In this document: piece after piece, positions 1 to 64,000 of the stretch | Layout of the letters: every line of letters starts with the position of its first letter | Position numbering within the stretch: position 1 is the stretch's first letter | Sequence record: MZ956763.1 | Length of the DNA: 64,000 nucleotides | DNA from: a phage | Reading direction: 5' to 3' (one strand) | The notes under the pieces: model-generated | What the model was told of the DNA's origin: nothing | Seen by the model: the letters and a program-made list of their open reading frames with translations, nothing else | Database searches by the model: none | Translations under genes and position numbers: made by a program

Positions 1-93
1 GGTAACTGTAGTGTACTTTATCACGTTGTAGACCCTGCAAAATGCAAATCTGCAATGGCAGTAACAAACGTAACTTTTGATTGAGAGAAAATT

Positions 94-549
94 ATGATTT
101 TTTGCAGCTTCCAAAAAAGAATTATTGAGATTCTATACAATAAGTTTGGGACAGATAACACATTTGACTCAAATGAAGCTATCGAAGCCCTACAAGAAGG
201 AAGTGATTACATCAAAAAACAGCCAATAGCCAACATCAGATACTACTTGACTCAGATGAGAAAGTGGGGTGTGCTCATCGTGGTAGGACAGATTAAGCAA
301 CAAGGGAGGATGCTCATCAACCAATTAAATAGAGGTTTTATTGAGAAGCACATTCAGCTAGACTATTTACTTAAAGAGCCACGAAATCAACGTGAAGAGC
401 AGCAAAAAGACTTAAGTGATGGTGTAGGTGTGTCTCCAGACATAAAATTCTTTATTGGTGAGTTGATGTTTGATACACTCCAAGATGCTGTTGAACACTG
501 CAAAAAGTATATTATCAAAGTAAAACGTGCAAAAATTATTTGGGAGTAA
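94..549 (+). CDS. hypothetical protein, tandem paralog family (copy A1)
   Basis: ORF 151 aa; paralogous to 971..1435; C-terminus ends ...EHCKKxxIxxKRxKxIWE as in the three following genes. Confidence 0.6.
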   Translation: MIFCSFQKRIIEILYNKFGTDNTFDSNEAIEALQEGSDYIKKQPIANIRYYLTQMRKWGVLIVVGQIKQQGRMLINQLNRGFIEKHIQLDYLLKEPRNQREEQQKDLSDGVGVSPDIKFFIGELMFDTLQDAVEHCKKYIIKVKRAKIIWE

Positions 550-553
550 TAAC

Positions 554-949
554 ATGTTTGAGCTTCTGAAGGTTCTGTATATAAATTTTGGCTATGATAA
601 AACATTTTCTGGCTCACAGCTAACTAAGGTTTTTAATAAATATCTACCACATGCTTCAATCAGGGATAAAGCTAATTGGTCTCACAGATTACGTAAAAGT
701 GGGTATATTAGCGTTGTTGGAGCGACAGGCTTTAATAATGAGTATCTTATGAGAATCAATGAAAGCAAAGCTAAAAAGGTGCTTTTAAATTGTAATAACC
801 ATCAACAAAAGGATGAAGAGGTTAGTGTAGGTGAAGTAGGGTACTTCATAGGTGACATACACTTTACCAGTATGGAGGCAGCAGTTGAGCATTGTAAGAG
901 AACGGTTATCCAAACAAAAAGAAAGCGTATTGTTTGGGAAGAAGTTTAA
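554..949 (+). CDS. hypothetical protein, tandem paralog family (copy B1)
   Basis: ORF; start moved to ATG at 554 (MFELLKVLY..) behind GGGAG RBS; paralogous to 1440..1820. Confidence 0.55.
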   Translation: MFELLKVLYINFGYDKTFSGSQLTKVFNKYLPHASIRDKANWSHRLRKSGYISVVGATGFNNEYLMRINESKAKKVLLNCNNHQQKDEEVSVGEVGYFIGDIHFTSMEAAVEHCKRTVIQTKRKRIVWEEV

Positions 950-970
950 ACATTTGATTAGGAATACACT

Positions 971-1435
971 ATGATTTTTTGCAATTTACAGAAGCACGTA
1001 ATAGAGATTTTATACAAAACCTTCGGGACAGAAAACACTTTTGACTCTAATGAAGCAATTGACGCATTAAGAGAGAATAGCCTCTTTATACGAGGCCAGT
1101 CAATCAGTAATACCCGTGGGTATCTAACAATGTTAAGACAGTCTGGTGTACTACTGACTGTAGGGCAGGTAAAAAGCAAAGGTAGACTAAGTATTAATCA
1201 ATTAAATCGAGCCTTTATGGAGAAGCATATACAACTGTCAAGGATGCTAGATAATACGCGTGAAGAGTTGGGGAGTTCACAAAAAGCAAGTTCATCTGAT
1301 GTTAAAGATGTGGATGTACAACCTGATGTAAGATACTTTATTGCTGATGTTATGTTTAAAACACTCGATGAAGCTATTGAGCACTGCAAAAAGCACCTTA
1401 TTAAAGTTAAACATGCAAAAGTTATTTGGGAGTGA
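971..1435 (+). CDS. hypothetical protein, tandem paralog family (copy A2)
   Basis: ORF 154 aa, N-terminus MIFCNLQKHVIEILYKTFGTENTFDSNEAI nearly identical to copy A1. Confidence 0.6.
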   Translation: MIFCNLQKHVIEILYKTFGTENTFDSNEAIDALRENSLFIRGQSISNTRGYLTMLRQSGVLLTVGQVKSKGRLSINQLNRAFMEKHIQLSRMLDNTREELGSSQKASSSDVKDVDVQPDVRYFIADVMFKTLDEAIEHCKKHLIKVKHAKVIWE

Positions 1436-1439
1436 TGCT

Positions 1440-1820
1440 ATGATTGAACTGTTAAAAGTCCTATATAATGAGTTTGGTTATGATAAAACTTTTACTTGTT
1501 CACAGATACGTAGTATCCATGATAAGGAATTTCCAAATGTATCCAAGACAAACAAGTCAACTCGGTTCAATCGTCTTCGCCAGAGAGGTTACATTAAAAT
1601 AGTTGGATACAAGAATAACTCTTTCGAGTATGTAATGCAGATTAACAGAGAAGTTTCAAGTAAAATACTTGAAGAGCCAACAGCCGAAGAACAAAAGATA
1701 CAAGATGGTGAAGTTCGCTTCTTTGTGGAGAAGGAAAGTTTTGGGTCAATAGATGAAGCTATCGAATATTGTAAAAAGAACATTATCCAGATAAAGCGTA
1801 GAAAGGTTATTTGGGAATAA
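1440..1820 (+). CDS. hypothetical protein, tandem paralog family (copy B2)
   Basis: start at ATG 1440 (MIELLKVLYNEFGYDKTF) right after stop of previous gene; paralog of 554..949. Confidence 0.55.
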   Translation: MIELLKVLYNEFGYDKTFTCSQIRSIHDKEFPNVSKTNKSTRFNRLRQRGYIKIVGYKNNSFEYVMQINREVSSKILEEPTAEEQKIQDGEVRFFVEKESFGSIDEAIEYCKKNIIQIKRRKVIWE

Positions 1821-1837
1821 AGAGAGAGAGAGAAACT

Positions 1838-2719
1838 ATGAAAACATCTATCCGTGTTACAGTTCATTCACCGACTAAAGGGACTCACGAAGAAGAGTTT
1901 AACATTATCCAATTCCCTTCTGGTGAGATTGGTGGACACTTTTCACAAGAGCTTGTTGATTTCACTGCTTATGCAGCATCATCTATCAACAATGTAATCA
2001 TGATTGTGAAAGGTTATGATAAGGACACATTGTTTGCTGTGGCACTCGCTAAAGAAGCAATTGATGATTTAATTCCTCATGATTATGCCTTAAAGACTGT
2101 CATCTTTTACTACTTACCAAATGCACGATATGACCGTCACATGTTTAAAGGTGATGCAGCAGCTTTGAAGGTTTTTGCTAAACAGGTTAATGCAATGGGG
2201 TTTGGTGCAGTCTGTGCAGTTGACCCTCACAGCTATGTACCAGATAACCTGTTTAACTGCTTCCAAAGTATTCCTCAAAATGAAATTGCAGTCCACTATG
2301 CAAATGACCCACTGGTTGATTACTTAGTAGCCCCAGATGCAGGTGCTGCTAAGAAGATTGCAGAGACTGCTAAAGAGGTGGATAAACCATATATCACAAT
2401 GTCTAAGGTGCGCAACCTTAAGACTGGCGAAATTACTGGTATGCGAATCCTTGATGATGTTGATTTGACAGATAAAACCGTCATGATTCTGGACGATATC
2501 TGTGATGGCGGTCGAACATTCATAGAAGCAGCTAAACATCTTCGTGAAGCAGGTGCAAAACGTGTGGAACTCTATGTAACACATGGTATCTTTTCTAAAG
2601 GTGTTGAAAACCTTCTTGACAATGGTATTGACCACATCTACACTACAAACTCTTTAGGGGAAGCTAAAGACCGTGGTTTAACACATTATGGTCAAGTTAC
2701 TGTAGCAAACCTTGATTAA
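1838..2719 (+). CDS. ribose-phosphate pyrophosphokinase (PRPP synthetase)-like protein
   Basis: type-I PRTase/PRPP-binding motif VMILDDICDGGRT; size ~290 aa; hairpin terminator downstream. Confidence 0.7.
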   Translation: MKTSIRVTVHSPTKGTHEEEFNIIQFPSGEIGGHFSQELVDFTAYAASSINNVIMIVKGYDKDTLFAVALAKEAIDDLIPHDYALKTVIFYYLPNARYDRHMFKGDAAALKVFAKQVNAMGFGAVCAVDPHSYVPDNLFNCFQSIPQNEIAVHYANDPLVDYLVAPDAGAAKKIAETAKEVDKPYITMSKVRNLKTGEITGMRILDDVDLTDKTVMILDDICDGGRTFIEAAKHLREAGAKRVELYVTHGIFSKGVENLLDNGIDHIYTTNSLGEAKDRGLTHYGQVTVANLD

Positions 2720-2765
2720 AACTTTATAGGGGGCTTTTAAGCCCCATTTTGAGAGAGATTAAAAG

Positions 2766-4547
2766 ATGACTAAATCACTTTATGCAGTACCAGCAGGTTT
2801 AAACGCAGATGCTTACAAATCTGGTCATGTTTACCAGTACCCTAGTGCAACAGATTACTTGATGTTTAACCTGACACCACGTAGTGATAAATGGTTTAAC
2901 AGCCCTTTAGCAATTGATGGTGTAGTAGCTTTTGGTATTCAACGTTTTGTTAAAGATTACTTGATAGACCACTGGAACGCCACCTTCTTTGAACGTGACA
3001 AAAAAGAAGCAATTGACGAAATCTTAGAAGTCATGAACGGTGTTCTGGGTAAAGATGCTATTGGTCGAGAACATTGGGAAGCACTTCACGACTTAGGTTA
3101 TCTACCAGTTGAGGTATACGCTGTAGAAGAAGGTACAGTTGTCCCTATGCGTGTTCCAATGATTGTATTCCAGAACACTGTTTCAGGTTTCCATTGGGTA
3201 GCGGGATATCTGGAAGATGCTTTCTCTGCTGAGATTTGGAAGGCTTGTACCATTGCAACTATTGCATTGCACTACAAACGTATCTGTAAGAAGTGGTCTG
3301 ACCTTACTTGTGACAATGACTTGCATTTACCTTATCAGTGCCATGACTTCGCTATGCGTGGTATGTCCGGCTTTACCGATGACGCATTTAACGCTGTAGG
3401 TCACTTAACCAGCTTTAAAGGGACTGATAGCTTCCCTGCTGTGTATACAGCTAAACGCATCTATGGGCAGTCCTATCCAATTTCAGATATTGGTGGCTCT
3501 GTACCAGCCACTGAACACTCTGTCATGTGTGCAAACATTGCTTGGGAAGGTGGGGATGAGTTGATTGAAGAAGAAAGACGCTTTAAAGGTGAGTTACAAA
3601 CCTTCCGTCGTTTCTTAACAGAAACTTACCCAACTGGTATTGTAAGTATTGTTTCAGATACTTATAATTTCTGGAGAACTGTATCAGTGATACTACCAGA
3701 ACTCCGTAAAGAGATTATGGAACGTGATGGCAAACTGGTAATTCGTCCTGACTCTGGAGACCCTGTACATATTGTCACAGGTTATAAAGCAATACATTTA
3801 GAGTGTGCTAAAAAGGCTTATTACGAACACCTAAGCAAGCTGGAAGCCAGCGACACAATGTTGAATGCTGTTCTGAACATGAAGCTTGAAAACATTAGCT
3901 ATGGTATTGCTGGGTGGCTACTGTCAGAAGGCTACGAAATGGTTGTTGACAGAGAAGACTTTGAAGTTGCTGATACAGTGATGTTGAAAAACGCTTATAT
4001 GGTTGGTTCTGCAAACGTTGTAACACGTCCTGTAGCAGAGATTGATGGAGCTATCAAGACACTGTATCACATCTTTGGAGGAACTATCAACTCTAAAGGT
4101 TTTAAAGTACTGGATGAGCACATTGGCCTTATTTATGGTGACTCTATCACGTTGGAACGTGCAAACGAAATCCTGAAGCGTTTGTATGAAATGGGTTTTG
4201 CAAGCTCTAACGTAGTGTTTGGTGTAGGTTCTTACACTTACCAGTACATGACTCGTGACACCTTTGCATTTGCTGTCAAAGCAACTCTTGCAAGCATTGG
4301 TGGTAAAGAGATTATGCTTGCAAAAGACCCTAAAACAGATAGTGGTGTTAAGAAATCTGCCTTTGGTGGTGTAGCACCTATGTGGGATGGTGATAAGCTG
4401 AAAGCTGTAGATGGCTATGGATTCCAGAGTTTTGCAGATGTACTTGACCACCCAGCTTGTGCCTTACGTTTAGTCTTTAGTGACTCTGAGCAGTTCGGTT
4501 ACACGACTCTTGGTGATATTCGAAATAATATTGACAAGCAGCTTTAA
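2766..4547 (+). CDS. nicotinamide phosphoribosyltransferase (NAMPT)-like protein
   Basis: 593 aa; N-terminal ADAYKSGHVYQYP resembles NAMPT TDSYKVTHYKQYP; adjacent to PRPP-synthetase-like gene. Confidence 0.75.
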   Translation: MTKSLYAVPAGLNADAYKSGHVYQYPSATDYLMFNLTPRSDKWFNSPLAIDGVVAFGIQRFVKDYLIDHWNATFFERDKKEAIDEILEVMNGVLGKDAIGREHWEALHDLGYLPVEVYAVEEGTVVPMRVPMIVFQNTVSGFHWVAGYLEDAFSAEIWKACTIATIALHYKRICKKWSDLTCDNDLHLPYQCHDFAMRGMSGFTDDAFNAVGHLTSFKGTDSFPAVYTAKRIYGQSYPISDIGGSVPATEHSVMCANIAWEGGDELIEEERRFKGELQTFRRFLTETYPTGIVSIVSDTYNFWRTVSVILPELRKEIMERDGKLVIRPDSGDPVHIVTGYKAIHLECAKKAYYEHLSKLEASDTMLNAVLNMKLENISYGIAGWLLSEGYEMVVDREDFEVADTVMLKNAYMVGSANVVTRPVAEIDGAIKTLYHIFGGTINSKGFKVLDEHIGLIYGDSITLERANEILKRLYEMGFASSNVVFGVGSYTYQYMTRDTFAFAVKATLASIGGKEIMLAKDPKTDSGVKKSAFGGVAPMWDGDKLKAVDGYGFQSFADVLDHPACALRLVFSDSEQFGYTTLGDIRNNIDKQL

Positions 4548-4564
4548 AAGTATATGATAAGAGG

Positions 4565-4586
4565 CTCCTACGGGAGCCTTTTTTAA
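4565..4586 (+). terminator. intrinsic terminator
   Basis: GGCTCC-TACG-GGAGCC hairpin followed by TTTTTT. Confidence 0.7.
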
Positions 4587-4601
4587 TTTCTGGAGAATGC
4601 T

Positions 4602-4946
4602 ATGGACAACCTTTCCATATGGTTTAACAAGAAACCTGTGCAACCGAAATACTTACAAGTTGCCTATACAGACATCCTTGAAGTTCTCGGTAAAGAAAAG
4701 TTTGAAAAGTTTTGTGAAGGTATCTACAATCACCACTGCCAATTTGCTACAAAAGAGGGTATGTTTGTCATAGAACAGTTCTTTGGCAGAGACCAAGATG
4801 ACTATGAAGAGATTAGCTTTGTAATGAAATACATGATAGAGTATATTGAAAATCGTGGATTCGAAGTTAATCCTGAATTTTATGAACATGAGGGTGTACC
4901 TTTAGCAAAAGGTTTCGATGGCATACTCGTTAACTGGACTTGGTGA
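4602..4946 (+). CDS. hypothetical protein
   Basis: ORF 114 aa. Confidence 0.5.
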   Translation: MDNLSIWFNKKPVQPKYLQVAYTDILEVLGKEKFEKFCEGIYNHHCQFATKEGMFVIEQFFGRDQDDYEEISFVMKYMIEYIENRGFEVNPEFYEHEGVPLAKGFDGILVNWTW

Positions 4947-5287
4947 AAATTATGAAAATCAAAGAGATGAACATCAACATTGTCTTAGAAGAACGTTGGG
5001 AGAACATTAAGAGAACTGAGGACGGTCATAAGTTCCTCAACAAAATCTTAGTAGCAGCTAAAGAAGAACTGACTGGGAAGATTGCAGCAGCAATCACAAT
5101 AAAGGTGTGTGTAAAAGGTCTTCCAGACAATCACCAATTTGCACTTGACGAGTTTAAAGAGAGCTTCTACAATCCAAACAAACAGATGCTTGAAAGTAAC
5201 TTTGCAGTGTCTACAAGTATCGTCCATGACAGAAGCTTTATCCTTTACAAGAATATGAGAGGTGAGCCATGCAAGCATATTGGATAG
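4940..5287 (+). CDS. hypothetical protein
   Basis: ORF 115 aa, overlapping stop/start with neighbour. Confidence 0.5.
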   Translation: MVKIMKIKEMNINIVLEERWENIKRTEDGHKFLNKILVAAKEELTGKIAAAITIKVCVKGLPDNHQFALDEFKESFYNPNKQMLESNFAVSTSIVHDRSFILYKNMRGEPCKHIG

Positions 5288-5448
5288 AAATTTTACTGTC
5301 ACTTGGTAGTGTAGCAGTATTTGTATACCTTCTTTGCAAGTACTATGCAGAGCACAAAAAATGTGACTTCTGTGATGGAGAAGGGTACACAAGAGCAGGT
5401 TGTTGCCCTATGTGTGGTGGTTCTGGTAAAATGTTTAATAAGTAATTT
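5269..5448 (+). CDS. small membrane-anchored zinc-finger protein (59 aa, below ORF-track cutoff)
   Basis: hand translation MQAYWIEILLSLGSVAVFVYLLCKYYAEHKKCDFCDGEGYTRAGCCPMCGGSGKMFNK; GAGG RBS; N-terminal hydrophobic helix, two CxxCxGxG-like motifs. Confidence 0.4.
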
Positions 5449-5473
5449 AACAGTAAACTAAGAGGAAAGTATT

Positions 5474-7840
5474 ATGCGCATGGTAAACGACCACGCAGAA
5501 GTGATTAAGAGTTCAACTTCTTTAGAGACGTCTCAAGCACAGATTACAATGACACCTGAAATGTTCAGCCTTTTGAGTTCAGGTGTATACACATTCAAAG
5601 AAAGGGCAGTGATTCGTGAACTGTCATGTAACGCAGTAGATGCTCAAAAAGAAGCTGGAAAAGAGAACATCCCATTCCATGTGCATTTACCTACTCGTTT
5701 TGAGCCTTACTTTGAAGTTCGTGATTTTGGAACTGGTTTAACCCATGACAAAGTAATGAGTTTGTATCTGAACTACGGGGCTTCTACGAAGAATGACTCT
5801 AATGATTACATTGGTGCAATGGGTATCGGCTCAAAATCCCCATTTGCAATTGCTCAGTCATTCACAGTATCTAGCTATGTTGATGGTGTTGCTAATAAGT
5901 ACTCTGTTTACCTTGAGAATGGTATCCCTCAAGTAACTAAGCTTACTACCAACCAAACAAATGAACCCAATGGTTTAGCTGTACGTGTAGCAGTTGCTGA
6001 CCATCGTATTTCAAAGTTCTTTGAAGAGGCTGGTCACGTATACTCATACTTTGCTGTAAAACCAGAAAGTAACATTGTATATGATGATGTATTAGCAGAT
6101 ATGAATGTCATTGCCCGTGAAGAGGGTGTTTATGATGCTATGATTCATAAGCAAAGCTGGCGTTCTAGTGGCAACAGGACAGAGTTTAATGTGGTGATGG
6201 GTAATATTGCCTACCCAGTGAACATGGAAGCATTACTTGGTGATGATTTCTTCAAAGTCTTGCCAGAGTTTTTCCGTAGGAGCGTAGACCTTGTAAACAT
6301 CTACATGCCTATTGGTTCAGTGGCTATTGCAGCTTCTCGTGAAGCATTGCAGATGAATGACACGACAAAAAATGTTATCATTGAGGCTACTAAAAAGATA
6401 ACTGAAGCCATTACAAAGGATGTTATCAAGAAAGTTAATAGCCAACCTACACTCATGGATGCTGCACAGGCTTATGCTGAGTTACGTTTGAACTCACGAG
6501 AGATGTTTAATGCTGTGTGTCCAAAGCTAGAGTGGGGAGGCGTTAAGCTTGATTCTCTGGAAGAAGAATTACTAAATATTCGTCGTGGAATTATCTACGC
6601 AGAAGACGGCTCAGTCATTTATGAACGTGACGGTAAAGGTAATATTAAGGTTGATAGGAACGGGAACAATATCCCTAAAGTAGATTATCTTTATGACCCA
6701 GTTGCTTATGTCAAGTTCAACTCTTTAGAGAGTAAGATTCGTGCAACATCGCTTTCCTACACTCAAGAGGCAAGTATGTTCAATATCTTTGGCGCAATGC
6801 GTAAAAGCCAAATTGAACAGTTTTTGTTTGTTATCAATGACCGTCGCAATAAAAATGGTACTGAGAAGACTGTAGGACGCAATCAAATCTTGCGTGGTGC
6901 ATGTCGAGACTATGCCAGTGAGTCAAATCTGTTTCACAGATACAACGGTATTGTCTTTGTATTCTCTACTGAGAAAGAGTTAGACGACTTAATCAATCTG
7001 CACAAACTTGATAAAAGCTTGTTAAAGATTGTGAAGATGTCTGATAAGGAACACCATTATCAGCGTAAAGAAGCTGTAAGAGGTGTTGTAAAACTCTGGA
7101 AAGCTGTTCCAGCAGAAGGTGTAGCTTCATACACAGAGGTGTCAGAAGACTTAGACACAATTGAAGAGCCTCAACTTTATATCAAGGCAGTAGGTGATAC
7201 TGTTGATGGTGAATGTTTTTGCTCATCTCCAGATGATGTAGCTAAGTCAGTTGCCAATGTCATTGGAAAGACAGTCTATGTTTTCCGAAAAGCAAATTGG
7301 AAAAAGATACCAGAAGACTGGATTGAAGTAGATGAGAAGCTCTTGAACGACAGCTTAACTGATGTTCACTGGATTAACCATAACAGATATATGACACGTA
7401 TCTACATGAATGGTGTCCTTGACCTCACAAGCAGTTGGATTATTGCCAGAAACTTTACGTTCAATAACAAGAAGATTTCTCGTGGCTATTGCTATTCACG
7501 AGACACAAACAAAACTATCTTCTTAGAAGGTAATGAAGATGCTGTTGATGCAATGTTTGGTAAAATCCAATACGTTGCTGCACCGTTTGCATACACTTAC
7601 ACTATTAGCGTGTTGCAAGATTTGAAAAGTTGTCTTGATAATGATACAAAGCTTTACAAGAAAATTAAGAAAGCTGGTGACCGCATGGTCATTAAGGTGA
7701 CAAACTACCTTTCAAAAAGAAAACAAGAAAACTTCTTGCTTTCTCATTTAGATTGGAATAAAGTGTCACCCATCGAAGTGAGTAAGTTCTTAGGCTTTGA
7801 TGTGAAGTGTGTTCCAGAAGGGACTACAATTTACGATTAA
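5474..7840 (+). CDS. rIIA: rIIA-like protein with N-terminal GHKL (HATPase_c) ATPase domain
   Basis: 788 aa; Bergerat-fold motifs ELSCNAVDA (ExxxNxxDA), DFGTG, GAMGIGSKS near N-terminus; size/architecture like T4 rIIA. Confidence 0.5.
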   Translation: MRMVNDHAEVIKSSTSLETSQAQITMTPEMFSLLSSGVYTFKERAVIRELSCNAVDAQKEAGKENIPFHVHLPTRFEPYFEVRDFGTGLTHDKVMSLYLNYGASTKNDSNDYIGAMGIGSKSPFAIAQSFTVSSYVDGVANKYSVYLENGIPQVTKLTTNQTNEPNGLAVRVAVADHRISKFFEEAGHVYSYFAVKPESNIVYDDVLADMNVIAREEGVYDAMIHKQSWRSSGNRTEFNVVMGNIAYPVNMEALLGDDFFKVLPEFFRRSVDLVNIYMPIGSVAIAASREALQMNDTTKNVIIEATKKITEAITKDVIKKVNSQPTLMDAAQAYAELRLNSREMFNAVCPKLEWGGVKLDSLEEELLNIRRGIIYAEDGSVIYERDGKGNIKVDRNGNNIPKVDYLYDPVAYVKFNSLESKIRATSLSYTQEASMFNIFGAMRKSQIEQFLFVINDRRNKNGTEKTVGRNQILRGACRDYASESNLFHRYNGIVFVFSTEKELDDLINLHKLDKSLLKIVKMSDKEHHYQRKEAVRGVVKLWKAVPAEGVASYTEVSEDLDTIEEPQLYIKAVGDTVDGECFCSSPDDVAKSVANVIGKTVYVFRKANWKKIPEDWIEVDEKLLNDSLTDVHWINHNRYMTRIYMNGVLDLTSSWIIARNFTFNNKKISRGYCYSRDTNKTIFLEGNEDAVDAMFGKIQYVAAPFAYTYTISVLQDLKSCLDNDTKLYKKIKKAGDRMVIKVTNYLSKRKQENFLLSHLDWNKVSPIEVSKFLGFDVKCVPEGTTIYD

Positions 7841-7850
7841 AGTGTTTGAC

Positions 7851-7870
7851 AAGGGGCTTCAAAGCCCCTT
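7851..7870 (+). terminator. hairpin (terminator-like, no clear U-tract)
   Basis: AAGGGGCTTCAAAGCCCCTT palindrome right after stop. Confidence 0.4.
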
Positions 7871-7919
7871 AGAATAGCCTTACAAAATGATTTATTAACT
7901 AACAAGAGAGAGTAATAAG

Positions 7920-9029
7920 ATGACTACTAAAACTAAAGCACAGATTGACGCAGAAATTTACGAACTGGTTAAAGAAGGTAAGCTGACTAAAACAGCTATT
8001 GCACAGAAGTTCAATACTTCAACCCGTTCAGTTGGTCGTGCTGTAGAGCGTCACGAAGCAACCTTAAAAGGGAAGAAGAAGGTGACTTCTAAGCCAGCTA
8101 AGAAGACTTTGAAGCAAGTTGCTAAATCAGTTAAAAAGAAAGCTGACAAACCAGTTGAAAAGGCCGTTAAAGACGCTGTACAGAAAGCTCCAGTAAATAA
8201 ACTGCATGAAGCTATGCAGAAAGATGACAAGATTGAGTACATGATTACTGGTGACTCTGTAATTATGACTTACGGTTCAGAATCTGAAATTGTTGAGTCT
8301 ACTCATCCGAACTATCAAGAGATTGTAGTTCATGTTGTGAAAGGTGAGTTCAAGAAAGCATTTGAACTGATGAACATTCGTAAGTCTATCGAAAACTTCA
8401 CTCAGGGTGCTATCACAATCAAAGGTGACAAGCTCTTCTACGGTGCTGTTGAGATGCGTTCTACTCTGGTTGACCGTATTCTTCATATGATGAAAACTGG
8501 TGATAAAGGTTTTGAACGACTTGTAATGTTCTTCGAAAAACTGATGGAAAACCCATCTAAAGATTCTGTAGAACAACTTTGGGGATTTGTATCACACCTT
8601 GATGTTGAAATTGATGAAGAAGGCTACATCATTGGTTGGAAGAAAGTCTCTACTCGTGAAGGCAAGCTGGTTGACTCTCACACCTACAAAGTGCCTAATG
8701 ATTTGGGTAACATTGTAGAGATGCCACGTTGGATGGTTGATAACAACCGTAACGTAACTTGCTCTCAAGGTCTTCATGTTGGTGCTTGGGATTATGTTCG
8801 TTGCTTCTCAGGTGATACCATCCTGAAGGTTCGTGTCCATCCACGAGATGTTGTATCTGTTCCGACTGATTACAACGATATGAAGATGCGCTCCTCTCGT
8901 TATGAAGTTGCAGCAATCGTTGATAATCAACGTAAAGTGCTGAAAGCATGGGATGGTAAGACTGAAGCTTTGCATGTCATCGTTGGCACTGCTGGTGAAC
9001 TCATCTCTCAACGTAAACGTGAAATCTAA
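7920..9029 (+). CDS. hypothetical protein (possible rIIB-like, by position after rIIA-like gene)
   Basis: ORF 369 aa; lysine-rich N-terminal region; position only. Confidence 0.4.
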   Translation: MTTKTKAQIDAEIYELVKEGKLTKTAIAQKFNTSTRSVGRAVERHEATLKGKKKVTSKPAKKTLKQVAKSVKKKADKPVEKAVKDAVQKAPVNKLHEAMQKDDKIEYMITGDSVIMTYGSESEIVESTHPNYQEIVVHVVKGEFKKAFELMNIRKSIENFTQGAITIKGDKLFYGAVEMRSTLVDRILHMMKTGDKGFERLVMFFEKLMENPSKDSVEQLWGFVSHLDVEIDEEGYIIGWKKVSTREGKLVDSHTYKVPNDLGNIVEMPRWMVDNNRNVTCSQGLHVGAWDYVRCFSGDTILKVRVHPRDVVSVPTDYNDMKMRSSRYEVAAIVDNQRKVLKAWDGKTEALHVIVGTAGELISQRKREI

Positions 9030-9045
9030 TAAGTAATTTCTTAAA

Positions 9046-9070
9046 AGGCTGCTTCGGCGGCCTTTTTTAT
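9046..9070 (+). terminator. intrinsic terminator
   Basis: GGCTGCTTCGGCGGCC hairpin + TTTTTTAT. Confidence 0.65.
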
Positions 9071-9098
9071 TTGTATTTTGTGCAGAGTGCTGTATAAT
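9071..9098 (+). promoter_or_regulatory. sigma70-like promoter TTGTAT-16-TATAAT
   Basis: perfect -10 TATAAT at 9093-9098, upstream of 9130 gene. Confidence 0.5.
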
Positions 9099-9129
9099 TG
9101 TTGACACGATAAACTAAACAGGAGAACCA

Positions 9130-9678
9130 ATGAAGAAATTGATTCTAGGATTGTGCTTAATGTTTACAGCACATTTATCTTATGCAGTTGACTGCCCAGA
9201 GCTATCAATTAGCCAAAAAGTTAACATGTTAAAAGCTTACCAGTATGGTGAGAACAACATGGGGAAAGGCTGGGGTATTACTCTAGCAGCTATAGCCTTA
9301 CAAGAGTCAGAGTTAGGTCTGAAGGTAGAGAATAAAAAGACACATGATTATGGTATTTTCCAGAATCACTTGAAGACTGTTGTAAAGCGTAACAAAATTA
9401 GTCCTAATGTGGCTAAAAAGAAACTCTTAAAAGACTTTGACTATGCTGCGAAGGAAACCCACAAAGAGCTTGAGTTTTGGACTAAGGTGCATGGTCACCC
9501 GAAGTCAAAGAAGACTTTACAAAAAGTTTTAGCATCATATAATGCTGGGTATTCGTACAGAATCCCTAAAGCTAAGAAATATTCTCAAGATGTCTATAAC
9601 AACATGAAAGTTATTGCTCAATGTGAATTTGCAACAAACATTTCTAAGGTAAACCATGAAAAAATTAAGAAAGTTTGA
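9130..9678 (+). CDS. secreted soluble lytic transglycosylase (SLT)-domain protein
   Basis: signal peptide MKKLILGLCLMFTAHLSYA; ...QESELGL...YGIFQ and AYNAG-like (SYNAGY) motifs typical of SLT family. Confidence 0.5.
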   Translation: MKKLILGLCLMFTAHLSYAVDCPELSISQKVNMLKAYQYGENNMGKGWGITLAAIALQESELGLKVENKKTHDYGIFQNHLKTVVKRNKISPNVAKKKLLKDFDYAAKETHKELEFWTKVHGHPKSKKTLQKVLASYNAGYSYRIPKAKKYSQDVYNNMKVIAQCEFATNISKVNHEKIKKV

Positions 9679-10351
9679 CGAAGTGCTGTGTCATGCTTAT
9701 GACTTACATCCCCATGAATTAGGTATTGATTCTGACATATGGACTCCAGAGCAGTGTAGAGACTTTGAAGATACTGCAAGAGAGGTTGTATGCTCACTTG
9801 AAGAGTTCCACACACCGGAGCCAATTGTGAATGTTATCGATAAAGAGACTGGGAAAGCCATAGGTGTAAGACGTGATAGTCTAGTCATAGTCAATAAAGA
9901 CCTTGTAGAGAAAGGAAATCTTATCCTAGCAGATATTGATGGTGTTCTAACATATTTTAATCACGAAGCTTACTCAGCAGAGTTGACTGATGGGTCATTT
10001 TCACAGTACACCAACTTACTTGATGCTGTAAGAGCAAAACCAACATATGTTTTCCACATCATTGATGCAATTGCAAATCATGCAGCCGTTGGGTTCTTGA
10101 CAGCAAGAGGTGAGACTCAGAGAATACCTACTGAGATGTTTTTAAGACACAATATAGAACATGATTACTTGCTTTTTATGCGTGGCTTTGGAACAAATTC
10201 TCTAAGTGCAGAAAGTTTAAAGGTTAGGATGATTCAGTCTTGCATTCTTCCTTATTTTAATATAGTATGTTTTATAGAAGATACAGAGAAGAATGTTCAG
10301 AAGGTAAACAGAATCCTTCCACACATCAAAACCATGTTAGTTAAACATTGA
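9656..10351 (+). CDS. hypothetical protein, possible HAD-like hydrolase
   Basis: 231 aa; LILADIDGVLTYF resembles HAD motif I (DxDG[TV]). Confidence 0.4.
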   Translation: MKKLRKFDEVLCHAYDLHPHELGIDSDIWTPEQCRDFEDTAREVVCSLEEFHTPEPIVNVIDKETGKAIGVRRDSLVIVNKDLVEKGNLILADIDGVLTYFNHEAYSAELTDGSFSQYTNLLDAVRAKPTYVFHIIDAIANHAAVGFLTARGETQRIPTEMFLRHNIEHDYLLFMRGFGTNSLSAESLKVRMIQSCILPYFNIVCFIEDTEKNVQKVNRILPHIKTMLVKH

Positions 10352-10361
10352 GAGAAAACTT

Positions 10362-10826
10362 ATGAACAATATCATTACGGTAGCACTGGACGTTACGGCA
10401 AACAAATCTGAAGTGGTTCGTAACATTATCAAGAACAACTTCGAGGGTAAAATCTTTCGTGCTGTCAACGTAAAAGCAGACGGTAACGTTCGAGAGTATC
10501 GTGCTCTTTTGAATGTTAAGAAACACGTAAAAGGTTCTGGCTCAACGACAGCACACAAAGAAAACCTGATGACTATCTATGATATGGGTATGGCTTCAGA
10601 ATTAGGTGCTGAAGGTATTGTTAAAGAAGGTGCTCCGTATCGCTCTTTCAATCTGGAAACTGCTCTCATGCTTTCCTTTACAAGTGGTTCTAAAACAACC
10701 ACTTATCTCTTTACTGATGCTGCAACGGTATCTGCTATTAAGGATAGCACTGTCAAAGCTGGCGTAGTTGCTGCTGCAAAAGCTTCTTCGATGGCTGCGA
10801 ATATCCTTGCTAAAGTCCTCGGTTAA
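10362..10826 (+). CDS. hypothetical protein
   Basis: ORF 154 aa followed by terminator. Confidence 0.5.
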   Translation: MNNIITVALDVTANKSEVVRNIIKNNFEGKIFRAVNVKADGNVREYRALLNVKKHVKGSGSTTAHKENLMTIYDMGMASELGAEGIVKEGAPYRSFNLETALMLSFTSGSKTTTYLFTDAATVSAIKDSTVKAGVVAAAKASSMAANILAKVLG

Positions 10827-10837
10827 GGTTAAGATAC

Positions 10838-10860
10838 AGGCTCCTTCGGGAGCCTTTTTC
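10838..10860 (+). terminator. intrinsic terminator
   Basis: AGGCTCC-TTCG-GGAGCCT + TTTTT. Confidence 0.7.
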
Positions 10861-10878
10861 ATTTCAGGAGATTGTTAA

Positions 10879-11226
10879 ATGACATTTAAAGAGTTCTGTC
10901 AAGCTACTTTCATAATTGTTTTCTTAGTTGGGGCAGGTGTCTGGGGAGGATACTCTTACAGAGACTACCAAGTTGCTGAAACTGAGCTAAACAATCAAAA
11001 GCTCATAAGTGTTGCTAAAGATGCTTATCAGGAAGGATTAGTCACACTGAGCACCAATTACAAAAATGATTTGAAAGATGTGCTTGCTAAGAATAAGCAT
11101 ACAAAAGAGGTACTAACATATGAAAAAACTAAGCCAGAGTTTTATAATGTTTGTGTTACTGATAACTATGTCAGGGTGTTCAACGAACAAAGTGAACAGT
11201 ACATTCAAAAACTCCCAAGTAAGTGA
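10879..11226 (+). CDS. membrane protein, possible i-spanin (Rz-like)
   Basis: N-terminal TM helix FIIVFLVGAGVWGGY then charged helical region; overlaps downstream lipoprotein gene. Confidence 0.35.
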   Translation: MTFKEFCQATFIIVFLVGAGVWGGYSYRDYQVAETELNNQKLISVAKDAYQEGLVTLSTNYKNDLKDVLAKNKHTKEVLTYEKTKPEFYNVCVTDNYVRVFNEQSEQYIQKLPSK

Positions 11227-11389
11227 GAGTGATAAGTACACTCAAGAAGAGACAAGATTCATTGTCAAAGGTAATACTGGCAGTGATGTGGCAGCAGCCC
11301 TTGAGTTTTATCGTGATGGTTTTTACCAGTGCACAATAAAAGCTAATAACCTTATTGATATGATTTTATTAGGAAACAAACAGCAATGA
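11120..11389 (+). CDS. lipoprotein, possible o-spanin (Rz1-like) or surface-exclusion lipoprotein
   Basis: lipobox LITMSGC after signal peptide; overlaps 3' end of 10879..11226 in another frame. Confidence 0.35.
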   Translation: MKKLSQSFIMFVLLITMSGCSTNKVNSTFKNSQVSESDKYTQEETRFIVKGNTGSDVAAALEFYRDGFYQCTIKANNLIDMILLGNKQQ

Positions 11390-11655
11390 CAGATAATGAA
11401 GACACTTTCTATGTAGAAGGGTACTTACTGCTACCACGACCAAAAGAAACTTATATGCGGTTTGATTTCTCACCAACCATTATGGATAATGTGATGTGTC
11501 ATATCTTTATGCAAGGTGTCACAGCACAGCTTAAGCATGTTGGTAAAGAGTGCAAAATAAAGGTTGACACTCATCCAGAAATCAAAGAGAATCACTACAC
11601 GTGGTTCTTACCAGACTCTAAAGAAATCTTAGCAGTTCTTAAAACGAGGAAGTAA
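11386..11655 (+). CDS. hypothetical protein
   Basis: ORF 89 aa. Confidence 0.45.
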   Translation: MTDNEDTFYVEGYLLLPRPKETYMRFDFSPTIMDNVMCHIFMQGVTAQLKHVGKECKIKVDTHPEIKENHYTWFLPDSKEILAVLKTRK

Positions 11656-11657
11656 CT

Positions 11658-11984
11658 ATGCAGATTAATGGAAGAGACTTTGTAGCCGTTTACTACGAGA
11701 AAGATAAAGAAGTTGGCGTAGCACAAGTATCTTATGGCAATGGTAAGTGGCTATATGGAACAATTGCAGTAGTCGGAACAAGGAGCGATACAAAAACTTT
11801 CAAAGATTGTGTTGACCTTCTTGAAGAATCCATACAGAATCATTGGTGTCTGATATGGATGACTGATAACGAAGTGATGGAGCGTTTCAAAAAGATTGAT
11901 ATCAACATTGACAGTATTGAGCATGTTGATTTATATGAGCTAACTGAGAAGGTAAACTATGAAAGTAATACTAGCCAGAGATAA
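11658..11984 (+). CDS. hypothetical protein
   Basis: ORF 108 aa. Confidence 0.45.
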   Translation: MQINGRDFVAVYYEKDKEVGVAQVSYGNGKWLYGTIAVVGTRSDTKTFKDCVDLLEESIQNHWCLIWMTDNEVMERFKKIDINIDSIEHVDLYELTEKVNYESNTSQR

Positions 11985-12186
11985 AAAGACACGAAAGCTT
12001 ATCAGGTCAGCAGTGTTCATTGGACGAAACGAGGTCATCCCATTTACAGCAAATGATGTGATAGCTTACAGGGAGAACTTAGTATTCACTGACTGCTTAC
12101 GTGGCTTCATCTCTGAACCATTGGAAGATTTTAAAAGTCGTTGTGGTAAAGGTATCATCATTCAAGAGGCAATTATTCATGGCTGA
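11959..12186 (+). CDS. hypothetical protein
   Basis: ORF 75 aa. Confidence 0.35.
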   Translation: MKVILARDKKTRKLIRSAVFIGRNEVIPFTANDVIAYRENLVFTDCLRGFISEPLEDFKSRCGKGIIIQEAIIHG

Positions 12187-12379
12187 TTTCTGCAAGAAGT
12201 GTGCAATAGAACATTTTGGTGTTGATACAGGGGACTTGAAAGGTCTCTTCACCAAAGAAGAGTTTGAATCTGGTTCAGCTATGCCAGTTATCTGTGAAGG
12301 TTGTGGTGCAGGTTATGTAGACCATGAGGGTAACCGTGTAAAACCATCCGAAGACATGCAACGTTGGGAGTATTATTAG
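12179..12379 (+). CDS. small Cys-rich (zinc-ribbon-like) protein
   Basis: start at internal ATG (MADFCKKCAIEHFG...CEGCGAGY); CxxC...CxxC. Confidence 0.4.
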   Translation: MADFCKKCAIEHFGVDTGDLKGLFTKEEFESGSAMPVICEGCGAGYVDHEGNRVKPSEDMQRWEYY

Positions 12380-12380
12380 T

Positions 12381-13166
12381 ATGGGTATTGTAAAAATTAT
12401 TAACGGTGATATCTTTTCAGCATTTGATAAAGGTAAGTTTGACATCATCGGTCAGGGTTGCAACTGTATGAATTTAATGGGTGCAGGTATCGCTGACAAG
12501 ATTTCTAAACTTTACCCAAAAGCATATGAGACCGATACAGAAGTTTATCTATATGCAGGTGGCATTCGTCACAAACCCTGTGAAAATTTACTGGGTAATT
12601 TCTCTGTAGCACGTTTAAAACAAGGTCGTATAGCTAACCTTTACACCCAACTTCATACTGGTAAAGATGCCCGATACAGTGCTTTAGAGTCATCTTTGAA
12701 GCAACTTAACAGATACTGTGAAGTCAATCAGTTGAAGAAAGTTGGTCTGCCTATGATTGGTGCAGGTATCGGTGGACTTGACCCTCAAGCTGTCACAGTT
12801 ATCATTAATCAGGTGATGAAGGGTGTAGATGTATATCTGTATGTCTACGAGACAGAGATGTACAACGAGTTACACTCAGGTTGGAAGAACTACTGTGAAC
12901 CAGAATACTTTGCAGGTGTAGCAGTGTTCACAGATAACGCAGTTACCCTCTTCAGACGAAGAAAAGGTAAGATACATCAAAGTAACCCTCCGGTTGAAAA
13001 GATGTCTCTAAGTAACGCTCTAGTTACCCACCTGTCGAAGAGCAATCACAGGATTGCAGTAACATTTGGCAGTGATGCAGATGCTTACATCTATGCAAGA
13101 ACTGATGAGGATATCGAGACGATTTTCTCTTCACCAGAAGTTACCTTCTTAGACGCAAAGAACTAA
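12381..13166 (+). CDS. Macro-domain (ADP-ribose binding/processing) protein
   Basis: N-terminus IINGDIFSAFDKGKFDIIGQGCNCMNLMGAGIADKI matches macrodomain GDIT...DAIVNAAN..GGG pattern; second Gly-rich loop GLPMIGAGIGGLDP. Confidence 0.65.
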   Translation: MGIVKIINGDIFSAFDKGKFDIIGQGCNCMNLMGAGIADKISKLYPKAYETDTEVYLYAGGIRHKPCENLLGNFSVARLKQGRIANLYTQLHTGKDARYSALESSLKQLNRYCEVNQLKKVGLPMIGAGIGGLDPQAVTVIINQVMKGVDVYLYVYETEMYNELHSGWKNYCEPEYFAGVAVFTDNAVTLFRRRKGKIHQSNPPVEKMSLSNALVTHLSKSNHRIAVTFGSDADAYIYARTDEDIETIFSSPEVTFLDAKN

Positions 13167-13240
13167 GAAACTCTGTAAAATATTCACAATAGACTAAGCC
13201 TTTCTTATCTGGTAAATTTTTCAGGTAAGGAGGGCTTTTT

Positions 13241-13419
13241 TATTTCAGAATTGTGCAGGTAGAGTTCTGTAGAGAAATCTGTAGAGAAAATTTTGAACTC
13301 CAAAGGGAAAATTCATTTTCAAGTTGTGCAGGTAATCTCCAAAGAGCTTTTTCATTTTCAAAACGTGCAGAGAAAAATCAGGTCGGGCAAGAAAAATCAT
13401 TTTAGAATTGTGCAGGTAG
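13241..13419. repeat. four direct repeats of ~22 nt (cATTTTCArNTTGTGCAGGTA) in non-coding region
   Basis: copies at ~13241, 13311, 13351, 13393; plus tandem 12-mer TCTGTAGAGAAA x2 at 13266-13290. Confidence 0.7.
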
Positions 13420-13594
13420 GTGGGTGTAGGTGGGGATGTCGCCATTTCTCACAAGGCTACCACATCCGAAAAGAAAAGTCAACAGAAAAATTTGTAGCGG
13501 ATTGAAAAATAATTCTTGATTTGTGTTCTGTTTTGTGGTATTCGCGCGCACCCGTTTCATTACATTTTTGCCAAAAATATTTTTAAAATTTTTC

Positions 13595-13623
13595 TTGACT
13601 ATTCGAACGGGGTTATCTAGTAT
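13595..13623 (+). promoter_or_regulatory. sigma70-like promoter TTGACT-17-TAGTAT with downstream leader hairpin
   Basis: consensus-like hexamers; followed by CAACGGGGCGACAAGCCC hairpin and TAGGAG RBS. Confidence 0.5.
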
Positions 13624-13675
13624 TTGCATCAACGGGGCGACAAGCCCGATAGCCTTAAACTAGGAGAATCTAAAA

Positions 13676-13882
13676 ATGCTATACGGTCGTGAATTGATGG
13701 TTACAACTAACGTTAACACAAATGTAAAACGTTTTTACATGCAAATTTGTGGCGTATGGTCTAGAATATCAGAGGCTGACTATTGCAACTATGTAGAAAC
13801 GGCAATCAACTCTGATTGCTACCTTACAAGGAATACAAGAAAGCACATAAGACAGACAGCAGTTTACTACTACGATATCTAA
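13676..13882 (+). CDS. hypothetical protein (early)
   Basis: ORF 68 aa behind conserved RBS cassette. Confidence 0.4.
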   Translation: MLYGRELMVTTNVNTNVKRFYMQICGVWSRISEADYCNYVETAINSDCYLTRNTRKHIRQTAVYYYDI

Positions 13883-13884
13883 TA

Positions 13885-13970
13885 AAGTACTTTACAAGGG
13901 GCTTAAAAGTTGATATCTTAAGCCCCAGATAAAGAGCTTTATCAACAACCTTAAACTAGGAGATTCAAAA
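13885..13970 (+). repeat. reiterated intergenic module (hairpin GGGGCTTA..TAAGCCCC + CCTTAAACTAGGAGATTCAAAAATG)
   Basis: near-identical copies at 14352, 14700, 15767, 16562. Confidence 0.8.
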
Positions 13971-14351
13971 ATGGCATATCGTGCACCTAAATTCATCAAT
14001 AAAGACAATTTCCGCAATGCACTGGAAAAATCACTTGATGAGAATTTTACAGGTCGGGTTATTGTTGTACACGCATTCAATTTTAAGTATGATATTAACG
14101 GGAATAAAATCAACCATTACACGGCAACCATGTTAGATGGTGCGCTTTCAAGTGAAAAAGCCGTACTGAATGCACTTGCTGGACGTGGTAAAAACCTGAT
14201 AAAATGCAATAAGAGACGTTATCAGGGCGGCGCATATGGTTACGATGATGCTGTTTATCATCTTGAGAATATGGGCTATTCAGTGGAAAAAGCTGGAGCG
14301 CCGCAAATCATTGGTAGCGATGGTTATGTAACAATTTTCAAAATTAAATAA
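13971..14351 (+). CDS. hypothetical protein (early)
   Basis: ORF 126 aa. Confidence 0.5.
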   Translation: MAYRAPKFINKDNFRNALEKSLDENFTGRVIVVHAFNFKYDINGNKINHYTATMLDGALSSEKAVLNALAGRGKNLIKCNKRRYQGGAYGYDDAVYHLENMGYSVEKAGAPQIIGSDGYVTIFKIK

Positions 14352-14441
14352 TAAAGTACTTTACAGGGGGCTTATAGTTCGATAAAGTAAGCCCCAGATA
14401 AAGAGCTTTACCACTAAATCCTAAATTGGAGAATCTGAAAA
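14352..14441 (+). repeat. reiterated intergenic module (hairpin + RBS)
   Basis: GGGGGCTTATAGTTCGATAAAGTAAGCCCC hairpin, then conserved AGATAAAGAGCTTTACCACTAAATCCTAAA..GGAG. Confidence 0.8.
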
Positions 14442-14699
14442 ATGGCTATTATCAAAAACGTTGTAGTTCCTGCAAAAACTCGTGATGACGCTCGCGTTAT
14501 GGCTAAAAAGTTATGTGGGAGAGTGGTTGACAACGGGAAACAATCTGCTGTAAGATGGGGTGTAAAGGTTGATAAACATTTAACCTTAAAACGTAGTTCA
14601 AACAACCTTTTTAAAGGTGTAAAATCACTCGGTAAAGTGAACGTTTTTACCAAAAAAGGTTATAAAATGCACTTATCATTAACTGGCAATTTAATCTGA
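14442..14699 (+). CDS. hypothetical protein (early)
   Basis: ORF 85 aa. Confidence 0.45.
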   Translation: MAIIKNVVVPAKTRDDARVMAKKLCGRVVDNGKQSAVRWGVKVDKHLTLKRSSNNLFKGVKSLGKVNVFTKKGYKMHLSLTGNLI

Positions 14700-14787
14700 T
14701 AAAGTACTTTACAAGGGGCTTAAAAGTTGATATCTTAAGCCCCAGATAAAGAGCTTTACCACTAAATCCTAAACTGGAGATTCAAAA
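14700..14787 (+). repeat. reiterated intergenic module (hairpin + RBS)
   Basis: same module as 13885. Confidence 0.8.
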
Positions 14788-15084
14788 ATGAAATTATCAA
14801 ATAAAGTTAGGGAAAACCTTAGCAAATTACTCAATAAAATTGATTTTATCGAGACATCAAGAAATAGTCATGATGTTATGGAATGGTTACACGGCAAAAT
14901 AAAAGGCCGTCGTGTGGTGATTTGCTTATGGAATAGTTGCAGGGAGTATAAAAAACCTGTATTACAAGTTAATATATACGATAATACTTTTAAAAGCCCT
15001 GTAAAGTCTAAAAGCGATTTATTAGAATCTTATGAGATATCTGTAAATGGTAAAGTATCACGTAAAGAGGTAACACCATGCTAA
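14788..15084 (+). CDS. hypothetical protein (early)
   Basis: ORF 98 aa. Confidence 0.45.
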   Translation: MKLSNKVRENLSKLLNKIDFIETSRNSHDVMEWLHGKIKGRRVVICLWNSCREYKKPVLQVNIYDNTFKSPVKSKSDLLESYEISVNGKVSRKEVTPC

Positions 15085-15410
15085 TGACTGGCATCACCGC
15101 AATCATAGCCATTATAGCACTTTATAAGGCATATAAAGCCTATAATCTGGCAAGTAAGGCAATCACGCAGCAGGTTAGCAATAGCCTTGTAGAGAGCTTT
15201 CTAGGGCGCCTCAGTGATGAGCAAATAAAGCGGCTAGAGATGAGCTTCAGATATAAAGCGAAAACCTATCAGATAAGTGACATCTTCAAAGATGATTTTC
15301 AGCTTGTCGATGATTATAATGCTCTGATAAATGCTTTAAATATCAGTGACTTAAAAGACTACTACGCTGTAATTGTTCAAGAACTGAGCAAACGAAAACA
15401 AAATGCTTGA
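15078..15410 (+). CDS. hypothetical membrane protein (early)
   Basis: ORF 110 aa, N-terminal hydrophobic helix. Confidence 0.45.
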   Translation: MLMTGITAIIAIIALYKAYKAYNLASKAITQQVSNSLVESFLGRLSDEQIKRLEMSFRYKAKTYQISDIFKDDFQLVDDYNALINALNISDLKDYYAVIVQELSKRKQNA

Positions 15411-15434
15411 CACTGGTTTTTAGATAGATTAAAT
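15406..15434 (+). promoter_or_regulatory. sigma70-like promoter TTGACA-17-TAAATT
   Basis: followed by conserved leader CATCAACGGGGGGCGATAACCCC hairpin and RBS. Confidence 0.55.
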
Positions 15435-15494
15435 TACACATCAACGGGGGGCGATAACCCCACTACATAAAGCCCTTAAACTAGGAGATTCAAA

Positions 15495-15767
15495 ATGTAT
15501 ACTACTAACAACGGTCGCACCTTAAACGTAACCCTACGCCACTATGTAAACGGGGTGATGCACTTCGAGGATTTACGGGCTGAACAGCATATTTTGGATT
15601 GGCAACTTGCAGGACTCCAAAAAACTGCTACAGGATACGGGAAAAAGATTTCAACTAGTTGGAAAGTATACTACGAGGGACGTTTGCGCAGAATTTATCA
15701 AGATGTGTACAGTAATAGCGCATCAAGTTACATCATGGTAAAAGGTAAAAAACTGCATTTAGTATAA
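15495..15767 (+). CDS. hypothetical protein (early)
   Basis: ORF 90 aa. Confidence 0.45.
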   Translation: MYTTNNGRTLNVTLRHYVNGVMHFEDLRAEQHILDWQLAGLQKTATGYGKKISTSWKVYYEGRLRRIYQDVYSNSASSYIMVKGKKLHLV

Positions 15768-15852
15768 AGTACTTTACAAGGGGCTTATAGTTCGATAAAG
15801 TAAACCCCAGATAAAGAGCTTTACCACTAAATCCTAAATTGGAGATTCAAAA
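15767..15852 (+). repeat. reiterated intergenic module (hairpin + RBS)
   Basis: same module as 14352. Confidence 0.8.
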
Positions 15853-16257
15853 ATGGCTATTAATAACCGTGAATTATCAATCTTAAAAGCACGTTTGACC
15901 GTCAACCGGATTAATGTTATTACATCATCAGCCCCAGACGAAACACTGCAAAACATTATTGGGAAGATTCAAAGTGTTATCTTAGACGTTGAAAGCGTAA
16001 AAAACTCACTGGCTGACGTTGCAGCAGGTATCACGCTAGACGGTGCACAATATGAAATGACCGACATGTTAGGCAAATCTAAGGTAATTAATAGGGAGTT
16101 AGATTTGAAAATGTTTCGTTTTGCTGTTAAAGTGTGGCTATCTGTCGAGTATGACGCAAATTTTGCAATCGCTGACTTTTTTGCAACATGGTTGCAACGT
16201 AATTTAACAAATCACGATTTTCGTGATATCTGCGATGTAATTTACGCAGAACTATAA
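15853..16257 (+). CDS. hypothetical protein (early)
   Basis: ORF 134 aa. Confidence 0.5.
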   Translation: MAINNRELSILKARLTVNRINVITSSAPDETLQNIIGKIQSVILDVESVKNSLADVAAGITLDGAQYEMTDMLGKSKVINRELDLKMFRFAVKVWLSVEYDANFAIADFFATWLQRNLTNHDFRDICDVIYAEL

Positions 16258-16265
16258 AATTTCTC

Positions 16266-16294
16266 TTGATTTTGTTTTTTAAAGCAAGTAAATT
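16266..16294 (+). promoter_or_regulatory. sigma70-like promoter TTGATT-17-TAAATT
   Basis: followed by conserved leader ACTAATCAACGGGAGG... hairpin. Confidence 0.55.
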
Positions 16295-16357
16295 ACTAAT
16301 CAACGGGAGGTCATCACCTACCCACTACATAAAACCCTTAAACTAGGAGATTCTAAA

Positions 16358-16561
16358 ATGGCTATTATTAACGGTTTAAACATTGAGACTACTCACATCA
16401 AAGATATCAAAGTCGGTGATATAGTCCTTTTTCACGGCGTAGAAAAAACCGTCACGGCGAAAGATATCAAGGAGGATTCATTCATGGGCCGAACCCTCTT
16501 CGGTGATTCCTATTGCTTAGGTTACCTTGCAGTTTTAAAAGTTGTCAAAAATAATCGTTAA
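16358..16561 (+). CDS. hypothetical protein (early)
   Basis: ORF 67 aa. Confidence 0.4.
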   Translation: MAIINGLNIETTHIKDIKVGDIVLFHGVEKTVTAKDIKEDSFMGRTLFGDSYCLGYLAVLKVVKNNR

Positions 16562-16648
16562 AGTACTTTACAAGGGGCTTATAGTTCGATAAAGTAAGCC
16601 CCAGATAAAGAGCTTTACCACTCAATCCTTAAACTAGGAGATTCAAAA
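16562..16648 (+). repeat. reiterated intergenic module (hairpin + RBS)
   Basis: same module as 14352. Confidence 0.8.
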
Positions 16649-17191
16649 ATGAAATGCTTTCACGGTACTACTCAAGAAAACTTCATCAACCTGATTAATA
16701 ACGGTGATAAGCCATCAGGTGCATGGAATTGTTCGGATATGGACGGCAATTTTTACGTGTATCCAGAGAATAAAATCTATGGCGACGATGAGGAAGAGAT
16801 AACATCTGAAGGCATCCAGCAAGCGTTAGGCAATGCCACTATCACGGCAGCTTTCCAGATGAAAACCCAAAATATTGTTATCTTAGAACTTGATATCCCA
16901 GAGGATGACCTGAATGATGATTATTCTTGCGATAATATGTCTGGCGTAGCAAGTTTTACAGAATACTTCGATTTGAATTGGATTAAAAAGGTTTACGTAA
17001 CTGAGTTTAATGCGATGTTTTCGCCTTTTTGTCTTCCTTCATTGGATAACCCAAATTTAAACTATCTTGACGAGTCTCTGGAACTTCTTGCTAAAAGTGT
17101 TCAACAGTCGGACAGTATTCAGGTTTTTTGTGACATCATGGATACACTAACGGGAAACATCGCAGAAGAGGATTTAAAGAGCTTTTTTTAA
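16649..17191 (+). CDS. hypothetical protein with PARP/ART-like HG[ST]..N..I..G N-terminal motif
   Basis: MKCFHGTTQENFINLINNG resembles H-Y-E class ADP-ribosyltransferase motif (cf. PARP LLWHGSRTTNFAGILSQG); tentative. Confidence 0.4.
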   Translation: MKCFHGTTQENFINLINNGDKPSGAWNCSDMDGNFYVYPENKIYGDDEEEITSEGIQQALGNATITAAFQMKTQNIVILELDIPEDDLNDDYSCDNMSGVASFTEYFDLNWIKKVYVTEFNAMFSPFCLPSLDNPNLNYLDESLELLAKSVQQSDSIQVFCDIMDTLTGNIAEEDLKSFF

Positions 17192-17232
17192 AAACCTATG
17201 CAATCACCTTATAAACACTAATCAGCCCCTTA

Positions 17233-17253
17233 CAGGGGCTTTTAAGGGGCTTA
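17233..17253 (+). terminator. intrinsic terminator
   Basis: AGCCCCT-TAC-AGGGGCT + TTTT. Confidence 0.6.
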
Positions 17254-17257
17254 AATC

Positions 17258-17491
17258 ATGCTTATAACCGTTTATCTTATCCTTTCTATTTGTAATGGCC
17301 ATTCATGTGATTTTAAAGGGCTTGAGGAGTTCACAGGAAGTAAAGAAAATGCTGTTCAGGTCTGTCAGATAGCAAGGCAAGACTACCCCGCCAGTGATGA
17401 CATACAATGTTATTTTAAGACAGAAGATGAAGATGGTATCTATTTCGATAGTGTAGACGGTCAATATGAAATAATTATAGAAAAAGACTAG
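17258..17491 (+). CDS. hypothetical small protein with N-terminal hydrophobic segment
   Basis: ORF 77 aa. Confidence 0.4.
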   Translation: MLITVYLILSICNGHSCDFKGLEEFTGSKENAVQVCQIARQDYPASDDIQCYFKTEDEDGIYFDSVDGQYEIIIEKD

Positions 17492-17517
17492 ACAAGCCTG
17501 ATAAAAATCTGTAAATT
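17489..17517 (+). promoter_or_regulatory. promoter TAGACA-17-TAAATT with conserved leader hairpin GGGAGGGATGACCTCCC
   Basis: same cassette as 18050, 18646, 18975. Confidence 0.5.
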
Positions 17518-17579
17518 GTCAATCAACGGGAGGGATGACCTCCCAACTAAACAAAGTCCTTAAACTAGGAGATTCAAAA

Positions 17580-17921
17580 ATGGCTTATGTAACCGTAATT
17601 ACCAATAAAGAAGATTCATCTTGGTCAACTCAAGTAAGTGACAAGATGTCACCTATGCAGTGCCTAAAATACTTTGAGCAATGGAACAAAGGTGAGGAAA
17701 CAAGCCCCTTTCAAGTAATGCAGATTATTCATACAGACAACGAAGGGAATAAAACTGTTTTGAATAGTGAGTACTATGCAACCAGATTAGAAACGAGAAG
17801 TAAAGCAATGAAGCTCTTACGTGAATCCGGTTATTCTCATATTGCCGCGCTAATCTGGGATGACCTCCTAAAAAGTCAGCGTATCAGCTATGTAAAACCT
17901 GAAAAAATATTCATCAGTTAA
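17580..17921 (+). CDS. hypothetical protein (early)
   Basis: start placed at ATG after conserved RBS (MAYVTVITNK...); ORF-track N-terminal extension is translated leader. Confidence 0.45.
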   Translation: MAYVTVITNKEDSSWSTQVSDKMSPMQCLKYFEQWNKGEETSPFQVMQIIHTDNEGNKTVLNSEYYATRLETRSKAMKLLRESGYSHIAALIWDDLLKSQRISYVKPEKIFIS

Positions 17922-18049
17922 TCAATAACTTACAAAAAACTTTTAAAAAAATGTTGACAATCCCTCTTGACATTGGTAACTTTGTTCGAGGGGGCTTATC
18001 TAAAAGGGATTCACTTAAAAGATTCTTTATAGATAAGCTCAAAAATTGC

Positions 18050-18078
18050 TTGCAATCAGCTATCAAAACAAGTAAATT
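18050..18078 (+). promoter_or_regulatory. promoter TTGCAA-17-TAAATT with conserved leader hairpin
   Basis: leader CAACGGGAGGGATAACCTCCCC, then TAAACTAGGAGATTCAAAAATG. Confidence 0.55.
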
Positions 18079-18140
18079 ACTAATCAACGGGAGGGATAAC
18101 CTCCCCACTAAGTAAAGTCCTTAAACTAGGAGATTCAAAA

Positions 18141-18671
18141 ATGAACAAGTTCAAAGCTATCAACTTCATTCGTTCAAATAGTGTTATGTCTAAGCCTGTT
18201 AAAGACACCTATGAATTTCGTTGTAATGGTGTACACTTTGCAACCATCACTAAATCAGAAAACGGGGCTTATTACATTCATCGTCGTAATGTTGCAACCG
18301 TTGTAGTCTCTCACTTTATGCAAGCCGTTGCGGAACTCCTCCCGATGTTTTTAGGGCTTTACTTAGATGAGTGTAAAAACGTTCACAATCACGTTAAAAA
18401 CCTTTTAAACAGTTATAAAATGGCTTATGAACGTTCTATCAAGTCCTTAAACAAGTTCTATAAAGCCCCTGTAAATACTGTTTCAATGGCCTACGCTGCA
18501 AATGGTGAAAGAGTAAGCCTATCCGATGTGGAAGATATCGAGCTTTACGACCATCGTCCTAACGGTTACTCTCAGACCCTCGGTGAAGGTTTATCATTCA
18601 ATATCAAGAACTTAGAAAAAACTTTAAAAGATATTGAAAAAGATATTGACGAGACAATCAAAAATCTGTAA
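18141..18671 (+). CDS. hypothetical protein (early)
   Basis: ORF 176 aa. Confidence 0.5.
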   Translation: MNKFKAINFIRSNSVMSKPVKDTYEFRCNGVHFATITKSENGAYYIHRRNVATVVVSHFMQAVAELLPMFLGLYLDECKNVHNHVKNLLNSYKMAYERSIKSLNKFYKAPVNTVSMAYAANGERVSLSDVEDIELYDHRPNGYSQTLGEGLSFNIKNLEKTLKDIEKDIDETIKNL

Positions 18672-18674
18672 ATT
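18646..18674 (+). promoter_or_regulatory. promoter TTGACG-17-TAAATT with conserved leader hairpin
   Basis: overlaps 3' end of previous gene; leader GGGAGGGATGACCTCCC. Confidence 0.55.
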
Positions 18675-18736
18675 ACTAATCAACGGGAGGGATGACCTCC
18701 CTACTAAATAAAGTCCTTAAACTAGGAGTTATCAAG

Positions 18737-19000
18737 ATGGAAAACGTAGAATTAACCACACTTTTACAAATTGCAACCGACAAAGAAAACGTAGCATTAA
18801 TTCACCGCATCGAAAGTGATTTGTTCAATGGTGAAATCATCAAAGAGTCTTACGAAGTTGTCGGATTCAAAGATGGTAAAACGTTTGGATTCTTTGACCT
18901 CGAAAAAGGCAACGCTATTACAAAATATGATGTTNTATCTTGTGAGATTCTTACAAAATACAACGAAAAAAGGCTTGCAACATACGCNAACATGCAGTAA
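18737..19000 (+). CDS. hypothetical protein (early; contains ambiguous bases)
   Basis: start at ATG after GGAG (MENVELTT..); two N in sequence. Confidence 0.4.
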   Translation: MENVELTTLLQIATDKENVALIHRIESDLFNGEIIKESYEVVGFKDGKTFGFFDLEKGNAITKYDVXSCEILTKYNEKRLATYXNMQ

Positions 19001-19003
19001 ATT
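18975..19003 (+). promoter_or_regulatory. promoter TTGCAA-17-TAAATT with conserved leader hairpin
   Basis: -10 overlaps stop codon of previous gene. Confidence 0.5.
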
Positions 19004-19065
19004 ACTAATCAACGGGAGGGATGACCTCCNTACTAAATAAAACCNTTAAACTAGGAGATTCAAAA

Positions 19066-19314
19066 ATGGCAACTATCCGCGCAACCGTTAACNAATTNNG
19101 CTTCTACTCTCTGGATGTTAAATTTGACCTTGTGGGCACTGATAACGCCTTTGAAATGGTGAAAGGTCTTATCAGTCAGACCATCAAAGACTATAATCCT
19201 TCTGATGAGTTCTGGAAAGAAACAAAACAGGAAGTTCTTAAAGATGGTTATTCTTTTCACTATTGGGGTGAAAAAATTGTCTCTCTGTACTACGATAAAG
19301 AAGGCACTAACTAA
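19066..19314 (+). CDS. hypothetical protein (early; contains ambiguous bases)
   Basis: start at ATG after conserved RBS (MATIRATV..). Confidence 0.4.
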   Translation: MATIRATVNXXXFYSLDVKFDLVGTDNAFEMVKGLISQTIKDYNPSDEFWKETKQEVLKDGYSFHYWGEKIVSLYYDKEGTN

Positions 19315-19352
19315 ACGCCGCAGCGGGGCTAAATAGCCCCAGATACCTTTAC

Positions 19353-19377
19353 AGCCCCTCTGAATAGGGGCTTTTTT
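19353..19377 (+). terminator. intrinsic terminator (second of two tandem hairpins)
   Basis: GGGGCTAAATAGCCCC then AGCCCCTCTGAATAGGGGCT + TTTTTT. Confidence 0.7.
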
Positions 19378-19379
19378 AC

Positions 19380-21010
19380 GTCTTATACAATCCTTATACA
19401 AACCCTTTCCCTTTCCTTCCTAGAATCTTACTAGACCTTAAAAGCAATAACTCTATAGTCTACTCTATAGCCTTTTATCAAATCAACTTAAATATAAGCC
19501 CATAACCCGAAAGGGAAGGGCAACCATTTAAACGCTCTATAAAGCCCTATAACAACCTTATTAACCCAACTTAAGGGATTGCATTATCTCACCCTTAAAA
19601 GCCCTTTATAAAGCTTCCTAGAGCCTTAAAAGAATCTTATAAGGGTGTAAGCTTTATTATCTCGTTAGCTATCTTGTGAATAACTAAAAAGGGCTATGAG
19701 ATAGATTCTATCGAATCCTATTGTTAGTGTCTTAAAAGTATGTTATAGGGGCTATGAAGTAGCTTAAAAGTTGCTTAAAAGTTACGTAAAAGAGGTTATA
19801 AAGTTACGTAAATGCTAGCCCCCTTAACATTTTCTTAACAATTTCTTAACAATCCCTACATAGTTATGCTTTTAAGGCACTTGTTAGCAACTTGTTAGCC
19901 CCTTGTTAAATCTCTGTTAAGACCACGTAAAAGCCTTGTAAGAGTCTTTGACATAGCCTTAAAAGCTCCTGTAAAGCCCTATAAAGAGCTATCCATACAG
20001 TTGAGGGGTAGATACTAGGAAGAGACTTAAAAGGGCTTATAAGGGGCTATAGAGAGCTTTTAAGAGATATGTTTAGAGATTCACTAAGAGGAAAGGGAAT
20101 GATAAGAAAAGAGATAGTGACCATGTTAATAGCTTGTTAAAAAGATTAAACACTTGTTAGGAACTTGTTAATTATCTTTACAAAATAACCCTTAAAAATT
20201 AACTTGTTAGCTCTTGTTAGTCATCTGTTAAGATTCTGTAAAGCCTATTCAGTACTTGTTAGAAAACTGTTACAACCTTGTTAGTTCTGTTAAGAATATG
20301 TTAAGACCTCTGAAGAGATGTTAAAGAGATGTAGCAACTGTTAAGAGATTGTTAATGATATTTTAAAATTTTGCAAAGGGGGTGTTAAGGGGCTGTTAAG
20401 GGCTACCAAGCAGATATACATCCTAATCAGATATTTTTGAGTTCCTTCAAAGACCCTAAAAAATGACTTGATAGTCCTATTTTATAAAAATTTTAAAATT
20501 CTGAATAATTACCTATACAGTCTTCTAAAAATACAGGCATAAACAGGCTTATAAGATACCTTGTTAGTACCGTGTTAGACCTTGTGAGATAAGGTCTGTA
20601 AAGATATTCCTGTTAAGTTTGCTAAAACAGTCTATATAGAGGCTTAGTAATACCTAGTGAACATCTATAGAGGGTATCATAGGTAACCTAGAGATTAAGA
20701 GGTGTATAGGAGCTTCTAAGAGGGTATAGAGAGGTGGTTAAGGTGATTGTATAGGTTGTTAAGAAGGCTTGTTAGGAGAGTGTTTAGAAGGCTTGTTAGA
20801 GGGCTAGTTAGAAGGGTTATACAGAGGGGCTATTAAGACCACTAGATAGTTACTAAGATACTATATAGTACTATATAACTATATAGAGAGTAAGATTAAG
20901 AAGGTTGTTAAGAAGGATAGATATTTTATTCACATATGATGGTGACCCAGAGGTTGGGACAACCGATAAAATTTTATAAAAATTAAAAAGCCCCCAATTA
21001 AGGAGGCTCT
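19380..21010. repeat. 1.6 kb ORF-free region densely packed with short reiterated motifs (YTGTTAR, CTTAAAAG, CTTATAAG, TATAG)
   Basis: no ORF >60 aa; about 30 copies of CTTGTTAG/CTGTTAAG-like words, many CTTAAAAG/TATAAAG words; lies between convergent gene blocks. Confidence 0.8.
20985..21009 (-). terminator. probable intrinsic terminator for leftward block
   Basis: minus-strand hairpin (AGCCTCC/GGGGGCT) followed by T-run. Confidence 0.45.
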
Positions 21011-21019
21011 TAAGATATT

Positions 21020-21613
21020 TTAAATCAGTGTTTCCAGAACTGTTTTTAATGATGACTTGGTTGTCTGATAAAAATGAGTAAATCCATTGTTGTTATCAAA
21101 TACCTGCATCATGATATCATCTCCCTTGATTGGGTACACTCGGATATCATAGTGGAAACCGTTAAAGACACAAGAACCACTACAGAATGCTCTAAAATCA
21201 TCCACTGAGATATACTCTTCATGACCTGTGATTTTTATACAAACACCTTTACTCGGCCTCTTAGGGTTGATATCTTCCATCACAGACATATTCTGCCCAC
21301 CAAGAGATACCATAGTGACCACTTTACGGTTCTTCTGTTTAAAGTACATTTTAACTTTCTGTAAAGTGTCTTCATAGAACGGATAAGACTTCTCTACAAA
21401 GATTCCTTCTAATGGCTCTTTACCGTTTACAATACCTCTGGTATGACGTACTGAGAAGATAAGTTGCTCTAGTATGTCAAGGCTTTCTTCGGAGAGTGCT
21501 TCCCGAATATCATTCCAGTCAAGTACTAGGTAGTTACCTTCAACTTCTTTTAAGTTATCTTTTTCCATATCTATCACGCCATTATCGTAAAACTTGGTAA
21601 GCTGGAACTGCAA
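21020..21613 (-). CDS. hypothetical protein
   Basis: ORF 197 aa. Confidence 0.5.
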   Translation of the reverse strand: MQFQLTKFYDNGVIDMEKDNLKEVEGNYLVLDWNDIREALSEESLDILEQLIFSVRHTRGIVNGKEPLEGIFVEKSYPFYEDTLQKVKMYFKQKNRKVVTMVSLGGQNMSVMEDINPKRPSKGVCIKITGHEEYISVDDFRAFCSGSCVFNGFHYDIRVYPIKGDDIMMQVFDNNNGFTHFYQTTKSSLKTVLETLI

Positions 21614-22046
21614 ACTTGTTGCCGTTGTTCTTAATGAGGTCTTCTTCTGTTACTAAGAATGTAATCCCACACAAGTGTGTGTAGTGGCTATCATACTCAA
21701 ATATTTTAAGTAAGTATTTACCATCGTGATAAACAGACTCTACTACACCTTTTGCAACAATCTTTCCAGTCTTGAAATCTTTAAGAGGGTATGTATTACC
21801 GACTCTAGGGACTGTTTTCATCTCAGGCTCTTTTAGCTTATCACCAGCTTCTACATCACCTAGCAAGTGAGAACTTTCAAACGCTACATATTGCATATAG
21901 GCTTCTGAGCATTCCCAGATAAAGCAATGTACAAGAACCTTAGCAGCATGTCTTGAACAATTCAACTTATCACAAATCTCTTTGTACATTTCATCTTTAA
22001 TTGAGTTGTCAAGCATTGCTTTTTGGACTACTTCTTTAATTTTCAT
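21582..22046 (-). CDS. hypothetical protein
   Basis: ORF 154 aa. Confidence 0.5.
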   Translation of the reverse strand: MKIKEVVQKAMLDNSIKDEMYKEICDKLNCSRHAAKVLVHCFIWECSEAYMQYVAFESSHLLGDVEAGDKLKEPEMKTVPRVGNTYPLKDFKTGKIVAKGVVESVYHDGKYLLKIFEYDSHYTHLCGITFLVTEEDLIKNNGNKFAVPAYQVLR

Positions 22047-22098
22047 TTCGCTACCTTCTAAGTTTCTACAAAGGGGCTATCAAGTAACCCCTAAGCTA

Positions 22099-22323
22099 TT
22101 ACTCAGACTTTTCAGTCTTCTTATCGGATTTCTTACTAGTCTTCTTCTCAGCTTTCTGCTCAGGTTCCTTCTCAGAAGTTGCCTTGATAACCATATCAAG
22201 AAGCTCTGATAAGTCACTCTTCAGCAAAGTAACAGGCTGCTCGTTGTAGAAGTTTTTGTCAAGATAAACTTTAAACTCTTCTATAGAAGGAAATCCAAAA
22301 ATTGGTACAGGTGTCTTAATCAT
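22099..22323 (-). CDS. hypothetical protein (Lys/Glu-rich C-terminus)
   Basis: ORF 74 aa. Confidence 0.4.
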   Translation of the reverse strand: MIKTPVPIFGFPSIEEFKVYLDKNFYNEQPVTLLKSDLSELLDMVIKATSEKEPEQKAEKKTSKKSDKKTEKSE

Positions 22324-22399
22324 TACTTAGTTTCTCCATAGGCATCTTTTAAGATTGCCTTGTTAATCATTTCAGCGATTGCAAAACGAACACATATAG

Positions 22400-22933
22400 C
22401 TATAATTGTAGGTTGCATTCTTTACTTACCTCTTCAAGTTTAACCTCAGAATCCTTAAGTCGTTTCTTATGAACTCTGAACCTTATTAGTGAGATGATGA
22501 TACCAGCTAAAGGAACAGCATACAAGTACCAGATATCATGTACCTTTGCAGTAATCTGTGTAATGGTCAAATCTTGAGCTATGCAGCTTATTGCTGATAC
22601 TGCCAGTAACATTGCTAAGAAGAACGCCAGTACCATAACAATACTTAGGCAACCTCTGGCATGGTGTTCATGCTTAATGCACTTATTCTTTTCGTCAACA
22701 ACTCTGTTGTAGTCATTTGCAAAGTCTCTGTAGAAAGCTTTCAGGTATTCTTGAGTGTAGCCTTCAAAGCAACCTGTACCATACCAATAATCACCACCAA
22801 AATGTGCTATGATACCAGTCTCTCCATTTGGTTTCGTCACTCTTAAAGAAGTATGATGGCAAGTATCCTGAAAATCTATCTTGTATCTTTCTTCGTAAAT
22901 CATTTTCAAACCCCTCTCAATCGTTTGTTCCAC
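22400..22933 (-). CDS. hypothetical membrane protein
   Basis: 177 aa, two predicted TM helices (VMVLAFFLAMLLAVSAI; VPLAGIIISLI). Confidence 0.5.
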   Translation of the reverse strand: MEQTIERGLKMIYEERYKIDFQDTCHHTSLRVTKPNGETGIIAHFGGDYWYGTGCFEGYTQEYLKAFYRDFANDYNRVVDEKNKCIKHEHHARGCLSIVMVLAFFLAMLLAVSAISCIAQDLTITQITAKVHDIWYLYAVPLAGIIISLIRFRVHKKRLKDSEVKLEEVSKECNLQL

Positions 22934-23201
22934 TCAAGGTCAACAAGTCTTTGCAGGACTTTCCCTCTAGGTGTTACGCCTTTTAAATCTGCATCATAGC
23001 AACGGTAAAAGTCACCTTCAGCGTGTTTACCATAGCATTTTCTGATATTCTGGCTTCTACGATACTGTTCTAACAGGGAAAGTTTGTAGTAATCTTCAAC
23101 TGTAGTTAACTTTTTCATTCTTTTACCATGTCTCTTATCTAGAAACTAAAAAGGGAACTACCTCTCGATAGCTCCCATCATAGTCAATATTGTATACTCG
23201 G

Positions 23202-23783
23202 TCAAGAGTATTTTTTAGGCAGTAATGCACTGCGTTTGTTACTCTCTTCACTCAATAGTGCAATGAAGTCATCACTTTTACCTTTCCACGGGCTGAATGA
23301 AGGGATATGTTCACGGATAGCCTCAATCACTGTTTTAAGTGCTGTGTTCTTCATCCACCAATCAGAATCTGCTGATGCTACCACGTAGTATCCACCGTCA
23401 TCAGTTAAAATTGGCTCTGAAATACATGGTGAAATCAAAGTGGTGATAATTGAACCATTGTTCATGTAGTATGTACGCTTCATAACCTTTTCAAGAAGCT
23501 TGTGAAGGTCACCAAACAGTGTTACAAGTTCTTTGTGGTCGATGTCTTTTTCTAGGCTTGCTCGGTACTTCAATAGTGCAGCATCAACCTCTCTGTCATT
23601 AAACTTGAAATATTGAACTTCATCAACAAGGCAAACACTGATGTTGTTAACATTCATAGTCAGCTTGCAAACTTTTGCAGGAGAGTTGATGCTTGGTTGA
23701 AAAAGTGCAACACATCCTTCAATATTTCCAAAGTGTTGTACAAGTGTAACTTGTGGAATGATATCCTGTTGCTCTTCGGACAT
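23202..23783 (-). CDS. hypothetical protein
   Basis: ORF 193 aa. Confidence 0.5.
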   Translation of the reverse strand: MSEEQQDIIPQVTLVQHFGNIEGCVALFQPSINSPAKVCKLTMNVNNISVCLVDEVQYFKFNDREVDAALLKYRASLEKDIDHKELVTLFGDLHKLLEKVMKRTYYMNNGSIITTLISPCISEPILTDDGGYYVVASADSDWWMKNTALKTVIEAIREHIPSFSPWKGKSDDFIALLSEESNKRSALLPKKYS

Positions 23784-24127
23784 TACAGTTTCCTCATTAA
23801 ATACTTTTTAAGTTGTGTGTTAGGTTTCTCAAAAACTTCTATAGAAGATATCTTAACAGACTCACCACGCATACCTGTATGTTTGAATATGTAGTACTCT
23901 AACATCCCTATATACTTTGCTGGTAAGTCATGCTTGACATATACCGTCACAGAATCTTCAAATTCAACAACCTTTGTACCATCTTTGTAGTTAAACTCTT
24001 TAGGATGGTTGTAGTTATCTATGTCATACATTAAAAAGAGTCTTTTACGTTGTAAGTCAAGCTTATTTGTTAAAGACTCTTTGATATCTGAGAAGTTTTT
24101 GTAAACTGTGACATGGAGCTTACTCAT
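23783..24127 (-). CDS. hypothetical protein
   Basis: ORF 114 aa. Confidence 0.5.
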   Translation of the reverse strand: MSKLHVTVYKNFSDIKESLTNKLDLQRKRLFLMYDIDNYNHPKEFNYKDGTKVVEFEDSVTVYVKHDLPAKYIGMLEYYIFKHTGMRGESVKISSIEVFEKPNTQLKKYLMRKL

Positions 24128-24413
24128 CGTTAAACTCTCTGACGAAGAAATAGTTGACTTTGTTATTGCCTACCATAAGGTCAAAGCAGGTATTCTCAAA
24201 AGGTTTGTTGTAGGCATCATATGAAACATATGGGTCAGCTACTTGCTTAGTGCTTAACTTCTTACTTGATGGGTTTAAGAGGCCACCATATAGTTTCTTG
24301 ATAGCCTCTTCTACAACAGACCAGATAATTTCGTCAGTAATTTCTTCGTACAGGTCAAGTTCACGCTCTAGTGAGAAGTCACAAATAGGGAAAACAACCT
24401 GTACTTTACTCAT
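24120..24413 (-). CDS. hypothetical protein
   Basis: ORF 97 aa. Confidence 0.5.
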   Translation of the reverse strand: MSKVQVVFPICDFSLERELDLYEEITDEIIWSVVEEAIKKLYGGLLNPSSKKLSTKQVADPYVSYDAYNKPFENTCFDLMVGNNKVNYFFVREFNDE

Positions 24414-24808
24414 TAACGAATAACCTGTGATACTTGAATTGCTTCAGTTACAGACAAATCACCAACTTTCTCTTCTTTGATAAAAGTGAAGGTGATTTCA
24501 ACAGGCTCTTGCTCTTCTTGCTCAACTGGAATGCCATTAAGCTCATCAAAGATTGACTGAGTTGTCCAGTCTTCTCCACCATCTGGATAGTGGATTGCAT
24601 AAAGAGGAAACTCTAAATTATACCAAGCAAAAACAGGGCAACCATCGGCATCATCTCGGCATCTGTGGAGATATGTGTTTGTACCTTCAAAATGCAAATG
24701 CAGATTGCCATTCTTCTCAAATAGAAGAGCATCTTGCAGGTCTAGCTCCTCATTTTCGCTGTAACGACTAACATCAACTTTAACGTGGATATGACTGTTA
24801 TTATTCAT
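24413..24808 (-). CDS. hypothetical protein
   Basis: ORF 131 aa. Confidence 0.5.
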   Translation of the reverse strand: MNNNSHIHVKVDVSRYSENEELDLQDALLFEKNGNLHLHFEGTNTYLHRCRDDADGCPVFAWYNLEFPLYAIHYPDGGEDWTTQSIFDELNGIPVEQEEQEPVEITFTFIKEEKVGDLSVTEAIQVSQVIR

Positions 24809-25199
24809 AAAAACCTCTCTCTGCTTGTTCGATTTTTGCTCTTAAAGCTTCGCAATGTTGTAAATGGTAGTTAGCTTCTTGTTCATGTGTTGCTAACTGC
24901 CTTTCAAGAACAGTTTTATAATAACCTGCAAGTTGCTCTTTTGTCAATGGGTGCTCTGAAATAATATCAAGTCCACTTTCACCAAGAGGGTTGAATTGTC
25001 CATGTTCGTTGACATTGTAAGTCTCAAACTTGAACAGACCATTGTTCACAGACTCAATAGGTGACAGTTCAACAAGCTCTACAGTAAATCGTGTATACAC
25101 CTTATCACCTCTTGAAACTACATTGTTTCCAACAATGCGTACAAGCGAGCCATTACGAGTGTACTTAAAAGTTCCAAAGTCACTAGCCCAAAGTTTCAT
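24801..25199 (-). CDS. hypothetical protein
   Basis: ORF 132 aa. Confidence 0.5.
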   Translation of the reverse strand: MKLWASDFGTFKYTRNGSLVRIVGNNVVSRGDKVYTRFTVELVELSPIESVNNGLFKFETYNVNEHGQFNPLGESGLDIISEHPLTKEQLAGYYKTVLERQLATHEQEANYHLQHCEALRAKIEQAERGFYE

Positions 25200-25214
25200 A
25201 GTTTTCTCCTTAGA

Positions 25215-25240
25215 AAATAAAAAAGGCTCCCGAAGGAGCC
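25215..25240 (-). terminator. intrinsic terminator (minus strand)
   Basis: GGCTCC-TTCG-GGAGCC hairpin with T-run on minus strand, downstream of endolysin gene. Confidence 0.6.
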
Positions 25241-25250
25241 TATGAAGATA

Positions 25251-25715
25251 TTACTTTGGATATACACTGTCAAGATAAATGTCAGCTTCCATTCTACGTC
25301 TGTTTTTCAGACCGTTTGAAGTGACCTTCTTACCTTTGACTGTAACCTTGTTCCACCATTGCATAGCTTCTGCACAACCTGCCTTATTACCATCGTTGTG
25401 GCGCTTGATAAATGTAGAGTCCTGCATAGCTGTGATGCCAATGTTGTATGTTTCACTTACAAGTGCATCAAACTCGTTCTGAGAAGTTGGAACCTTGACG
25501 GATTTATTCACTGCTGCAACGAACTTTTCAACATCTGCGAGAAGATACTGTTCAGCTTGTTCAGCCGTGATTCTCATACCCATCTTAACAGGTTTACCAG
25601 CAATACGGATTGTCCCATACCCAATTGTAGGGATTCCGGCAGAATCTTCGTAAGCCTCTAGCTTAAGACCTTCAAAGAACTTAATAGCTTCTAAGCCTTT
25701 TCTTGAGAGTTGCAT
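25251..25715 (-). CDS. endolysin, T4-type lysozyme (GH24)
   Basis: FFEGLKLEAYEDSAGIPTIGYG carries the Glu/Asp/Thr catalytic triad spacing of T4 lysozyme family. Confidence 0.85.
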   Translation of the reverse strand: MQLSRKGLEAIKFFEGLKLEAYEDSAGIPTIGYGTIRIAGKPVKMGMRITAEQAEQYLLADVEKFVAAVNKSVKVPTSQNEFDALVSETYNIGITAMQDSTFIKRHNDGNKAGCAEAMQWWNKVTVKGKKVTSNGLKNRRRMEADIYLDSVYPK

Positions 25716-27100
25716 TATGCCTCCCCTGCTGGGTTAACTGTAACTGTTGCCGCATTAGATGTTACAGAGCCACCTGCACCAGTCACTACACAAGTGTAGC
25801 TTCCTGAATCAGCAGTGGTTGCACCTTCTTTGGTGTAAGTTGCAGCAGTTGCATCGAGGATGTCTTCCTCACCTTTCTTCCACTGGTAACCTGTCGCACC
25901 TGTTGCCGCAACATTCAGCGTTAAGGTCTCACCTTCAGTGATTTCTTGATTGGTTGGCTGTTGAGTGATTACTGGAAGTGCATTCACAGTAACCGTTGCT
26001 GCGTTAGATGTGACTGTTGTACCACCAGCACCAGTAACTACACAGGTGTAGGAACCAGCATCGGCAGGAACTGCGTTAGCTTTCGTGTAAGTCGCACCAG
26101 TTGCGCTAGGGATGTTCACATTGTCCTTTTTCCACTGGAAACCTTCCGCACCTGTCGCCTCAACACTCAGTGTCAAAGAGTTGCCCTCATTAACTACCTG
26201 ATTGGTTGGCTGCTTGGTAATAACTGGCAAAGCATTTACCGTGACAGTTGCAGGGCTAGAAGTAACAGAACCACCTGCACCTGTTACAACGCAAGTATAT
26301 GAACCTGCATCTGCTGGAAGCGCACCAGACTTGCTATAGGTAGCGTTTGTAGCTGAAGGAATGTCAGAGCCATCTTTCTTCCATTGGTAACCTGTTGCAC
26401 CTGTTGCAGTCACTTCCAAGTTGATGTTCCCACCCTCATTAACGGTCTGACCAGAAGGCTGCTGTGTAATCACAGGCAGTGCGTTGACAGTAACTGTTGC
26501 CGCATCTGAGGTAACACTTGTTCCAGCCTCTCCAGATACAACACAAGTGTATGAACCTGCATCAGAAGGTAATACAGACTGTTTTGTGTAGGTTGCAGAG
26601 GTGGCACTAGTGATATCCTCACCACCCTTTTTCCATTGATATCCAGTGGCATTCGTTGCAACAACACTTAGGGTAAGCGTACCACCTTCATTTACTGTTT
26701 GATTGGTTGGCTGCTGAGTGATTGCTGGTGGCTTGATAGCATCCTTCAACTTAGCATTCAACATTGAGAATGGTTTAACTCTTGCCAGCCATTCACAATA
26801 AACTGTATCAACATCTTTACCATTGATAATTGCATATTGTAAGTCCATGAAGAAGTCAGAAGTTCTCATTTGAGCACCAATGCTGTAAAGCAACTCATCA
26901 CTAAATGGAACTTTGTAGTCTGGTTTGTAGTCAAACTCCTCAACTTCTGCAATATCAGCTTCAGGCCAATACGAACTATAGGTAAGCGGTAAAATAGCCT
27001 CTTGATATGTTCTAAAATCATATCTCTTACCAGCTTTTACGTTTGCAATGAAGCCCTTCACAAACTCTTTGAAGTCTGGGTAAGTCTTTGCTTTAATCAT
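25715..27100 (-). CDS. protein with N-terminal domain plus tandem Ig-like (I-set-like) repeats
   Basis: repeated ~95-aa units NALPVITQQPTNQ..GATGYQWKK..ATYTK..ADAGSYTCVVTGAGG..TS.AATVTV; N-terminal ~120 aa paralogous to 27097..27468. Confidence 0.7.
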   Translation of the reverse strand: MIKAKTYPDFKEFVKGFIANVKAGKRYDFRTYQEAILPLTYSSYWPEADIAEVEEFDYKPDYKVPFSDELLYSIGAQMRTSDFFMDLQYAIINGKDVDTVYCEWLARVKPFSMLNAKLKDAIKPPAITQQPTNQTVNEGGTLTLSVVATNATGYQWKKGGEDITSATSATYTKQSVLPSDAGSYTCVVSGEAGTSVTSDAATVTVNALPVITQQPSGQTVNEGGNINLEVTATGATGYQWKKDGSDIPSATNATYSKSGALPADAGSYTCVVTGAGGSVTSSPATVTVNALPVITKQPTNQVVNEGNSLTLSVEATGAEGFQWKKDNVNIPSATGATYTKANAVPADAGSYTCVVTGAGGTTVTSNAATVTVNALPVITQQPTNQEITEGETLTLNVAATGATGYQWKKGEEDILDATAATYTKEGATTADSGSYTCVVTGAGGSVTSNAATVTVNPAGEA

Positions 27101-27468
27101 TTCTTTTTAGCCTCTAAATGTGCGTTTAGTCTAAAATAACCTTTGTGATGCGGAGATACGTCACCAACAACAATACCTTTCACCTTATAACCTTTACCAA
27201 TTACATACTGGATATCCATAAGAAATCTTCCAAGACCAACAATATGGAACATTGGATATAATAGATTCTCAGAGTCTGGAATATTGATTTCAGGTTTGTA
27301 GGTGCGTTGTTCGCTTGTTGGTGTAATATCTTCTTCAGGCCATTTGCTGAGTCTCCATGTCAAAGGTGTTGGTATAACATCATTAAGGCTGTACCTTTCA
27401 CCATTTTGCACGGAATTGATATAGGATTGTAGGAAGCAATAAAAGTCTTTTGCACTCTTAGCTTTCAT
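27097..27468 (-). CDS. hypothetical protein, paralog of N-terminal domain of Ig-repeat protein
   Basis: 123 aa, shared motifs with N-terminus of 25715..27100. Confidence 0.5.
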   Translation of the reverse strand: MKAKSAKDFYCFLQSYINSVQNGERYSLNDVIPTPLTWRLSKWPEEDITPTSEQRTYKPEINIPDSENLLYPMFHIVGLGRFLMDIQYVIGKGYKVKGIVVGDVSPHHKGYFRLNAHLEAKKK

Positions 27469-27515
27469 TAAATATCCTTATAAATAGTTAAAGGGGCATC
27501 AGCCCCTATTCACAC

Positions 27516-28106
27516 TTAAGCTTTGGTCTTAAGTAGGTTCTTAAGTTTTTTAAGATTCATACTCTCATCAAACTTAAAACCAAATCCATTGACATAATCA
27601 ATGAACTCGGATTTCTTACTGAGTGACAATGCGTAACTCATATCAAAGTTCTTACTCGTTTCTGCGTCTGGACTAGAGTTCACATCAAATGAAATTTCTG
27701 TAGGCTCTTGCTTACTTTTCCTCATATTATCAACCAACAAACATGTATAGTTTGCTGGATAGAAGTTTACACTGCCATCAACGTAGCTGTACTTATTATT
27801 ATGGATAAGGTTGGAAAATACCTTAAGGAATGTTTCTGAGTCGTGGCAAACAAGTTTGAATTGGCTGCTCTCTCCAAGCGCAACTAATGAGTACGGACTT
27901 TCACTATCAAAGTTATAATTTGGATTTGATGCCGTCACTGTTACACGCATCAAGTTATTAGCAATAGTCTTCTGTTTAAAAGAATTTTGAACATAGTGAA
28001 GACCTCTATCACATTGATTGACTAGCTCTTTAAGTAGGTCATTTGCATATGGTGAATTAATTGATACAGAGCCATCACTATTGTAATTAAAACTTACTGT
28101 TAACAT
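27516..28106 (-). CDS. hypothetical protein
   Basis: ORF 196 aa. Confidence 0.5.
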   Translation of the reverse strand: MLTVSFNYNSDGSVSINSPYANDLLKELVNQCDRGLHYVQNSFKQKTIANNLMRVTVTASNPNYNFDSESPYSLVALGESSQFKLVCHDSETFLKVFSNLIHNNKYSYVDGSVNFYPANYTCLLVDNMRKSKQEPTEISFDVNSSPDAETSKNFDMSYALSLSKKSEFIDYVNGFGFKFDESMNLKKLKNLLKTKA

Positions 28107-28333
28107 TTTTCAGTTCTCCTGCGATTTATAATTTTGCTGCAATAGAGAAACGAAGTAAACTCACTGGAAGAAACCATTAAGTGTTGTTCACTAGATTGAG
28201 CCATTGCCCTGAAATACATTCCAGTCAAAGCATCATAGTGACTATTCTTTCCAATTGAGGTTATATAGCCATGACTCTTTGCAGTTTGATATAAATCTAT
28301 AATATCTGCGATTTCTAATTGGGAACTACACAT
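28100..28333 (-). CDS. hypothetical protein
   Basis: ORF 77 aa. Confidence 0.4.
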   Translation of the reverse strand: MCSSQLEIADIIDLYQTAKSHGYITSIGKNSHYDALTGMYFRAMAQSSEQHLMVSSSEFTSFLYCSKIINRRRTEKC

Positions 28334-28725
28334 AGATAATCCTCTTGTCTTCTGTAATTTTGAAAGAACAGGTACAGACCAATTTCAGAGGATGAATAGT
28401 AGATTAACTCTACCCTTTTTGATTCCTTACAGTGATTGGTATTCTTACCTTTCTTCGGTTTATTTGATTTTCTCATTAAGTCTCCTTTGTAGAACAAGGC
28501 AGACCTACAGCTTTAAGTAAGATGGTACAGTAATCCATACAACAAGTCAAGAACTATTGCAAGTTAAAAAAGTTGTTGACAAAGTACTTGACAAGGTGTA
28601 GGCTTATAAATACTTAGAAGATAACTTAAAAGGTTCCTCTAAAAAGGCTATTTAAACAGATATCTTTCTGGATATCTATCTTTTATCTTAAAAGCCTTTT
28701 AAGAGGTCTTATAAGAGGCACACCA

Positions 28726-29097
28726 ATGAAAAACAGAACAAACAAAGGCCAGTTTAAAAAAGGCCAGTCTGGAAACCCATCTGGAAGACCCAAAGGCTCT
28801 CGTAACAAAAGTTCACTCGTAAAAGCTCAACTGACCATTGATAATTCTGCTGAGTTTGCTGCAAAGTTGTTTGAGGCGATTGTTACAAGGGACGCTGCTA
28901 AGCTTGCAGAGTTCGGGTTAAACACAGATGACGTAACCATCAAGAGTATGATTGAGGTCGGTAAAACTATCTTTACTCACTCAGCAGGTGAGATGAAAGC
29001 ACTTGCAGCAGACACTAAGAAGACTCCTGATAATGGTGGTCAACAACAGACAGATAACAAACCAACGTTCTCTGCTGTAGCGACTCTCAAAAAATAA
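28726..29097 (+). CDS. hypothetical protein with N-terminal GNPSGRPKG basic motif
   Basis: ORF 123 aa. Confidence 0.5.
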   Translation: MKNRTNKGQFKKGQSGNPSGRPKGSRNKSSLVKAQLTIDNSAEFAAKLFEAIVTRDAAKLAEFGLNTDDVTIKSMIEVGKTIFTHSAGEMKALAADTKKTPDNGGQQQTDNKPTFSAVATLKK

Positions 29098-29178
29098 TTT
29101 TAAAAGGTGTTGACAGACTCTACAAAGTTACTCTAAAGTCTGTCACATCAAACAACAAATGAGAGAAGAGAGTAAAAT

Positions 29179-30594
29179 ATGAGCGAGTTATTTAAACATG
29201 CGCACCTTCATGCAGGTCGAACTGAAAATGGTGCTGTAAACCATACTTCATCAATGTCTGCTCTGGTAGACTTCTACAAAGCTGCTGGTTCAAGCCGTAG
29301 CAATGTAGAAATCTTACCAGACCTGTTCTACAAAGCTTTGCATGAGGATGTTGATGTTGCAGTTCGTATTTTACTGCATATGCGAGATGTACGAGAAGGT
29401 ATGGGTGAGCGTAAAGCCTTCAGGACTGTTTTGCTTCAAGCAATTGAAGATAAAGTTTTAGAGTCTACACAGGTTCTTCGCATTATGGATAAGATTGCAG
29501 AACTTGGTCGTTTTGATGACTTCAAAATCTTCGTAGGTACTCGCTTCGAGACAGATGCCTTCAAACATTTAGAAGCAGCATTACTAGACCCTGCAACAGC
29601 AGGTTTGGCAGCTAAGTGGTTGCCACGAGTCAAACCACGTCACAAACAGTTTGTAAAACGTTTCTGCAAGTTTGCCAACTTGAGTGAGAAAGAGTACCGC
29701 ACACTGTTGTCTGCACTATCTGATACAGTTGAGCAAAAAATCTCTGCTAATGAGTTTGGCAAGATTGACTACAGCAAGATTCCTTCACTTGCTGCTGCAC
29801 GTTACCAAAAACTGTTTAACCGTAAAGATGGAGAACGCTACAAAGCTTACATTGAGTCTTTATCAAAAGGTGAGACTAAGATTAACGCTGGTGCTGTTTA
29901 CCCATACGATGTGATTAAATCTGTCAAGCATGGTAATGCAGATGTTGCTAATGAGCAGTGGAAAGCACTACCAAACTGGATGGCAGAAGGTGAAAACATC
30001 TTGTGTATGACTGATGTTTCAAGCTCAATGTCTTGGGTGAATTTTGGCTCCATTACTGCTCTGGATATTGGTGTATCACTTGCATTGTATGTGGCAGAAC
30101 GCAATACAGGTTGCTTTAAGAATGAGTTGATGGTTTATTCAACAAACCCTCACTTCATCGAACTTAGTGGTGATTTACGAAACCGCCATCGTCAGGTGAT
30201 GCGACATGTTGAATATGGTTCAACTAACTTACAAGCAGCTTTTGACCGTATTCTTGAGACAGGTAAAAGAAACAACTTGACTCAGAAAGATATGCCAAGT
30301 AAGCTTATCATCTTCTCCGATATGGAGTTCAATCAGGTTGATGGAGCTAACGGTCGTACAAACTTTGAAGCAATTCAGAGTAAGTACAAGAAAGCTGGAT
30401 ACGAAATGCCACAACTGGTATTCTGGTACTTAGCAAACCGTAATGGTACTTGCGAAGTGTCTGTTAAGGATAACGGTGTAGCAATGGTATCTGGTTTCTC
30501 TCCAGCCACTTTAAAAGCTCTGCTTGGTGGTGAGAAGTTTGACCCAATCAGCGTAATGCTCAAAGCAGTAATGATTGACCGCTATATCTGGTAA
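29179..30594 (+). CDS. vWA-domain protein, candidate Ro60/TROVE-like (Rsr-like) RNA-binding protein
   Basis: 471 aa; MIDAS-like DxSxS (MTDVSSSMS) with downstream T and D (IIFSDMEF); ~270-aa helical N-terminal region; placed immediately upstream of tRNA/structured-RNA cluster. Confidence 0.5.
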   Translation: MSELFKHAHLHAGRTENGAVNHTSSMSALVDFYKAAGSSRSNVEILPDLFYKALHEDVDVAVRILLHMRDVREGMGERKAFRTVLLQAIEDKVLESTQVLRIMDKIAELGRFDDFKIFVGTRFETDAFKHLEAALLDPATAGLAAKWLPRVKPRHKQFVKRFCKFANLSEKEYRTLLSALSDTVEQKISANEFGKIDYSKIPSLAAARYQKLFNRKDGERYKAYIESLSKGETKINAGAVYPYDVIKSVKHGNADVANEQWKALPNWMAEGENILCMTDVSSSMSWVNFGSITALDIGVSLALYVAERNTGCFKNELMVYSTNPHFIELSGDLRNRHRQVMRHVEYGSTNLQAAFDRILETGKRNNLTQKDMPSKLIIFSDMEFNQVDGANGRTNFEAIQSKYKKAGYEMPQLVFWYLANRNGTCEVSVKDNGVAMVSGFSPATLKALLGGEKFDPISVMLKAVMIDRYIW

Positions 30595-30613
30595 AAAGTT
30601 TTAAAAAGGGTAT

Positions 30614-30642
30614 TGACAATGTGTTTGATACCCTTTAATATG
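30614..30642 (+). promoter_or_regulatory. sigma70-like promoter TTGACA-17-TAATAT upstream of tRNA cluster
   Basis: near-consensus hexamers with 17-nt spacer. Confidence 0.6.
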
Positions 30643-30759
30643 TTCTACATAGAAACGAAACGAGAGCTTTTCTAAGATACTGAAAAATATTTTAAAAAAG
30701 TTCTTGACAATCACTAAAAAATAATGTTAAAGTGGTTACATAGAGTTTGAAAAGTTTAT

Positions 30760-30836
30760 CTCTGTTTAGCTCAGCTTGGTAGAGCGTTCCGTTTGGGGCG
30801 GTAAGGCCGGAGGTTCAAGTCCTCCAACAGAGACCA
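30760..30836 (+). tRNA. tRNA-Pro (anticodon TGG)
   Basis: acceptor CTCTGTT/AACAGAG, T-arm GGAGG-TTCAAGT-CCTCC, anticodon loop TTTGGGG, CCA encoded. Confidence 0.8.
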
Positions 30837-30843
30837 AATTAAT

Positions 30844-30921
30844 GTTCCAGTAGACAAAATGGTAAAGTCACCACTCTTTCAAAGTGGATATCTGAGGGTT
30901 CAAATCCCTTCTGGAACGCCA
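30844..30921 (+). tRNA. tRNA-Glu (anticodon TTC)
   Basis: acceptor GTTCCAG/CTGGAAC, anticodon arm CCACT-CTTTCAA-AGTGG, T-loop TTCAAAT. Confidence 0.8.
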
Positions 30922-30926
30922 GTTTT

Positions 30927-31003
30927 GACAGAAGACCAATTACAGCAAACTTAATCTTATTCATCTGAAGGTAAATCGGACAAAGAAGAGATTTGGTCTG
31001 GTC
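30927..31003 (+). ncRNA. structured element A (conserved ACAGAAGACC...GGTCTGG terminal stem)
   Basis: 5' GACAGAAGACCAATTACAGCAA, 3' ATTTGGTCTGGTC; family members at 31095, 31576, 31663. Confidence 0.45.
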
Positions 31004-31013
31004 ATTAAGAATT

Positions 31014-31089
31014 GCGGGTATAGAGAAAGGGCGTCTCACATGTCTCATTAGCATGGTATCGGCAGGTTCGACTCCTGCACCCGCCTCCA
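31014..31089 (+). tRNA. tRNA-Met (anticodon CAT)
   Basis: D-stem GAGA/TCTC, anticodon arm CATGT-CTCATTA-GCATG, T-arm GCAGG-TTCGACT-CCTGC; acceptor pairing imperfect by eye. Confidence 0.65.
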
Positions 31090-31094
31090 AATTT

Positions 31095-31160
31095 ACAGAA
31101 GACCGTTTACAGCAATATTTATTAAATTTTTAGCGGAAAAATTGAAAGATACGGTCTGGT
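31095..31160 (+). ncRNA. structured element B (ACAGAAGACCG...CGGTCTGG stem)
   Basis: same terminal stem motif and TTACAGCAA box as element A. Confidence 0.45.
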
Positions 31161-31172
31161 AATACTAAACAT

Positions 31173-31249
31173 GGTTAGGAAGCACATAAGGTATGTGCGG
31201 TCGCCTGTTAAGCGAATGGCACAGGGTTCGAATCCCTGACTAACCGCCA
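31173..31249 (+). tRNA. tRNA-Asn (anticodon GTT)
   Basis: acceptor GGTTAGG/ACTAACC, D-stem GCAC/GTGC, loop CTGTTAA, T-arm CAGGG-TTCGAAT-CCCTG. Confidence 0.8.
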
Positions 31250-31318
31250 AATTTAGGAGAGAAGCGATTGCTCACCGATTTGTAAGGTGCAAGTCCTTAG
31301 CCTGAATAGAAATTAAAT

Positions 31319-31405
31319 GTGTCGTTATCCCGTAGATGGTAGCGGTGGGGACTGTAAATCCCTTGTCATTGAGACTCGGTAGGTTCGACTCCTACACGGC
31401 ACACC
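31319..31405 (+). tRNA. tRNA-Tyr (anticodon GTA), class II
   Basis: acceptor GTGTCGT/ACGGCAC, anticodon arm GGGGA-CTGTAAA-TCCCT, long variable arm, T-loop TTCGACT. Confidence 0.75.
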
Positions 31406-31411
31406 AATAAA

Positions 31412-31489
31412 GGCTATGTAGTTTAATAGGGTTAAAATACTCCCCTGTCACGGGAGATGATGTGAGTTCAAGTCTCATCGTAGCCGCCA
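31412..31489 (+). tRNA. tRNA-Asp (anticodon GTC)
   Basis: acceptor GGCTATG/CGTAGCC, anticodon arm CTCCC-CTGTCAC-GGGAG, T-loop TTCAAGT. Confidence 0.8.
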
Positions 31490-31575
31490 AATTATAATAA
31501 GTATTTCAAAATGATGTTTTGAGAGGGCTATTTAGCCCCTCCCTTAAAGAGTTCTTACGAGTATTCTTTAAAGGA

Positions 31576-31651
31576 GCAGAAGACCAAATACAGCAAGTTA
31601 CTTAAAATTTCAAGCCAATTTAATTTTGAAAAATTTAAAACTTGGTCTGGC
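31576..31651 (+). ncRNA. structured element C (GCAGAAGACCAAATACAGCAA...TTGGTCTGG)
   Basis: same terminal stem motif family. Confidence 0.45.
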
Positions 31652-31662
31652 TCAACAAATTT

Positions 31663-31794
31663 ACAGAAGACCGTTTACAGCAAAACTTAAACAATCTATT
31701 TCTCGGTAAAGAAAAGGAGAAGGTTCGATTCCTTCACTCGGCAGATGTCGAGTTGGTGTAATGGTAGCACTTAAGATGGTAAACAACGGTCTGG
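31663..31794 (+). ncRNA. structured element D with internal permuted tRNA-like domain (candidate YrlA-like Y RNA)
   Basis: terminal stem ACAGAAGACCGTTT/AAACAACGGTCTGG; internal order T-arm (GAAGG-TTCGATT-CCTTC), acceptor 3' strand ACTCGGC, loop AGAT, acceptor 5' strand GTCGAGT, D-arm GTGTAATGGTAGCAC. Confidence 0.5.
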
Positions 31795-31938
31795 TAATTA
31801 TCTTTGTAGATAAGTTATTAAGCTTACCTGTGAGTATGCGACCACAAAGGGTGAAAGGGTAAATTCTAGATTTAAACCCAAAAAGGCACATCGCTACAGA
31901 CCTTAAGCAAGTCTGGGTAGCTTATCTACAAAGATAAT
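31795..31938 (+). repeat. 19-bp perfect inverted repeat flanking a 106-nt segment
   Basis: AATTATCTTTGTAGATAAG at 31795-31813 and exact reverse complement CTTATCTACAAAGATAATT at 31920-31938. Confidence 0.85.
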
Positions 31939-31943
31939 TTAAT

Positions 31944-32019
31944 GGAAGTGTAGCAGAATGGTGATGCGGCAGACTTTTAATCTGACAGGCGATGGGTTCG
32001 AATCCCTCCACTTCTACCA
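31944..32019 (+). tRNA. tRNA-Lys (anticodon TTT)
   Basis: acceptor GGAAGTG/CACTTCT, anticodon arm GCAGA-CTTTTAA-TCTGA, T-loop TTCGAAT; T-stem weak by eye. Confidence 0.65.
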
Positions 32020-32023
32020 AAAT

Positions 32024-32100
32024 GGTTCAGTCGCAGATAAGGTAATGCAAGGGTTTCATAAGCCCTATGAATGTGGGTTCGATTCCCATCTGAACCTCCA
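32024..32100 (+). tRNA. tRNA with CAT anticodon (Met, fMet or Ile-lysidine)
   Basis: acceptor GGTTCAG/CTGAACC, anticodon arm AGGGT-TTCATAA-GCCCT, T-arm GTGGG-TTCGATT-CCCAT. Confidence 0.7.
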
Positions 32101-32102
32101 AT

Positions 32103-32177
32103 TGTGGGTTAGCATAAATGGTAATGCAAACGGCTGATAACCGTTAGAAGAGGGTTCGATACCCTCACCTACAACCA
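32103..32177 (+). tRNA. tRNA-Ile (anticodon GAT)
   Basis: acceptor TGTGGGT/ACCTACA, D-stem GCAT/ATGC, anticodon arm AACGG-CTGATAA-CCGTT, T-loop TTCGATA. Confidence 0.8.
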
Positions 32178-32192
32178 ATTTCAATAGAGTTG

Positions 32193-32221
32193 TTGACATT
32201 GAGATGTGACTACTTTATAGT
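32193..32221 (+). promoter_or_regulatory. sigma70-like promoter TTGACA-17-TATAGT inside tRNA cluster
   Basis: consensus -35, good -10; followed by ~290 nt without tRNA. Confidence 0.55.
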
Positions 32222-32514
32222 AACTAAAATACTTCACAATATGTATAATTCAAACACCAATACATGAGCGTTAGACGTAACACAATGTGGGGAAATTTGT
32301 TGTACATATTCTGAATAGTTTTCGTTGCGTAGCGTCTATTTTGCAAATTTAAAATAAATGCAAACGACAATGTTTTTCTGGCAGTAGCTTGATAGGCTAA
32401 ACACCAGTGAGGTCTTCCAATCCCTCATCAAAGAATTTGGCGTACTCGCCCACGGTATGATTAATAAGGTGGGCATCTTTAAGGGCTTTCTAAGAGAGTC
32501 TTTAAAGATAATTA

Positions 32515-32596
32515 CGGGGCGTATCTCAGCGGTCTTCTAAACCGCCGTTAACCGAGTAAGTGGAGTATGCGGGTTCGAGTCCTGCCGCCTCGACCA
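32515..32596 (+). tRNA. atypical tRNA-like gene, possible tRNA-Arg (anticodon TCT)
   Basis: acceptor CGGGGCG/CGCCTCG + A + CCA, T-arm GCGGG-TTCGAGT-CCTGC, arm GCGGT-CTTCTAA-ACCGC; no canonical D-arm found by eye, 23-nt segment before T-arm. Confidence 0.45.
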
Positions 32597-32738
32597 ATTT
32601 AGTTAGCAGATTACTTAGACGACCTAAGCGGGTCTTCCTGTAGGGAGGTGGTCTGTATCTCATGTTTTCCAGAACATGTAAATAATCTGAGAAGGGGCTT
32701 TACAGTGTTGAGATAATACGGTAAGCTTCGAATTATAG

Positions 32739-32822
32739 TGTGGGACGATGTTAAGACTCTAAGGCATGAGCAACGGCCTCCAAAACCGTTTCAAAGGGGT
32801 TCAACTCCTCCGTCCCATGCCA
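32739..32822 (+). tRNA. atypical tRNA, possible tRNA-Trp (anticodon CCA)
   Basis: acceptor GTGGGAC/GTCCCAT + G + CCA, anticodon arm ACGGC-CTCCAAA-ACCGT, T-loop TTCAACT; D-region ~8 nt longer than canonical. Confidence 0.5.
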
Positions 32823-32835
32823 AAGTCTTATTAGG

Positions 32836-32923
32836 GGTAGGTAGCGGCTAATGGCAGCCAAACAGTCTTGAAAACTGTTGCCACTGTAGAGATACGGTGA
32901 GGGTTCGACTCCTTTACTTACCG
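32836..32923 (+). tRNA. tRNA-Ser (anticodon TGA), class II
   Basis: acceptor GGTAGGT/ACTTACC, anticodon arm ACAGT-CTTGAAA-ACTGT, 20-nt variable arm, T-arm GAGGG-TTCGACT-CCTTT. Confidence 0.7.
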
Positions 32924-33180
32924 CCTAATAAGATTTAAAGCCAAGCTTCATTCGGATGTCGCTTTGGTATCCCGCGTGTATTGTCGTACACACTGATAAA
33001 ACACCTAGTAGGTGTCACGGAGAAGAGATAATATCAAGCTCTCCAAAGGTTCTAGTCACCGGATTAAACAAGACTATGCAAAGACCTTTTTAGGTCTTTT
33101 TAGAGGGCTTCTAAGGTTATTACAGCTTGTTGTGGAACCTTGTTGCTTAGGTTCTTAGAAGTTCTCTAAAAAGATTTAAT

Positions 33181-33258
33181 GGGAGATTGACGGTAATTGG
33201 TAAACCTACCATCCTTAGAAGTTGGTGTTTGAGGGTTCGAATCCCTTGTCTCCTACCA
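33181..33258 (+). tRNA. tRNA with TAG anticodon (Leu by anticodon) but short variable arm
   Basis: acceptor GGGAGAT/GTCTCCT + A + CCA, anticodon arm CCATC-CTTAGAA-GTTGG, T-arm GAGGG-TTCGAAT-CCCTT, variable ~5 nt. Confidence 0.55.
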
Positions 33259-33265
33259 AATTAAT

Positions 33266-33341
33266 GCAGGTGTAGCAAAATGGTTATGCGGCTGACTCTT
33301 AATCAGTAAGACGATGGGTTCAATTCCCTCCACCTGTACCA
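33266..33341 (+). tRNA. tRNA-Lys (anticodon CTT)
   Basis: paralog of 31944 tRNA; acceptor GCAGGTG/CACCTGT, anticodon arm GCTGA-CTCTTAA-TCAGT. Confidence 0.65.
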
Positions 33342-33347
33342 GACATT

Positions 33348-33423
33348 GGGGTCATAGTTTATATGGTTAAAATTCGAGTTTTGCAAACTTGGGAACTGAG
33401 TTCAATTCTCAGTGACTCCACCA
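33348..33423 (+). tRNA. tRNA-Ala (anticodon TGC)
   Basis: acceptor GGGGTCA/TGACTCC, anticodon arm CGAGT-TTTGCAA-ACTTG, T-arm CTGAG-TTCAATT-CTCAG. Confidence 0.8.
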
Positions 33424-33429
33424 ATTAGT

Positions 33430-33504
33430 GCATCCATAGTTTAAACGGGAAAATTACAGTCTTCCAAACTGAGGTTGAGGGTTCGATTCCCTCTGGATGC
33501 TCCA
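33430..33504 (+). tRNA. tRNA-Gly (anticodon TCC)
   Basis: acceptor GCATCCA/TGGATGC, anticodon loop CTTCCAA, T-arm GAGGG-TTCGATT-CCCTC. Confidence 0.8.
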
Positions 33505-33511
33505 AATTAAT

Positions 33512-33587
33512 GCTCCTATCGTATAATAGGCTATTACGGTTGCCTTGTAAGCAACTTATCAGGGTTCGAATCCTTGTGGGAGCACCA
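33512..33587 (+). tRNA. tRNA-Thr (anticodon TGT)
   Basis: acceptor GCTCCTA/TGGGAGC, anticodon arm GTTGC-CTTGTAA-GCAAC, T-loop TTCGAAT. Confidence 0.8.
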
Positions 33588-33590
33588 ATT

Positions 33591-33677
33591 CAGAGGTCAA
33601 GTGAAAGACCGCTGGTGTCAACTGAAGACCGTAACAAATTCCACGGAGTTGAGTTAGCGGCACAACTTCAGACCTCT
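33591..33677 (+). ncRNA. structured element E (CAGAGGTC...GACCTCT stem, internal AAGACCG boxes)
   Basis: inverted repeat AGAGGTC/GACCTCT enclosing ~70 nt containing two copies of the GAAGACCG box. Confidence 0.35.
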
Positions 33678-33681
33678 TTCA

Positions 33682-33757
33682 CACTCGCTTAGTTTATATG
33701 GTAAAACACCACCCTTACAAGATGAAGAAAAAGGTTCAAGTCCTTTAGTGAGTACCA
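33682..33757 (+). tRNA. tRNA-like gene, possibly tRNA-Val (TAC) or pseudogene
   Basis: acceptor ACTCGCT/AGTGAGT + A + CCA, D-stem GTTT/AAAC, T-arm AAAGG-TTCAAGT-CCTTT; anticodon-region CCACC-CTTACAA-GATGA does not pair. Confidence 0.4.
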
Positions 33758-33758
33758 T

Positions 33759-33836
33759 GTTCCAGTATCCCAATTGGCAGAGGATGCAAGCTCAAACCTT
33801 GTATTAGTGACGGTTCGAATCCGTCTTGGAACACCA
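33759..33836 (+). tRNA. tRNA with CAA anticodon (Leu by anticodon) but short variable arm
   Basis: acceptor GTTCCAG/TTGGAAC + A + CCA, anticodon arm GCAAG-CTCAAAC-CTTGT, T-arm GACGG-TTCGAAT-CCGTC, variable 6 nt. Confidence 0.6.
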
Positions 33837-33855
33837 ATTTTAAGAGGCTATTTAG

Positions 33856-34413
33856 ATGAGATATTTGAAGTATGCTTCATGGATTTTCCTAGCTTTACTA
33901 GAGCCATTTGCAGCAACCCTATCAGTCATCTTAGCACCTTTCGTAGTTCCATTCTACAGTGAGAAGAAAGGACACCTACCTTTTGGATTCAGATGGATGG
34001 AGACCTATGACAACCCAATTGATGGTGATGAAGGTCACGTTAAAAGATGGGCTAAGATTAGAAAGATTGGTAAGCTGGGTGTCTACATGCAGAGAGTTGG
34101 ATGGCTCTGGAGAAACAAAGCTTATAACTTCTCTTACCATGTATTAGGAAGAGATGTAAAAGATGTTACTAAGTGGAAAGGTAATATCAACGTAAGTTCT
34201 GACCCTGAAGATAATCAGACAGGTTATCTCCTAATGTGGAACAACAATGCTTGGGGATTATTCGCTTTTATTCCGTCAATTAAAATCTTTGGTAAACAGT
34301 TTTACTGGAGAATTTATGTTGGATGGAAACTAAAAAGTGTTGTCCCAGAAGAAAGAGCATTCTCAAGGGAAAGAGTTATGTTGGCATTCTTTATTCATCC
34401 ACTGAGAAAGTAA
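33856..34413 (+). CDS. hypothetical membrane-associated protein encoded inside tRNA cluster
   Basis: ORF 185 aa, hydrophobic N-terminus (WIFLALLEPFAATLSVILAPFVVPF), Trp/Lys-rich. Confidence 0.45.
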   Translation: MRYLKYASWIFLALLEPFAATLSVILAPFVVPFYSEKKGHLPFGFRWMETYDNPIDGDEGHVKRWAKIRKIGKLGVYMQRVGWLWRNKAYNFSYHVLGRDVKDVTKWKGNINVSSDPEDNQTGYLLMWNNNAWGLFAFIPSIKIFGKQFYWRIYVGWKLKSVVPEERAFSRERVMLAFFIHPLRK

Positions 34414-34421
34414 AGATTTAA

Positions 34422-34497
34422 AGGGGATTAGTTTACAAGGTTAAAACCTCGGTCTTTGAAATCGAAGAAGTTGGTTCAATTCCAACATCCCCAGCCA
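34422..34497 (+). tRNA. tRNA-Gln (anticodon TTG)
   Basis: D-stem GTTT/AAAC, anticodon arm TCGGT-CTTTGAA-ATCGA, T-arm GTTGG-TTCAATT-CCAAC, 3' ATCCCCA-G-CCA. Confidence 0.7.
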
Positions 34498-34499
34498 AT

Positions 34500-34579
34500 G
34501 CTCCATTACTCCAATTGGCAGAGAGGCCAGACTTAAAATCTGTGTTATGTATCGGTTCGAATCCGATATGGAGTACCAA
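34500..34579 (+). tRNA. tRNA with TAA anticodon (Leu by anticodon) but short variable arm
   Basis: acceptor GCTCCAT/ATGGAGT + A + CCA, anticodon arm CCAGA-CTTAAAA-TCTGT, T-arm ATCGG-TTCGAAT-CCGAT. Confidence 0.6.
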
Positions 34580-34584
34580 TTTTA

Positions 34585-34660
34585 GCGGTATAGCATAATT
34601 GGCAATGCAACAGTCTCTGAAGCTGTCCTATTAAGGTTCAAATCCTTATACCGCTGCCAC
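34585..34660 (+). tRNA. tRNA-Gln (anticodon CTG)
   Basis: acceptor AGCGGTA/TACCGCT, D-stem GCAT/ATGC, anticodon arm ACAGT-CTCTGAA-GCTGT, T-arm TAAGG-TTCAAAT-CCTTA. Confidence 0.7.
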
Positions 34661-34691
34661 TTCTAAGGGTTCTTACGAGAGTCCTTAAATG

Positions 34692-34767
34692 TGGCCTTAT
34701 CATAAATGGTAATGACCCATGCTGTGAACATGGTCTATACGGGTTCAAATCCCGTAGGTCACCCCAA
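34692..34767 (+). tRNA. tRNA-His (anticodon GTG)
   Basis: acceptor GTGGCCT/AGGTCAC, D-stem TCAT/ATGA, anticodon arm CCATG-CTGTGAA-CATGG, T-arm ACGGG-TTCAAAT-CCCGT. Confidence 0.8.
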
Positions 34768-34772
34768 TTTAT

Positions 34773-34849
34773 AGTCCAAGTAGCTTATATGGTTAAAGCG
34801 CGTGTCTGAAAAACATGAGAAGAGGGTTCAAATCCCACTGGACTACCAA
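34773..34849 (+). tRNA. tRNA-Phe (anticodon GAA)
   Basis: acceptor TAGTCCA/TGGACTA, anticodon arm CGTGT-CTGAAAA-ACATG, T-loop TTCAAAT; 3' CCA not fully encoded. Confidence 0.7.
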
Positions 34850-34864
34850 TTTCAAAGGTGCTTA

Positions 34865-35599
34865 ATGAAAGAGATGACAGAACAAGGTAAGGAGATTTTT
34901 AATCTCTTAAAAACCGGTAAAGGGTTTTCTAACCCACTTATTACTGGTGCAGCAGTTCTCGGTGGAACCGTAGCTGCCTCTACATCACTTGTAAGCTCTA
35001 TTAGCTCTGTAACAGACCCTACAATGAATGAGAAACTTGTTGCTGCTGGACTTACAACAGTCCTTCTAAACAGCTTTACAACAAGCCTGACAAGCACTAC
35101 AGCAACTACTAAGACCCTAACAGACTATGGTCAAAAGTCTATTGATGAGTTTTCATCACGTATGCAGGTAGCAAAGGGATACTCCAATGTTATGGGTGCA
35201 GCAGGAGAACAAGTTGGTTGTACACCGTTCAGTGGTATTATGGGTGTTGCTACAGAATATGGTCAAAAAGCTATTGATACGATTAACAGTACACTAGAGA
35301 GTGTTAACGATGTATTAAGTGACTTACAAGACGCTATTGACAAGGGTCTTGATACTGTTTCTGATTTAGCTAACCAAGCTGTCAGTAAGATTAATGAAGG
35401 TATCTCAAAGATTACAGCTTATGCAGATGAAGTTGTGCAGATGATTGAAGAAGAAGCTGCCCTTATTGCAGAGTACCTTAAAACGAATATCAATGGGTTC
35501 TTAGCAGGTATCTTACCAGACTGGTTTGATGATGCTTGTAAAACTGGTGTGATTGACACTATTGCAACACCAGAAATGAAGAACGCATTACAGAAATAA
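34865..35599 (+). CDS. hypothetical Ser/Thr/Ala-rich protein (between tRNA-Phe and tRNA-Ser)
   Basis: start moved to ATG 34865 (MKEMTEQG..) because ORF-track start lies inside tRNA-Phe; 244 aa. Confidence 0.5.
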   Translation: MKEMTEQGKEIFNLLKTGKGFSNPLITGAAVLGGTVAASTSLVSSISSVTDPTMNEKLVAAGLTTVLLNSFTTSLTSTTATTKTLTDYGQKSIDEFSSRMQVAKGYSNVMGAAGEQVGCTPFSGIMGVATEYGQKAIDTINSTLESVNDVLSDLQDAIDKGLDTVSDLANQAVSKINEGISKITAYADEVVQMIEEEAALIAEYLKTNINGFLAGILPDWFDDACKTGVIDTIATPEMKNALQK

Positions 35600-35600
35600 T

Positions 35601-35693
35601 GGAAGATTAACCCTAAAAGGTAAGGGAGCAGTTTGCTAAACTGCCAGTAGCTGAGAAATCGGTGTACCAGTTCAAGTCTGGTATCTTCCTCCA
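35601..35693 (+). tRNA. tRNA-Ser (anticodon GCT), class II
   Basis: acceptor GGAAGAT/ATCTTCC + T + CCA, anticodon arm GCAGT-TTGCTAA-ACTGC, 21-nt variable arm, T-arm ACCAG-TTCAAGT-CTGGT. Confidence 0.8.
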
Positions 35694-35697
35694 ATTT

Positions 35698-35773
35698 GAA
35701 TCCGTGACAGAAATGGCTATGTGCCTGTCTGCAAAACAGGTTTATAAGGGTTCGAGTCCCTTCGGATTCTCCA
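35698..35773 (+). tRNA. tRNA-Cys (anticodon GCA)
   Basis: acceptor GAATCCG/CGGATTC + T + CCA, anticodon arm CCTGT-CTGCAAA-ACAGG, T-arm AAGGG-TTCGAGT-CCCTT. Confidence 0.8.
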
Positions 35774-35810
35774 AGTTATTTTACTCTCTCTCAATTAAAA
35801 TAATAATAAT

Positions 35811-35870
35811 GCCCTGCTATAAGTATTCTTCCTTTCGCTACCGAAGAGTATTTTTAGACAGGGCTTTTTT
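35811..35870 (+). terminator. intrinsic terminator closing the tRNA cluster
   Basis: long hairpin GCCCTG...CAGGGC followed by TTTTTT. Confidence 0.65.
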
Positions 35871-35995
35871 ACAGAGTTATACTTTATAAGAAGACTTATA
35901 CAGTATGTCTCTGACGTACATTGTGGTTTCTCCTTGACGGTCTCTGTGCCGTCTTTTTTAAGGAGAAACAAAATTAATTATTTGGAGAAAACATA

Positions 35996-36196
35996 ATGAG
36001 CGAGACCGTTTATAAAGAACTTTATGAAGCTAATAAAAAGCTAGAATTTATGCAGAATACTATCATGGCAATTGCAGACAGATTGTCTGTAGCAACAGGT
36101 ATTGATATTAAAGAAGCATCTATGGATGCACTTCTTGATGCTGTTGATGCAAAGTTCGAAGTTAAGAAAGAAGAGACTGCGACAGACTCTGAATAA
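35996..36196 (+). CDS. hypothetical small protein
   Basis: ORF 66 aa upstream of terminase. Confidence 0.4.
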   Translation: MSETVYKELYEANKKLEFMQNTIMAIADRLSVATGIDIKEASMDALLDAVDAKFEVKKEETATDSE

Positions 36197-36217
36197 TTCT
36201 ATTTGCGGAGGCGCTTA

Positions 36218-37819
36218 ATGGACTTAAATGCTGTTAAGCAGAAGCGAGTGGAAGATGTTAGGAAAGTCCTAGCTGGAGAGTTGGGGCTTTCTGATGAAGT
36301 AAAAGAAATTATCAAATCATTCGGTAAAGACCCCTCTAAATTCCTTCCAACTCAAATTCTGACTTTATTAAGATACACACCAGACCAAGTTCGCCTTATC
36401 TTTAAATTGATGACTGATAAGAACTATGTAGCCCCTCAGCCGGGTTCTCAAGAGGTCTTTTTAAACACTAATGCTGACTTGGTTCTCTATGGTGGTGCTG
36501 CTGGTGCTGGTAAGACTGCTGCATTGTTAATGGACTCTTTAAGATTTATTGAAGACCCTAACTATAATGCTGTGTATTTCCGTCGAAATACAACACAGCT
36601 ACAAGGTGGTTTATGGCCTGCTGCAAAGAAACTATTTGGTAAGTTTGGTGGGGTCCCTCACGAGCAGAAAATGACTATCACATTCCCTTCTGGGGCAACT
36701 ATCAAGTTTACCTACCTAGAACTTGAAAAGCACGCTGAAGGTCATCAGGGTATTGAATACTCAGCTATTTACTTTGACGAAGGTACACACTTCTCCGCTT
36801 CACAGATTTCATACCTACAAACACGTCTACGTTCTGGTGCTGAAGGTGATTCATACATGAAAATTTCCATGAACCCAGACAGAGACCACTTTATTTACGA
36901 TTGGGTAGAACCATTCTTAGATGAAGAAGGTTACCCAGACCCTGAAAAGTGTGGTCGTATTCGTTGGTATGTAATGAATGATGGTGTGATGGTTTCTGAT
37001 TGGGAGAGAGACAAGATTCTTGAAATGTTCCCTCTTGAGATTCCTCAAACATATACATTCATCTCTGGTACGATTGATGATAACCCAATTCTTGACTTCT
37101 TAGAACCAAAGTATCGCGGTAAGTTGGAAAACAACACTCCTGTAAACGTTGCAAGACTTCGTTTCGGTAACTGGAAGGCTCGTGCAGAAGGTTCAAACTA
37201 TTGGCAAAGACAATGGTGTGAAATTGTTGATTCACTCCCAGAAGATGTATTCGATGTCAGAGCATGGGACTTAGCAGCAACTTTACCATCTGAGGTTAAC
37301 CCTAATCCAGACTGGACAGCGGGTGTTAAGATGGGTAAATCTAAAAAAGACGGTTGCTATTATATCATTGATGTAGTAAGATTTAGAGATAGACCCTCTG
37401 GAGTCGAAACACAAATTAATTTGACTGCTGAAAGTGACGGTAAGCGAACTGGTATTTTTATCCCTCAAGACCCAGGCGCTGCTGGTAAATCCTACGCAAC
37501 ATCCCTCATCAGGAAACTTGCCGAGAAAGGCTATCGTGCAAGAGCTAAACCAACAAATAAAGATAAAGTTACCCGATTTGCGGGGTTTTCTGCTGCTTCT
37601 GAAGCTGGACTTGTAAAAGTTTTGAGAGGTAGTTGGAACGAAGCTTATTTCCAAGAGCTTGAAGGCTTTTGTGGTGATGGCAAAACTAAAGATGACCAAG
37701 TGGATGCTACCAGTGATGCTTTCAACAGTCTTAACGAAGTTAAATTATTCAAGCCACCATCAATGGGTGCTCACACAGACTTAGTGAGAGGAAACCCATA
37801 TGAGGGGCTTAGACGTTGA
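36218..37819 (+). CDS. terminase large subunit
   Basis: Walker A LYGGAAGAGKTAAL; size ~530 aa; followed by portal-sized gene. Confidence 0.8.
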   Translation: MDLNAVKQKRVEDVRKVLAGELGLSDEVKEIIKSFGKDPSKFLPTQILTLLRYTPDQVRLIFKLMTDKNYVAPQPGSQEVFLNTNADLVLYGGAAGAGKTAALLMDSLRFIEDPNYNAVYFRRNTTQLQGGLWPAAKKLFGKFGGVPHEQKMTITFPSGATIKFTYLELEKHAEGHQGIEYSAIYFDEGTHFSASQISYLQTRLRSGAEGDSYMKISMNPDRDHFIYDWVEPFLDEEGYPDPEKCGRIRWYVMNDGVMVSDWERDKILEMFPLEIPQTYTFISGTIDDNPILDFLEPKYRGKLENNTPVNVARLRFGNWKARAEGSNYWQRQWCEIVDSLPEDVFDVRAWDLAATLPSEVNPNPDWTAGVKMGKSKKDGCYYIIDVVRFRDRPSGVETQINLTAESDGKRTGIFIPQDPGAAGKSYATSLIRKLAEKGYRARAKPTNKDKVTRFAGFSAASEAGLVKVLRGSWNEAYFQELEGFCGDGKTKDDQVDATSDAFNSLNEVKLFKPPSMGAHTDLVRGNPYEGLRR

Positions 37820-37835
37820 TAGCTAGGTGAGAAGA

Positions 37836-39302
37836 ATGGCAGATATTACAGAAACACAAGAAAGCTTACCACCATTTAGAATGGGTGAAGTAGGTTCTTT
37901 GGGTCTGAAGGTTAAGAATGGAAGAATCTATGAAGAACCTCGTCAGGCACTAAGGTTCCCTGAAAGTATTAAAACTTTCCAATTAATGATGCGTGACCCT
38001 GCTGTAGCAGCATCTGTAAATATTATTAAGATGTTTGTCAGAAAAGTCAACTGGAGATTCGTACCTCCAAAGGGAAAAGAGCAAGACCCTAAAATGCTTG
38101 AAAGAGCAGACTTCTTTAATTCTTTAATGGATGACATGGAGCATGATTGGGCAGATTTTATTAACTCTGTAATGTCATTCTGCACTTATGGGTTCTGTGT
38201 TAACGAGAAAGTTTATAAGAAGCGTCAGGGTAAAAAAGGAAAGTACCAGTCAAAATTTGATGATGGTCTAATTGGATGGGCTAAATTACCAATCAGAAAC
38301 CAATCAACACTTGATAAGTGGTATTTTGACGAAGACTTTAGAAAAGTTACTGGTGTTAGACAGAATCTGAGAAATGTTTCACATATTGCTGGAGCAATTA
38401 ATCTTGGAGAAAGACCACTAACAAGAAAACTTCCACGAGCTAAATTCATGCTGTTTAAGTATGATGATGAGTATGGAAACCCAGAAGGTCGTTCACCATT
38501 ACTTAATGCCTATGTACCGTGGAAGTATAAAGTTCAGATTGAAGAGTACGAAGCTGTTGGTGTTTCAAGAGACTTGGTAGGCATGCCAAAAATTGGTTTA
38601 CCACCAGATTATCTGGATGAAAATGCAGAACCTGAAAAGAAAGCTTTCGTACAATACTGCAAAACTGTTGTTAACGATATGATTGCTAATGATAGAGCAG
38701 GTTTAATCTGGCCTAGATATATCGACCCAGATACTAAAGAGGATATTTTCGAGTTCTCATTAGTTTCTAGACAGGGTGCTAAAGCATATGATACAGGTTC
38801 TATCATTGACAGATATTCCAAGCAAATTATGATGGCATTTATGTCAGATGTTCTTGCTATGGGTCAGTCAAAATATGGTTCGTTCTCTCTTGCAGATTCT
38901 AAGACAAGCCTATTAGCAATGTCAGTAGATATTCTGCTGAAGCAAATTAAGAACGTAATTAACCGTGATTTAGTTGCACAGACTTACGCTCTTAATATGT
39001 GGGATGATGAAGAACATGTACAAATCACATATGATGATATCGAAACTCCAGACCTTGAAGCAATTGGTTCTTATATTCAGAAGACTGTTGCAGTAGGTGC
39101 TTTGGAAGTTGACAAAGAGCTATCTAACAAACTTAGAGAGCATATTGGTCTTCCTCCTGCTGATGAGTCTCAGCCAGTATCTGAAAAGCTTTCTCCAAAT
39201 AGCCAAAGCCGTTCAGGAGATGGTTATAAGACCGCTGGGGAAGGTACTGCAAAGACACCTTCAGCGAAAGACCCAAGCACAGCAAATAAGGCAAATAAAT
39301 AA
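37836..39302 (+). CDS. portal protein (by position and size)
   Basis: ~490 aa immediately downstream of terminase; acidic/Pro-rich C-terminus. Confidence 0.55.
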   Translation: MADITETQESLPPFRMGEVGSLGLKVKNGRIYEEPRQALRFPESIKTFQLMMRDPAVAASVNIIKMFVRKVNWRFVPPKGKEQDPKMLERADFFNSLMDDMEHDWADFINSVMSFCTYGFCVNEKVYKKRQGKKGKYQSKFDDGLIGWAKLPIRNQSTLDKWYFDEDFRKVTGVRQNLRNVSHIAGAINLGERPLTRKLPRAKFMLFKYDDEYGNPEGRSPLLNAYVPWKYKVQIEEYEAVGVSRDLVGMPKIGLPPDYLDENAEPEKKAFVQYCKTVVNDMIANDRAGLIWPRYIDPDTKEDIFEFSLVSRQGAKAYDTGSIIDRYSKQIMMAFMSDVLAMGQSKYGSFSLADSKTSLLAMSVDILLKQIKNVINRDLVAQTYALNMWDDEEHVQITYDDIETPDLEAIGSYIQKTVAVGALEVDKELSNKLREHIGLPPADESQPVSEKLSPNSQSRSGDGYKTAGEGTAKTPSAKDPSTANKANK

Positions 39303-39802
39303 TGGCTGAAGTTATCTCTATTTCAAATGCTACACGAGTGCATTCGTATAGGGGTGTCCTTATCATTACTGACAAGTTATCTGTAGAGGCTGGCTCAAGG
39401 GTCAGCCTTTCAGGTTATGTTAGTGATGGTGGAATCTCTGACGTTTTCACTATTTGCAGGTTACTTGATGCACCAATGAGTGGAAAACCGTTTATTTCAG
39501 GAAATTGTAGTGAAATTGTTAAAATTCCATTTGACAGTTCATGCCTTTTGGGTGTAAAGTTATATAACTGCGAGAATAAACGTATCAATGTTAATAGCAT
39601 TGAAGCCGCTTTCATTACCCTCGATACTGCATTTCAATCTCCAATGACAGTTAATAAAGAAACAAACAGACTTGAATACATTTTTTCACAAAATGATTAC
39701 AAAGTACTTGTCAAAGGCAAAGTATATGATATGATTGTAAATGTGGTAGATGAATCTGGTAACCATTCAACAGTCCTTAAACAAAAAGTAAGGTTTAATT
39801 AA
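39302..39802 (+). CDS. hypothetical protein
   Basis: ORF 166 aa. Confidence 0.45.
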   Translation: MAEVISISNATRVHSYRGVLIITDKLSVEAGSRVSLSGYVSDGGISDVFTICRLLDAPMSGKPFISGNCSEIVKIPFDSSCLLGVKLYNCENKRINVNSIEAAFITLDTAFQSPMTVNKETNRLEYIFSQNDYKVLVKGKVYDMIVNVVDESGNHSTVLKQKVRFN

Positions 39803-40134
39803 TGGGAACATTAACTATTGATGGTAAGAATAAAATCCTCGCCACGCTAACCCCAACGACTATTATTTTACACAATGTAGACCCAACGGCAGACCCTACA
39901 GCAAATAAGGTTACTCAGCCAGTGGCTATTTATTTTTCTGAACCGGATAATGGCTTAATTGCCTCAGAAGACACAGTTAATATTACTGTTCCAGCTTCTG
40001 CAACGGTCTCACACTATAGCTTGTGGGATGCTAACGATAAATGCGTGGCAACTGGTGCTCTTAGCAAACCTCAATTCTTTGCTGAAGAAGGTATCTATGT
40101 TATCTCTTCAGTCTCTGTAGATTTAAACAAATAG
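39802..40134 (+). CDS. hypothetical protein
   Basis: ORF 110 aa. Confidence 0.45.
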   Translation: MGTLTIDGKNKILATLTPTTIILHNVDPTADPTANKVTQPVAIYFSEPDNGLIASEDTVNITVPASATVSHYSLWDANDKCVATGALSKPQFFAEEGIYVISSVSVDLNK

Positions 40135-40145
40135 GGTGAGTAAAA

Positions 40146-41492
40146 ATGAGTTCGAATATCTTCAGACTTGCTGATAGATTATTCAACCAACCTTTACTAG
40201 CCACTGAATCATTAGCTCACTCAGCAGCAACTTATGTGAATAACAGATTGCTGGGTGATGTCCAAGCAGCAGTAAACTTTGATAAACCCAAAGGTGAAGC
40301 AAGAAGTCTTTTAAAAGTAAAAGATGACATTGCTATTATCCCTATCATGGGTGGTTTAACCCATCGTATGACATTCATTGATGCAATGTGTACAGGTGGA
40401 TTAAGCTCTTATGAAGGTTTGCGTAGAGGCTTTGACGAAGCTTTAGCAGATGAGTCAATCAAGACTATTGTTCTGCACATTGATTCTGGTGGTGGTGAAG
40501 CTTCAGGTTGCTTTGAATTAGCACGTCACATTATGGCTTCAAGAGGCCAAAAGAAAATTATTGCTTATGTAGATGAGTTCGCTTGTTCCGCTGCATACGC
40601 TCTTGCATCTTCTGCTGAAGAAATTATTGCATCACCAGATGCAGATGTTGGTTCTATTGGTGTAATTATGGTTCATCAGGAATTAACTAAAGCATTTGAA
40701 AAGAATGGCGTAACAATTAACGTCATCAAAGCTGGTGAGTTTAAAGGTATGGGTTCACCATTCCAAGCACTTTCAGAAGAAAGCAAAGAAAGACTTCAAA
40801 AGAGAATTAATGATACCTACGCAACCTTTACAGGTTTTGTAGCCGAATCTCGTAATCTCTCTGAAGAAGCTGTAAAGAATACTGAGGCGAATGTTTATTC
40901 TGCTCAGGAAGCTCTTGAACTTGGTTTAATTAACTCAATCATGTCTCAAGATGATTTCTTAAATTACTTACAAGGTTCTGAAGAGGCTCCTGTAAGTTTA
41001 AACGTTAACAATTCAGGTGAAGAAATGACTGAACAAGAAAAGCAAGAACTAGAAGCTTTGCGTCTTCAGGTTGCTCAAATGAAAGCTAAAGAACAGGAAG
41101 CTGCTTTGTCAGATTTGACTAATAAGATTTCTGCTTCTGCTGAAGCTTTTGGGTTTGATGCAAAAGAAGCTGCAACGGCTATTTTAGGTGCTGGTCTTGA
41201 TAACCCTCTGAGTGTTCTGTTTATGAATGCTATGGAAGGTGCTAACCAGAAACTTAATGAAACTATCGCGTCCCATGCTTCTGCAATGGAAGAAAAAGAA
41301 TCAGAAATTACCAAGCTGAAAGAAACTGCTGGTGCTGTTCTTGAACATTCCAACGCTATGGAAGAAGTGGGTAATGACGGCGAAGCTGATTTGGTTGAAG
41401 AAGAAAAAGAACCAGCTAAGAATGCTTCCGAAGACACCGCTGAACAACGCAAACTGGCTCTCCAGAATGCTCTAAAATCTCTTATCAAATAA
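40146..41492 (+). CDS. prohead protease (S49/ClpP-like) fused to coiled-coil scaffold-like C-terminus
   Basis: IAIIPIMGGL...IVLHIDSGGGEASG...AYVDEFACSAAYALAS pattern of S49 peptidases; C-terminal E/K/A-rich helical region. Confidence 0.7.
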   Translation: MSSNIFRLADRLFNQPLLATESLAHSAATYVNNRLLGDVQAAVNFDKPKGEARSLLKVKDDIAIIPIMGGLTHRMTFIDAMCTGGLSSYEGLRRGFDEALADESIKTIVLHIDSGGGEASGCFELARHIMASRGQKKIIAYVDEFACSAAYALASSAEEIIASPDADVGSIGVIMVHQELTKAFEKNGVTINVIKAGEFKGMGSPFQALSEESKERLQKRINDTYATFTGFVAESRNLSEEAVKNTEANVYSAQEALELGLINSIMSQDDFLNYLQGSEEAPVSLNVNNSGEEMTEQEKQELEALRLQVAQMKAKEQEAALSDLTNKISASAEAFGFDAKEAATAILGAGLDNPLSVLFMNAMEGANQKLNETIASHASAMEEKESEITKLKETAGAVLEHSNAMEEVGNDGEADLVEEEKEPAKNASEDTAEQRKLALQNALKSLIK

Positions 41493-41503
41493 GGAACACA
41501 ATA

Positions 41504-41881
41504 ATGGCATATCAAGGTTTTACTAAGTTAGGTAAAAGAGAACCTCTGAATGATATCATTCTTTGGGAACAGGTTACCCCAACAGGCCACTCTCGTAAAG
41601 AGTATACTCCACAGGCATCTACAGAATATCGTGTAGGTGAAGTTCTGAAAGCTGATGGTACTAAGGTTACAGCAGGGCAAGAAGCTCAGGCTGATTCAGT
41701 ATGTATCGTTAACTTTTATGCAGACCTGCAACTGTCTTACCACGGTCAGTTGAAAGTTGTTGGTATTTACCGTGACGCAGAACTAAAAGACCTGCTTACT
41801 CTTGAATCAGGTGTTGATGCTGCCGCAGTCAAGACAGCTCTGGCTGCTAAAGGTATTGATTTCGTACCAACTGGCCTGTAA
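41504..41881 (+). CDS. hypothetical head protein (possible decoration protein)
   Basis: 125 aa between protease and capsid genes; position only. Confidence 0.35.
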   Translation: MAYQGFTKLGKREPLNDIILWEQVTPTGHSRKEYTPQASTEYRVGEVLKADGTKVTAGQEAQADSVCIVNFYADLQLSYHGQLKVVGIYRDAELKDLLTLESGVDAAAVKTALAAKGIDFVPTGL

Positions 41882-41914
41882 TAACAATAATAAGACATTC
41901 TGGAGAATTTTATA

Positions 41915-43021
41915 ATGTTGACTAATTCTGAAAAAAGCAGATTTTTCCTTGCTGACCTGACTGGTGAAGTCCAGTCTATCCCAAATACTTATGGGTATAT
42001 TTCCAACTTAGGTCTGTTCCGTTCAGCACCAATCACCCAAACTACTTTCCTTATGGACTTGACTGATTGGGACGTTAGCTTGCTTGATGCGGTAGACCGT
42101 GATAGCCGTAAAGCAGAGACTAGCGCACCTGAGCGTGTTCGTCAAATCAGCTTCCCAATGATGTATTTCAAAGAAGTTGAAAGCATCACTCCTGATGAAA
42201 TTCAGGGTGTACGTCAGCCAGGCACTGCAAACGAACTGACTACTGAAGCCGTAGTACGTGCTAAGAAGCTGATGAAGATTCGTACCAAGTTCGATATTAC
42301 TCGTGAGTTCCTGTTCATGCAAGCTCTGAAGGGTAAAGTTGTTGATGCTCGTGGTACTCTGTATGCTGACCTGTACAAGCAGTTCGACGTTGAGAAGAAG
42401 ACTATTTACTTCGACCTTGACAACCCTAATGCTGACATCGACGCTTCTATTGAAGAACTGCGTATGCACATGGAAGACGAAGCTAAGACTGGCACTGTAA
42501 TCAACGGTGAAGAAATTCACGTAGTTGTTGACCGTGTATTCTTCAGCAAACTGACTAAGCATCCTAAGATTCGTGACGCTTATCTTGCACAGCAGACTCC
42601 ACTGGCTTGGCAGCAGATTACTGGTTCTCTGAGAACTGGTGGTACTGACGGCGTTCAGGCTCATATGAACACTTTCTACTACGGTGGTGTTAAGTTTGTC
42701 CAGTACAACGGTAAGTTCAAAGACAAGCGTGGTAAGGTTCACACTCTGGTGAGCATTGATAGTGTAGCAGACACTGTTGGTGTTGGTCATGCTTTCCCTA
42801 ACGTATCTATGCTTGGTGAAGCTAACAACATCTTCGAAGTTGCATATGGTCCATGTCCTAAGATGGGTTACGCAAATACACTTGGTCAGGAACTGTACGT
42901 ATTCGAATACGAAAAAGACCGTGACGAAGGTATTGACTTCGAAGCTCACTCTTACATGCTGCCATACTGCACCCGTCCTCAGTTGCTGGTAGATGTTCGC
43001 GCTGACGCTCAAGGTGGCTAA
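41915..43021 (+). CDS. major capsid protein (by position)
   Basis: 368 aa after protease/scaffold; strong RBS; opposite-strand 329-aa ORF is a shadow. Confidence 0.6.
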   Translation: MLTNSEKSRFFLADLTGEVQSIPNTYGYISNLGLFRSAPITQTTFLMDLTDWDVSLLDAVDRDSRKAETSAPERVRQISFPMMYFKEVESITPDEIQGVRQPGTANELTTEAVVRAKKLMKIRTKFDITREFLFMQALKGKVVDARGTLYADLYKQFDVEKKTIYFDLDNPNADIDASIEELRMHMEDEAKTGTVINGEEIHVVVDRVFFSKLTKHPKIRDAYLAQQTPLAWQQITGSLRTGGTDGVQAHMNTFYYGGVKFVQYNGKFKDKRGKVHTLVSIDSVADTVGVGHAFPNVSMLGEANNIFEVAYGPCPKMGYANTLGQELYVFEYEKDRDEGIDFEAHSYMLPYCTRPQLLVDVRADAQGG

Positions 43022-43041
43022 TAAACTTAGGAGGGTTATGA

Positions 43042-43491
43042 ATGTGTTATACAGGCGACCCAGCCAATAACCCTCTTGATAGAGTAAGAATCCTCTGCAC
43101 AGACACTAATAATGATGAAATTCTTATTGAGCAGTCTGTGCTAGAGTGGTTCTATCTAGAATCTGGAAAGGATGAAAAGAAAGCAGCCATCAAAGCTCTT
43201 AAATATTTACTCTTTCAAGTAGCCAAGATGGGAGATGAGAAGGTTGGTGGTGTTTATTTACGTAACTCTTCCAGATTCAAATCTCTGAAAGCTGTTTATG
43301 ACGACCTTGTTAAAAGCTCTGTTTCAGGACTACCCTATGCAGGTGGTATTAATCAGTGCGATATTGACATGCGTCGTCAAAATCCTTGCTCTGTCAAGAA
43401 ATACACAGAATATGGTGATGCTGCCAGATACGAAGGTAGAGATTACTGCAACCGTGTTAATGGCGTATTTATTATCGAGCGAGATGAATAA
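43042..43491 (+). CDS. hypothetical head/neck protein
   Basis: ORF 149 aa. Confidence 0.45.
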   Translation: MCYTGDPANNPLDRVRILCTDTNNDEILIEQSVLEWFYLESGKDEKKAAIKALKYLLFQVAKMGDEKVGGVYLRNSSRFKSLKAVYDDLVKSSVSGLPYAGGINQCDIDMRRQNPCSVKKYTEYGDAARYEGRDYCNRVNGVFIIERDE

Positions 43492-43973
43492 TGGTTAAAA
43501 GGGTTATTCACCCCGCTAGAGCAAAATTAGTCGGGGCTATGAAGAACTTGCAAACGGCTAATGCTCAAGTTGGGTATTTTCAAGAACAAGGTCAACATAG
43601 CTCTGGTTTTTCTTATCCTGCTTTAATGTATTTACAAGAAGTTATTGGGGTTCCTTCAGCTTCTGGTAAAGTATATCGTAGGTTGTTTGAAATCACGATG
43701 ATGCTAAACAAACAGGCCTTGTTAGAGCAGACTAAGAAGAATCTATATAAGCAACTTAGCAGTCTCAACACAGACCCTTCAGATACCTTAGAAGCATTTG
43801 CAAAGAATGCTCAAAAGGCAATTAAAAGAGGTTTTGGTAATTCTGCTATCCTCCCTCCTAACGCACCTTCCACAGTCAAGAAAAAAGGCTTTAACGCACC
43901 TCTTGTTGAGACAGGTGACTTAAGAGATAACCTTGCTTATAAAATTTCTACTAAGAAGGGTATTAAGAAATGA
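43491..43973 (+). CDS. hypothetical head/neck protein
   Basis: ORF 160 aa. Confidence 0.45.
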   Translation: MVKRVIHPARAKLVGAMKNLQTANAQVGYFQEQGQHSSGFSYPALMYLQEVIGVPSASGKVYRRLFEITMMLNKQALLEQTKKNLYKQLSSLNTDPSDTLEAFAKNAQKAIKRGFGNSAILPPNAPSTVKKKGFNAPLVETGDLRDNLAYKISTKKGIKK

Positions 43974-44371
43974 GACTCTTAAACAGACACAGCTTTGTAG
44001 TAAAGCGTAAAGTCTCTGAAGACGGTTATTATAATGATGATGGTGATTGGGTAGCTTCACAAGATATTGTAGAGGTTAACTGCAAAGGTAATATCCAGCC
44101 ATATATCAAAGGTTCTGTAAAGAATGGTACACAGATTGCTTTACCGGAAGGTATCAGGCTTACCGATACAAGAATCCTGTATACCACATATAAACTTAGA
44201 ACTTCAGATGATGTAGAGTGGAATGAGTCTGATATTGTTATGATTGATGGTCATGAGTATGAAGTATTTATGACTATGGATTGGTCACAGCAATTAGCCC
44301 ATACATCCCATTATGAATATATCATTATTAGAAGGGATAAAATGAATGCAGTTAGAAACAGCAGAACTTGA
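43970..44371 (+). CDS. hypothetical head/neck protein
   Basis: ORF 133 aa, overlapping stop/start. Confidence 0.45.
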   Translation: MRLLNRHSFVVKRKVSEDGYYNDDGDWVASQDIVEVNCKGNIQPYIKGSVKNGTQIALPEGIRLTDTRILYTTYKLRTSDDVEWNESDIVMIDGHEYEVFMTMDWSQQLAHTSHYEYIIIRRDKMNAVRNSRT

Positions 44372-44945
44372 AAAAGGTCTAGTTAGAACCTTAGTGGATG
44401 TTATTGGTCACAGATTAGCTCGTGATAAAAATAATAGACCAAACGTAATTAGAGCTTACCCTTCTGATAACTCAAATGACAAAGGTTTAAAACCTGACCA
44501 GCCATTTATCACCGTATATTGTCAAGATGCTGCAACACCTTATGGTTGGGTTCTTGATAAGTTTGTTGAGGATGATGTAGTTTGCTACAGAATTGCTTTT
44601 CAGATTCCTGTATTGATTACGGTAAATGGTAAAGGTGCTCACAGTATTATGCTTGAGCTTAAACAACGATTAGAGATGAGTTCAGTCAGAGATTTAATCC
44701 TTGAAGAAACAGGAGCTACAGTACTAGACACTGGAGCTATCCCGAATGACTATACTTATCTCAATACAGATTTCGAAAATTCTGCACCTCTTGTTGTAAC
44801 TCTTGTAAAAAACTCAGTCCTGAAGGATGAACGTGGAAGTATTATTGAGCGTGTCATTGTTGATGGTGAGTTGGTTTATGAAGAAGGACAAGAGCCACCA
44901 GAATATACTATCCATCTAGATGTAGACTCCAAAGGGGTAAAATAA
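44346..44945 (+). CDS. hypothetical neck/tail protein
   Basis: ORF 199 aa. Confidence 0.45.
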   Translation: MQLETAELEKGLVRTLVDVIGHRLARDKNNRPNVIRAYPSDNSNDKGLKPDQPFITVYCQDAATPYGWVLDKFVEDDVVCYRIAFQIPVLITVNGKGAHSIMLELKQRLEMSSVRDLILEETGATVLDTGAIPNDYTYLNTDFENSAPLVVTLVKNSVLKDERGSIIERVIVDGELVYEEGQEPPEYTIHLDVDSKGVK

Positions 44946-46298
44946 ATGTGGAATCCAATTGTTAATGTAGATATTACATTGAACACCGCAGGAACTACAA
45001 GAGAAGGTTTTGGTTTGCCACTATTCTTAGCTTCAACAGATAATTTTGAAGAAAGAGTGCGTGGTTACACTTCCTTAACTGAAGTTGCTGAAGATTTCGA
45101 TGAGAATACTGCTGCATATAAGGCTGCTAAACAACTTTGGAGTCAGACTCCTAAAGTAACTCAGCTTTATATTGGTAGACGTGCTATGCAGTACACTGTA
45201 TCAATTCCTAATGCCGTTGCTGAAAGTACAGACTACTCAATTACTGTAGCTGTTGGTGGTGGAATCTCTCAACCATTCCAGTATACAGCACAAGATTCAG
45301 ACACTGCTGAGGTAGTGTTGCAACAGTTTAAAACACAGATTGAAGCTGACCCAACAATCAAAGATAAGGTTTCTGTGAACGTAACTGGTAGTGCTGGTTC
45401 TGCCACAATGATTATTACCAAAGCTGGTGATAATGACTTTGTGAAAGTAACAACCACAGCGCAGACCGTATATATTGCAAGTACAACTGCCGATACAGCA
45501 GCAACTGCTCTGGCAGCTATCGAAGCTTATTCTACCGACTGGTATTTCATTGCAGCAGAAGACAGAACTCAACAGTTTGTCTTAGCAATGGCTTCTGAGA
45601 TTCAGGCTCGCAAGAAAATCTTCTTTACAGCTAACTCCGATGTAACAGCCCTGCAAGGTACAGAATTAGCTAGTGCAAATGATGTTCCAGCACAGCTTGC
45701 TAAGAATATGTACACTCGTACAGTTTGCTTGTGGCATCACGCAGCAGCAGAAGATTACCCAGAGATGGCATACATTGCTTATGGTGCCCCATATGATGCA
45801 GGTTCAATTGCTTGGGGTAATGCTCAGCTAACTGGTGTAGCAGCTTCTCTACAACCATCTAATCAGAGACCTCTGACAAGTATTCAGAAGTCTGCTTTAG
45901 ATGTACGTCACTGTAACTTTATCGACCTTGATGGTGGTGTTCCAGTGGTTCGTAGAGGGATTACTTCTGGTGGGGAATGGATTGATATCGTCCGTGGTGT
46001 TGACTGGTTAGAATCAGACCTGAAAACTTCTCTAAGAGACTTGCTAATTAACCAGAAGGGTGGTAAGATTACTTATGATGATACTGGTATTACCCGTATT
46101 CGTCAAGTCATTGAAACCTCTCTGCAAAGAGCAGTCAACAGAAACTTCCTGTCATCTTACACAGTTAATGTTCCTAAAGCCTCTCAAGTTGCTTTGGCAG
46201 ACAAGAAAGCACGTATCCTGAAAGACGTTACCTTCGCAGGTATCTTAGCAGGGGCTATCTTGGATGTTGACTTGAAAGGTACAGTGGCTTACGAATAA
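44946..46298 (+). CDS. tail sheath protein (by position and size)
   Basis: 450 aa immediately before small tube-sized gene and strong terminator. Confidence 0.5.
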   Translation: MWNPIVNVDITLNTAGTTREGFGLPLFLASTDNFEERVRGYTSLTEVAEDFDENTAAYKAAKQLWSQTPKVTQLYIGRRAMQYTVSIPNAVAESTDYSITVAVGGGISQPFQYTAQDSDTAEVVLQQFKTQIEADPTIKDKVSVNVTGSAGSATMIITKAGDNDFVKVTTTAQTVYIASTTADTAATALAAIEAYSTDWYFIAAEDRTQQFVLAMASEIQARKKIFFTANSDVTALQGTELASANDVPAQLAKNMYTRTVCLWHHAAAEDYPEMAYIAYGAPYDAGSIAWGNAQLTGVAASLQPSNQRPLTSIQKSALDVRHCNFIDLDGGVPVVRRGITSGGEWIDIVRGVDWLESDLKTSLRDLLINQKGGKITYDDTGITRIRQVIETSLQRAVNRNFLSSYTVNVPKASQVALADKKARILKDVTFAGILAGAILDVDLKGTVAYE

Positions 46299-46313
46299 TA
46301 GAGGTAAATTGGA

Positions 46314-46760
46314 ATGGCTATGTATCAGCAATATTCCCCTAAAGACGTTGTATGTAGCTGGAACGGCATTGCTATTGAAGGCTTTGCTCCAGACTCATTC
46401 TTGCGTCTACAGAGAACATCACCACTTGTGACACCAGTTGTTGGTGCAGGTGGTCAGGTTGCTCTGACAAGAAATGCAGATAAGACAGGTACTATTGAGA
46501 TTGAGCTAATGCAGACTTCTCTCTCTAACCAGATGCTTTCTGCAATTCAAGCTAAACAAGACAATATGGAACTTGAAGAAGATATCTCTTCTAACTTCGT
46601 AATCTACGACCCATCAGGCTCTGTTCTGGCAACTGGTATTAATGCTTGGTTGCAGGAATTGCCACAGATTGAACTTGGTCGTGACCAGAACTCTAAAACT
46701 TGGATTTTTGGTTGTGAGAAGCTAGACTACACTTCTACAATTCCAGCGTCAAGTGTTTAA
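46314..46760 (+). CDS. tail tube protein (by position)
   Basis: 148 aa after sheath candidate; followed by terminator. Confidence 0.45.
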   Translation: MAMYQQYSPKDVVCSWNGIAIEGFAPDSFLRLQRTSPLVTPVVGAGGQVALTRNADKTGTIEIELMQTSLSNQMLSAIQAKQDNMELEEDISSNFVIYDPSGSVLATGINAWLQELPQIELGRDQNSKTWIFGCEKLDYTSTIPASSV

Positions 46761-46772
46761 TAAATCCTATAA

Positions 46773-46805
46773 GGGGGAGACTTTAAAAGGTCTTCCCCTT
46801 TTTTG
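46773..46805 (+). terminator. intrinsic terminator
   Basis: GGGGGAGAC-TTTAAAA-GGTCTTCCCC + TTTTTT. Confidence 0.65.
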
Positions 46806-46833
46806 TTTCTTTTAAAAGTATTAAGGAATCACA

Positions 46834-47232
46834 ATGAAAACAGAATCTAGAGTAATTAATGGTAAGAAAGTAAATATCATTCTGCTTGGGGCAAGAGACG
46901 GTATTAAGATGTCTATGAAGTTGGGTAAAATTGTTGTTCCAACATTTGCACAGATGCTATCAAGTCTTACGGATAAAGATAAGAAAGAAGCTCCAAGGGT
47001 TCCATTTAAAGAACTTGTTGAAGCTTGTTTTGACAGAATTGAAGAAATTAACCTAGAAGAAATGGCTACCCTGCTATTTCAAGGGGCAACTGTTGATGAC
47101 TTCCCACTCAATATTGATACATACTTCCAAGCAAACTACGGGGAATTTATTGATTACTTAGCATTTGCGCTGGAGGCAAACTTCGGAAGTTTTTTCGAAG
47201 CAAGCATTTTCAAAAGCCTAACTTCTCAGTAA
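46834..47232 (+). CDS. tail assembly chaperone candidate
   Basis: 132 aa directly upstream of tape measure. Confidence 0.4.
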   Translation: MKTESRVINGKKVNIILLGARDGIKMSMKLGKIVVPTFAQMLSSLTDKDKKEAPRVPFKELVEACFDRIEEINLEEMATLLFQGATVDDFPLNIDTYFQANYGEFIDYLAFALEANFGSFFEASIFKSLTSQ

Positions 47233-47234
47233 AC

Positions 47235-47473
47235 ATGGGTAACACTCTACAGACACCACTGACTGATGCTGCTGTAGAGGCAACCTATGAAGAAGCAGAC
47301 GAGATGAAATTTGTGCTTGCTATTTATGGTATGGAAGGGTGTAAAGAAACACTTGACCAACTCTTTGCTATGACATTCTCTGATTTATTATCATTGAGAC
47401 AATTTCTTGAAATTCAGAGGTCGTATAAAGAGGAAATTGCTTACAACGAACTTAGAAGAGCAGGAAAAATGTA

Positions 47474-47474
<1 letters not shown>
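47235..47474 (+). CDS. tail assembly chaperone candidate
   Basis: 79 aa directly upstream of tape measure. Confidence 0.35.
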
Positions 47475-55472
<7,998 letters not shown>

Positions 55473-55474
55473 TA

Positions 55475-56623
55475 ATGGCAGTAGGTGAAATTCAAATTAG
55501 TGCCTTGCCTCAAGCAGCCTTACCAATTGACCTTAGTGATATCTTCCATCTTAAGCAGGGTATTGAGGATAAGAGATGTACTCTTGAGCAATTACTTGCT
55601 CCACACTCAAGCCTAAGAAATAACCCTCATGGTGTTACTAAAACACAAATTGGTTTAGATAATGTTATTAATGCTCTTCAGTTAGTTGCTGCAAATAACT
55701 TATCAGATATTGTTAATGTAGCTGAGGCAAGAGCAAATCTACAGATTATGTCTTCAGAAGAGGTCAATAGCCTTATTCAACAGCATATTAATGACAAGAG
55801 CAACCCACACAATACAACTAAGGCACAGGTTGGTTTAAGTAATGTTCAGAACTGGACAACATCTAATCTGTATAACGAAGATGCAGATAAGTATGCTACA
55901 GCAAGAGCAGTAAATAACTTGTACAAGGCTGTTCAGGCTTCTTATCCAGTAGGTACTATCCATCTTTCTATGAATCCTGAAAACCCTTCTACATATTTAA
56001 TTTGTGGAGGTACTTGGGAGTTAGTTTCAAAAGGTAGAGCACTTGTAGGTTATGATAGTGCTTCTAGACCAGTTGGTTCAACGTTTGGTTCACAAACTAC
56101 TGCACTGACAGTTAACAACATTCCTGCACATACCCACTCAGTGTACGTCACTGGTGGTGGTCATACTCATGGTGCAACGGCCTCTATCAGTGCTTTTGAC
56201 TATGGCACTAAAGGGACTACAACGTTTGACTATGGAACCAAGACTGTATCTACTTATGACTATGGCAACAGAACAACAAGTGCTGCTGGCTTAACACAAA
56301 CAACATTCATTAACCGTGGCTATGCTGATGGTGGCTGGAGAGGTTTATCGGTTGAGGGGGCAAGCTATGACCCAAGAGCTACGCTGACAACAGCTAACAA
56401 CCACACTCACTCTGTAGCAATTGGTGCGCATAATCATACGGTTGGTATTGGTGCTCACAGCCATACTGTTGCAATTGGTTCTCACAACCACTCAGCAACA
56501 GTAACAGTAACCGGAGCAGGTGAGCATTCTCACTCTGGCACAACTGGTACAACTGGTTCTGGTCAAGCATTTAGTGTTGAACAACCATCTTTCGTATTGT
56601 ATGTATGGCAGAGAACAGCTTAA
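55475..56623 (+). CDS. tail fibre protein with C-terminal His-x-His repeats
   Basis: [41 protein letters not shown] repeats; Gly/Thr-rich. Confidence 0.55.
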
Positions 56624-56632
56624 TTTCTTTAC

Positions 56633-56653
56633 AGGGGCTATAAAGCCCCTTTT
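56633..56653 (+). terminator. intrinsic terminator
   Basis: AGGGGCT-ATAA-AGCCCCT + TTTT. Confidence 0.55.
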
Positions 56654-56669
56654 AAGAGGAAAATTTATA

Positions 56670-59033
56670 ATGGCAGATTACAAGTTGAGTGAATTAAACT
56701 CAATCGACACAATCCGTTCAGACGACCTTCTTCATGTCAGGGTTAAAAAGAGACCTGAAATGTTAGGTGATGAAGACCGTCGAATGACCTATCAAGACTT
56801 CTTAGCGTCTTTTAAACTTGAGAGATTTGTTCAGATTGCTGGCAGCACTATGACTGGTGACTTAGGTATTGTTAAGTTACTTCACGGTGGTAAGACAGTC
56901 TTTGACCCAACAGGTTCTTCTGAGATTAATATTGGGGATGTTTTAAAGGCTTTTAAAATCAACGCAAATGGTCTTAAACTGACTATTGCAGATGCTTCAA
57001 GGTCTGCAACCGTTTACCATACTCTGAATAAGCCAAGTCCTAATGAACTTGGGATGAGAACTGATGAAGAGAATGATGCAAGATATGCAAGATTAGCTGT
57101 AAATAACACCTTTAGGGTCACTCAGACTATTGTTGCTGACAATGTAGGGTTAACTCTTAAGAATTTGACACAAAATCAACCTTTGTATATCCGTGGCATG
57201 GACACTGCGAATGTACCTAGGTGGTGGTTAGGTGTAGGTGGCGTAGGCTCTACTGATGTAGCCTTAAACAACAGCTTCTCTGGGACACAAATTATCCTTT
57301 CGAGGTCAGTGATTACGGCTAACAAGAATCTCCAAATCACTGGTCAAGTTCAACCTTCAGATTTCTCTAACTTAGATGCTAGGTACTTCACTCAGACAGC
57401 AGCTAATCAGAGATTTGCACAGTTAACTGGTGATAACACATTCAGTGGTGTGAACACATTTAACCAAACTTTATCAATTCTGGCGAATAGTGGAGCCTTA
57501 AGGTTAAAAAATACTGTAGCAGATTCTGCGCTATACATTAAAGCTGAAGCTAATAATGGCTCTGGTAAGTGGTATGTAGGTAATGGTGATAGCACGCCAT
57601 CTGTATTAATCCACAACTATGTGTATGGCTCTAGTCTTAGACTTGATAATGGTTATATTGAAGTTAACAAGCAACTTAAAGTTGTTGGTCAAGTTCAACC
57701 TTCAGATTGGACTAACATCGACTCTAGATACATTCCAGCAGCTACTTTGAGCAATCTTGCTAAGCTAAGTGATGTAAACACTTTCAGGTCTGCGCAAGTT
57801 ATCAACCAGAATGGCTCACTGTTACGGCTAAAGAACACCACACAAGATAATGAGCTATACATTGCTGGTCATAATGCTGATAATGCGAGAAGATGGTACA
57901 TTGGTAGCGGGGAAAGAGACAACCCAACAAGACTTATTATCCACAACGACAGAACTTTAACTACGATTTATATGCAAGATGATTTCTTGCTGAATAAAAC
58001 TGTTAAAATTACTGGTCAAGTTCAACCATCTGATTGGTCTAACTTAGATGCTAGATACTTCACTCAGGCAGCAGCTAATCAGAGATTTATGTATGCAGGT
58101 TCTACAGGAGAAGCTACAGAGCAGAATGCAGATGGTGTGGCATGGAACGCTAAAACAGGCTTATATAATGTAACCTCAACAAATGCTGATTACACAGCAC
58201 TTGTGTTTCAAATGTATCAGGGACAGGGAGTGTCCTCTTCTACTGCCTGTGCGCAATTAAAGTTCCAGTATAAGAACGGTGGGATGTGGTACAGAACATC
58301 TGTAGATAGTAAAGGCTTTGAAGCTAAGTGGTCTAAGATTTACACAGAAGCACAGAAGCCAACACCTTCAGAGCTTGGTGCATACACTAAAACAGAAACT
58401 GACCAGAAGATTGCACAGGCAGTAAGTGACTCTACAGACCTTAATAAAATCTATCCAGTGGGTATTGTGACATGGTTTAACAGTAATGTTGACCCTAATA
58501 CAGCACTGCCTGGTCTAACTTGGACGTACCTCAATAATGGTGTTGGTAGAACTATCAGAATTGCAGCAGCAAACGGTTCAGATGTTGCTACAACTGGTGG
58601 TTCAGACTCTGTGACGTTAGCTGTTGGGAACTTACCTTCACACACTCACAGTTTTTCTGCTACCACTTCATCTTTTGATTACGGTACAAAAAACACTAAC
58701 ACGACTGGTGCTCACACTCACTCTGTAAGTGGCTCTACTTCATCTGCTGGTAACCACAACCACTCTATTTCGTGGATTGGTCAGAACTCACAGCACTATT
58801 CTGGTGGTGGTGGTGCATACGTTGGTTCAGGGCCGGGTTACACTGATGCTAACGGTGCTCACACCCACTCTGTAAGTGGTACTGCTGCTTCTGCTGGTAA
58901 CCACGCTCACTCAGTTGGTATTGGTGCTCACAGCCACACAGTAAGTGGTAACACTGGTGGTACAGGTTCTGGTTCAGCATTTAGTGTTACTAACCAGTTC
59001 TACAAGCTAATGGCTTGGGTGAGAACTGCTTAA
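56670..59033 (+). CDS. long tail fibre protein with internal repeats and C-terminal His-x-His repeats
   Basis: start at ATG 56670 (MADYKLSEL); triple repeat ITGQVQPSD(F/W)(S/T)N(L/I)D(A/S)RY; C-terminal [34 protein letters not shown]. Confidence 0.6.
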
Positions 59034-59112
59034 TCCCTTGTTGACTGATTGTTAAGATGGTGTTAATATTCTTTATGGGTATTCTCACCATCTTGGCTGA
59101 TGAGGTGATTAA

Positions 59113-59310
59113 ATGCCTACAATCCTAGCAATTCTTCTAAAAAATCTAGGTAGCTTCTTCTGGAAACTCGTTTTATCCCTTCTAAGTGAATACATGATTG
59201 AGAAAGTGTTCTTTAGGCTTGCAAGATATCTTGCGAGTAAGACAGACACACCTATTGATGATGAGTTCGTAGATAACTTAGAAAAAGCTTTTAAGGGGGA
59301 GAATAAATGA
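59113..59310 (+). CDS. small membrane protein (holin-like candidate)
   Basis: 65 aa, hydrophobic N-terminal half. Confidence 0.35.
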   Translation: MPTILAILLKNLGSFFWKLVLSLLSEYMIEKVFFRLARYLASKTDTPIDDEFVDNLEKAFKGENK

Positions 59311-59678
59311 AGTGGCTAGAGGAAGCTTTTAAAAATAATATTGGTGCAATTGTAGTTGGTATTTTTAGTGTTATTGGGATGTATACCACCATGCAAGTTT
59401 CGGATGGTAAGCAAGAAGTGTCTATCACAACAAAGTTACAGCAGTTAGATAATTATTCCAAAAGTAATTATTCAGCTATTCGTGATTTACAGTCTGATAT
59501 GAGGCTGCTTCAGCTAGGGATGGAGAACCAGAAAGTCCAGTTAGAGAATGTTAAGGGAGAGAACGCAAAACTTACTAAGACTCTTGATAAATTCTCTGAT
59601 AGTGTGAACAATCTGGCTCAATCAGTATCAGCCCTCCAAGCTATTACTGAAAAGAACACAAAGAATACTGAAAAGTAA
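59307..59678 (+). CDS. membrane-anchored coiled-coil protein
   Basis: 123 aa, N-terminal TM helix (IGAIVVGIFSVIGMY) then helical Q/L/N-rich region. Confidence 0.4.
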   Translation: MKWLEEAFKNNIGAIVVGIFSVIGMYTTMQVSDGKQEVSITTKLQQLDNYSKSNYSAIRDLQSDMRLLQLGMENQKVQLENVKGENAKLTKTLDKFSDSVNNLAQSVSALQAITEKNTKNTEK

Positions 59679-59683
59679 AGTTT

Positions 59684-59710
59684 AAGGCTCCTTTTTACGG
59701 GAGCCTTTTT
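59684..59710. terminator. bidirectional intrinsic terminator between convergent genes
   Basis: GGCTCC-TTTTTAC-GGGAGCC hairpin flanked by A-run upstream and T-run downstream. Confidence 0.65.
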
Positions 59711-59714
59711 TGTT

Positions 59715-60614
59715 TTATTTACCTACTGATAAAGGTGCTTCAATCTTTCCTGCATGTTGGTAGTTACTAATTCCACCAATAAAGTCACTTGCAGTAAGAT
59801 GTTTCAGGTCACTTAAAGTATTAAGTTGTAGACCAATCTCAAAAGTTGGTGCATGGAACTCTTCATTGTTCATCATTTCATAAACCTGCTTCATATGATT
59901 CTGATAAATCTGAGTATCCCCAAAGACACCTATCAAGTATCGTGGAGTGTATCCAGTCATCTTGCAAAGAACTTCTAAGATGAAGCCGTAAGACGCAATG
60001 TTAAATGGAAGTCCTAAAAAGGTGTCTACAGAACGCTGATACCATTGCAAATCTACTTCACCTTCATTAGTGATATAAATCTGAAACAGAACATGGCAAG
60101 GTGCTAAAGCCATCGAGTTTGCTGCAATATCTGCTGCATTCCAAGCATTAACAAGCATGTAGCGGTCTGTGATATCACCCTTCATCTTTGCTACTAAGGT
60201 CTCTAACTGGTCTACAACACAACCATTATGACCTTCAAAGTCTCTCCACTGAACTCCGTAGATTCTTCCACCTGCATCCTCTAACCAATCCTGTTCAGAA
60301 GAATAATTAGAGCTTAACCAGCGTTTAAAATCATCTGACCAGATAGTCCAACGTTCTCCATCATTTTCACCCCAAGTGCGGTAACGGAGTTCACCCAGCT
60401 TATTCTCACCATTCAGGAACCATAAAGCTTCCCCAATAACTTGCCGTGTAAACACCTGTTTAGATGTTAAGAGCGGGAAACCAGTTCGCATATCAAAACG
60501 AAACTGAGGTGGAGCAAATGCAGAGATAACATCTCCAGTTCGTGTAGTACGCAGTTCACCAACTGACAAAACATGGTTTAGGATATTTTTGTAACTCGAA
60601 TCTGCTTGTGACAT
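59715..60614 (-). CDS. thyA: thymidylate synthase
   Basis: RTGTG-like RTTRTGD, active-site ALAPCH, YQRS, FLGLPFNIASY motifs match ThyA family. Confidence 0.92.
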   Translation of the reverse strand: MSQADSSYKNILNHVLSVGELRTTRTGDVISAFAPPQFRFDMRTGFPLLTSKQVFTRQVIGEALWFLNGENKLGELRYRTWGENDGERWTIWSDDFKRWLSSNYSSEQDWLEDAGGRIYGVQWRDFEGHNGCVVDQLETLVAKMKGDITDRYMLVNAWNAADIAANSMALAPCHVLFQIYITNEGEVDLQWYQRSVDTFLGLPFNIASYGFILEVLCKMTGYTPRYLIGVFGDTQIYQNHMKQVYEMMNNEEFHAPTFEIGLQLNTLSDLKHLTASDFIGGISNYQHAGKIEAPLSVGK

Positions 60615-60615
60615 A

Positions 60616-61161
60616 TCAAAATTGTCCTTTTACTTGTGGAACATAAATTTCAAAAGTTGCTTTACCATCCTCTGATGGTTTTGACTGTACCTTTGTAAAT
60701 ACACGGTTATCATACAACTTCTCAAAGAAGTTTTCAAAAGGTAAATGCACAGTGGCCTCTTCAGTAACTTTATGGAAAACTGTATGGAACACTACATCAG
60801 CATACGGTAAAGCGTCGACAAGGACACCTGCACCACCAATTACAAAGACATCTTCATCAATAGAGCTATCAAGATACTTCAAAAATGCTCCAAATGACTC
60901 TTTACTGGCTTTAGCATACATTACATCATCTTTGCCAAAGTCTATGCCTAAGTATGGTACAGAATTTGTTAAGATGAGGTTTGCACGTTCTGGTAAAGGT
61001 TTACTACCCAGAGTCTTGAAAGTCTCATTCCCCATGACTACTAAGTTATTTTTAGTGAGTCTCTTAAACTCTTGCATGTCCTGTTTATGTCGAGGCCACG
61101 GCATACCAGTTGGAGTACCAAACTCACCATTTTCACCACTTGCAAAAATTAGTTTAATCAT
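60616..61161 (-). CDS. folA: dihydrofolate reductase
   Basis: GMPWP, VVMGNETFKTLG, PLPER(A)NLILT, VIGGAGV motifs of DHFR; adjacent to thyA. Confidence 0.85.
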   Translation of the reverse strand: MIKLIFASGENGEFGTPTGMPWPRHKQDMQEFKRLTKNNLVVMGNETFKTLGSKPLPERANLILTNSVPYLGIDFGKDDVMYAKASKESFGAFLKYLDSSIDEDVFVIGGAGVLVDALPYADVVFHTVFHKVTEEATVHLPFENFFEKLYDNRVFTKVQSKPSEDGKATFEIYVPQVKGQF

Positions 61162-61418
61162 TTTATAAACCCTCTCTTAATGAACCAGTTGATAATATTC
61201 TTCACAGCTTTATTGCTATGGTAGATTAAGTGTGGTGTAGGTTGGTATGAACCATAAGCCCAGAATGATAGATGCTCACCACAACCAACACATGTAGTAC
61301 TTTCTTCAGCTATATGACCATTAACAATCACATGAACTTCACCTTGCAAGTCTGTACACCCACAATGTGGACAACGTATAGGTGTTCCATCAGACTCATA
61401 GCAGTGTTCAATTTTCAT
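61158..61418 (-). CDS. hypothetical Cys-rich (zinc-ribbon-like) protein
   Basis: 86 aa; CPHCGC...CVGCGEH. Confidence 0.45.
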   Translation of the reverse strand: MKIEHCYESDGTPIRCPHCGCTDLQGEVHVIVNGHIAEESTTCVGCGEHLSFWAYGSYQPTPHLIYHSNKAVKNIINWFIKRGFIK

Positions 61419-61934
61419 CTATTTAACCTCAAAAACTGGTTCAAGAACCAATATAAAGTCTACACAGTCATCTTCTTCATCCAGAATACCATCAAAGTTC
61501 TTAGGAACGAAGTCGAAGAGGCTCATAACAAAACAGTCAGAAGTAACCCTTATAGTGCCTCCCATATTCTCTACAGTTAATACTGTACGACTCTCTTTTA
61601 CCTCCCTCAGAAGATTACTCACAAAGTCATCTAAGAAGTACTTCATCAGTGACTTAAAACCTTTAGGGTAATCTGTACCAGAGTATGTTTCAATCTGAGG
61701 AACAAGCTTAACATTTATACTAGTCTTTGTTAAGAATGTATTAGAGAACATACTATCAGGTAACTTGCAAACAGTCTTTCCAGTACCTTCATGTTCAATC
61801 TCAACAAAACCAGCTTCGTCGCCACATGTAACTATTTTAAAAGATGCTTCATTCTCATACTGTGAAGCCATAAACTTTTTAAGCATCACTTTAAGGAAGT
61901 CTGCATGAGCATCTTGTAAGAAGATATCAATCAT
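61419..61934 (-). CDS. hypothetical protein
   Basis: ORF 171 aa. Confidence 0.45.
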   Translation of the reverse strand: MIDIFLQDAHADFLKVMLKKFMASQYENEASFKIVTCGDEAGFVEIEHEGTGKTVCKLPDSMFSNTFLTKTSINVKLVPQIETYSGTDYPKGFKSLMKYFLDDFVSNLLREVKESRTVLTVENMGGTIRVTSDCFVMSLFDFVPKNFDGILDEEDDCVDFILVLEPVFEVK

Positions 61935-61947
61935 AGTTAATCACCTA

Positions 61948-62307
61948 TTATGGGAACAGACACTTAATGTCATCGTTTTTGAAAACGAAACTTGTGTAGT
62001 TGTGACCATCAACATCCAACCAAACAGCCTGAACATCTACACCATCAAGATTGTGGTAAAGCTCTTGGATAAAATGGTCTTTTACAATTTTATTACTTGT
62101 TGTCTCCAGTTTAATGTTTGAGATTGCTGAACCTACAGCCATATAACCCATGACACGTTTCTTCTCAGTATGCTTAATCTTACCATCTTTGTAAGCCATA
62201 ATGAGGTTGGAAAGAATCTTAGCACCATAATGTTCTTCAAGGTGAGTAGGTACACCATAAAAGCCTAATGCGAAGTTTTCAGAGTGTATAATGTTTTCAC
62301 GTTTCAT
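61948..62307 (-). CDS. hypothetical protein
   Basis: ORF 119 aa. Confidence 0.45.
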   Translation of the reverse strand: MKRENIIHSENFALGFYGVPTHLEEHYGAKILSNLIMAYKDGKIKHTEKKRVMGYMAVGSAISNIKLETTSNKIVKDHFIQELYHNLDGVDVQAVWLDVDGHNYTSFVFKNDDIKCLFP

Positions 62308-62308
62308 A

Positions 62309-62638
62309 TTAATCTGCCAACCTTAAATTAAAATTAACACCAAATTTTTCGCATACTTCCAACATATACTCAAGGGAAACATTACCAGTGAGGTGGATTA
62401 TGTTGGATACACGAGCTTGAGAGATACCACAAATTTTAGCGACTTGCTCTTGAGAAAGACCTCTGGATTTAATCTCTCTCTTAAAACGATGTGCAACGAA
62501 GTCTCTCATTTCGTCTACATCCATTGGACAAACATAACTCTCCATTTCAGCCTCTCTATCAGCCTCCCAATCATCTTGTGGTGCATAAGGGTCAAAAACC
62601 TCATTCATCTTTCTTCTTCCGTTTGCGTGAAGTGTCAA
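62309..62638 (-). CDS. putative HTH DNA-binding protein
   Basis: LSQEQVAKICGISQARVSNI resembles XRE-type helix-turn-helix. Confidence 0.45.
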   Translation of the reverse strand: MTLHANGRRKMNEVFDPYAPQDDWEADREAEMESYVCPMDVDEMRDFVAHRFKREIKSRGLSQEQVAKICGISQARVSNIIHLTGNVSLEYMLEVCEKFGVNFNLRLAD

Positions 62639-62813
62639 TCAATGAATCTATGTTTGTAGCCCTAACCTTTTCACGTTCATCGTTAAGATAATCATCAAGA
62701 GCCTTTTCAATCTGTGAATCATCTTGACAGATAACTGTAAAGACTGTAAAGCCATCTGTATCATCAATTATCTTACCATAACCGCTTCTGGGATGTAACT
62801 TTTTAAGAGCCAT
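62601..62813 (-). CDS. hypothetical protein
   Basis: ORF 70 aa. Confidence 0.35.
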   Translation of the reverse strand: MALKKLHPRSGYGKIIDDTDGFTVFTVICQDDSQIEKALDDYLNDEREKVRATNIDSLIDTSRKRKKKDE

Positions 62814-62814
62814 A

Positions 62815-63198
62815 TCAAATACCTGTGCAGCTTCTGTTTTCTAAGAAATACTCAACACCATACATAGCTTTTTGCATCAAATCTTCTTTAAACTGGATAC
62901 GATGATTGAGCATAGCCTGTACATCAATATCATCAGGGTGCTTTTCTTTAATATTTGCAGATTGCAGGAAATACTCTGCAAGAACACGATACTGATAGTC
63001 AGTCACCTTATCAGTCATCTCTGTTAAAGACTCTTCAGAGATTGGTTTAAGTAACTCACCATTAGCTAGAGCAACACCTTTAACAATCTGACAAGTGTCT
63101 TCTGGAACACCTGATAAGTCCACATTTGGGAGTTCTGTTGCATTGACTGGTAAATTCATTGCCATAACCATTGCAGCAGCTAATAAAATCTTTTTCAT
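62815..63198 (-). CDS. hypothetical secreted protein
   Basis: signal peptide MKKILLAAAMVMAMNLPVNA. Confidence 0.45.
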   Translation of the reverse strand: MKKILLAAAMVMAMNLPVNATELPNVDLSGVPEDTCQIVKGVALANGELLKPISEESLTEMTDKVTDYQYRVLAEYFLQSANIKEKHPDDIDVQAMLNHRIQFKEDLMQKAMYGVEYFLENRSCTGI

Positions 63199-63470
63199 AA
63201 TGACCTCAAAGTTATATTAAATTTTGTATTACGTTGAGTATAAAAATAAGCTATAACACCTGACTTGTCAACAGATTTTATAGCTTATTTGGCAGATTTT
63301 TTATAAGGCTACTGCCATCCTTCCATACCTTACACTACAAGACCCAACAGCACCGAGCTACACACTACCTCACTTAAAAACCCTCTTAGAAGACTCTTAA
63401 GTGATGCTGGTGAGTACCCGTTGGTCTATGCTGCTCAGTATACTCACCAGATTTTCTATGTCAACAACTT

Positions 63471-63911
63471 TTATTCATAATCTCGTATAACTAGCCCAAC
63501 AGGGAACTGTAAAGACCCCTTACGAGTCATCTTCTGGAACTGAACCGTTAAAGGTTTCCCGATAAACTCTTCAGGATGCTCAGCAAGATACTGTTTCTTC
63601 TCATGAGTAGTCTTCCATGAGACATCTACAAAGACGTTAGGAAGAGTCTCTACAACGAACTTACCATGACCACGTTTATCGGTCTTGACACCAGTCACTT
63701 TAAACTCTTCAGTGTGCATCTTCTTGTGCTTAATCAAGAAGTATGAACGGTGACAACACTCATAGAAGGAGTCTTCAGAGATTGAACGGTACATTGCACC
63801 TTCAAACTTAGCTTCAACCCACTTATCATGAGCTTCATCAAACTCTTCCCAAGAATTTACACGACGAGACTTAACAGGGACAACTTTACAGCCATCTCTA
63901 AAGTCATTCAA
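63471..63911 (-). CDS. hypothetical protein
   Basis: ORF 146 aa. Confidence 0.45.
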   Translation of the reverse strand: MNDFRDGCKVVPVKSRRVNSWEEFDEAHDKWVEAKFEGAMYRSISEDSFYECCHRSYFLIKHKKMHTEEFKVTGVKTDKRGHGKFVVETLPNVFVDVSWKTTHEKKQYLAEHPEEFIGKPLTVQFQKMTRKGSLQFPVGLVIRDYE

Positions 63912-64000
63912 TGGTGAAGTCTCAATGATATCTCTACGCTCAGGCCACGTCTTAGTACTGTCACAGATATCATACCAGTAAAACTTGAGTAGGTGTCTGT

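What the first reader, a model, noticed from the sequence alone, without database searches (positions are those of the whole stretch)
30927..31651. Family of at least three shorter elements sharing the same terminal stem and a TTACAGCAA box, inserted between tRNA genes
Elements at 30927-31003, 31095-31160 and 31576-31651 each begin with (G/A)CAGAAGACC(A/G), then (A/T)(A/T)TACAGCAA, and end with the complementary (T/C)GGTCTGG; the interiors are AT-rich and differ. The conserved paired ends with variable interiors look like a family of small structured RNAs (YrlB-like partners of element D), or alternatively a conserved RNA processing/termination signal reiterated through the tRNA operon.
Basis: seen in the sequence. 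Interest (0 to 1): 0.65.

Follow-up and report, generated by a model that had tools for sequence, protein, structure and literature searches.

The report
Y-RNA-like partners of phage Ro-like protein
The three short repeats between the tRNA genes, plus a fourth longer copy, are real structured small-RNA genes of a previously undescribed, very widespread phage RNA family that always sits beside a Ro60-like ring protein gene and probably forms a Y-RNA-type ribonucleoprotein with it.

Summary
The window is from a Felix O1-like phage. It holds four exact copies of CAGAAGACC-NNN-TACAGCAA (0.23 expected), each closed by GGTCTGG.

All four copies fold the same way: a 4-bp outer stem, an AGA/G bulge, a 7-8-bp inner stem, then an unpaired UACAGCAA box. 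The interiors are variable. The fourth copy carries a permuted tRNA-like module of the YrlA type.

The gene just upstream (DUF2828/DUF7788, 471 aa) models as a full-length Ro60 fold. Its nine best PDB matches are all Ro60 or Rsr.

The same handle (stem, box, 3' G) lies next to homologues of that gene, on the gene strand. It was found in 64 of 83 viral loci, in 52 of 80 genome loci, and in phages of Mycobacterium, Listeria, Campylobacter, Bacillus, Enterococcus and Sinorhizobium. Stem sequences differ completely between loci. Of the boxes on the gene strand, 108 of 210 have a perfect 7-bp partner, against 7-8 in matched controls and 1 of 77 on the opposite strand. Many of these loci have no tRNA genes.

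No Rfam family matches, and I found no paper describing the RNAs. One preprint shows that the Bas63 orthologue (gp130) is Ro60-like and counters the Ppl defence system, and it only guesses at Y RNAs.

Verdict: these are Y-RNA-like partner RNAs of a divergent Ro-like protein. Binding to the protein is inferred, not shown.

The parts
30926..31004 (+). E1, a short Y-RNA-like element. Outer stem UGAC(30926-29)/GUCA(31001-04); bulge AGA / G31000; inner stem AGACCAA(30933-39)/UUGGUCU(30993-99); box UUACAGCAA 30940-48; AU-rich variable interior.
   Evidence: orthologue alignment; outer-stem counts
31093..31162 (+). E2, a short element. Outer stem UUAC/GUAA; bulge AGA / G31158; inner stem AGACCGU(31100-06)/ACGGUCU(31151-57); box UUACAGCAA 31107-15.
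   Evidence: compensatory UUAC/GUAA <-> UUGC/GCAA in 5 of 15 related phages (all element copies tallied)
31574..31653 (+). E3, a short element. Outer stem GAGC/GCUC; bulge AGA / G31649; inner stem AGACCAA(31581-87)/UUGGUCU(31642-48); box AUACAGCAA 31588-96.
31661..31797 (+). It has the same handle (UUAC-AGA-AGACCGUU ... AACGGUCU-G-GUAA; box UACAGCAA 31676-83). The interior is a permuted tRNA-like module: T-arm GAAGGUUCGAUUCCUUC, a closed 7-bp acceptor-like stem ACUCGGC-AGAU-GUCGAGU, and a D-arm-like GGUGUAAUGGUAGCAC.
   Evidence: z -2.7; acceptor-like stem has three covarying versions in related phages
29179..30594 (+). Gene for a 471-aa DUF2828 + DUF7788 protein with a MIDAS DxSxS motif. The predicted fold is Ro60-like (helical-repeat ring + vWA). 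It is the presumed protein partner.
   Evidence: Pfam; PHROG 850 'RNA-binding protein'; AF2 pLDDT 84 / pTM 0.84; Foldseek top 9 hits all Ro60/Rsr, E 4e-8 to 3e-6, about 493-549 aligned columns
30613..30733 (+). Two sigma-70-like promoter matches (30613-30641 and 30704-30733) ahead of tRNA-Pro. No +-strand terminator match was found downstream of them before the next promoter-like site at 32193. E1-E4 would therefore be co-transcribed with nine tRNAs.
   Evidence: consensus matches only
31897..31915 (+). Possible minimal fifth copy: hairpin CAGAC-CUUAAGCAA-GUCUG inside the long-stem RNA at 31795-31943. Tentative.
   Evidence: stem covaries (AAACC/GGUUU in Moogle- and Susp-viruses) but the box lacks the C

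Best explanation
E1, E2, E3 and the longer E4 are genes for small non-coding RNAs that share a protein-binding 'handle'. The handle is a 7-8-bp helix closing the RNA's 5' and 3' parts. An A-rich bulge or flank lies 5' of the helix, a G follows it directly, and a single-stranded (U/A)(A/U)CAGCAA box sits on its apical side.

Inferred steps:
- The RNAs are transcribed with the tRNA operon from the promoters at about 30.6-30.7 kb.
- They are cut out largely by the tRNA-processing enzymes that trim their neighbours. E1 and E2 lie only 3-9 nt from flanking tRNAs.
- The handle is bound by the Ro60-like ring protein encoded immediately upstream. This gives a phage version of the Ro60-Y RNA particle.
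- The variable interiors are interchangeable cargo or tether modules. E1-E3 carry AU-rich loops and E4 a permuted tRNA mimic. By analogy with Y RNAs, which tether PNPase and gate the Ro cavity, they would direct or regulate the protein's action on RNA during infection. The orthologous protein in phage Bas63 counteracts the Ppl defence system.

Shown here: the repeats, their common fold, covariation, the genomic linkage to the gene across very distant phages, and the Ro60 fold of the protein.

Inferred, not shown: transcription, processing, binding and biological role.
For: (1) Four exact copies in the window against 0.23 expected. All four share one fold.
(2) Covariation inside the clade. Outer stems are 4/4 paired in all true copies with 6-7 different sequences, while slid controls give about 1/4. 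E2 changes UUAC/GUAA <-> UUGC/GCAA. Ends and box are invariant while interiors are replaced.
(3) Family-wide test that is not circular. There are 210 U[AUG]CAGCAA boxes on the gene strand of 83 loci encoding the protein. Of these, 108 have a perfect 7-bp partner 15-200 nt downstream. Matched control 7-mers give 8 and 7, and the opposite strand gives 1/77. There are 49 distinct stems. The base after the 3' strand is G in 43/49, a feature the scan did not impose.
(4) Linkage. Elements were found in 64/83 viral loci, in 1-5 copies, 82 downstream and 27 upstream of the gene. They were also found in 52/80 genome/MAG loci, with 97 perfect hits against 9 on the opposite strand. They are present beside 26-38%-identical homologues in phages of Mycobacterium, Listeria, Campylobacter, Bacillus, Enterococcus and Sinorhizobium.
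(5) Reciprocal sample. Of 120 sequence-only matches in IMG/VR, only 3 have the helix, and 2 of those 3 have the gene on the same strand. None of the other 117 has the gene.
(6) Many loci with the motif have no tRNA genes.
(7) The protein has a Ro60 fold. The top nine PDB matches are all Ro60/Rsr/phage Ro60 over the full length, and the next matches are vWA domains only. Mycobacteriophage homologues are already annotated 'Ro-like RNA binding protein'.
(8) About 20 family members, including E4, carry tRNA-like T-loop modules, as YrlA does.
Against: - There are no expression, end-mapping or binding data.
- The canonical Ro-binding motif (GGUCCGA / GNCGAAN0-1G / CGAA) is not conserved in this family. 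The CAGAAG in this clade only resembles it.
- The protein does not reach Pfam TROVE. It matches Ro60 by sequence profile only at E=1, in the vWA part.
- gp130 alone, on a plasmid or moved into T7 without these RNAs, is enough to counter Ppl. The RNAs are therefore not required for that phenotype.
- The strict scan found no element in 19/83 viral loci, in 28/80 genome loci, or in one Staphylococcus phage.
- The z-scores of E1-E3 folds are modest, -0.7 to -2.0.
Confidence: 0.65

Rival explanations
1. The elements are cis-acting RNA signals in the polycistronic transcript. They would be stability or processing determinants, or operators through which the Ro-like protein or another factor controls its own mRNA and the neighbouring tRNAs. 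They would not be free-standing small RNAs.
For: In many loci a single copy lies 25-60 nt after the stop codon of the gene, or just before its start. That fits a UTR element. E3, E4 and the next structured RNA abut with spacers of 0-7 nt. gp130 works without the RNAs.
Against: Position is not fixed. Copies occur upstream, downstream, or separated from the gene by several tRNAs, and in up to five copies. Several copies enclose tRNA-like modules or a whole tRNA-like sequence, which is hard to explain for an operator. E1 and E2 are bracketed tightly by tRNAs, whose processing would release them.
Confidence: 0.17
2. The elements are a reiterated tRNA-operon punctuation signal, such as an RNase E or RNase III site or a terminator, unrelated to the upstream gene.
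For: In this window all copies lie within one tRNA transcription unit.
Against: The motif occurs beside the Ro-like gene in at least 13 sampled loci with no tRNA gene. No +-strand terminator-like site overlaps any copy. The other tRNA spacers of the window lack the motif. The motif tracks the gene in reciprocal sampling.
Confidence: 0.05
3. It is a DNA-level feature: promoter -35-like boxes (TTGACA / TTTACA begin E1, E2 and E4), a protein-binding site such as a homing-endonuclease target, or a miniature mobile element inserted between tRNA genes.
For: E1 starts with a perfect TTGACA. The scan reports one weak promoter-like match over E2, 9/12. HNH endonuclease genes are inserted in this region in some relatives.
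Against: Promoter-like matches in the region are no more frequent than in shuffles, 4 against 5.4. The wider family lacks any -35-like 5' end. Helix sequences differ completely between genomes while pairing is kept, and there is strong strand bias (108/210 against 1/77). That is the signature of an RNA, not of a DNA site or of a mobile element with conserved termini.
Confidence: 0.03

Closest known systems
Bacterial Y RNAs YrlA and YrlB (Salmonella, Mycobacterium; Chen et al. 2013, 2014, PMC4201824)
   Same: Several small RNAs are encoded within a few kb of, and on the same strand as, a Ro60-type ring protein gene. The 5' and 3' parts pair into a bulged stem. At least one paralogue (E4) has a permuted tRNA-like module (T-arm, closed acceptor-like stem, D-arm). 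Shorter paralogues lack that module. The RNAs are co-transcribed and processed from a precursor.
   Different: The conserved feature here is a (U/A)WCAGCAA box on the apical side of the helix plus a 3' G, not the GNCGAAN0-1G motif near the 5' end. The partner protein is DUF2828/DUF7788, not a Pfam-TROVE Ro60 (11-16% identity in structural alignments). [quoted passage not shown] Chen et al. searched only genomes annotated with TROVE proteins.
Yrl1/Yrl2 of Thermus phage phiLo with its crystallised Ro60 (PMC12135203; PDB 9l5y)
   Same: It is a phage-encoded Ro60-type protein with two adjacent candidate Y-like RNAs. 9l5y is the best structural match of the window protein.
   Different: The phiLo RNAs were picked by the CGAA motif within a 5'-3' stem-bulge-stem. 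This family lacks that motif. The protein families are different at the sequence level.
Metazoan Y RNAs with Ro60 (Xenopus structures 1yvp/1yvr/2i91)
   Same: The size is about 70-135 nt. There is a terminal bulged helix as the presumed protein handle, a variable loop module, and several paralogues per genome.
   Different: There is no GGUCCGA/UUGACU helix. The RNAs lie within a tRNA operon. The host is a phage.
Bas63 gp130 (PhageMaP preprint, 10.1101/2024.10.10.617714)
   Different: The preprint identified no RNA. It suggested that some annotated tRNAs might be Y RNAs. The candidates found here are the non-tRNA spacers. The preprint shows that the protein alone counters Ppl.

Membership tests
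Y RNA (Ro60-associated small RNA, incl. YrlA-type) | Encoded close to (within 4 kb) and on the same strand as a Ro60 orthologue | tested here: met
   E1-E4 lie 0.3-1.2 kb downstream of 29179-30594 on the same strand. The protein has a Ro60 fold. Caveat: it is not a Pfam-TROVE protein. The linkage holds in 64/83 viral and 52/80 genome loci.
Y RNA (Ro60-associated small RNA, incl. YrlA-type) | The 5' and 3' regions pair into a bulged stem that closes a large loop or module | tested here: met
   Fold predictions; covariation.
Y RNA (Ro60-associated small RNA, incl. YrlA-type) | Conserved Ro-binding sequence GGUCCGA / GNCGAAN0-1G / CGAA in the 5' strand of the stem | tested here: not met
   The window clade has (G/U)(A/U/G)C-AGAAG, which only resembles it. 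Distant family members have A-rich 5' flanks with no CGAA. The conserved block is instead WCAGCAA.
Y RNA (Ro60-associated small RNA, incl. YrlA-type) | Physically bound and stabilised by the Ro60 protein | not testable with these tools
   Needs immunoprecipitation or gel-shift assays.
YrlA (tRNA-mimic Y RNA) | tRNA-like module with T-arm, D-arm and acceptor-like stem | tested here: met
   Met for E4 only: GGUUCGAUUCC T-loop, 7-bp closed acceptor-like stem with three covarying versions, D-arm-like hairpin. E1-E3 lack it. No Rfam model, tRNA included, scores E4 at E<=1.
YrlB | [quoted passage not shown] | tested here: not met
   E1-E3 have short helices and large AU-rich interiors. The sequence of YrlB was not available for direct comparison.
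Any Rfam 15 family | Score at or near the gathering threshold of a curated covariance model | tested here: not met
   No hit at E<=1 over the elements in the window. Only tRNA and tmRNA were found at gathering score in 15 diverse loci.
Intrinsic terminator | GC-rich hairpin followed by a U-tract | tested here: not met
   No +-strand terminator-like site at any copy. The 3' flanks are GGUCAUUAAG, GGUAAUACUA and GGCUCAACAA.
Ro60 / TROVE protein family (for the partner gene) | Helical-repeat ring plus C-terminal vWA domain with MIDAS | tested here: met
   The AF2 model matches Ro60 structures over about 493-549 columns, TM 0.46-0.64. MIDAS DVSSSMS is present. Sequence-level TROVE membership is not met.

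The most novel reading that the evidence does not exclude
A pan-phage ribonucleoprotein class has gone unnoticed. A divergent Ro-like ring protein (DUF2828/DUF7788) is present in about 1.4% of sequenced phages across Proteobacteria, Firmicutes, Actinobacteria and Campylobacterota. It would be served by a modular family of 'CAGCAA-handle' RNAs. The constant handle docks to the protein. The swappable interiors (AU-rich loops, permuted tRNA mimics, even whole tRNA-like sequences) would act as tethers or decoys in RNA-level conflicts with host defence. The recognition code would differ from that of all known Y RNAs.
Probability: 0.5. Interest if true: 0.85.

Novelty: new variant of a known kind. 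Interest (0 to 1): 0.72.

Why it matters
Ro60-Y RNA particles are a classic but still poorly understood RNA-surveillance machine. In bacteria they are known only for canonical TROVE proteins.

The work here gives concrete, testable RNA partners for a much more divergent Ro-like protein. That protein occurs in roughly 700 of 50,697 sequenced phages, including Felix O1, Listeria P100-like, Campylobacter, KVP40-like and cluster-L mycobacteriophages. Its Felixounavirus orthologue has a demonstrated anti-defence phenotype against Ppl.

It also supplies a simple sequence-structure signature: helix, WCAGCAA box, 3' G. This signature can be used to annotate hundreds of currently blank or mis-annotated spacers; Felix O1 ORF91 and ORF94 overlie these RNAs. 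It can also be used to design binding and mutational experiments.

Finally, it shows that tRNA-mimic modules are mounted on a second, independent kind of Ro handle.

Tried and rejected
- **Rfam.** An E<=1 scan of the window region and a gathering-score scan of 15 loci found nothing but tRNA, tmRNA and noise.
- **Covariance model R1.** I built it from 46 interior-deleted mini-constructs. It could not bridge the 20-150-nt variable interiors: the true copies scored 11-16 bits, no better than noise. I abandoned it for a purpose-written scan with matched controls.
- **Pair counts on the mini-construct alignment A3.** They show 100% pairing and 7/7 pairs with double changes. The rows were selected for pairing, so I do not use this as the test. 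One search is the non-circular one.
- **RNAalifold on MAFFT alignment A2.** It predicted no structure because the 3' strands are out of register by one column in many rows.
- **Sequence searches of the protein against PDB.** A single sequence found nothing relevant. The profile found Ro60 only at E=1, in the vWA region. Fold comparison was needed.
- **Literature.** 'DUF2828' returned only unrelated plant or tardigrade papers. The Annual Review on bacterial Ro60 is not held, and neither are the supplements of Chen 2014.
- **Bas63 accession.** I guessed it wrongly: MZ501111 is Bas51. The orthology of Bas63 gp130 therefore rests on the preprint's description (Felixounavirus, Ro60-like, directly upstream of the tRNAs), not on an alignment done here.
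- **Promoter, terminator, mobile-element and endonuclease-site readings.** Considered and rejected; see the rival explanations.

Full report
**What the window is.** The region is 95-97.5% identical to Felix O1-like phages (Ounavirinae), including Felix O1 itself at 96.7%. It contains a cluster of 24 tRNA genes on the + strand at 30760-35773.

**The observation.** The three elements are present at the stated coordinates.
- CAGAAGACCNNNTACAGCAA occurs four times without mismatch, at 30929, 31096, 31577 and 31664, all on the + strand. The expectation is 0.23, and none of 100 shuffles reached 4.
- The fourth copy opens the longer 'element D'.
- Each copy is closed downstream by GGUCUGG.
- RNAfold returns one architecture for all four copies: a 4-bp outer stem; a 5' AGA bulge facing a single G; a 7-8-bp inner stem AGACCRW/WYGGUCU; and then an unpaired (U/A)UACAGCAA box.
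- The outer stems differ between paralogues yet stay complementary: UGAC/GUCA, UUAC/GUAA, GAGC/GCUC.
- Full extents are E1 30926-31004, E2 31093-31162, E3 31574-31653 and E4 31661-31797.
- The interior of E4 is a permuted tRNA: T-arm GAAGGUUCGAUUCCUUC, a closed 7-bp acceptor-like stem, and a D-arm-like hairpin. This is the layout described for YrlA.

**The neighbouring gene.** The ORF at 29179-30594 ends 330 nt before E1.
- It encodes a 471-aa protein with DUF2828 and DUF7788 domains and a MIDAS motif. It belongs to PHROG 850, 'RNA-binding protein'.
- Sequence searches barely see Ro60.
- An AlphaFold2 model built from 32 homologues has pLDDT 84 and pTM 0.84. Its nine best PDB matches are all Ro60: Thermus phage phiLo Ro60, D. 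radiodurans Rsr and Xenopus Ro60. E-values run from 4e-8 to 3e-6 over about 493-549 aligned columns, with TM 0.46-0.64. After those come only isolated vWA domains.
- The protein is therefore a divergent full-length Ro60-like ring with a vWA domain.

**Conservation in close relatives.** I extracted the spacers by synteny between tRNAs in 15 Ounavirinae.
- The ends and the box are almost invariant. The interiors of E1 and E2 exist in two or three unrelated versions with indels that are not multiples of three. They are therefore not coding, although public records place ORFs over them.
- The outer stem of E2 switches UUAC/GUAA <-> UUGC/GCAA in 5 of the 15 genomes.
- E3 shows wobble variants.
- The acceptor-like stem of E4 has three fully compensated versions.
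- Over all true copies in 17 genomes the outer stem is 4/4 paired, against about 1/4 when the partner is slid.
- Yersinia phage P778, whose protein is 53% identical, has three copies with GGACUGU/ACAGUCC, GGAUUC/GAAUCC and GGACUC/GAGUCC helices and the same box.

**The wider family.** I fetched 80 viral contigs encoding homologues at 39-99% identity.
- A test that does not presuppose pairing starts from every U[AUG]CAGCAA box. It asks whether the 7-mer ending one base before the box has a complement 15-200 nt downstream.
- On the gene strand 108 of 210 boxes have a perfect 7-bp partner. The reversed 7-mer gives 8, a 7-mer 12 nt upstream gives 7, and the opposite strand gives 1 of 77.
- There are 49 distinct helices. 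Four of the seven pairs occur in four or more Watson-Crick types.
- The base after the 3' strand is G in 43/49. The second pair is G-C in 42/49. Neither feature was imposed by the scan.
- Elements occur in 64/83 loci, in 1-5 copies, 82 downstream and 27 upstream of the gene.
- At least 13 sampled loci with the motif have no tRNA gene at all.
- About 20 elements carry T-loop modules. One (L073 3734-3833) encloses an unpermuted tRNA-Thr-like sequence.

**Still more distant lineages.** The motif also lies next to 26-38%-identical homologues:
- Mycobacterium phage Kingsolomon: three copies, the middle one a clear YrlA-type tRNA mimic.
- Listeria phage LMTA-34: three copies.
- Campylobacter phage NCTC12673: two copies.
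- Bacillus phage Nate: three copies, among tRNAs.
- Enterococcus phage iF6: three copies.
- Sinorhizobium phage phiN3: three or four copies.

The motif is also present in 52/80 loci from bacterial and archaeal assemblies. As a reciprocal sample I took 120 IMG/VR matches to the sequence part alone. Of these, 117 have neither helix nor gene. Two of the three with the helix have the gene on the same strand. The protein is found in about 710 of 50,697 phage records.

**What is known.**
- No Rfam 15 family matches.
- Chen et al. 2014 found YrlA-type RNAs only near proteins annotated as TROVE. They defined the motif GNCGAAN0-1G.
- The phiLo study used the CGAA motif.
- That motif is not the conserved element here. 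This clade's C-AGAAG merely resembles it.
- Mycobacteriophage homologues of the protein are annotated 'Ro-like RNA binding protein'. The sampled hits are 69-77-kb genomes (Lclasvirinae where the taxonomy was read); whether Chen et al.'s phage ET08 carries the same protein family was not tested.
- No paper I could search describes the RNAs found here.

**Mechanism.**
- Shown: a covarying helix-plus-box RNA motif, strand-specific, genomically locked to a Ro60-fold protein across very distant phages, with modular interiors that include tRNA mimics.
- Inferred: co-transcription with the tRNA operon. Promoter-like sites lie at 30613-30641 and 30704-30733. No terminator match follows them before 32193.
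- Inferred: release by tRNA-processing enzymes, since E1 and E2 are 3-9 nt from flanking tRNAs.
- Inferred: binding of the handle by the Ro-like protein, with the interiors acting as tethers, gates or decoys, as Y RNAs do for Ro60 and PNPase.
- Against an obligatory role: the RNA-independent Ppl phenotype of gp130.

**Rivals.** A cis-acting UTR or operator element remains possible (about 0.17). A tRNA-operon punctuation signal, a promoter, an endonuclease site or a mobile element are each contradicted. The contrary evidence is the tRNA-free loci, the absence of U-tracts, the strand bias and the complete turnover of helix sequence.

**Verdict.** It is best filed as a new variant of the Ro60-Y RNA theme, not as a member of YrlA/YrlB. 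The defining Ro-binding motif was tested and not met, and binding is untested.

Noticed in passing
window 31795-31943 (+): A very stable long-stem RNA lies directly after E4 (-48.3 kcal/mol, z -7.2). Its closing stem covaries in related phages (CUUUGUAG/CUACAAAG <-> CUUUGCAG/CUGCAAAG). It contains a hairpin, CAGAC-CUUAAGCAA-GUCUG (31897-31915), that looks like a minimal version of the box motif.
   Followed up: partly
window 31523-31573 (+): Two conserved hairpins precede E3. The second (CCUUAAAGAG...UUCUUUAAAGG) shows a compensatory AGAG/UUCU <-> AGGG/UCCU change among Felixounaviruses. Function unknown.
   Followed up: no
window 32512-32596 (+): A tRNA-Arg(UCU)-like sequence with a 7-bp acceptor stem, anticodon arm and T-arm, but no normal D-arm and a long variable region. 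ARAGORN does not call it. Rfam gives only a weak tmRNA-like score of 22 bits. SUSP1 and KPS64 have an annotated tRNA-Arg(TCT) further along the same tRNA array.
   Followed up: no
window 31250-31318 and 32200-32510 (+): Further tRNA-free spacers inside the tRNA cluster with no assigned feature. A strong promoter-like site (TTGACA-17-TATAGT) lies at 32193-32221. There are weak sub-threshold tmRNA-like and permuted-tmRNA-like hits at 32120-32513.
   Followed up: no
L073 3734-3833 (IMG/VR contig 3300026097_000074): The same handle (AGGUUAG ... CUAACCU-G with UUCAGCAA box) encloses an unpermuted tRNA-Thr-like sequence scoring 52.9 bits as tRNA. The cargo can therefore be a whole tRNA-like unit.
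   Followed up: partly
L213 (Listeria phage LMTA-34) 2351-7019: The Ro-like gene, with three upstream handle RNAs, sits beside 'ribosome associated inhibitor A' and 1.3 kb from an RtcB-type 'tRNA splicing ligase'. This echoes the rsr-yrlBA-rtcBA operon of Salmonella.
   Followed up: no
L017 5409-5469, L034 5398-5455, L049 5424-5480: In one subgroup (3' flank GGUGGAU) the interior repeats AAGCAA/UAGCAA twice more after the CAGCAA box. This hints that AGCAA is the recognised unit.
   Followed up: no
L090 (Felix O1 AF320576) ORF91, ORF94; similar 'hypothetical protein' calls in many records: Public annotations place small hypothetical ORFs, often on the opposite strand, over E1-E4 and the tRNAs. 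These are most likely artefacts.
   Followed up: partly

What the first reader, a model, noticed from the sequence alone, without database searches (positions are those of the whole stretch)
31663..31794. Permuted tRNA-like module: T-arm, closed acceptor hairpin and D-arm inside a terminal stem
Read 5' to 3': stem strand ACAGAAGACCGTTT; an anticodon-arm-like hairpin (TTTCT-CGGTAAA-GAAAA); a canonical T-arm GAAGG-TTCGATT-CCTTC; ACTCGGC (acceptor 3' strand); loop AGAT; GTCGAGT (acceptor 5' strand, pairs with ACTCGGC with one G-U); TG; D-arm GTGTAATGGTAGCAC; stem strand AAACAACGGTCTGG. This is a tRNA whose acceptor stem is closed by a loop and whose ends exit through a long terminal stem, the architecture described for tRNA-mimicking bacterial Y RNAs. 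Alternative readings: a circularly permuted tRNA gene or a tRNA processing-decoy.
Basis: seen in the sequence. Interest (0 to 1): 0.82.

Follow-up and report, generated by a model that had tools for sequence, protein, structure and literature searches.

The report
Phage tRNA-mimic Y RNA beside Ro-like gene
This is a real, conserved, non-coding RNA shaped like a tRNA turned inside out, one of four related small RNAs in a Felix O1-type phage's tRNA cluster just downstream of a gene for a Ro60-like RNA-binding protein, and similar RNA-protein pairs occur in many other phages without having been described.

Summary
Window 31660-31797 (+) folds as terminal stem, V hairpin, T-arm, closed 7-bp acceptor hairpin, UG linker, D-arm, the same order as the crystallised YrlA tRNA-like domain. 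It is conserved in about 250 Felix O1-type phages, and a covariance model finds the same architecture with fully different helix sequences in distant phages (31 of 33 pairs compensatory, on a model-fitted alignment). The 471-aa gene 1.07 kb upstream on the same strand (29179-30594; DUF2828/DUF7788) has a Ro60 fold: the top nine PDB matches are all Ro60/TROVE. It is the ortholog of Bas63 gp130, a reported Ppl-defence counter. Three shorter paralogs (30925-31004, 31092-31162, 31573-31653) share the basal stem but lack the tRNA-like core. The family signature is AAAG-helix-U.CAGCAA...AAAA-helix-CUGA, not the canonical GNCGAA Ro motif, and the protein fails Pfam TROVE. I therefore file it as a new variant of the Ro/Y-RNA kind, not as a YrlA member. 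Expression and protein binding are untested. Published screen data show that insertions over this RNA are tolerated and do not mimic loss of the protein on Ppl.

The parts
29179..30594 (+). Gene for a 471-aa Ro60-fold protein (HEAT-repeat ring plus vWA domain with MIDAS motif DVSGSM); ortholog of Bas63 gp130
   Evidence: Pfam DUF2828 + DUF7788. phrog_850 'RNA-binding protein'. AF2 model pLDDT 86.7, pTM 0.87. Foldseek top 9 PDB hits are all Ro60/TROVE over full length, TM up to 0.67. D279/S281/S283 are invariant. 97.9% identical to bas63_0130.
30613..30733 (+). Two sigma-70-like promoter matches (30613-30641 and 30704-30733) between the Ro-like gene and the first tRNA; possible start of the array transcript
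   Evidence: Consensus matches only, not enriched over shuffles, so this is weak evidence.
30925..31004 (+). Y1: short stem-only Y-like RNA (outer helix UGAC/GUCA, AGA/G loop, AGACC/GGUCU helix, UACAGCAA), between tRNA-Glu and tRNA-Met
   Evidence: R1 39.3 bits, R2 41.7 bits. Exact motif match. Sequence.
31092..31162 (+). Y2: short stem-only Y-like RNA, between tRNA-Met and tRNA-Asn
   Evidence: R1 46.1 bits, R2 43.6 bits. Motif match.
31518..31574 (+). E0: two conserved hairpins just upstream of Y3; role unknown
   Evidence: Conserved in Felixounavirus, Mooglevirus and Suspvirus. Folds.
31573..31653 (+). Y3: short stem-only Y-like RNA (outer helix GAGC/GCUC)
   Evidence: R2 37.1 bits. Motif match. 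Conserved.
31660..31797 (+). Y4, the finding: a YrlA-type Y-like RNA with a tRNA-like core. Outer helix 31661-31664/31794-31797; internal loop AGA 31665-31667 / G 31793; basal helix 31668-31675/31785-31792; UACAGCAA 31676-31683; short AC-like helix 31686-31690/31771-31775
   Evidence: MFE fold. R1 146 bits, R2 120 bits. Covariation.
31695..31718 (+). V (variable-arm-like) hairpin of Y4
   Evidence: The least conserved helix (72-83% of cells paired).
31719..31735 (+). T-arm GAAGG-UUCGAUU-CCUUC
   Evidence: Invariant in close relatives. Covaries in distant ones with 99-100% of cells paired.
31736..31753 (+). Closed acceptor-like hairpin ACUCGGC-AGAU-GUCGAGU (7 bp)
   Evidence: 3 of 7 pairs compensatory among three genera. 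7 of 7 family-wide.
31754..31770 (+). UG linker (tRNA positions 8-9; UA in most relatives) plus D-arm GUGU-AAUGGUA-GCAC
31797..31943 (+). E3: conserved 147-nt RNA with a ~24-bp covarying terminal stem and a hairpin CAGAC-CUUAAGCAA-GUCUG; ends flush with tRNA-Lys. May belong to the same system

Best explanation
Window 31660-31797 encodes a non-coding RNA of the Y-RNA type whose effector half mimics tRNA (the YrlA architecture). It is probably transcribed with the tRNA array that starts downstream of the Ro-like gene. It would be freed by the enzymes that trim the neighbouring tRNAs, since the flanking short copies abut tRNA genes within 3-11 nt. Its basal stem carries a conserved signature: an outer helix, an AGA/G internal loop, an A-U/G-C-closed helix, then U.CAGCAA opposite an A-rich strand, with ...CUGA at the 3' end. 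That stem is the likely docking site for the phage's Ro60-fold protein (the gp130 ortholog at 29179-30594). The L-shaped T/D/acceptor core would then present a tRNA-like surface to a second partner, such as an exoribonuclease like PNPase, tRNA-modifying or repair enzymes, or a host tRNA-directed defence factor. Three shorter paralogs (Y1-Y3) share the docking stem without the tRNA module, like YrlB next to YrlA. What is shown: the structure, its conservation and covariation, its genomic coupling to a Ro60-fold gene across very distant phages, and its tRNA-compatible geometry. What is inferred: transcription and processing, binding to the Ro-like protein, and the effector.
For: The fold and anatomy match the solved YrlA layout, and the authentic ET08 YrlA has the same order.

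Covariation: across three genera 94.9% of cells are paired against 43-53% with slid partners, and 3 of 7 acceptor pairs are compensatory. Across 20 and 47 distinct family members, 92% and 86% are paired against 38-45% slid, with 31 of 33 pairs compensatory.

The upstream gene has a Ro60 fold with an invariant MIDAS motif.

With model R2, 50 matches were found, all on the Ro-like gene's strand, and only 3 overlap tRNA genes. 29 of 75 distant loci have at least one match, and 28 of the 42 distant tRNA-free matches lie within 300 nt of the gene. The same coupling appears in further loci, in Mycobacterium phage MiniMac at 34% protein identity (59 bits, 96 nt downstream), and more weakly in Campylobacter, Listeria and Staphylococcus phages.

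The negative controls T4 and T5 gave only tandem-tRNA artefacts.

Un-permuted cores from Michonne and L038 are accepted as tRNAs by ARAGORN.

In Listeria phage LP-064 the Ro-like gene lies beside an RtcB-like ligase, as in bacterial rsr operons.

A preprint independently noted that Bas63 gp130 is Ro60-like and upstream of the tRNAs.
Against: There is no evidence here for transcription, discrete ends or protein binding.

No Rfam family matches. The canonical Ro-binding motif GNCGAA is absent. The protein does not hit Pfam TROVE or vWA_Ro60, and profile comparison with a canonical phage Ro aligns only the MIDAS segment at 77% probability.

The Levitt-pair position does not fit: A15 faces A in the window and C in SUSP2.

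In the PhageMaP data, gp130 alone rescues T7 on Ppl. Barcode insertions in 'gene 137', which covers the 3' end of Y3 and nearly all of Y4, score +0.55 to +0.73 on Ppl, where gene 130 scores -2.9 to -3.7. They are also neutral on a lab host. So Y4 is not needed for that activity, although Y1 and Y2 were intact.

The large alignments were fitted to the model, which inflates pairing counts. The hits in Gram-positive phages are marginal (E 0.003-0.07).
Confidence: 0.72

Rival explanations
1. A tRNA-mimic RNA that acts without the Ro-like protein. It could be a decoy or sponge for host tRNA-directed nucleases or other tRNA-binding defence factors, or a regulator of tRNA-modifying or processing enzymes. 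In this reading the link to the Ro-like gene reflects shared regulation only.
For: gp130 works without phage RNAs against Ppl, and insertions in Y4 do not phenocopy gp130 loss. The core geometry is tRNA-compatible. It sits in a large tRNA array, a feature often linked to escape from tRNA-targeting defences (background cited).
Against: The most conserved family-wide feature is the basal stem and CAGCAA signature, not the tRNA core, and many members lack the tRNA core entirely. The RNAs sit tightly beside the Ro-like gene even in phages where it is not next to a tRNA array.
Confidence: 0.12
2. A cis-acting processing element of the polycistronic tRNA precursor: structured spacers that order RNase P/E/Z cleavage or protect neighbouring tRNAs, with no role as free RNAs.
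For: Y1, Y2 and E3 abut tRNA genes within a few nucleotides. In L089 a copy lies flush between two tRNAs. The 7-bp acceptor-like stem plus T-arm is the kind of substrate RNase P recognises, and M. smegmatis YrlA is cleaved by it.
Against: Many family members lie next to the Ro-like gene with no adjacent tRNA (MiniMac, L030, L013, L025). A spacer role does not explain the conserved single-stranded CAGCAA or the stable tetraloops (GUAA, UUCG, UACG) that close the acceptor hairpin.
Confidence: 0.08
3. A DNA-level repeat rather than an RNA: for example repeated promoters (TTGACA/TTTACA begins three of the four copies) or a recombination or homing-endonuclease target.
For: One copy was flagged as promoter-like (31092, TTTACA-16-AATATT). 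HNH and homing endonuclease genes are common in these arrays.
Against: Y3 has no -35-like hexamer. The paired 3' strand and its compensatory changes (basal helix 91-93% paired with 8 of 8 pairs covarying) have no explanation at the DNA level. All copies lie on one strand.
Confidence: 0.04
4. An evolutionary relic: a circularly permuted tRNA gene, or the fused remains of two tRNA genes, without current function.
For: Tandem tRNAs do give weak matches to the model (window 32016-32147; T4 tRNA-Leu/Gly). In Michonne and Mijalis the acceptor loop reads G-CCA-AACA, like an encoded 3' end.
Against: There is no anticodon stem-loop. The two acceptor strands are complementary to each other and covary. 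The element is conserved across three genera, and the architecture extends to phages of Actinobacteria. It does not overlap any tRNA gene.
Confidence: 0.03

Closest known systems
YrlA, the tRNA-like bacterial Y RNA (Chen et al. 2014, PMC4201824; crystal structure 6CU1, bioRxiv 10.1101/312249)
   Same: Same order of elements inside a terminal stem: V, T stem-loop (17 nt), closed acceptor-like hairpin, 2-nt linker (UA in most relatives), D stem-loop (15 nt). Same tRNA invariants (UUCGA T-loop, G53-C61, A14, G18G19, A21). A YUAY-like UUAC follows the stem. It is encoded within 4 kb of, and on the same strand as, a Ro60-fold gene. It is accompanied by shorter YrlB-like paralogs. My model cross-hits the authentic ET08 YrlA core.
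   Different: No GNCGAA(N)G motif; the signature is AAAG-helix-U.CAGCAA...AAAA-helix-CUGA instead. The partner protein is DUF2828/DUF7788, not Pfam TROVE/vWA_Ro60. The Levitt pair does not fit. There are four copies interleaved with tRNA genes. Binding, modification and RNase P cleavage are untested.
Phage Ro60 / Y-RNA-like pairs with canonical TROVE proteins (mycobacteriophage ET08 and relatives; Thermus phage phiLo Yrl1/Yrl2, PMC12135203)
   Same: A phage-encoded Ro-type ring protein with adjacent small structured RNAs. phiLo Ro60 with its Yrl RNA assembles with host PNPase in vitro, which is a plausible model for the mechanism here.
   Different: Those proteins are recognisable TROVE proteins and their RNAs carry the CGAA motif. 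No tRNA-like domain is reported for phiLo Yrl1/2 in the passages I read.
Bas63 gp130 (PhageMaP preprint, 10.1101/2024.10.10.617714)
   Same: The same protein (97.9% identity) and the same locus. The authors saw the Ro60 resemblance and the position upstream of the tRNAs.
   Different: They only suggested that some annotated tRNA genes might be Y RNAs. The candidates identified here are not annotated tRNAs. They lie in inter-tRNA gaps, partly annotated as spurious ORFs bas63_0137 and bas63_0138.
Stable RNAs of unknown function in phage tRNA clusters (T4 rnaC/rnaD; T5 RNA1/RNA2 'tRNA-like stable RNA')
   Same: Small stable RNAs embedded in phage tRNA arrays and released with the tRNAs. Some carry T-arms.
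   Different: No match to the family model. T5 RNA1 and RNA2 fold as ordinary, non-permuted tRNA-like molecules. They have no CAGCAA signature.

Membership tests
YrlA (tRNA-like bacterial Y RNA) | Encoded within about 4 kb of, and on the same strand as, a Ro60 ortholog | tested here: met
   Y4 starts 1,065 nt downstream of a Ro60-fold gene on the + strand. The protein is Ro60-like by fold only.
YrlA (tRNA-like bacterial Y RNA) | GNCGAA(N0-1)G motif near the 5' end (presumed Ro-binding site) | tested here: not met
   Absent from the 5' region of Y1-Y4 (sequences). The family consensus is U.CAGCAA instead. ET08 YrlA and YrlB do carry GGCCGAGAG / GGCCGAAGG.
YrlA (tRNA-like bacterial Y RNA) | V, T stem-loop, closed acceptor-like stem-loop, 2-nt linker and D stem-loop, in that order, inside a stem formed by the 5' and 3' ends | tested here: met
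   MFE fold, compared with the published layout and with ET08. Supported by covariation.
YrlA (tRNA-like bacterial Y RNA) | tRNA tertiary-interaction nucleotides, including a 15:48 Levitt pair | tested here: inconclusive
   U8, A14, G18G19, A21, U54U55C56, A58 and G53-C61 are present. The nucleotide before the T stem is A (window, Michonne) or C (SUSP2) opposite A15, which is not the A:U or G:C reported for YrlA.
YrlA (tRNA-like bacterial Y RNA) | Match to a YrlA covariance model | not tested
   No Rfam family matched even at E<=10. The published models were not available, and attempts to fetch Salmonella and M. smegmatis yrlA loci failed. The reverse test worked only partly: my models hit the ET08 YrlA core at 18.9 and 33.3 bits.
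YrlA (tRNA-like bacterial Y RNA) | Bound by Ro60/Rsr; carries pseudouridine-55 and dihydrouridine | not testable with these tools
   Needs immunoprecipitation and modification mapping.
Ro60 / TROVE protein family (for the gene at 29179-30594) | HEAT-repeat ring plus C-terminal vWA domain with a MIDAS motif | tested here: met
   AF2 model pTM 0.87. The nine best PDB matches are all Ro60/TROVE over the full length (TM up to 0.67), and later hits cover only the vWA domain. DVSGSM is invariant.
Ro60 / TROVE protein family (for the gene at 29179-30594) | Sequence match to Pfam TROVE (PF05731) / vWA_Ro60 (PF25045) | tested here: not met
   It hits DUF2828 and DUF7788 only. There is no PDB sequence hit. 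hhalign against ET08 Ro aligns 40 columns around MIDAS at 77% probability. ET08 Ro itself hits both Pfam families.
Canonical or circularly permuted tRNA gene | Anticodon stem-loop and free acceptor ends (after processing) | tested here: not met
   Not called by ARAGORN or Rfam tRNA. The anticodon position is occupied by the long terminal stem. The acceptor is closed by a 4-nt loop, and by stable tetraloops in relatives.
T4 rnaC/rnaD and T5 stable tRNA-cluster RNAs | Sequence and structure similarity to those RNAs | tested here: not met
   R2 with filters off gives only tandem-tRNA artefacts and a 16.6-bit T-arm match to rnaC. Nothing was found in T5.

The most novel reading that the evidence does not exclude
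The element is the founding example of an undescribed, widespread class of phage ribonucleoproteins. A divergent Ro60-fold protein family (DUF2828/DUF7788, found in at least 710 phage genomes from Proteobacteria, Firmicutes, Actinobacteria and Campylobacter hosts) would be partnered with its own class of Y-like RNAs. These RNAs are defined by an AAAG-helix-U.CAGCAA...CUGA docking stem, with or without a YrlA-like tRNA-mimic module. They are typically produced from tRNA arrays and serve in counter-defence or tRNA-damage handling.
Probability: 0.5. Interest if true: 0.8.

Novelty: new variant of a known kind. Interest (0 to 1): 0.68.

Why it matters
Ro60 and Y RNAs form a conserved RNA-surveillance system from bacteria to humans, but the function of the tRNA-like module of bacterial Y RNAs is still unknown. 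This finding gives concrete RNA partners to a large, unannotated phage protein family, one member of which (Bas63 gp130) already has a genetic phenotype as a counter to the Ppl defence system. The gp130/Ppl phenotype in E. coli phages gives a tractable starting system, although Y4 itself is not needed for it. The finding suggests a second, previously unseen Ro-docking motif. It also explains conserved "gaps" and spurious small ORFs in the tRNA arrays of hundreds of therapeutic-candidate phages (Felix O1 group, Listeria P100-like, staphylococcal and Campylobacter phages). Finally, it places tRNA mimics within the phage-host conflict over tRNAs.

Tried and rejected
1. Rfam at gathering and at E<=10 gave nothing relevant for the gap.

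2. I tried to fetch authentic yrlA loci from bacterial genomes with the published S. Typhimurium primer and the M. smegmatis probe core. I used mycobacteriophage ET08 instead.

3. The supplements of Chen et al. 2014, which hold the YrlA alignments and models, are not held. The Annual Review on bacterial Ro60 is not held either.

4. I tested whether T4 rnaC/rnaD belong to this family, and rejected it.

5. I ran the T5 tRNA region, with its annotated stable tRNA-like RNAs, as a control and possible relative. There was no match, and those RNAs are not permuted.

6. Two weak first-round hits (L039 and L041 at 7979) turned out to overlap tRNA-Gln and were removed. Three second-round hits are tandem-tRNA artefacts.

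7. Coding potential: the 76-aa minus-strand ORF over Y4 is not conserved in Michonne or SUSP2.

8. My hand-made un-permuted construct for the window's own Y4 was not called a tRNA by ARAGORN. 187 of 720 cut-point variants were, as were the Michonne and L038 constructs as designed. This is a lenient test and I ran no shuffled control.

Full report
**Where it is.** The window comes from a Felix O1-type phage (Felixounavirus). The stretch 31490-31943 matches 252 phage records, mostly at 95-99% identity, and none annotates an RNA there. The finding lies in a 454-nt gap between tRNA-Asp and tRNA-Lys, inside an array of 24 tRNA genes on the + strand (30760-35773).

Unconstrained folding of 31663-31794 gives the proposed structure: terminal stem, a hairpin, a T-arm, a closed 7-bp hairpin with one G-U, and a D-arm (-35.3 kcal/mol; z = -2.87). 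There are two small corrections. The first hairpin has a 6-nt loop and sits in the position of a tRNA variable arm, not an anticodon arm. The element is also 3 nt longer at each end (31660-31797), which adds an outer helix UUAC/GUAA separated from the main stem by an AGA/G internal loop.

**It is a conserved structured RNA, not a gene or a relic.**
- I aligned the gap from three genera: Felixounavirus, Mooglevirus (Michonne, Mijalis, ESh21) and Suspvirus (SUSP2, mistaenkt). The T- and D-arm stems and the basal stem are invariant (one D-loop position varies).
- The acceptor-like hairpin changes sequence entirely but keeps pairing: ACUCGGC/GUCGAGU, ACCCUUC/GAAGGGU, ACACGU/GCGUGU.
- On that alignment 94.9% of cells are paired, against 43-53% when partners are slid. 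Three of the seven acceptor pairs change on both sides.
- The only sizeable ORF over it (76 aa, minus strand) is not conserved, and the indels between genera are not multiples of three.

**The neighbouring gene encodes a Ro60-fold protein.**
- The 471-aa ORF at 29179-30594 ends 165 nt before the first tRNA. It hits Pfam DUF2828 and DUF7788 and PHROG 850 "RNA-binding protein".
- It has no sequence-level match in the PDB.
- An AlphaFold model built on 35 homologs is confident (pLDDT 86.7, pTM 0.87). Its nine best Foldseek matches in the PDB are all Ro60/TROVE proteins aligned over their full length: Xenopus Ro60 at TM 0.67, Deinococcus Rsr, and Thermus phage phiLo Ro60. After those come isolated vWA domains.
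- The MIDAS motif DVSGSM is invariant.
- By sequence it falls outside the family. A canonical phage Ro (ET08 gp220) hits Pfam TROVE and vWA_Ro60. The window's protein does not, and profile comparison aligns only 40 columns around MIDAS at 77% probability.

**Four paralogous RNAs.** The motif CAGAAGACCNNNTWCAGCAA occurs four times, all on the + strand, against 0.03 expected. Each copy is followed by GGTCTGG on the + strand. Covariance models confirm four modules:

| Module | Coordinates | Outer helix | tRNA-like core |
|---|---|---|---|
| Y1 | 30925-31004 | UGAC/GUCA | no |
| Y2 | 31092-31162 | UUAC/GUAA | no |
| Y3 | 31573-31653 | GAGC/GCUC | no |
| Y4 | 31660-31797 | UUAC/GUAA | yes |

All four share the outer 4-bp helix (whose sequence covaries between paralogs), the AGA/G loop, the AGACC/GGUCU helix and UACAGCAA. 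This mirrors YrlA and YrlB in bacteria.

**The architecture and the gene linkage are general.**
- I fetched 75 viral loci encoding relatives of the protein at 38-45% identity. I searched them with a model built from the three genera (R1), then with an iterated model (R2).
- R2 gave 50 matches at E<=0.01, all on the strand of the Ro-like gene. Only three overlap tRNA genes; these are the tandem-tRNA artefact that Chen et al. warned about.
- 29 of the 75 loci have at least one match. 28 of the 42 distant tRNA-free matches lie within 300 nt of the gene.
- Helices have unrelated sequences in different lineages, for example T stem CAGGG/CCCUG and basal helix AGUAUAG/CUAUACU. On 20 sequences 92% of cells are paired and on 47 distinct sequences 86%, against 38-45% with slid partners. 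31 of 33 pairs are compensatory. These alignments are fitted to the model, so the counts lean its way. The slid-partner control and the independent three-genus result argue that the signal is real.
- Further examples:
  - L087: five tandem Y-like RNAs lie directly after the Ro-like gene, ahead of a tRNA array, and a sixth match lies within the array.
  - Vibrio phage D480: one copy sits flush between two tRNAs.
  - Mycobacterium phage MiniMac (34% protein identity, GC-rich): a 59-bit full-length match lies 96 nt downstream of its "Ro-like RNA binding protein".
  - Campylobacter, Listeria and Staphylococcus phages: short copies abut the gene, with marginal E-values but the ACAGCAA motif.
- T4 and T5 tRNA regions gave nothing beyond tandem-tRNA artefacts.

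**Family signature.** The conserved nucleotides are 5'-AAAG-[helix]-U.CAGCAA ... AAAA-[helix]-CUGA-3'. In the members that have a core, it shows GGUUCGA in the T-loop, a UA linker (UG in the window) and A.UGGUA in the D-loop. Acceptor loops are often stable tetraloops (GUAA, UUCG, UACG), which suggests the closed hairpin is the functional state.

**Comparison with YrlA.**
- The solved S. Typhimurium YrlA domain has the order AC strand, V, T stem-loop (17 nt), closed AS, UA, D stem-loop (15 nt), AC strand. Y4 has the same order and the same arm sizes.
- The authentic ET08 YrlA lies 186 nt upstream of its Ro gene. It is hit by my models through its T-AS-D core and folds the same way.
- Three differences prevent filing Y4 as a YrlA member. 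It lacks the GNCGAA(N)G motif that defines the presumed Ro site. Its partner protein is not TROVE by sequence. The Levitt position does not fit.
- It works like a YrlA, but it is a distinct variant.

**Prior knowledge.**
- Y RNAs next to canonical Ro60 are known in mycobacteriophages, CcrColossus, Bacillus phage G and Thermus phage phiLo.
- For this phage group, the PhageMaP preprint reported that Bas63 gp130 resembles Ro60, lies upstream of the tRNA genes and counters the Ppl defence. [quoted passage not shown]
- Bas63 gp130 is 97.9% identical to the window's protein.
- The RNAs identified here are not annotated tRNAs. In Bas63 the region is annotated as two small minus-strand ORFs, bas63_0137 and bas63_0138.
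- I found no paper describing these RNAs.

**Functional data that constrain the model.** PhageMaP's tables give the following betaML values:

| Gene | Covers | On Ppl strain | On a lab host |
|---|---|---|---|
| 130 | Ro-like protein | -2.9 to -3.7 | +0.6 to +0.7 |
| 137 | 3' end of Y3 and nearly all of Y4 | +0.55 to +0.73 | +0.4 to +0.9 |
| 138 | E3 | +0.18 to +0.87 | +0.3 to +1.0 |

gp130 alone also rescues T7 on Ppl. Y4 is therefore dispensable under those conditions and is not needed for the anti-Ppl activity. Y1 and Y2 were not disrupted (no data for genes 131-133), so redundancy remains open.

**Most likely mechanism.**
- The RNAs are made with the tRNA array. Promoter-like sites at 30613 and 30704 are weak evidence for this.
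- They are freed by tRNA-processing enzymes.
- They dock on the Ro-like ring through the conserved basal stem.
- In Y4, the tRNA-like module recruits a second factor.
- By analogy with Deinococcus RYPER and the phiLo complex, an exoribonuclease such as PNPase is the first candidate. The RtcB-like ligase next to the Ro-like gene in Listeria phage LP-064 points to handling of damaged tRNA.
- All of this is inference. Structure, conservation and genomic linkage are what is shown.

**Verdict.** It is best described as a new variant of the Ro/Y-RNA system, with a distinct docking motif and a divergent protein partner, and it appears to be widespread in phages.

Noticed in passing
window 31797-31943: E3 is a conserved 147-nt RNA directly after Y4. 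It has a ~24-bp terminal stem with several compensatory changes between genera, a variable interior, and a hairpin CAGAC-CUUAAGCAA-GUCUG (CAAACC-CUUUAGCAA-GGUUUG in relatives) that echoes the Y-RNA motif. It ends flush with tRNA-Lys. Insertions in the overlapping Bas63 'gene 138' are neutral.
   Followed up: partly
window 31518-31574: E0: two hairpins conserved across the three genera, just upstream of Y3. The same stretch carries a conserved 28-35-aa TTG-initiated ORF (MRGLFSPSLKEFLRVFFKGAEDQIQQ...) that is probably not coding.
   Followed up: no
window 32515-32593: Rfam calls a tRNA here (31.7 bits) that ARAGORN misses. It is syntenic with the annotated tRNA-Arg (AGA) of Bas63 and Michonne, so the array probably holds 25 tRNAs.
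   Followed up: partly
L001 (Michonne) about 3175-3195; L035 7941-8070: In Michonne and Mijalis the acceptor-hairpin loop reads G-CCA-AACA, and in L035 it reads A-CCA-AAAUCU. That is a discriminator plus an encoded CCA, as if these versions could become open, CCA-ended tRNA-like halves after RNase P cleavage, as happens for M. smegmatis YrlA. The window's loop (AGAU) has no CCA.
   Followed up: no
L038 10267-10358, L045 8597-8688, L019 4919-5010, L020 6726-6819, L013 8160-8253, L034 9326-9415: Several distant phages carry an unusually long (90-94 nt) 'tRNA-Ile (tat)' call. In L038 and L045 it lies immediately upstream of a Y-like RNA.
   Followed up: no
L034 1317-1767: ARAGORN calls a permuted tmRNA (tag ANTNFALAA) about 3.3 kb upstream of the Ro-like gene in this viral contig.
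   Followed up: no
L087 2042-7566; L094 6813-8024: Gene neighbourhoods of the Ro-like protein. In L087 there are NAD-salvage genes (NAPRTase, PRPP synthetase, NMN transporter, NadR-like). In Listeria phage LP-064 there is an RtcB-like tRNA ligase plus an HD phosphohydrolase and a 'tRNA amidotransferase'.
   Followed up: no
window about 28727-29098 (ortholog of bas63_0129, DUF5681): In the PhageMaP tables the small gene just upstream of the Ro-like gene is also strongly deleterious when disrupted on the Ppl strain (-2.4 to -2.5), more than on a lab host (-0.9 to -1.5). This could be a polar effect on gene 130 or a second component.
   Followed up: no
window 33856-34413 and 34802-35599: Two protein genes of unknown function (DUF7338, DUF7217) are embedded within the tRNA array.
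   Followed up: no
L091 (phage T5) 6285-6645, 7809-7980, 8839-9084, 16849-17567: T5's tRNA region has eight annotated stable RNAs of unknown function. RNA1 and RNA2 fold as non-permuted tRNA-like molecules with a large insert in the anticodon region. They are unrelated to the family here but remain unexplained.
   Followed up: partly

What the first reader, a model, noticed from the sequence alone, without database searches (positions are those of the whole stretch)
31795..31938. 19-bp perfect inverted repeat enclosing 106 nt between element D and tRNA-Lys
AATTATCTTTGTAGATAAG (31795-31813) and its exact reverse complement (31920-31938) flank a segment with internal hairpins (for example CAGACCTTAAGCAAGTCTG). 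A perfect 19-bp stem is unusual for a spacer: it could be a stable stem-loop RNA (RNase III substrate or second type of structured sRNA) or a miniature inverted-repeat insertion in the tRNA array.
Basis: seen in the sequence. Interest (0 to 1): 0.55.

Follow-up and report, generated by a model that had tools for sequence, protein, structure and literature searches.

The report
Conserved pseudoknotted RNA in phage tRNA operon
The inverted repeat is the 24-base-pair closing helix of a roughly 144-nt structured non-coding RNA, not found in Rfam 15, that Felix O1-like phages keep just upstream of tRNA-Lys, next to a Ro60-like gene and Y-RNA-like elements; it is not a transposon remnant.

Summary
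The repeat is real but one base off: the perfect 19-nt arms are 31796-31814 and 31921-31939. It extends to a 24-bp helix, 31796-31819 with 31916-31939. It is the only perfect inverted repeat of 14 nt or more with a spacer up to 300 nt in the 64-kb window.

The window is a Felixounavirus. The same element ("E") sits immediately 5' of tRNA-Lys(UUU) in four sequence lineages: Felix type, Moogle/Susp type, metagenome contig L079 and Yersinia phage P778.

All four keep:
- a 23-24-bp closing helix (15 of 22 pairs changed on both sides; G.U pairs only on the + strand);
- a 3' hairpin stacked on that helix;
- a 5-bp pseudoknot (GCUWA with UWAGC) whose middle pair covaries.

E matches no Rfam family, has no conserved ORF, no second copy in the window, and no copy in 5,426 E. 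coli genomes, so a MITE is rejected.

Two E types are only 57% identical, yet they replace each other exactly at the helix ends in otherwise near-identical phages.

Best reading: a discrete structured RNA cut out of the tRNA/Y-like RNA precursor. RNase III cutting the helix and RNase P cutting at tRNA-Lys are inferred. Function and any protein partner are unknown; the neighbouring Ro60-like protein is only a candidate.

The parts
31796..31819 (+).
   Evidence: The helix is 23-24 bp in all four lineages. 15 of 22 modelled pairs changed on both sides and 99.7% of cells are paired.
31822..31826 (+). Pseudoknot 5' strand, GCUUA, in the junction 2 nt after P1; pairs with UAAGC at 31904-31908 in the P4 loop
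   Evidence: 5-bp complementarity in 28 of 30 distinct sequences and 4 bp in the other 2. The middle pair is U-A in the Felix and L079 types and A-U in the Moogle/Susp and P778 types. Chance of any 5-bp match is about 3% per lineage. The pseudoknot-compatible fold costs only 3 kcal/mol.
31830..31845 (+). P2, tentative small hairpin (GUG / CAC closing the loop AGUAUGCGAC)
   Evidence: By eye from the sequences: GUG/CAC in the Felix type becomes GGGG/CCCC in L079. It is weakly supported in the model-fitted alignment (helix 2, 78% paired).
31838..31841 (+). GCGA, tentative pairing with UCGC at 31891-31894. It would either close the central domain or form a second pseudoknot.
   Evidence: By eye: GCGA/UCGC (Felix), GCGG/CCGC (L079), and a helix at the same place 2-6 nt before P4 in the Moogle type (GAGU/ACUC) and P778 (GUGAC/GUCAC). 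Not formally tested.
31857..31879 (+). P3 apical hairpin (GGGU..ACCC plus AAAUU/GAUUU) with CUAG at the apex (31866-31869)
   Evidence: helix 4: 93.5% paired, 3 pairs changed on both sides. UUCUAGAU is identical in the Felix and Moogle/Susp types, UACUAGUA in L079, and absent in P778.
31891..31894 (+). UCGC, the tentative partner of GCGA at 31838-31841
   Evidence: See the GCGA entry; read by eye.
31897..31915 (+). P4 hairpin: CAGAC / GUCUG with the 9-nt loop CUUAAGCAA (31902-31910). It abuts the P1 3' strand with no unpaired base. Loop bases 31904-31908 form the pseudoknot.
   Evidence: helix 5: 4 of 6 pairs changed on both sides; CAGAC/GUCUG, CAGUC/GACUG, CAAACC/GGUUUG, AAAGUC/GACUUU. The loop C(C)UU(A/U)AGCAA is the most conserved sequence across the four lineages.
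31916..31939 (+).
31940..31943 (+). UAAU linker between P1 and the first base of tRNA-Lys(UUU) (31944-32019). RNase P cleavage at the tRNA 5' end would make this the 3' tail of E.
   Evidence: Position. The RNase P step is inferred from the standard pathway of tRNA 5' maturation.
31660..31795 (+). Context: element D, a Y-RNA-like element with a tRNA-like module. Its closing helix ends 3 nt before P1 of E.
   Evidence: D, E and tRNA-Lys are packed as closely as tRNAs in a cluster.
29179..30594 (+). Context: 471-aa DUF2828/DUF7788 protein, called 'Ro-like RNA-binding protein' in related phage records, on the same strand 1.2 kb upstream
   Evidence: PMC11482910 reports the Bas63 homologue gp130 as structurally Ro60-like. 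There is no sequence hit to solved Ro60 structures.
33090..33179 (+). Context: a second conserved long helix (about 27 bp) that ends AAAAAGAUUUAAU just before tRNA-Leu(UAG). Its outer stem and AU-rich tail resemble those of E.
   Evidence: covaries between the Felix and Susp types.

Best explanation
E (31796-31939, + strand) is a gene for a discrete structured non-coding RNA of about 144 nt. It is conserved in Felix O1-like phages (Felixounavirus, Mooglevirus, Suspvirus and two more distant relatives).

Shown:
- A 23-24-bp helix formed by the 5' and 3' ends closes a four-helix core.
- The 3' hairpin P4 stacks directly on that helix.
- The 9-nt P4 loop pairs with the junction just after the helix, giving a 5-bp pseudoknot.

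Inferred:
- E is co-transcribed with tRNAs and Y-RNA-like elements, from a promoter downstream of the Ro60-like gene.
- It is released from the precursor by RNase P cutting 4 nt downstream, at the 5' end of tRNA-Lys.
- It is probably also cut by RNase III within the long helix. That cut would separate element D from tRNA-Lys.
- The compact pseudoknotted core then acts as a protein-binding RNA. The partner is unknown; the neighbouring Ro60-like protein or a host factor are candidates.

My probabilities: functional + strand RNA structure about 0.9; the helix is a processing or end-protection helix about 0.5-0.6; any specific partner 0.2 or less.
For: Structure:
- Independent register analysis gives 23-24 bp with 0-1 mismatch in every lineage. 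The P778 arm has almost no sequence in common with the window.
- On the model-fitted alignment 92% of cells are paired, against 82% in shuffles and 44% or less when the 3' partners are slid. 33 pairs changed on both sides, and 0 of 500 shuffles reach the observed values.

Strand:
- There are 3-4 G.U pairs per helix on the + strand. They would be C.A mismatches on the - strand or in DNA.
- Two of the three P1 substitutions among the distinct Felix-type sequences make wobble pairs.

Pseudoknot:
- GCUWA pairs with UWAGC, and the middle pair covaries. The pseudoknot-compatible fold is nearly as stable as the minimum-energy fold.

Position and conservation:
- E is always immediately 5' of tRNA-Lys(UUU).
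- The Felix type is in 190 phage records and the Moogle/Susp type in 60. That equals the 250 records whose Ro-like gene is at least 80% identical.
- Within a type E is as conserved as the tRNAs: 98.6% and 93.7%.

Transcription unit:
- Sigma-70-like promoters lie at 30613 and 30704, and the next one at 32193.
- No terminator-like site lies on the + strand in between.

Related features:
- Other long helices, 33090-33179 and 32475-32509, also end a few nt before the first tRNA of a subcluster, with the same AAAGAU + AU-rich tail.

Precedent:
- The T4 tRNA transcript is also the precursor of two stable RNAs, species I and II (PMC2330249).
Against: - No RNA-level data were found, so transcription, the RNA ends and RNase III cleavage are all inferred.
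- The covariation rests on four lineages, so on few independent events, and alignment A5 was fitted to the model.
- The P2/P3a part of the core is not resolved. The Felix-type cells break many of the pairs modelled from the Moogle type (helices 2 and 3).
- A perfect 24-bp helix might be destroyed rather than matured by RNase III.
- E is absent from distant phages that carry the same protein family and Y-like elements, so it is not a general partner of the Ro-like protein.
- One natural deletion (L023) removes E and tRNA-Lys, so E is dispensable at least there.
Confidence: 0.6

Rival explanations
1. E is only a processing or insulating spacer. The long helix, like those at 33090-33179 and 32475-32509, exists to present an RNase III or RNase E/P site and to keep upstream RNA from interfering with folding of the next tRNA. 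The enclosed 100 nt would have no function of their own.
For: Three helices in the same operon share the outer stem AUCUUU../..AAAGAU and an AU-rich tail just before a tRNA. The interior of E diverges strongly between types, 57.5% identity.
Against: The interior keeps a specific architecture across four lineages: P4 with a near-invariant loop, a covarying pseudoknot and the P3 hairpin. Within each type it is as conserved as the tRNAs. The other two helices enclose only simple loops.
Confidence: 0.2
2. E is a further Y-type RNA: a specific ligand of the phage Ro60-like protein encoded 1.2 kb upstream. It would work with elements A-D in an RNP that modulates host RNA decay or counters a defence system.
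For: E shares a strand, and by inference an operon, with the Ro-like gene and four Y-like elements. It has the generic Y RNA layout of a long stem formed by the two ends plus an inner module (PMC4201824). The P4 loop ends in AGCAA, like the WWACAGCAA motif of elements A-D. E is absent from the phiEa104 locus, which has no Ro-like gene beside its tRNA array. The Bas63 homologue gp130 counters the Ppl defence system (PMC11482910).
Against: There is no bulged helix or CGAA motif, no T-arm module, and no Rfam Y_RNA or YrlA hit. The C that is invariant in CAGCAA is replaced by A or U in E. The AGCAA loop is already explained by the pseudoknot. Distant phages with the same protein family and the ACAGCAA elements have no E.
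Confidence: 0.15
3. E is a new kind of self-cleaving ribozyme that helps cut the D-E-tRNA-Lys precursor.
For: It has a compact pseudoknotted multi-helix core with short, strongly conserved single-stranded motifs. It sits exactly where two cuts are needed.
Against: It matches no known ribozyme family even at permissive thresholds. Very few bases are invariant outside the helices across the four lineages. Host RNase P, E and III suffice for tRNA cluster processing.
Confidence: 0.03
4. E is a miniature inverted-repeat transposable element, or its remnant, inserted into the tRNA array.
For: It has terminal inverted repeats, and the unit is exchanged exactly at the repeat ends between phages.
Against: It is single-copy in the window and absent from 5,426 E. 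coli genomes. I see no target-site duplication in the flanks read. The arms change by compensatory substitutions and include G.U pairs. It occupies the same position in lineages whose Ro-like proteins are only 53-63% identical. No empty site was seen. The exchange is explained by recombination in the conserved outer helix and flanks.
Confidence: 0.01
5. The repeat acts in DNA, as a protein-binding palindrome, cruciform, origin or packaging signal, or as an RNA from the - strand.
For: The arms are perfect in the window, and the - strand also folds well (-44.8 kcal/mol).
Against: In the other lineages, and in Felix-type variants, the helix is kept by G.U wobbles. These would be mismatches in DNA or on the - strand. 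All neighbouring genes are on the + strand.
Confidence: 0.03

Closest known systems
Phage T4 species I and species II stable RNAs (tRNA gene cluster)
   Same: They are stable non-coding RNAs of unknown function, encoded among phage tRNA genes and made from the same primary transcript as the tRNAs (PMC2330249). From memory, not checked here: species I RNA is cleaved by E. coli RNase III (Paddock, Abelson, Robertson and colleagues, 1970s).
   Different: I did not compare the sequences, so homology is neither shown nor tested. E has a 23-24-bp closing helix and a pseudoknotted four-helix core, and it lies in a Ro60-like/Y-like RNA context that T4 lacks.
Y RNAs of Ro60 (bacterial YrlA/YrlB; phage phiLo Yrl1/Yrl2)
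   Same: They are small RNAs of about 80-130 nt encoded next to a Ro60-type gene, with a long stem formed by the 5' and 3' ends and an inner module (PMC4201824, PMC12135203).
   Different: E has no bulged Ro-binding helix or CGAA motif, no tRNA-like T/D module and no Rfam hit. Its stem is almost perfect and much longer. The neighbouring elements A-D, not E, look like the cognate Y-type RNAs.
RNase III processing stems (helices flanking 16S/23S rRNA; T7 early-region sites)
   Same: They are helices of about two turns or more, formed by sequences flanking an RNA in a polycistronic precursor (established knowledge). The E helix is 23-24 bp in every lineage and lies between mature RNAs.
   Different: Cleavage is untested. 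The enclosed RNA is a small pseudoknotted domain of unknown role rather than an rRNA.
Miniature inverted-repeat transposable elements
   Same: Terminal inverted repeats around a short non-coding segment.
   Different: No multiple copies, no target-site duplication, no empty sites, and covarying arms with wobble pairs.

Membership tests
Y RNA (Ro60-associated) | Encoded next to a Ro60 orthologue | tested here: met
   E lies 1.2 kb downstream of a DUF2828/DUF7788 gene on the same strand. Homologues are annotated 'Ro-like RNA binding protein', and the Bas63 homologue is reported as structurally Ro60-like. There is no sequence hit to solved Ro60 structures.
Y RNA (Ro60-associated) | Stem formed by the 5' and 3' ends that carries the conserved bulged Ro60-binding helix (CGAA-type motif) | tested here: not met
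   A long end-to-end stem exists, but it is perfect or near perfect, with no conserved bulge and no CGAA.
Y RNA (Ro60-associated) | Match to the Rfam Y_RNA/YrlA models, or a tRNA-like module (T arm) | tested here: not met
   No such hit at E-values up to 10. There is no GGUUCGAnUCC-type T arm inside E.
Y RNA (Ro60-associated) | Binds the Ro60 protein | not testable with these tools
   Needs RIP/CLIP or a gel-shift assay.
Local Y-like elements A-D (ACAGCAA elements) | A 7-8-bp terminal helix with WWACAGCAA directly after its 5' strand | tested here: not met
   After P1 comes AAGCUUAC, not ACAGCAA. The P4 loop has UAAGCAA or UUAGCAA and lacks the invariant C.
MITE | Several copies in the host or element genomes | tested here: not met
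   One copy in the window and none in 5,426 E. coli genomes.
MITE | Target-site duplication and empty sites in relatives | tested here: not met
   The flanks are GGU and UAAU, with no direct repeat. About 250 related records carry an E. The one deletion seen (L023) is a T-arm to T-arm recombination that also removes tRNA-Lys.
MITE | Terminal repeat sequence conserved as the transposase binding site | tested here: not met
   The arms covary: 15 of 22 pairs changed on both sides, and the P778 arms are essentially unrelated in sequence.
RNase III processing helix | Double-stranded RNA of about two helical turns (20 bp or more) | tested here: met
   24, 23, 23 and 24 bp in the four lineages, with 0-1 mismatch.
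RNase III processing helix | Lies in a polycistronic precursor between mature RNAs | tested here: inconclusive
   The position between D and tRNA-Lys, and the promoter/terminator scan, fit one transcript. That scan is consensus matching only, and its number of promoter-like sites equals the shuffle expectation.
RNase III processing helix | Cleaved by RNase III | not testable with these tools
   Needs an in vitro cleavage assay or end mapping in rnc+ versus rnc- hosts.
Known Rfam families, including self-cleaving ribozymes and riboswitches | Covariance-model match | tested here: not met
   There are no hits on E in the window or in P778 at permissive thresholds.
Intrinsic terminator | GC-rich hairpin followed by a U tract | tested here: not met
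   E is not called by the scan. The helix is AU-rich and is followed by UAAU and then a tRNA.

The most novel reading that the evidence does not exclude
E is the RNA component of an unrecognised phage ribonucleoprotein system: a pseudoknotted RNA that works with the Ro60-like protein and its ACAGCAA-type Y-like RNAs (or with a host factor) in an arms race with host defence. On this reading, that arms race is why two deeply divergent but structurally equivalent E alleles are swapped as exact cassettes among near-identical phages. A still more remote possibility is a new class of self-cleaving ribozyme.
Probability: 0.12. Interest if true: 0.8.

Novelty: new variant of a known kind. Interest (0 to 1): 0.55.

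Why it matters
Felix O1-like phages are widely used for typing, biocontrol and therapy, yet the spacers in their tRNA region go largely unannotated or carry spurious small ORFs.

This work shows that one spacer is a conserved, pseudoknotted RNA gene with clear covariation. It is absent from Rfam 15 and from the papers I could search. It sits in an operon with a Ro60-like protein whose Bas63 homologue counters the Ppl defence system (PMC11482910), and with Y-like RNAs that also have no Rfam match.

This gives a concrete, testable RNA partner set for phage Ro60-type proteins. It also gives a second example, after T4 species I and II, of stable RNAs hidden in phage tRNA clusters.

The exact cassette swap between two E types only 57% identical is a small natural experiment on structure-preserving RNA evolution.

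Tried and rejected
- **Rfam.** Three searches, two at permissive E-values, gave nothing on E or D.
- **Coding potential.** Only 25-76-aa ORFs overlap E. The 33-aa ORF starting at 31761 stops after 10 codons in the Moogle type, by my reading.
- **MITE.** Rejected.
- **Terminator.** Rejected.
- **Wider distribution.**
  - An IMG/VR scan with a P3+P4 pattern found only contigs carrying a Felix- or Moogle/Susp-type E.
  - Covariance models R1 and R2 found no E near DUF2828 genes of distant phages (Vibrio phi-Grn1, Aeromonas LAh_6, Cronobacter S13 and several metagenome contigs), nor in Erwinia phage phiEa104.
  - The R2 hit at 43604-43747 lies inside a 160-aa ORF and is taken as chance.
- **Link to solved Ro60 structures.** Sequence and profile searches of the PDB found no link for the upstream protein.
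- **Literature.** Searches for Felix O1 transcriptomics or DUF2828 in phages found no RNA-level data.
- **P4 as a Ro-binding site.** I considered that P4 is a miniature copy of the A-D binding site (shared AGCAA). I down-weighted this because the invariant C is missing and the pseudoknot already explains the loop.
- **P4 as a tRNA-Lys mimic.** In the Felix type the P4 stem CAGA/UCUG matches the tRNA-Lys anticodon stem. The match does not hold in P778.
- **P2/P3a core.** I could not settle its fold. The minimum-energy folds differ between lineages.

Full report
**Observation.**
The 19-nt sequence AATTATCTTTGTAGATAAG and its exact reverse complement are present at 31796-31814 and 31921-31939. 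With wobble pairs the helix extends to 24 bp, 31796-31819 with 31916-31939.

It is the only perfect inverted repeat of 14 nt or more with a spacer up to 300 nt in the 64-kb window, apart from a short palindrome. Shuffles give 0.06 matches against the 2 observed. The + strand RNA folds at -48.3 kcal/mol, with z between -5.6 and -7.2.

**Setting.**
- The window is a Felixounavirus (Felix O1-like myovirus). ARAGORN finds 24 tRNA genes on the + strand between 30760 and 35773.
- Just upstream, at 29179-30594, lies a 471-aa DUF2828/DUF7788 protein.
- Its homologues occur in 710 phage records and are annotated 'Ro-like RNA binding protein' in mycobacteriophages.
- The Bas63 homologue gp130 is reported to resemble Ro60 structurally and to counter the Ppl defence system (PMC11482910).
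- I could not link the protein to solved Ro60 structures by sequence.
- Between the tRNAs lie four repeated elements, A-D. Each has a 7-8-bp terminal helix and the motif WWACAGCAA.
- D also holds a tRNA-like module. E starts 3 nt after D's closing helix and ends 4 nt before tRNA-Lys(UUU).
- Sigma-70-like promoters lie at 30613 and 30704, and the next at 32193. No + strand terminator-like site lies between.
- This fits one precursor carrying Pro-Glu-A-Met-B-Asn-Tyr-Asp-C-D-E-Lys-Met-Ile. The scan is consensus matching only.

**Comparative evidence.**
E exists in four sequence lineages, always immediately 5' of tRNA-Lys(UUU):
- the Felix type, in 190 phage records at 90% identity or more;
- the Moogle/Susp type, in 60 records;
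- metagenome contig L079, whose Ro-like protein is 63% identical to the window's;
- Yersinia phage P778, whose Ro-like protein is 53% identical.

The sum, 190 + 60 = 250, equals the number of phage records whose Ro-like gene is at least 80% identical.

*Closing helix.* An independent register search gives 24, 23, 23 and 24 bp with 0-1 mismatch. The P778 arms share almost no sequence with the window.

*Covariation counts.* On the model-fitted alignment, helix 1 has 22 pairs. Of its cells 99.7% are paired, and 15 pairs changed on both sides. Overall 92% of cells pair, against 82% in shuffles and 44% or less when partners are slid. None of 500 shuffles reaches the observed values. That alignment leans towards the model, so I rely for P1.

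*Strand.* Each helix holds 3-4 G.U pairs on the + strand. Of the three substitutions in P1 among the distinct Felix-type sequences, two make wobble pairs. This points to an RNA read from the tRNA strand, and not to a DNA palindrome or a - strand RNA.

**Architecture.**
All lineages share five features:
- P1, the closing helix;
- a short junction;
- a small 5' hairpin region (P2, poorly resolved);
- a longer central hairpin (P3), with CUAG at the apex in three of the four lineages;
- a 5-6-bp hairpin (P4) with the 9-nt loop C(C)UU(A/U)AGCAA, which abuts the P1 3' strand with no unpaired base.

The two best-conserved single-stranded motifs are complementary. GCUWA sits 0-4 nt after P1 and pairs with UWAGC in the P4 loop. 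This holds over 5 bp in 28 of 30 distinct sequences and over 4 bp in the other two. The middle pair is U-A in the Felix and L079 types and A-U in the Moogle/Susp and P778 types. The chance of any such 5-bp match is about 3% per lineage. A fold that leaves these bases free costs only about 3 kcal/mol before the pseudoknot is counted.

So E is a compact pseudoknotted RNA rather than a bare stem-loop.

**What it is not.**
- No Rfam 15 family matches E, D or the P778 copy, even at permissive thresholds.
- No ORF is conserved.
- There is no second copy in the window and none in 5,426 E. coli genomes. I see no target-site duplication in the flanks read.
- It is not terminator-like.
- Models R1 and R2 find no E beside DUF2828 genes of distant phages, nor in Erwinia phage phiEa104. 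The phiEa104 locus has no Ro-like gene beside its tRNA array and no ACAGCAA elements.
- E is therefore a lineage-restricted addition to the Ro-like/Y-like/tRNA operon and not a universal partner of that protein family.

**Polymorphism.**
- Within a type, E is as conserved as the tRNAs: 98.6% in the Felix type and 93.7% in the Moogle/Susp type.
- Between types it is only 57.5% identical, while the adjacent tRNA-Lys is 96.9% identical.
- Contigs L089 and L069 have Ro-like proteins 98-99% identical to the window's but carry the second E type.
- In the three-way alignment, L089 follows the window through D up to GGTCTGGTAAT. It switches to the other type exactly at the start of P1 and returns to identity at ATTTAAT before tRNA-Lys.
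- So the unit of exchange is E itself. The likely route is recombination in the conserved outer helix and flanks.
- One IMG/VR genome (L023) has lost the 3' half of D, all of E and the 5' part of tRNA-Lys, by recombination between the two T arms.
- These are allelic replacement and deletion, not transposon insertion.

**Mechanism.**
Shown: a conserved + strand RNA structure with a 23-24-bp terminal helix and a pseudoknotted core, at a fixed position between D and tRNA-Lys.

Inferred:
- E is co-transcribed with the tRNAs.
- RNase P cutting at the tRNA-Lys 5' end leaves E with a 4-nt 3' tail.
- The long helix is either cut by RNase III, which would separate D, E and tRNA-Lys, or protects both ends of a stable RNA.

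Two observations favour a processing or end-defining role for the helix:
- Its length is kept at about two turns despite sequence turnover.
- Two other conserved helices, 33090-33179 (which covaries) and 32475-32509, end in the same AAAGAU + AU-rich tail just before the first tRNA of a subcluster.

The conserved core argues that the excised RNA has a function of its own, most simply as a protein ligand. The Ro-like protein is the obvious candidate, but the Y RNA features tested are not met.

**Comparison and verdict.**
The closest known things are these:
- the T4 species I and II RNAs, which are made from the tRNA cluster transcript (PMC2330249); RNase III cleavage of species I is from my memory and unchecked;
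- Y RNAs, which share the context and general layout, though the defining motifs are absent from E;
- RNase III processing stems.

E is an RNA family not found in Rfam 15, of a known general kind. Function remains open.

Noticed in passing
window 30928-31005, 31095-31165, 31576-31652, 31663-31795; also L037/L039/L040 about 5674-5900, L082 2547-2830, L083 about 960, L007 2348-3090: Elements A-D share one design: a 7-8-bp terminal helix (AGACCnn/nnGGTCT, flanked by CAGA..GG) with WWACAGCAA directly after the 5' strand. The same 'helix + (U)WACAGCAA' design, with different helix sequences, lies beside DUF2828 Ro-like genes only 30-46% identical. It is absent from the phiEa104 locus, which has no such gene beside its tRNA array. 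They look like the cognate Y-type RNAs of this protein family, and they have no Rfam match.
   Followed up: partly
window 31700-31790 (inside element D); L023 8480-8545: D carries a tRNA-like module, with the T arm GGTTCGATTCC and acceptor- and D-like stems, much as in YrlA. In L023 the T arm of D has recombined with the T arm of tRNA-Lys, deleting the rest of D, all of E and the 5' part of tRNA-Lys.
   Followed up: partly
window 32515-32596: At the position of tRNA-Arg(UCU) there is an aberrant tRNA-like gene. Compared with the normal 77-nt tRNA-Arg of Sf14, L023 and P778 it has no D arm and an extra 18-nt arm. ARAGORN does not call it, and Rfam gives only a weak tmRNA tRNA-like-domain hit.
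   Followed up: partly
window 33090-33179 and 32475-32509: Two more conserved long helices, about 27 bp and about 16 bp, end 5-6 nt before tRNA-Leu(UAG) and the Arg-like tRNA. They share the outer stem AUCUUU../..AAAGAU and AU-rich tail of E. The first covaries between the Felix and Susp types.
   Followed up: partly
window 32193-32330: A near-consensus sigma-70-like promoter (TTGACA, 17-nt spacer, TATAGT) at 32193-32221 is followed at once by a 105-nt imperfect hairpin at 32222-32326. That is a possible start of a second transcription unit inside the tRNA region.
   Followed up: no
window 31897-31915 against 31970-31984: In the Felix type the P4 stem of E, CAGA(C)/(G)UCUG, equals the anticodon stem of the neighbouring tRNA-Lys (CAGA/UCUG), and both loops begin CUU. 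The resemblance does not hold in P778, so it may be chance or a trace of common origin.
   Followed up: no
window 31866-31869; L079: The apex of P3 carries a palindromic CUAG core: UUCUAGAU in the Felix and Moogle/Susp types and UACUAGUA in L079, but nothing similar in P778. It could be a kissing-loop or protein-recognition site.
   Followed up: no
window 33856-34413 and 34802-35599: Two protein-sized ORFs (185 aa and 265 aa, + strand) are embedded in the tRNA array. I did not examine them.
   Followed up: no
L007 3180-3700 (Yersinia phage P778): Upstream of the P778 copy of E lie two further stretches with T-arm motifs (GGGTTCGATTCCC) and weak tmRNA-like Rfam hits. They are not called as tRNAs and may be further tRNA-like non-coding RNAs.
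   Followed up: no

What the first reader, a model, noticed from the sequence alone, without database searches (positions are those of the whole stretch)
32515..32596. tRNA-like gene with canonical acceptor/T-arm and an Arg-type anticodon hairpin but no recognisable D-arm
CGGGGCG pairs with CGCCTCG before A-CCA and the T-arm is canonical, but only 7 nt separate the acceptor 5' strand from the hairpin GCGGT-CTTCTAA-ACCGC (typical Arg-TCT loop), and 23 nt follow before the T-arm. The 5' acceptor strand can alternatively pair with CGCCGT at 32545-32550. It could be an armless/atypical tRNA, a tRNA-derived regulatory RNA, or a pseudogene.
Basis: seen in the sequence. Interest (0 to 1): 0.5.

Follow-up and report, generated by a model that had tools for sequence, protein, structure and literature searches.

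The report
Rewired phage arginine tRNA gene
This is a real, strongly conserved phage gene for an arginine tRNA (anticodon UCU) that has no D-arm hairpin: a 3-base-pair helix encloses the whole anticodon arm instead, a non-cloverleaf design found in many unrelated phages, almost absent from bacterial genomes, and not described in any paper I could find.

Summary
Window 32515-32596 (+) has a 7-bp acceptor stem, A73, encoded CCA, a canonical T arm, an Arg-UCU anticodon hairpin and no D hairpin. ARAGORN misses it; the Rfam tRNA model barely passes (31.7 vs 29 bits) by deleting the D arm.

It is not a pseudogene. I collected 68 distinct relatives from very different phages.

All anticodons are arginine (UCU 64, UCG 2, CCU 2). 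They usually complement the canonical Arg tRNAs encoded nearby. Related phage genera carry a canonical tRNA-Arg(UCU) in the same slot. AGA is 44% of Arg codons in the window.

The invariant segment before the T arm (UAAGUGGAGUAU) reads like an Arg D-loop (A14 R15 N N G18 G19 A20).

A sister family with the same topology carries only isoleucine anticodons (UAU/GAU) and A73.

Only 4 members turned up in 185,579 species genomes, all on metagenome-assembled contigs; three carry phage-type genes.

Best reading: a working tRNA-Arg with a rewired core. Charging and decoding are inferred, not shown.

The parts
32515..32521 (+). Acceptor stem, 5' strand (CGGGGCG)
   Evidence: Pairs 7/7 with 32586-92. 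All 7 pairs show double compensatory changes in 68 relatives.
32522..32524 (+). J1 = UAU (proposed U8, A9, U10)
   Evidence: UAU in 68/68 relatives. The scan pattern left it free; in the family regex only the first base was free (.AT). 63/65 in the Ile sister family, where the regex left it free.
32525..32527 (+). Helix P, 5' strand (CUC); corresponds to D-stem positions 11-13
   Evidence: Pairs with 32554-56. Paired in 68/68 with 9 Watson-Crick combinations, and 30 and 15 double changes at the two variable pairs. Mutual information 1.50 and 0.98 bits.
32528..32528 (+). A opposite C32553: a fourth, mostly non-Watson-Crick layer of helix P
   Evidence: Columns 14 and 39 co-vary: A.C 37, C.A 12, C-G 7, A-U 5, U.G 4.
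32529..32545 (+). Anticodon arm: stem GCGGU/ACCGC, loop CUUCUAA, anticodon UCU at 32536-38
   Evidence: All 5 pairs show double changes. Loops in the family carry UCU x64, UCG x2 and CCU x2, all arginine.
32546..32553 (+). 8-nt bulge CGUUAACC between the anticodon stem and helix P
   Evidence: C-R/U-U-Y-A-A plus two variable bases in all 68 relatives. The scan pattern did not constrain it.
32554..32556 (+). Helix P, 3' strand (GAG); corresponds to D-stem positions 22-24
   Evidence: See helix P 5' strand. The competing local hairpin CCG/UGG from the energy minimum has no covariation.
32557..32568 (+). J2 = UAAGUGGAGUAU. D-loop-like joiner: proposed A14 A15 at 32558-59, G18 G19 at 32562-63, A20 at 32564, U48 at 32568
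   Evidence: UAA-N(N)-GGAGUAU in 39/40 variants found with a pattern that did not include it; the exception, L016, is an interrupted copy. The positional equivalences are inferred.
32569..32585 (+). T arm: GCGGG / UUCGAGU / CCUGC
   Evidence: Canonical T loop. 3 of 5 pairs show double changes.
32586..32596 (+). Acceptor stem 3' strand (CGCCUCG), discriminator A73 (32593), encoded CCA (32594-96)
   Evidence: Discriminator is G 33, A 29, U 5, C 1. CCA is encoded in 46/68. At least 23 of the 24 neighbouring tRNA genes also encode CCA; the Ser(UGA) check was inconclusive.
32193..32221 (+). Promoter-like site TTGACA-17-TATAGT, about 295 nt upstream; possible transcription start for this part of the cluster
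   Evidence: 11/12 match to the sigma-70 consensus. This is a consensus match only, and the region as a whole has no excess of such sites.

Best explanation
It is a functional phage-encoded tRNA-Arg(UCU) with a non-cloverleaf core.

Shown:
- It has three canonical helices (acceptor, anticodon, T).
- It has a fourth helix, P (CUC/GAG plus an A.C layer). P uses the usual 5' D-stem strand, but its partner strand lies 3' of the anticodon arm. The anticodon arm therefore sits where the D loop normally is.

Inferred:
- The stack of anticodon stem (5 layers), A.C (1), helix P (3) and U.U (1) gives the same 10 layers as anticodon stem, 26.44 and D stem in a normal tRNA.
- The invariant joiner UAAGUGGAGUAU that runs from P into the T stem plays the part of the D loop plus variable loop. 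That means A14 for U8, A15 for U48, G18 G19 for the T loop, and A20 for ArgRS. The L shape and the arginine identity set would then be kept.
- The RNA is made with the tRNA cluster and trimmed by RNase P; its CCA is encoded.
- Host ArgRS charges it, and it reads AGA (and probably AGG). AGA is this phage's commonest arginine codon and is rare in enterobacterial hosts.

Why phages prefer this wiring is unknown. Escape from tRNA-targeting nucleases, or altered hinge mechanics in decoding, are candidate explanations.
For: 1. Structure. 68 distinct relatives: 98% of cells paired, 17/20 pairs with double changes, covariation 0.82 vs 0.20 (0/500 shuffles). Helix P, which was not used as a filter, is 100% paired with 9 Watson-Crick combinations.
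2. Anticodons. A scan that did not constrain the anticodon found only arginine anticodons: UCU 64, UCG 2, CCU 2. C35 is invariant.
3. Identity set. The published bacterial Arg set is A/G73, A20, C35, U/G36 (PMC9976931). The family has a purine at 73 in 62/68, C35 and U/G36 in 68/68, and GG-A in J2 in 68/68.
4. Complementarity. Canonical Arg tRNAs encoded nearby almost always carry other anticodons, mostly ACG. The UCG and CCU rewired copies sit beside a canonical UCU (one of these UCU calls, in L096, may itself be a divergent rewired copy).
5. Synteny. In Mooglevirus Sf18 and Pectobacterium phage Wc4-1, the stretch upstream of the Trp-like gene holds a canonical tRNA-Arg(UCU) (in Sf18 as the nearest annotated tRNA upstream). 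The window has no canonical Arg tRNA at all.
6. Demand. AGA is 43.7% of Arg codons, 17.7 per 1000.
7. Context. It lies inside a same-strand cluster of 24 tRNAs. It encodes CCA, as at least 23 of the 24 do.
8. Generality. A sister family with the same topology has only Ile anticodons (UAU 53, GAU 11), A73 in 65/65, and GG-U where the Arg family has GG-A. U20 and A73 are Ile identity elements. L455 has the Arg-type scaffold with anticodon UAU; there GGA has become GGG and position 73 is A.
9. No conserved protein neighbour in 68 loci. This suggests it works with host machinery.
Against: - No expression, processing, charging or decoding data were available, so function is inferred.
- RNAalifold does not predict helix P on its own.
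- The single-sequence fold is no better than shuffles, z = 0.04.
- The D-loop-mimic reading rests on invariant bases, which cannot co-vary, so it is untested.
- Relatives were collected with exact-match patterns and filtered on acceptor, anticodon and T pairing. This inflates conservation and pairing for those three helices. Helix P, J1 and the bulge were free in one scan, and J2 was free in the other.
- Canonical Arg-UCU co-occurs with the rewired UCU gene in 2 loci, L031 and L114.
Confidence: 0.72

Rival explanations
1. It is a tRNA mimic or decoy. The RNA keeps a tRNA-Arg look but serves mainly to absorb, inhibit or evade a host tRNA-targeting defence (an anticodon nuclease, colicin-D-like or Schlafen/PARIS-type tRNase), not to decode.
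For: The family is essentially phage-restricted: about 100 loci in the viral collection against 4 in 185,579 species genomes. Published work proposes that phage tRNAs exist to counter host tRNases, naming colicin D, which targets tRNA-Arg (PMC10264068). A body so different from host tRNA-Arg could change nuclease recognition.
Against: - A decoy would not need to switch among UCU, UCG and CCU in a way that complements the canonical Arg tRNAs nearby.
- It would not need to keep A/G73, an intact acceptor stem and CCA.
- It would not be expected to stand in for the canonical Arg-UCU gene that related genera carry at this place.
- Resistance to a nuclease and use in translation are not exclusive. 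This rival may explain why the fold exists, not what the RNA does.
Confidence: 0.13
2. It is a decaying tRNA pseudogene: a former tRNA-Arg that lost its D arm by deletion and gained an insertion in the variable region.
For: ARAGORN misses it and most GenBank records leave it unannotated or call it tRNA-OTHER or tRNA-Undet. The Rfam score is marginal.
Against: - The same odd architecture is kept, with compensatory changes in four helices, in Felixounavirus, Asteriusvirus, Justusliebigvirus, Streptomyces Karimacvirus, two groups of Klebsiella phages (~110 kb and ~145 kb genomes) and many uncultured phages.
- The single-stranded segments are invariant.
- A family-specific covariance model scores it 95.7 bits against 32.6 or less for the normal tRNAs of the window.
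Confidence: 0.02
3. It is a canonical cloverleaf after all, hidden by wrong boundaries or by an intervening sequence that is removed from the precursor.
For: Other odd tRNA genes with inserts exist in these phages. Examples are the Trp-like gene at 32740-32822, and a Roth50 'tRNA-OTHER' with a 20-nt insert in the anticodon loop.
Against: - No register gives a D hairpin.
- Removing any contiguous segment does not restore one; I checked this by reading the sequence.
- The covarying partner of the 5' D-stem strand lies 3' of the anticodon arm in every member.
- The 'extra' segments are the most conserved parts of the gene. That is the opposite of what an intron would show.
Confidence: 0.03
4. It is a tRNA-derived regulatory or structural RNA, for example a primer, a Y-RNA-like partner of the DUF2828 protein encoded upstream of the cluster, or a T-box-like ligand.
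For: A DUF2828/DUF7788 protein, annotated 'RNA-binding protein' in a relative, is encoded just upstream of the cluster. Similar proteins lie within 3 kb of family members in 5 of 68 representative loci.
Against: - The association with that protein is weak (5/68).
- No Y-RNA family is hit in Rfam.
- The 5' and 3' ends form a tRNA acceptor stem with CCA.
- The amino-acid-specific anticodon and identity features are unexplained by such roles.
Confidence: 0.05

Closest known systems
Canonical phage and bacterial tRNA-Arg(UCU), e.g. Shigella phage Sf18 (L339:64-140); E. coli argU from memory
   Same: - Acceptor stem, T arm and CCA.
- Anticodon loop CUUCUAA. Some family members have an anticodon arm identical to Sf18's (ACGGU-CUUCUAA-ACCGU).
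- A/G73.
- A 'GGA' motif, as in the Arg D loop.
- The same place in the tRNA cluster, upstream of the Trp-like gene, in related phages.
   Different: - No D hairpin.
- The D-stem 5' strand pairs with a strand located after the anticodon arm.
- The D-loop-like sequence lies between that strand and the T stem.
- There is an 8-nt conserved bulge.
- It is 79 nt without CCA, against about 74.
D-arm-lacking mitochondrial tRNAs (metazoan mt-tRNA-Ser(AGY), nematode mt-tRNA-Ser; PMC7609411, PMC4013460)
   Same: No D hairpin between the acceptor and anticodon stems; a short 5' connector.
   Different: - The mitochondrial forms are shrunken, with an unpaired replacement loop, often degenerate T loops and dedicated partner proteins.
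- This RNA is longer than a normal tRNA.
- It keeps a canonical T loop and a GG motif.
- It has a covarying long-range helix.
- It must work with ordinary bacterial enzymes and ribosomes.
Class II tRNAs (Leu, Ser, bacterial Tyr) with a long variable arm
   Same: A long stretch (23 nt) lies between the anticodon stem and the T stem. Rfam aligns it as a variable-region insertion.
   Different: The stretch does not form its own hairpin: no covariation for CCG/UGG. It pairs back to the 5' connector instead. Anticodons are Arg, or Ile in the sister family, and there is no normal D arm.
Other natural non-canonical tRNAs: tRNA-Sec, tRNA-Pyl, and allo-tRNAs with 8/4 or 9/3 acceptor/T branches (PMC5389517, PMC7609411)
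   Same: All are conserved departures from the standard cloverleaf that still serve in translation.
   Different: Those change helix lengths but keep the four-arm order. Here the connectivity of the arms is changed: the anticodon arm is nested inside the D stem.
Rewired tRNA-Ile(UAU/GAU) family found here (e.g. crAss-like phage cr130_1 at L215 about 395-475, Streptomyces phage Karimac at L216 about 394-472, and L064:5506-5582)
   Same: - Same topology: acceptor, UAU, 3-bp helix, one base, anticodon arm, bulge, 3' strand of the helix, UAA..GG.. joiner ending in AU, T arm.
- Also found in phage sequence and unannotated in the two GenBank records examined.
   Different: - Ile anticodons.
- A 5-nt bulge, NGAAA.
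- Joiner with GGU (U20) instead of GGA.
- A73 invariant.
- T loop UUCAA..

Membership tests
tRNA (canonical cloverleaf; Rfam RF00005) | 7-bp acceptor stem, discriminator base and 3' CCA | tested here: met
   7/7 pairs, A73, encoded CCA. All 7 pairs co-vary in 68 relatives.
tRNA (canonical cloverleaf; Rfam RF00005) | T arm: 5-bp stem and 7-nt loop UUCRANY | tested here: met
   GCGGG-UUCGAGU-CCUGC. Stem covariation.
tRNA (canonical cloverleaf; Rfam RF00005) | Anticodon arm: 5-bp stem and 7-nt loop with U33 and a purine at 37 | tested here: met
   GCGGU-CUUCUAA-ACCGC. Loops are conserved as C/U-U-NNN-A-A/C in 68/68.
tRNA (canonical cloverleaf; Rfam RF00005) | D arm: a local hairpin (3-4 bp stem, 7-11 nt loop) between position 9 and the anticodon stem | tested here: not met
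   Only 7 nt are available. cmscan deletes 15 model positions and ARAGORN makes no call. The partner strand lies 3' of the anticodon arm.
tRNA (canonical cloverleaf; Rfam RF00005) | Score at or above the curated gathering threshold | tested here: met
   31.7 bits against 29, so marginal.
tRNA (functional definition) | Aminoacylated and used by the ribosome | not testable with these tools
   Needs tRNA-seq, acid gels or in vitro charging.
Bacterial tRNA-Arg identity set (PMC9976931) | C35 and U36/G36 | tested here: met
   UCU in the window. UCU, UCG or CCU in 68/68.
Bacterial tRNA-Arg identity set (PMC9976931) | A73 or G73 | tested here: met
   A in the window. A or G in 62/68.
Bacterial tRNA-Arg identity set (PMC9976931) | A20 in the D loop | tested here: inconclusive
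   An invariant A (32564) follows GG in the joiner in 68/68. It is U in the Ile sister family and G in the Ile-anticodon switch L455. That it occupies the spatial position of A20 is inferred.
D-arm-lacking mitochondrial-type tRNA | D arm replaced by an unpaired connector; reduced size and relaxed elbow contacts | tested here: not met
   The connector bases CUC pair with GAG. The RNA is 82 nt with CCA, and it has a canonical T loop and a GG motif.
Class II (long variable arm) tRNA | A self-contained variable-arm hairpin with a covarying stem | tested here: not met
   The candidate CCG/UGG is 76% paired, equal to the shuffle level, with no double changes.
Rewired phage tRNA family defined here (model R1) | acc7 - UAU - 3-bp helix P - N - anticodon arm - 8-nt bulge CRUYAANN - P 3' strand - UAAN(N)GGAGUAU - T arm - acc7 | tested here: met
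   95.7 bits. Canonical tRNAs of the window score 32.6 or less. Note that the window sequence is one of the 68 used to build the model.

The most novel reading that the evidence does not exclude
Tailed phages carry a virus-specific alternative tRNA fold. The anticodon arm is nested inside the D stem, and a D-loop mimic is moved next to the T arm. The fold is used for at least two amino acids (Arg, Ile). Most copies decode the rare A-ending codons AGA and AUA, though CGN- and AUY-reading anticodons (ACG, UCG, GAU) also occur. These RNAs are charged by host synthetases and work on ordinary bacterial ribosomes. They would be the first natural non-cloverleaf tRNAs active in bacterial translation. 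The fold may persist because it escapes host tRNA-targeting defences or because it changes decoding at the hinge.
Probability: 0.5. Interest if true: 0.9.

Novelty: new variant of a known kind. Interest (0 to 1): 0.8.

Why it matters
[quoted passage not shown] Here is a natural, widespread set of phage genes that appear to break that rule while relying on unmodified host machinery.

If they are charged and decode, several things follow.
- ArgRS, IleRS, RNase P, EF-Tu and the ribosome would be shown to tolerate a different core connectivity.
- There would be a natural test of which tertiary contacts of the D region matter.
- tRNA finders miss these genes, so phage tRNA repertoires would need correction. 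The window phage would gain its missing Arg tRNA and, with the neighbouring odd gene, its missing Trp tRNA.
- Orthogonal-translation engineering would gain a new scaffold.
- There would be a concrete question about the arms race over tRNA-cleaving defence systems.

All of this can be tested directly with cultivable E. coli and Salmonella phages.

Tried and rejected
- ARAGORN on the window finds 24 tRNAs but not this one. Across about 100 loci it calls the family member in only 3.
- The single-sequence fold gives z = 0.04, which is uninformative.
- RNAalifold recovers the acceptor, anticodon and T helices but not helix P. P therefore rests on covariation counts and mutual information.
Rejected.
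- The variable-arm hairpin CCG/UGG from the energy minimum shows no covariation. Rejected.
- Rfam at a permissive threshold shows no family other than tRNA here; a 10.5-bit permuted-tmRNA hit is noise.
- A search for a conserved protein partner within 3 kb in 68 representative loci found none. The maximum was 6/68; HNH endonucleases and DUF2828-like proteins recur.
- The HNH genes downstream of the tRNA in tootiki and Roth50 are not homologous.
- A scan for the same architecture with C or G after GG returned mostly chance hits and canonical tRNAs. It also returned a few informative Ile variants.
- A structural descriptor run over 2.85 Mb of held loci found no third amino acid. That sample is biased towards the two families.
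- Ten literature searches and checks of four papers found no description of this architecture. The library lacks most subscription journals, so this is not proof of novelty.

Full report
**1. Where we are**

The window is a Felix O1-like phage (Felixounavirus); the region is 99-100% identical to many such genomes. A same-strand tRNA cluster runs from 30760 to 35773. ARAGORN finds 24 tRNAs there for 18 amino acids, with none for Arg or Trp. The finding lies in a 650-nt gap between tRNA-Ile(GAU) and tRNA-Ser(UGA).

**2. The observation**

- acceptor CGGGGCG/CGCCUCG, A73 and CCA;
- a canonical T arm;
- a 7-nt connector;
- the hairpin GCGGU-CUUCUAA-ACCGC;
- 23 nt before the T arm.

Only the coordinates of the suggested alternative partner, CGCCGT, are off by 2 nt. 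ARAGORN does not call the gene. The Rfam tRNA model reaches 31.7 bits (threshold 29) only by deleting the D arm and inserting 20 nt in the variable region. Single-sequence folding is uninformative, z = 0.04.

**3. Relatives**

blastn finds the element at 83-90% identity in phages that share little else:
- Klebsiella phages of about 110 kb (Roth50, Spivey);
- jumbo Asteriusvirus (Ecwhy_1, SP27);
- Klebsiella phages of about 145 kb (KNP2, Iguana);
- Justusliebigvirus and phi92-like coliphages, and a Serratia phage;
- Streptomyces Karimacvirus, at 81%.

Where annotated at all, it is called tRNA-OTHER or tRNA-Undet.

Two scans of IMG/VR used non-overlapping halves of the gene as patterns. Together with the GenBank loci they gave 68 distinct sequences.

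**4. Structure**

On the 68-sequence alignment (A2), 98% of cells in the four-helix structure are paired and 17/20 pairs show double changes. The covariation score is 0.82 against 0.20 in shuffles (0/500) and 0.10-0.17 for slid controls.

The new element is helix P, CUC (32525-27) with GAG (32554-56). I did not use it as a filter.
- It is paired in 68/68.
- The combinations are CUC/GAG 37, CGC/GCG 11, CAC/GUG 4, CAU/AUG 4, CAG/CUG 4, CGG/CCG 3, CGU/ACG 3, CUU/AAG 1 and CCC/GGG 1.
- Its two variable pairs rank 4th and 10th in mutual information among all column pairs.
- The next layer, A32528 opposite C32553, also co-varies: A.C, C.A, C-G, A-U, U.G.

Three caveats apply.
- The acceptor, anticodon and T helices were used as filters, so their pairing percentages are inflated.
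- RNAalifold does not predict P by itself.
- P has only 3-4 layers, like a D stem.

A covariance model of the family (R1) scores the window element at 95.7 bits. Every canonical tRNA of the window scores 32.6 or less.

**5. Reading the topology (inference)**

The 5' side, U-A-U-C-U-C-A, resembles the usual U8 A9 (G10) C11 U12 C13 A14. So P is a D stem (C11-G24, U12-A23, C13-G22, with U10.U25). The anticodon arm occupies the place of the D loop.

Counting stacked layers from the anticodon loop gives 5 (anticodon stem) + 1 (A.C) + 3 (P) + 1 (U.U) = 10. A normal tRNA has the same number: 5 + 26.44 + 4.

The strand that leaves P towards the T stem is invariant: U-A-A-N-(N)-G-G-A-G-U-A-U. After its first U it matches the D-loop consensus A14 R15 Y16 Y17 G18 G19, followed by A20. 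A20 is the main ArgRS determinant in bacteria (PMC9976931). The segment ends in U, which could be the Y48 partner of A15.

These equivalences involve invariant bases and cannot be tested by covariation. One comparison supports them. In the Ile sister family the same segment reads GG-U, and U20 is an Ile determinant. In L455, an Arg-type scaffold that has switched to anticodon UAU, GGA has become GGG and position 73 is A.

**6. Evidence that it is used as a tRNA-Arg**

- The scan that left the anticodon free returned only arginine anticodons: UCU 64, UCG 2, CCU 2.
- The discriminator is A or G in 62/68. CCA is encoded in 46/68, and in the window, where at least 23 of the 24 neighbouring tRNA genes also encode it.
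- In loci with many tRNAs, the canonical Arg genes nearby almost always have other anticodons, mostly ACG. The rewired UCG copy (L064) sits with ARAGORN-called UCU and ACG. The rewired CCU copy (L096) sits with ARAGORN-called ACG, CCG and UCU, though that UCU call may itself be the divergent rewired copy seen. A canonical UCU coexists with a rewired UCU in only 2 loci.
- In other Ounavirinae (Mooglevirus Sf18, Pectobacterium phage Wc4-1), a canonical tRNA-Arg(UCU) lies upstream of the Trp-like gene where Felixounavirus has the rewired gene.
- AGA is the commonest Arg codon in the window: 43.7% of Arg codons, 17.7 per 1000, with AGG at 9%. From general knowledge, AGA and AGG are among the rarest codons in E. 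coli and Salmonella.
- Many uncultured phages carry the element as the only tRNA-like gene within 4-14 kb. From general knowledge, tRNA-Arg(UCU) is a frequent single phage tRNA.

**7. Distribution**

The same 3'-half pattern was run over one genome for each of 185,579 bacterial and archaeal species. It gave 91 matches, of which only 4 are family members. All four lie on metagenome-assembled contigs. Three of them carry phage-type genes: a PurZ-like enzyme, HNH endonucleases and phrog_5268. No cultured cellular genome in that collection uses this fold.

No protein family is consistently adjacent; the maximum is 6 of 68 representative loci.

**8. The fold is not limited to Arg-UCU**

Intermediate R1 hits and follow-up searches revealed several further groups.
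- Arg-ACG variants with a shorter bulge: L058:2689-2763 and Rhizobium phage RHph_I1_18.
- A divergent UCU copy, L096:13348-13426.
- A large Ile family. Its layout is acc7-UAU-NCC-C-anticodon arm-NGAAA-GGN-UAA..GGU.ACAU-T arm. Anticodons are UAU 53 and GAU 11, and A73 is present in 65/65. The free pair of P co-varies: C-G 50, A-U 7, U-A 6. Members occur in a crAss-like phage, in Streptomyces phages (unannotated) and in many environmental contigs.

A sequence-light structural descriptor run over the 2.85 Mb of loci held at that point found only Arg and Ile anticodons and no canonical tRNA false positives. That sample is biased towards these two families.

**9. Comparison with known systems**

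The element passes most tRNA criteria but fails the D-arm criterion.
- It is not a mitochondrial-type D-armless tRNA. It is larger than normal, has a canonical elbow sequence, and its connector is paired.
- It is not a class II tRNA, because it has no variable hairpin.
- It does not resemble tRNA-Sec, tRNA-Pyl or allo-tRNAs, which keep the order of the arms.

Reviews of non-canonical tRNAs (PMC7609411) and of tRNA identity (PMC9976931) do not mention it. Neither does a 2024 paper stating that all known bacterial tRNAs are cloverleaves (PMC11551756). Ten full-text searches found nothing. The library is incomplete, so prior description cannot be excluded.

**10. Mechanism and open question**

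- Shown: the gene, its conservation, four covarying helices, Arg-only anticodons, complementarity, a canonical gene at the same place in related phages, codon demand, and restriction to phage sequence.
- Inferred: transcription with the cluster (a near-consensus promoter lies at 32193-32221), RNase P processing, charging by host ArgRS through the GG-A motif, C35/U36 and A73, and AGA/AGG decoding.
- Unknown: why this wiring is favoured.

I could test neither of the two ideas for the last point.
- Escape from host tRNases, a role proposed for phage tRNAs in general (PMC10264068).
- Altered flexibility at the D-stem/anticodon-stem hinge. This hinge is known to tune decoding: the Hirsh suppressor (from memory) and 4-bp anticodon stems (PMC13092985, abstract seen).

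**11. Verdict**

- A genuine, conserved, non-cloverleaf tRNA-Arg(UCU) gene. Confidence 0.72 for function as a tRNA.
- About 0.9 for helix P.
- About 0.6 for the D-loop-mimic reading.
- A new variant of a known kind, of high interest.

Noticed in passing
window 32740-32822 (+): A second unannotated odd tRNA gene, apparently tRNA-Trp(CCA). It has acceptor GUGGGAC/GUCCCAU, G73 and CCA. An 8-nt insert, UGUUAAGA, lies between position 9 and a 3-bp D stem (CUC-UAAGGCAU-GAG). Its anticodon stem has a C31.A39 mismatch. ARAGORN misses it; the Rfam tRNA-Sec model gives 23 bits. It is conserved in Ounavirinae with compensatory changes: CUC/GAG to CAC/GUG, ACGG/CCGU to UAAG/CUUA, and G-C to U-A in the T stem. 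Its 'YGUUAANN - stem strand - UAAG.GG' block resembles the bulge, helix P 3' strand and joiner of the Arg gene. It would supply the phage's missing Trp tRNA.
   Followed up: partly
L064:5506-5582; L215 about 395-475 (crAss-like cr130_1); L216 about 394-472 (Streptomyces phage Karimac); L218-L336: A large sister family of rewired tRNA-Ile genes (anticodons UAU 53, GAU 11; A73 in 65/65) with the same nested-anticodon-arm topology. It is unannotated in both GenBank records examined (cr130_1, Karimac).
   Followed up: partly
L426, L431, L343, L351 and about 50 further loci: tRNA-Ile(UAU) genes that keep a normal D arm but also carry a 21-nt variable region, GCAACAGAUAAUUGGCYRAU, containing a second D-loop-like motif. 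They could be an evolutionary intermediate towards the rewired fold.
   Followed up: no
L058:2689-2763; L217 about 395-480 (Rhizobium phage RHph_I1_18); L096:13348-13426; L455 (- strand); L388 about 7575-7660: Further variants of the rewired fold. Two are Arg-ACG copies with a 3-5 nt bulge. One is a divergent UCU copy. L455 has the Arg-type scaffold switched to anticodon UAU, with GGA changed to GGG and A73. L388 is an Ile copy with an 11-nt bulge.
   Followed up: partly
L460:956-1354 (phage tootiki; same in Felix O1) and L002:1598-2107 (Klebsiella phage Roth50): HNH endonuclease genes lie immediately 3' of the rewired tRNA in some genomes and are absent from the window. The two proteins are not homologous. 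HNH genes recur near family members. Homing-endonuclease traffic may help explain why unrelated phages share an 83-90% identical tRNA gene.
   Followed up: partly
window 29179-30594 (+): A 471-aa protein with DUF2828 and DUF7788 domains lies directly upstream of the tRNA cluster. It is annotated 'RNA-binding protein' in phage EcoM2. Similar proteins lie within 3 kb of family members in 5 of 68 representative loci. Its function and any link to the tRNAs are unknown.
   Followed up: no
window 32193-32514 (+): A near-consensus sigma-70-like promoter (TTGACA-17-TATAGT, 11/12) is followed by about 290 nt before the tRNA. That stretch has no + strand ORF of 30 aa or more and no Rfam hit. It could be a leader or another small RNA.
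   Followed up: no
L016:6111-6183 (- strand): A family member that is intact up to GCG-UAAU and then continues into unrelated AT-rich sequence. The rest of the gene does not match the 3'-half pattern anywhere in the locus. It is a truncated or interrupted copy.
   Followed up: partly
L001:5468-5543 compared with window about 33837-33856: The near-identical phage EcoM2 has a canonical tRNA-Arg(ACG) after tRNA-Leu(CAA). The window lacks it, so here the rewired gene is the only Arg tRNA.
   Followed up: no
L002:120-204 (Klebsiella phage Roth50): Another gene annotated 'tRNA-OTHER'. It has a normal acceptor, D arm and T arm, but a 20-nt insert containing its own hairpin (GGGGA-GCUA-UCCCC) where the anticodon loop should be.
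   Followed up: no
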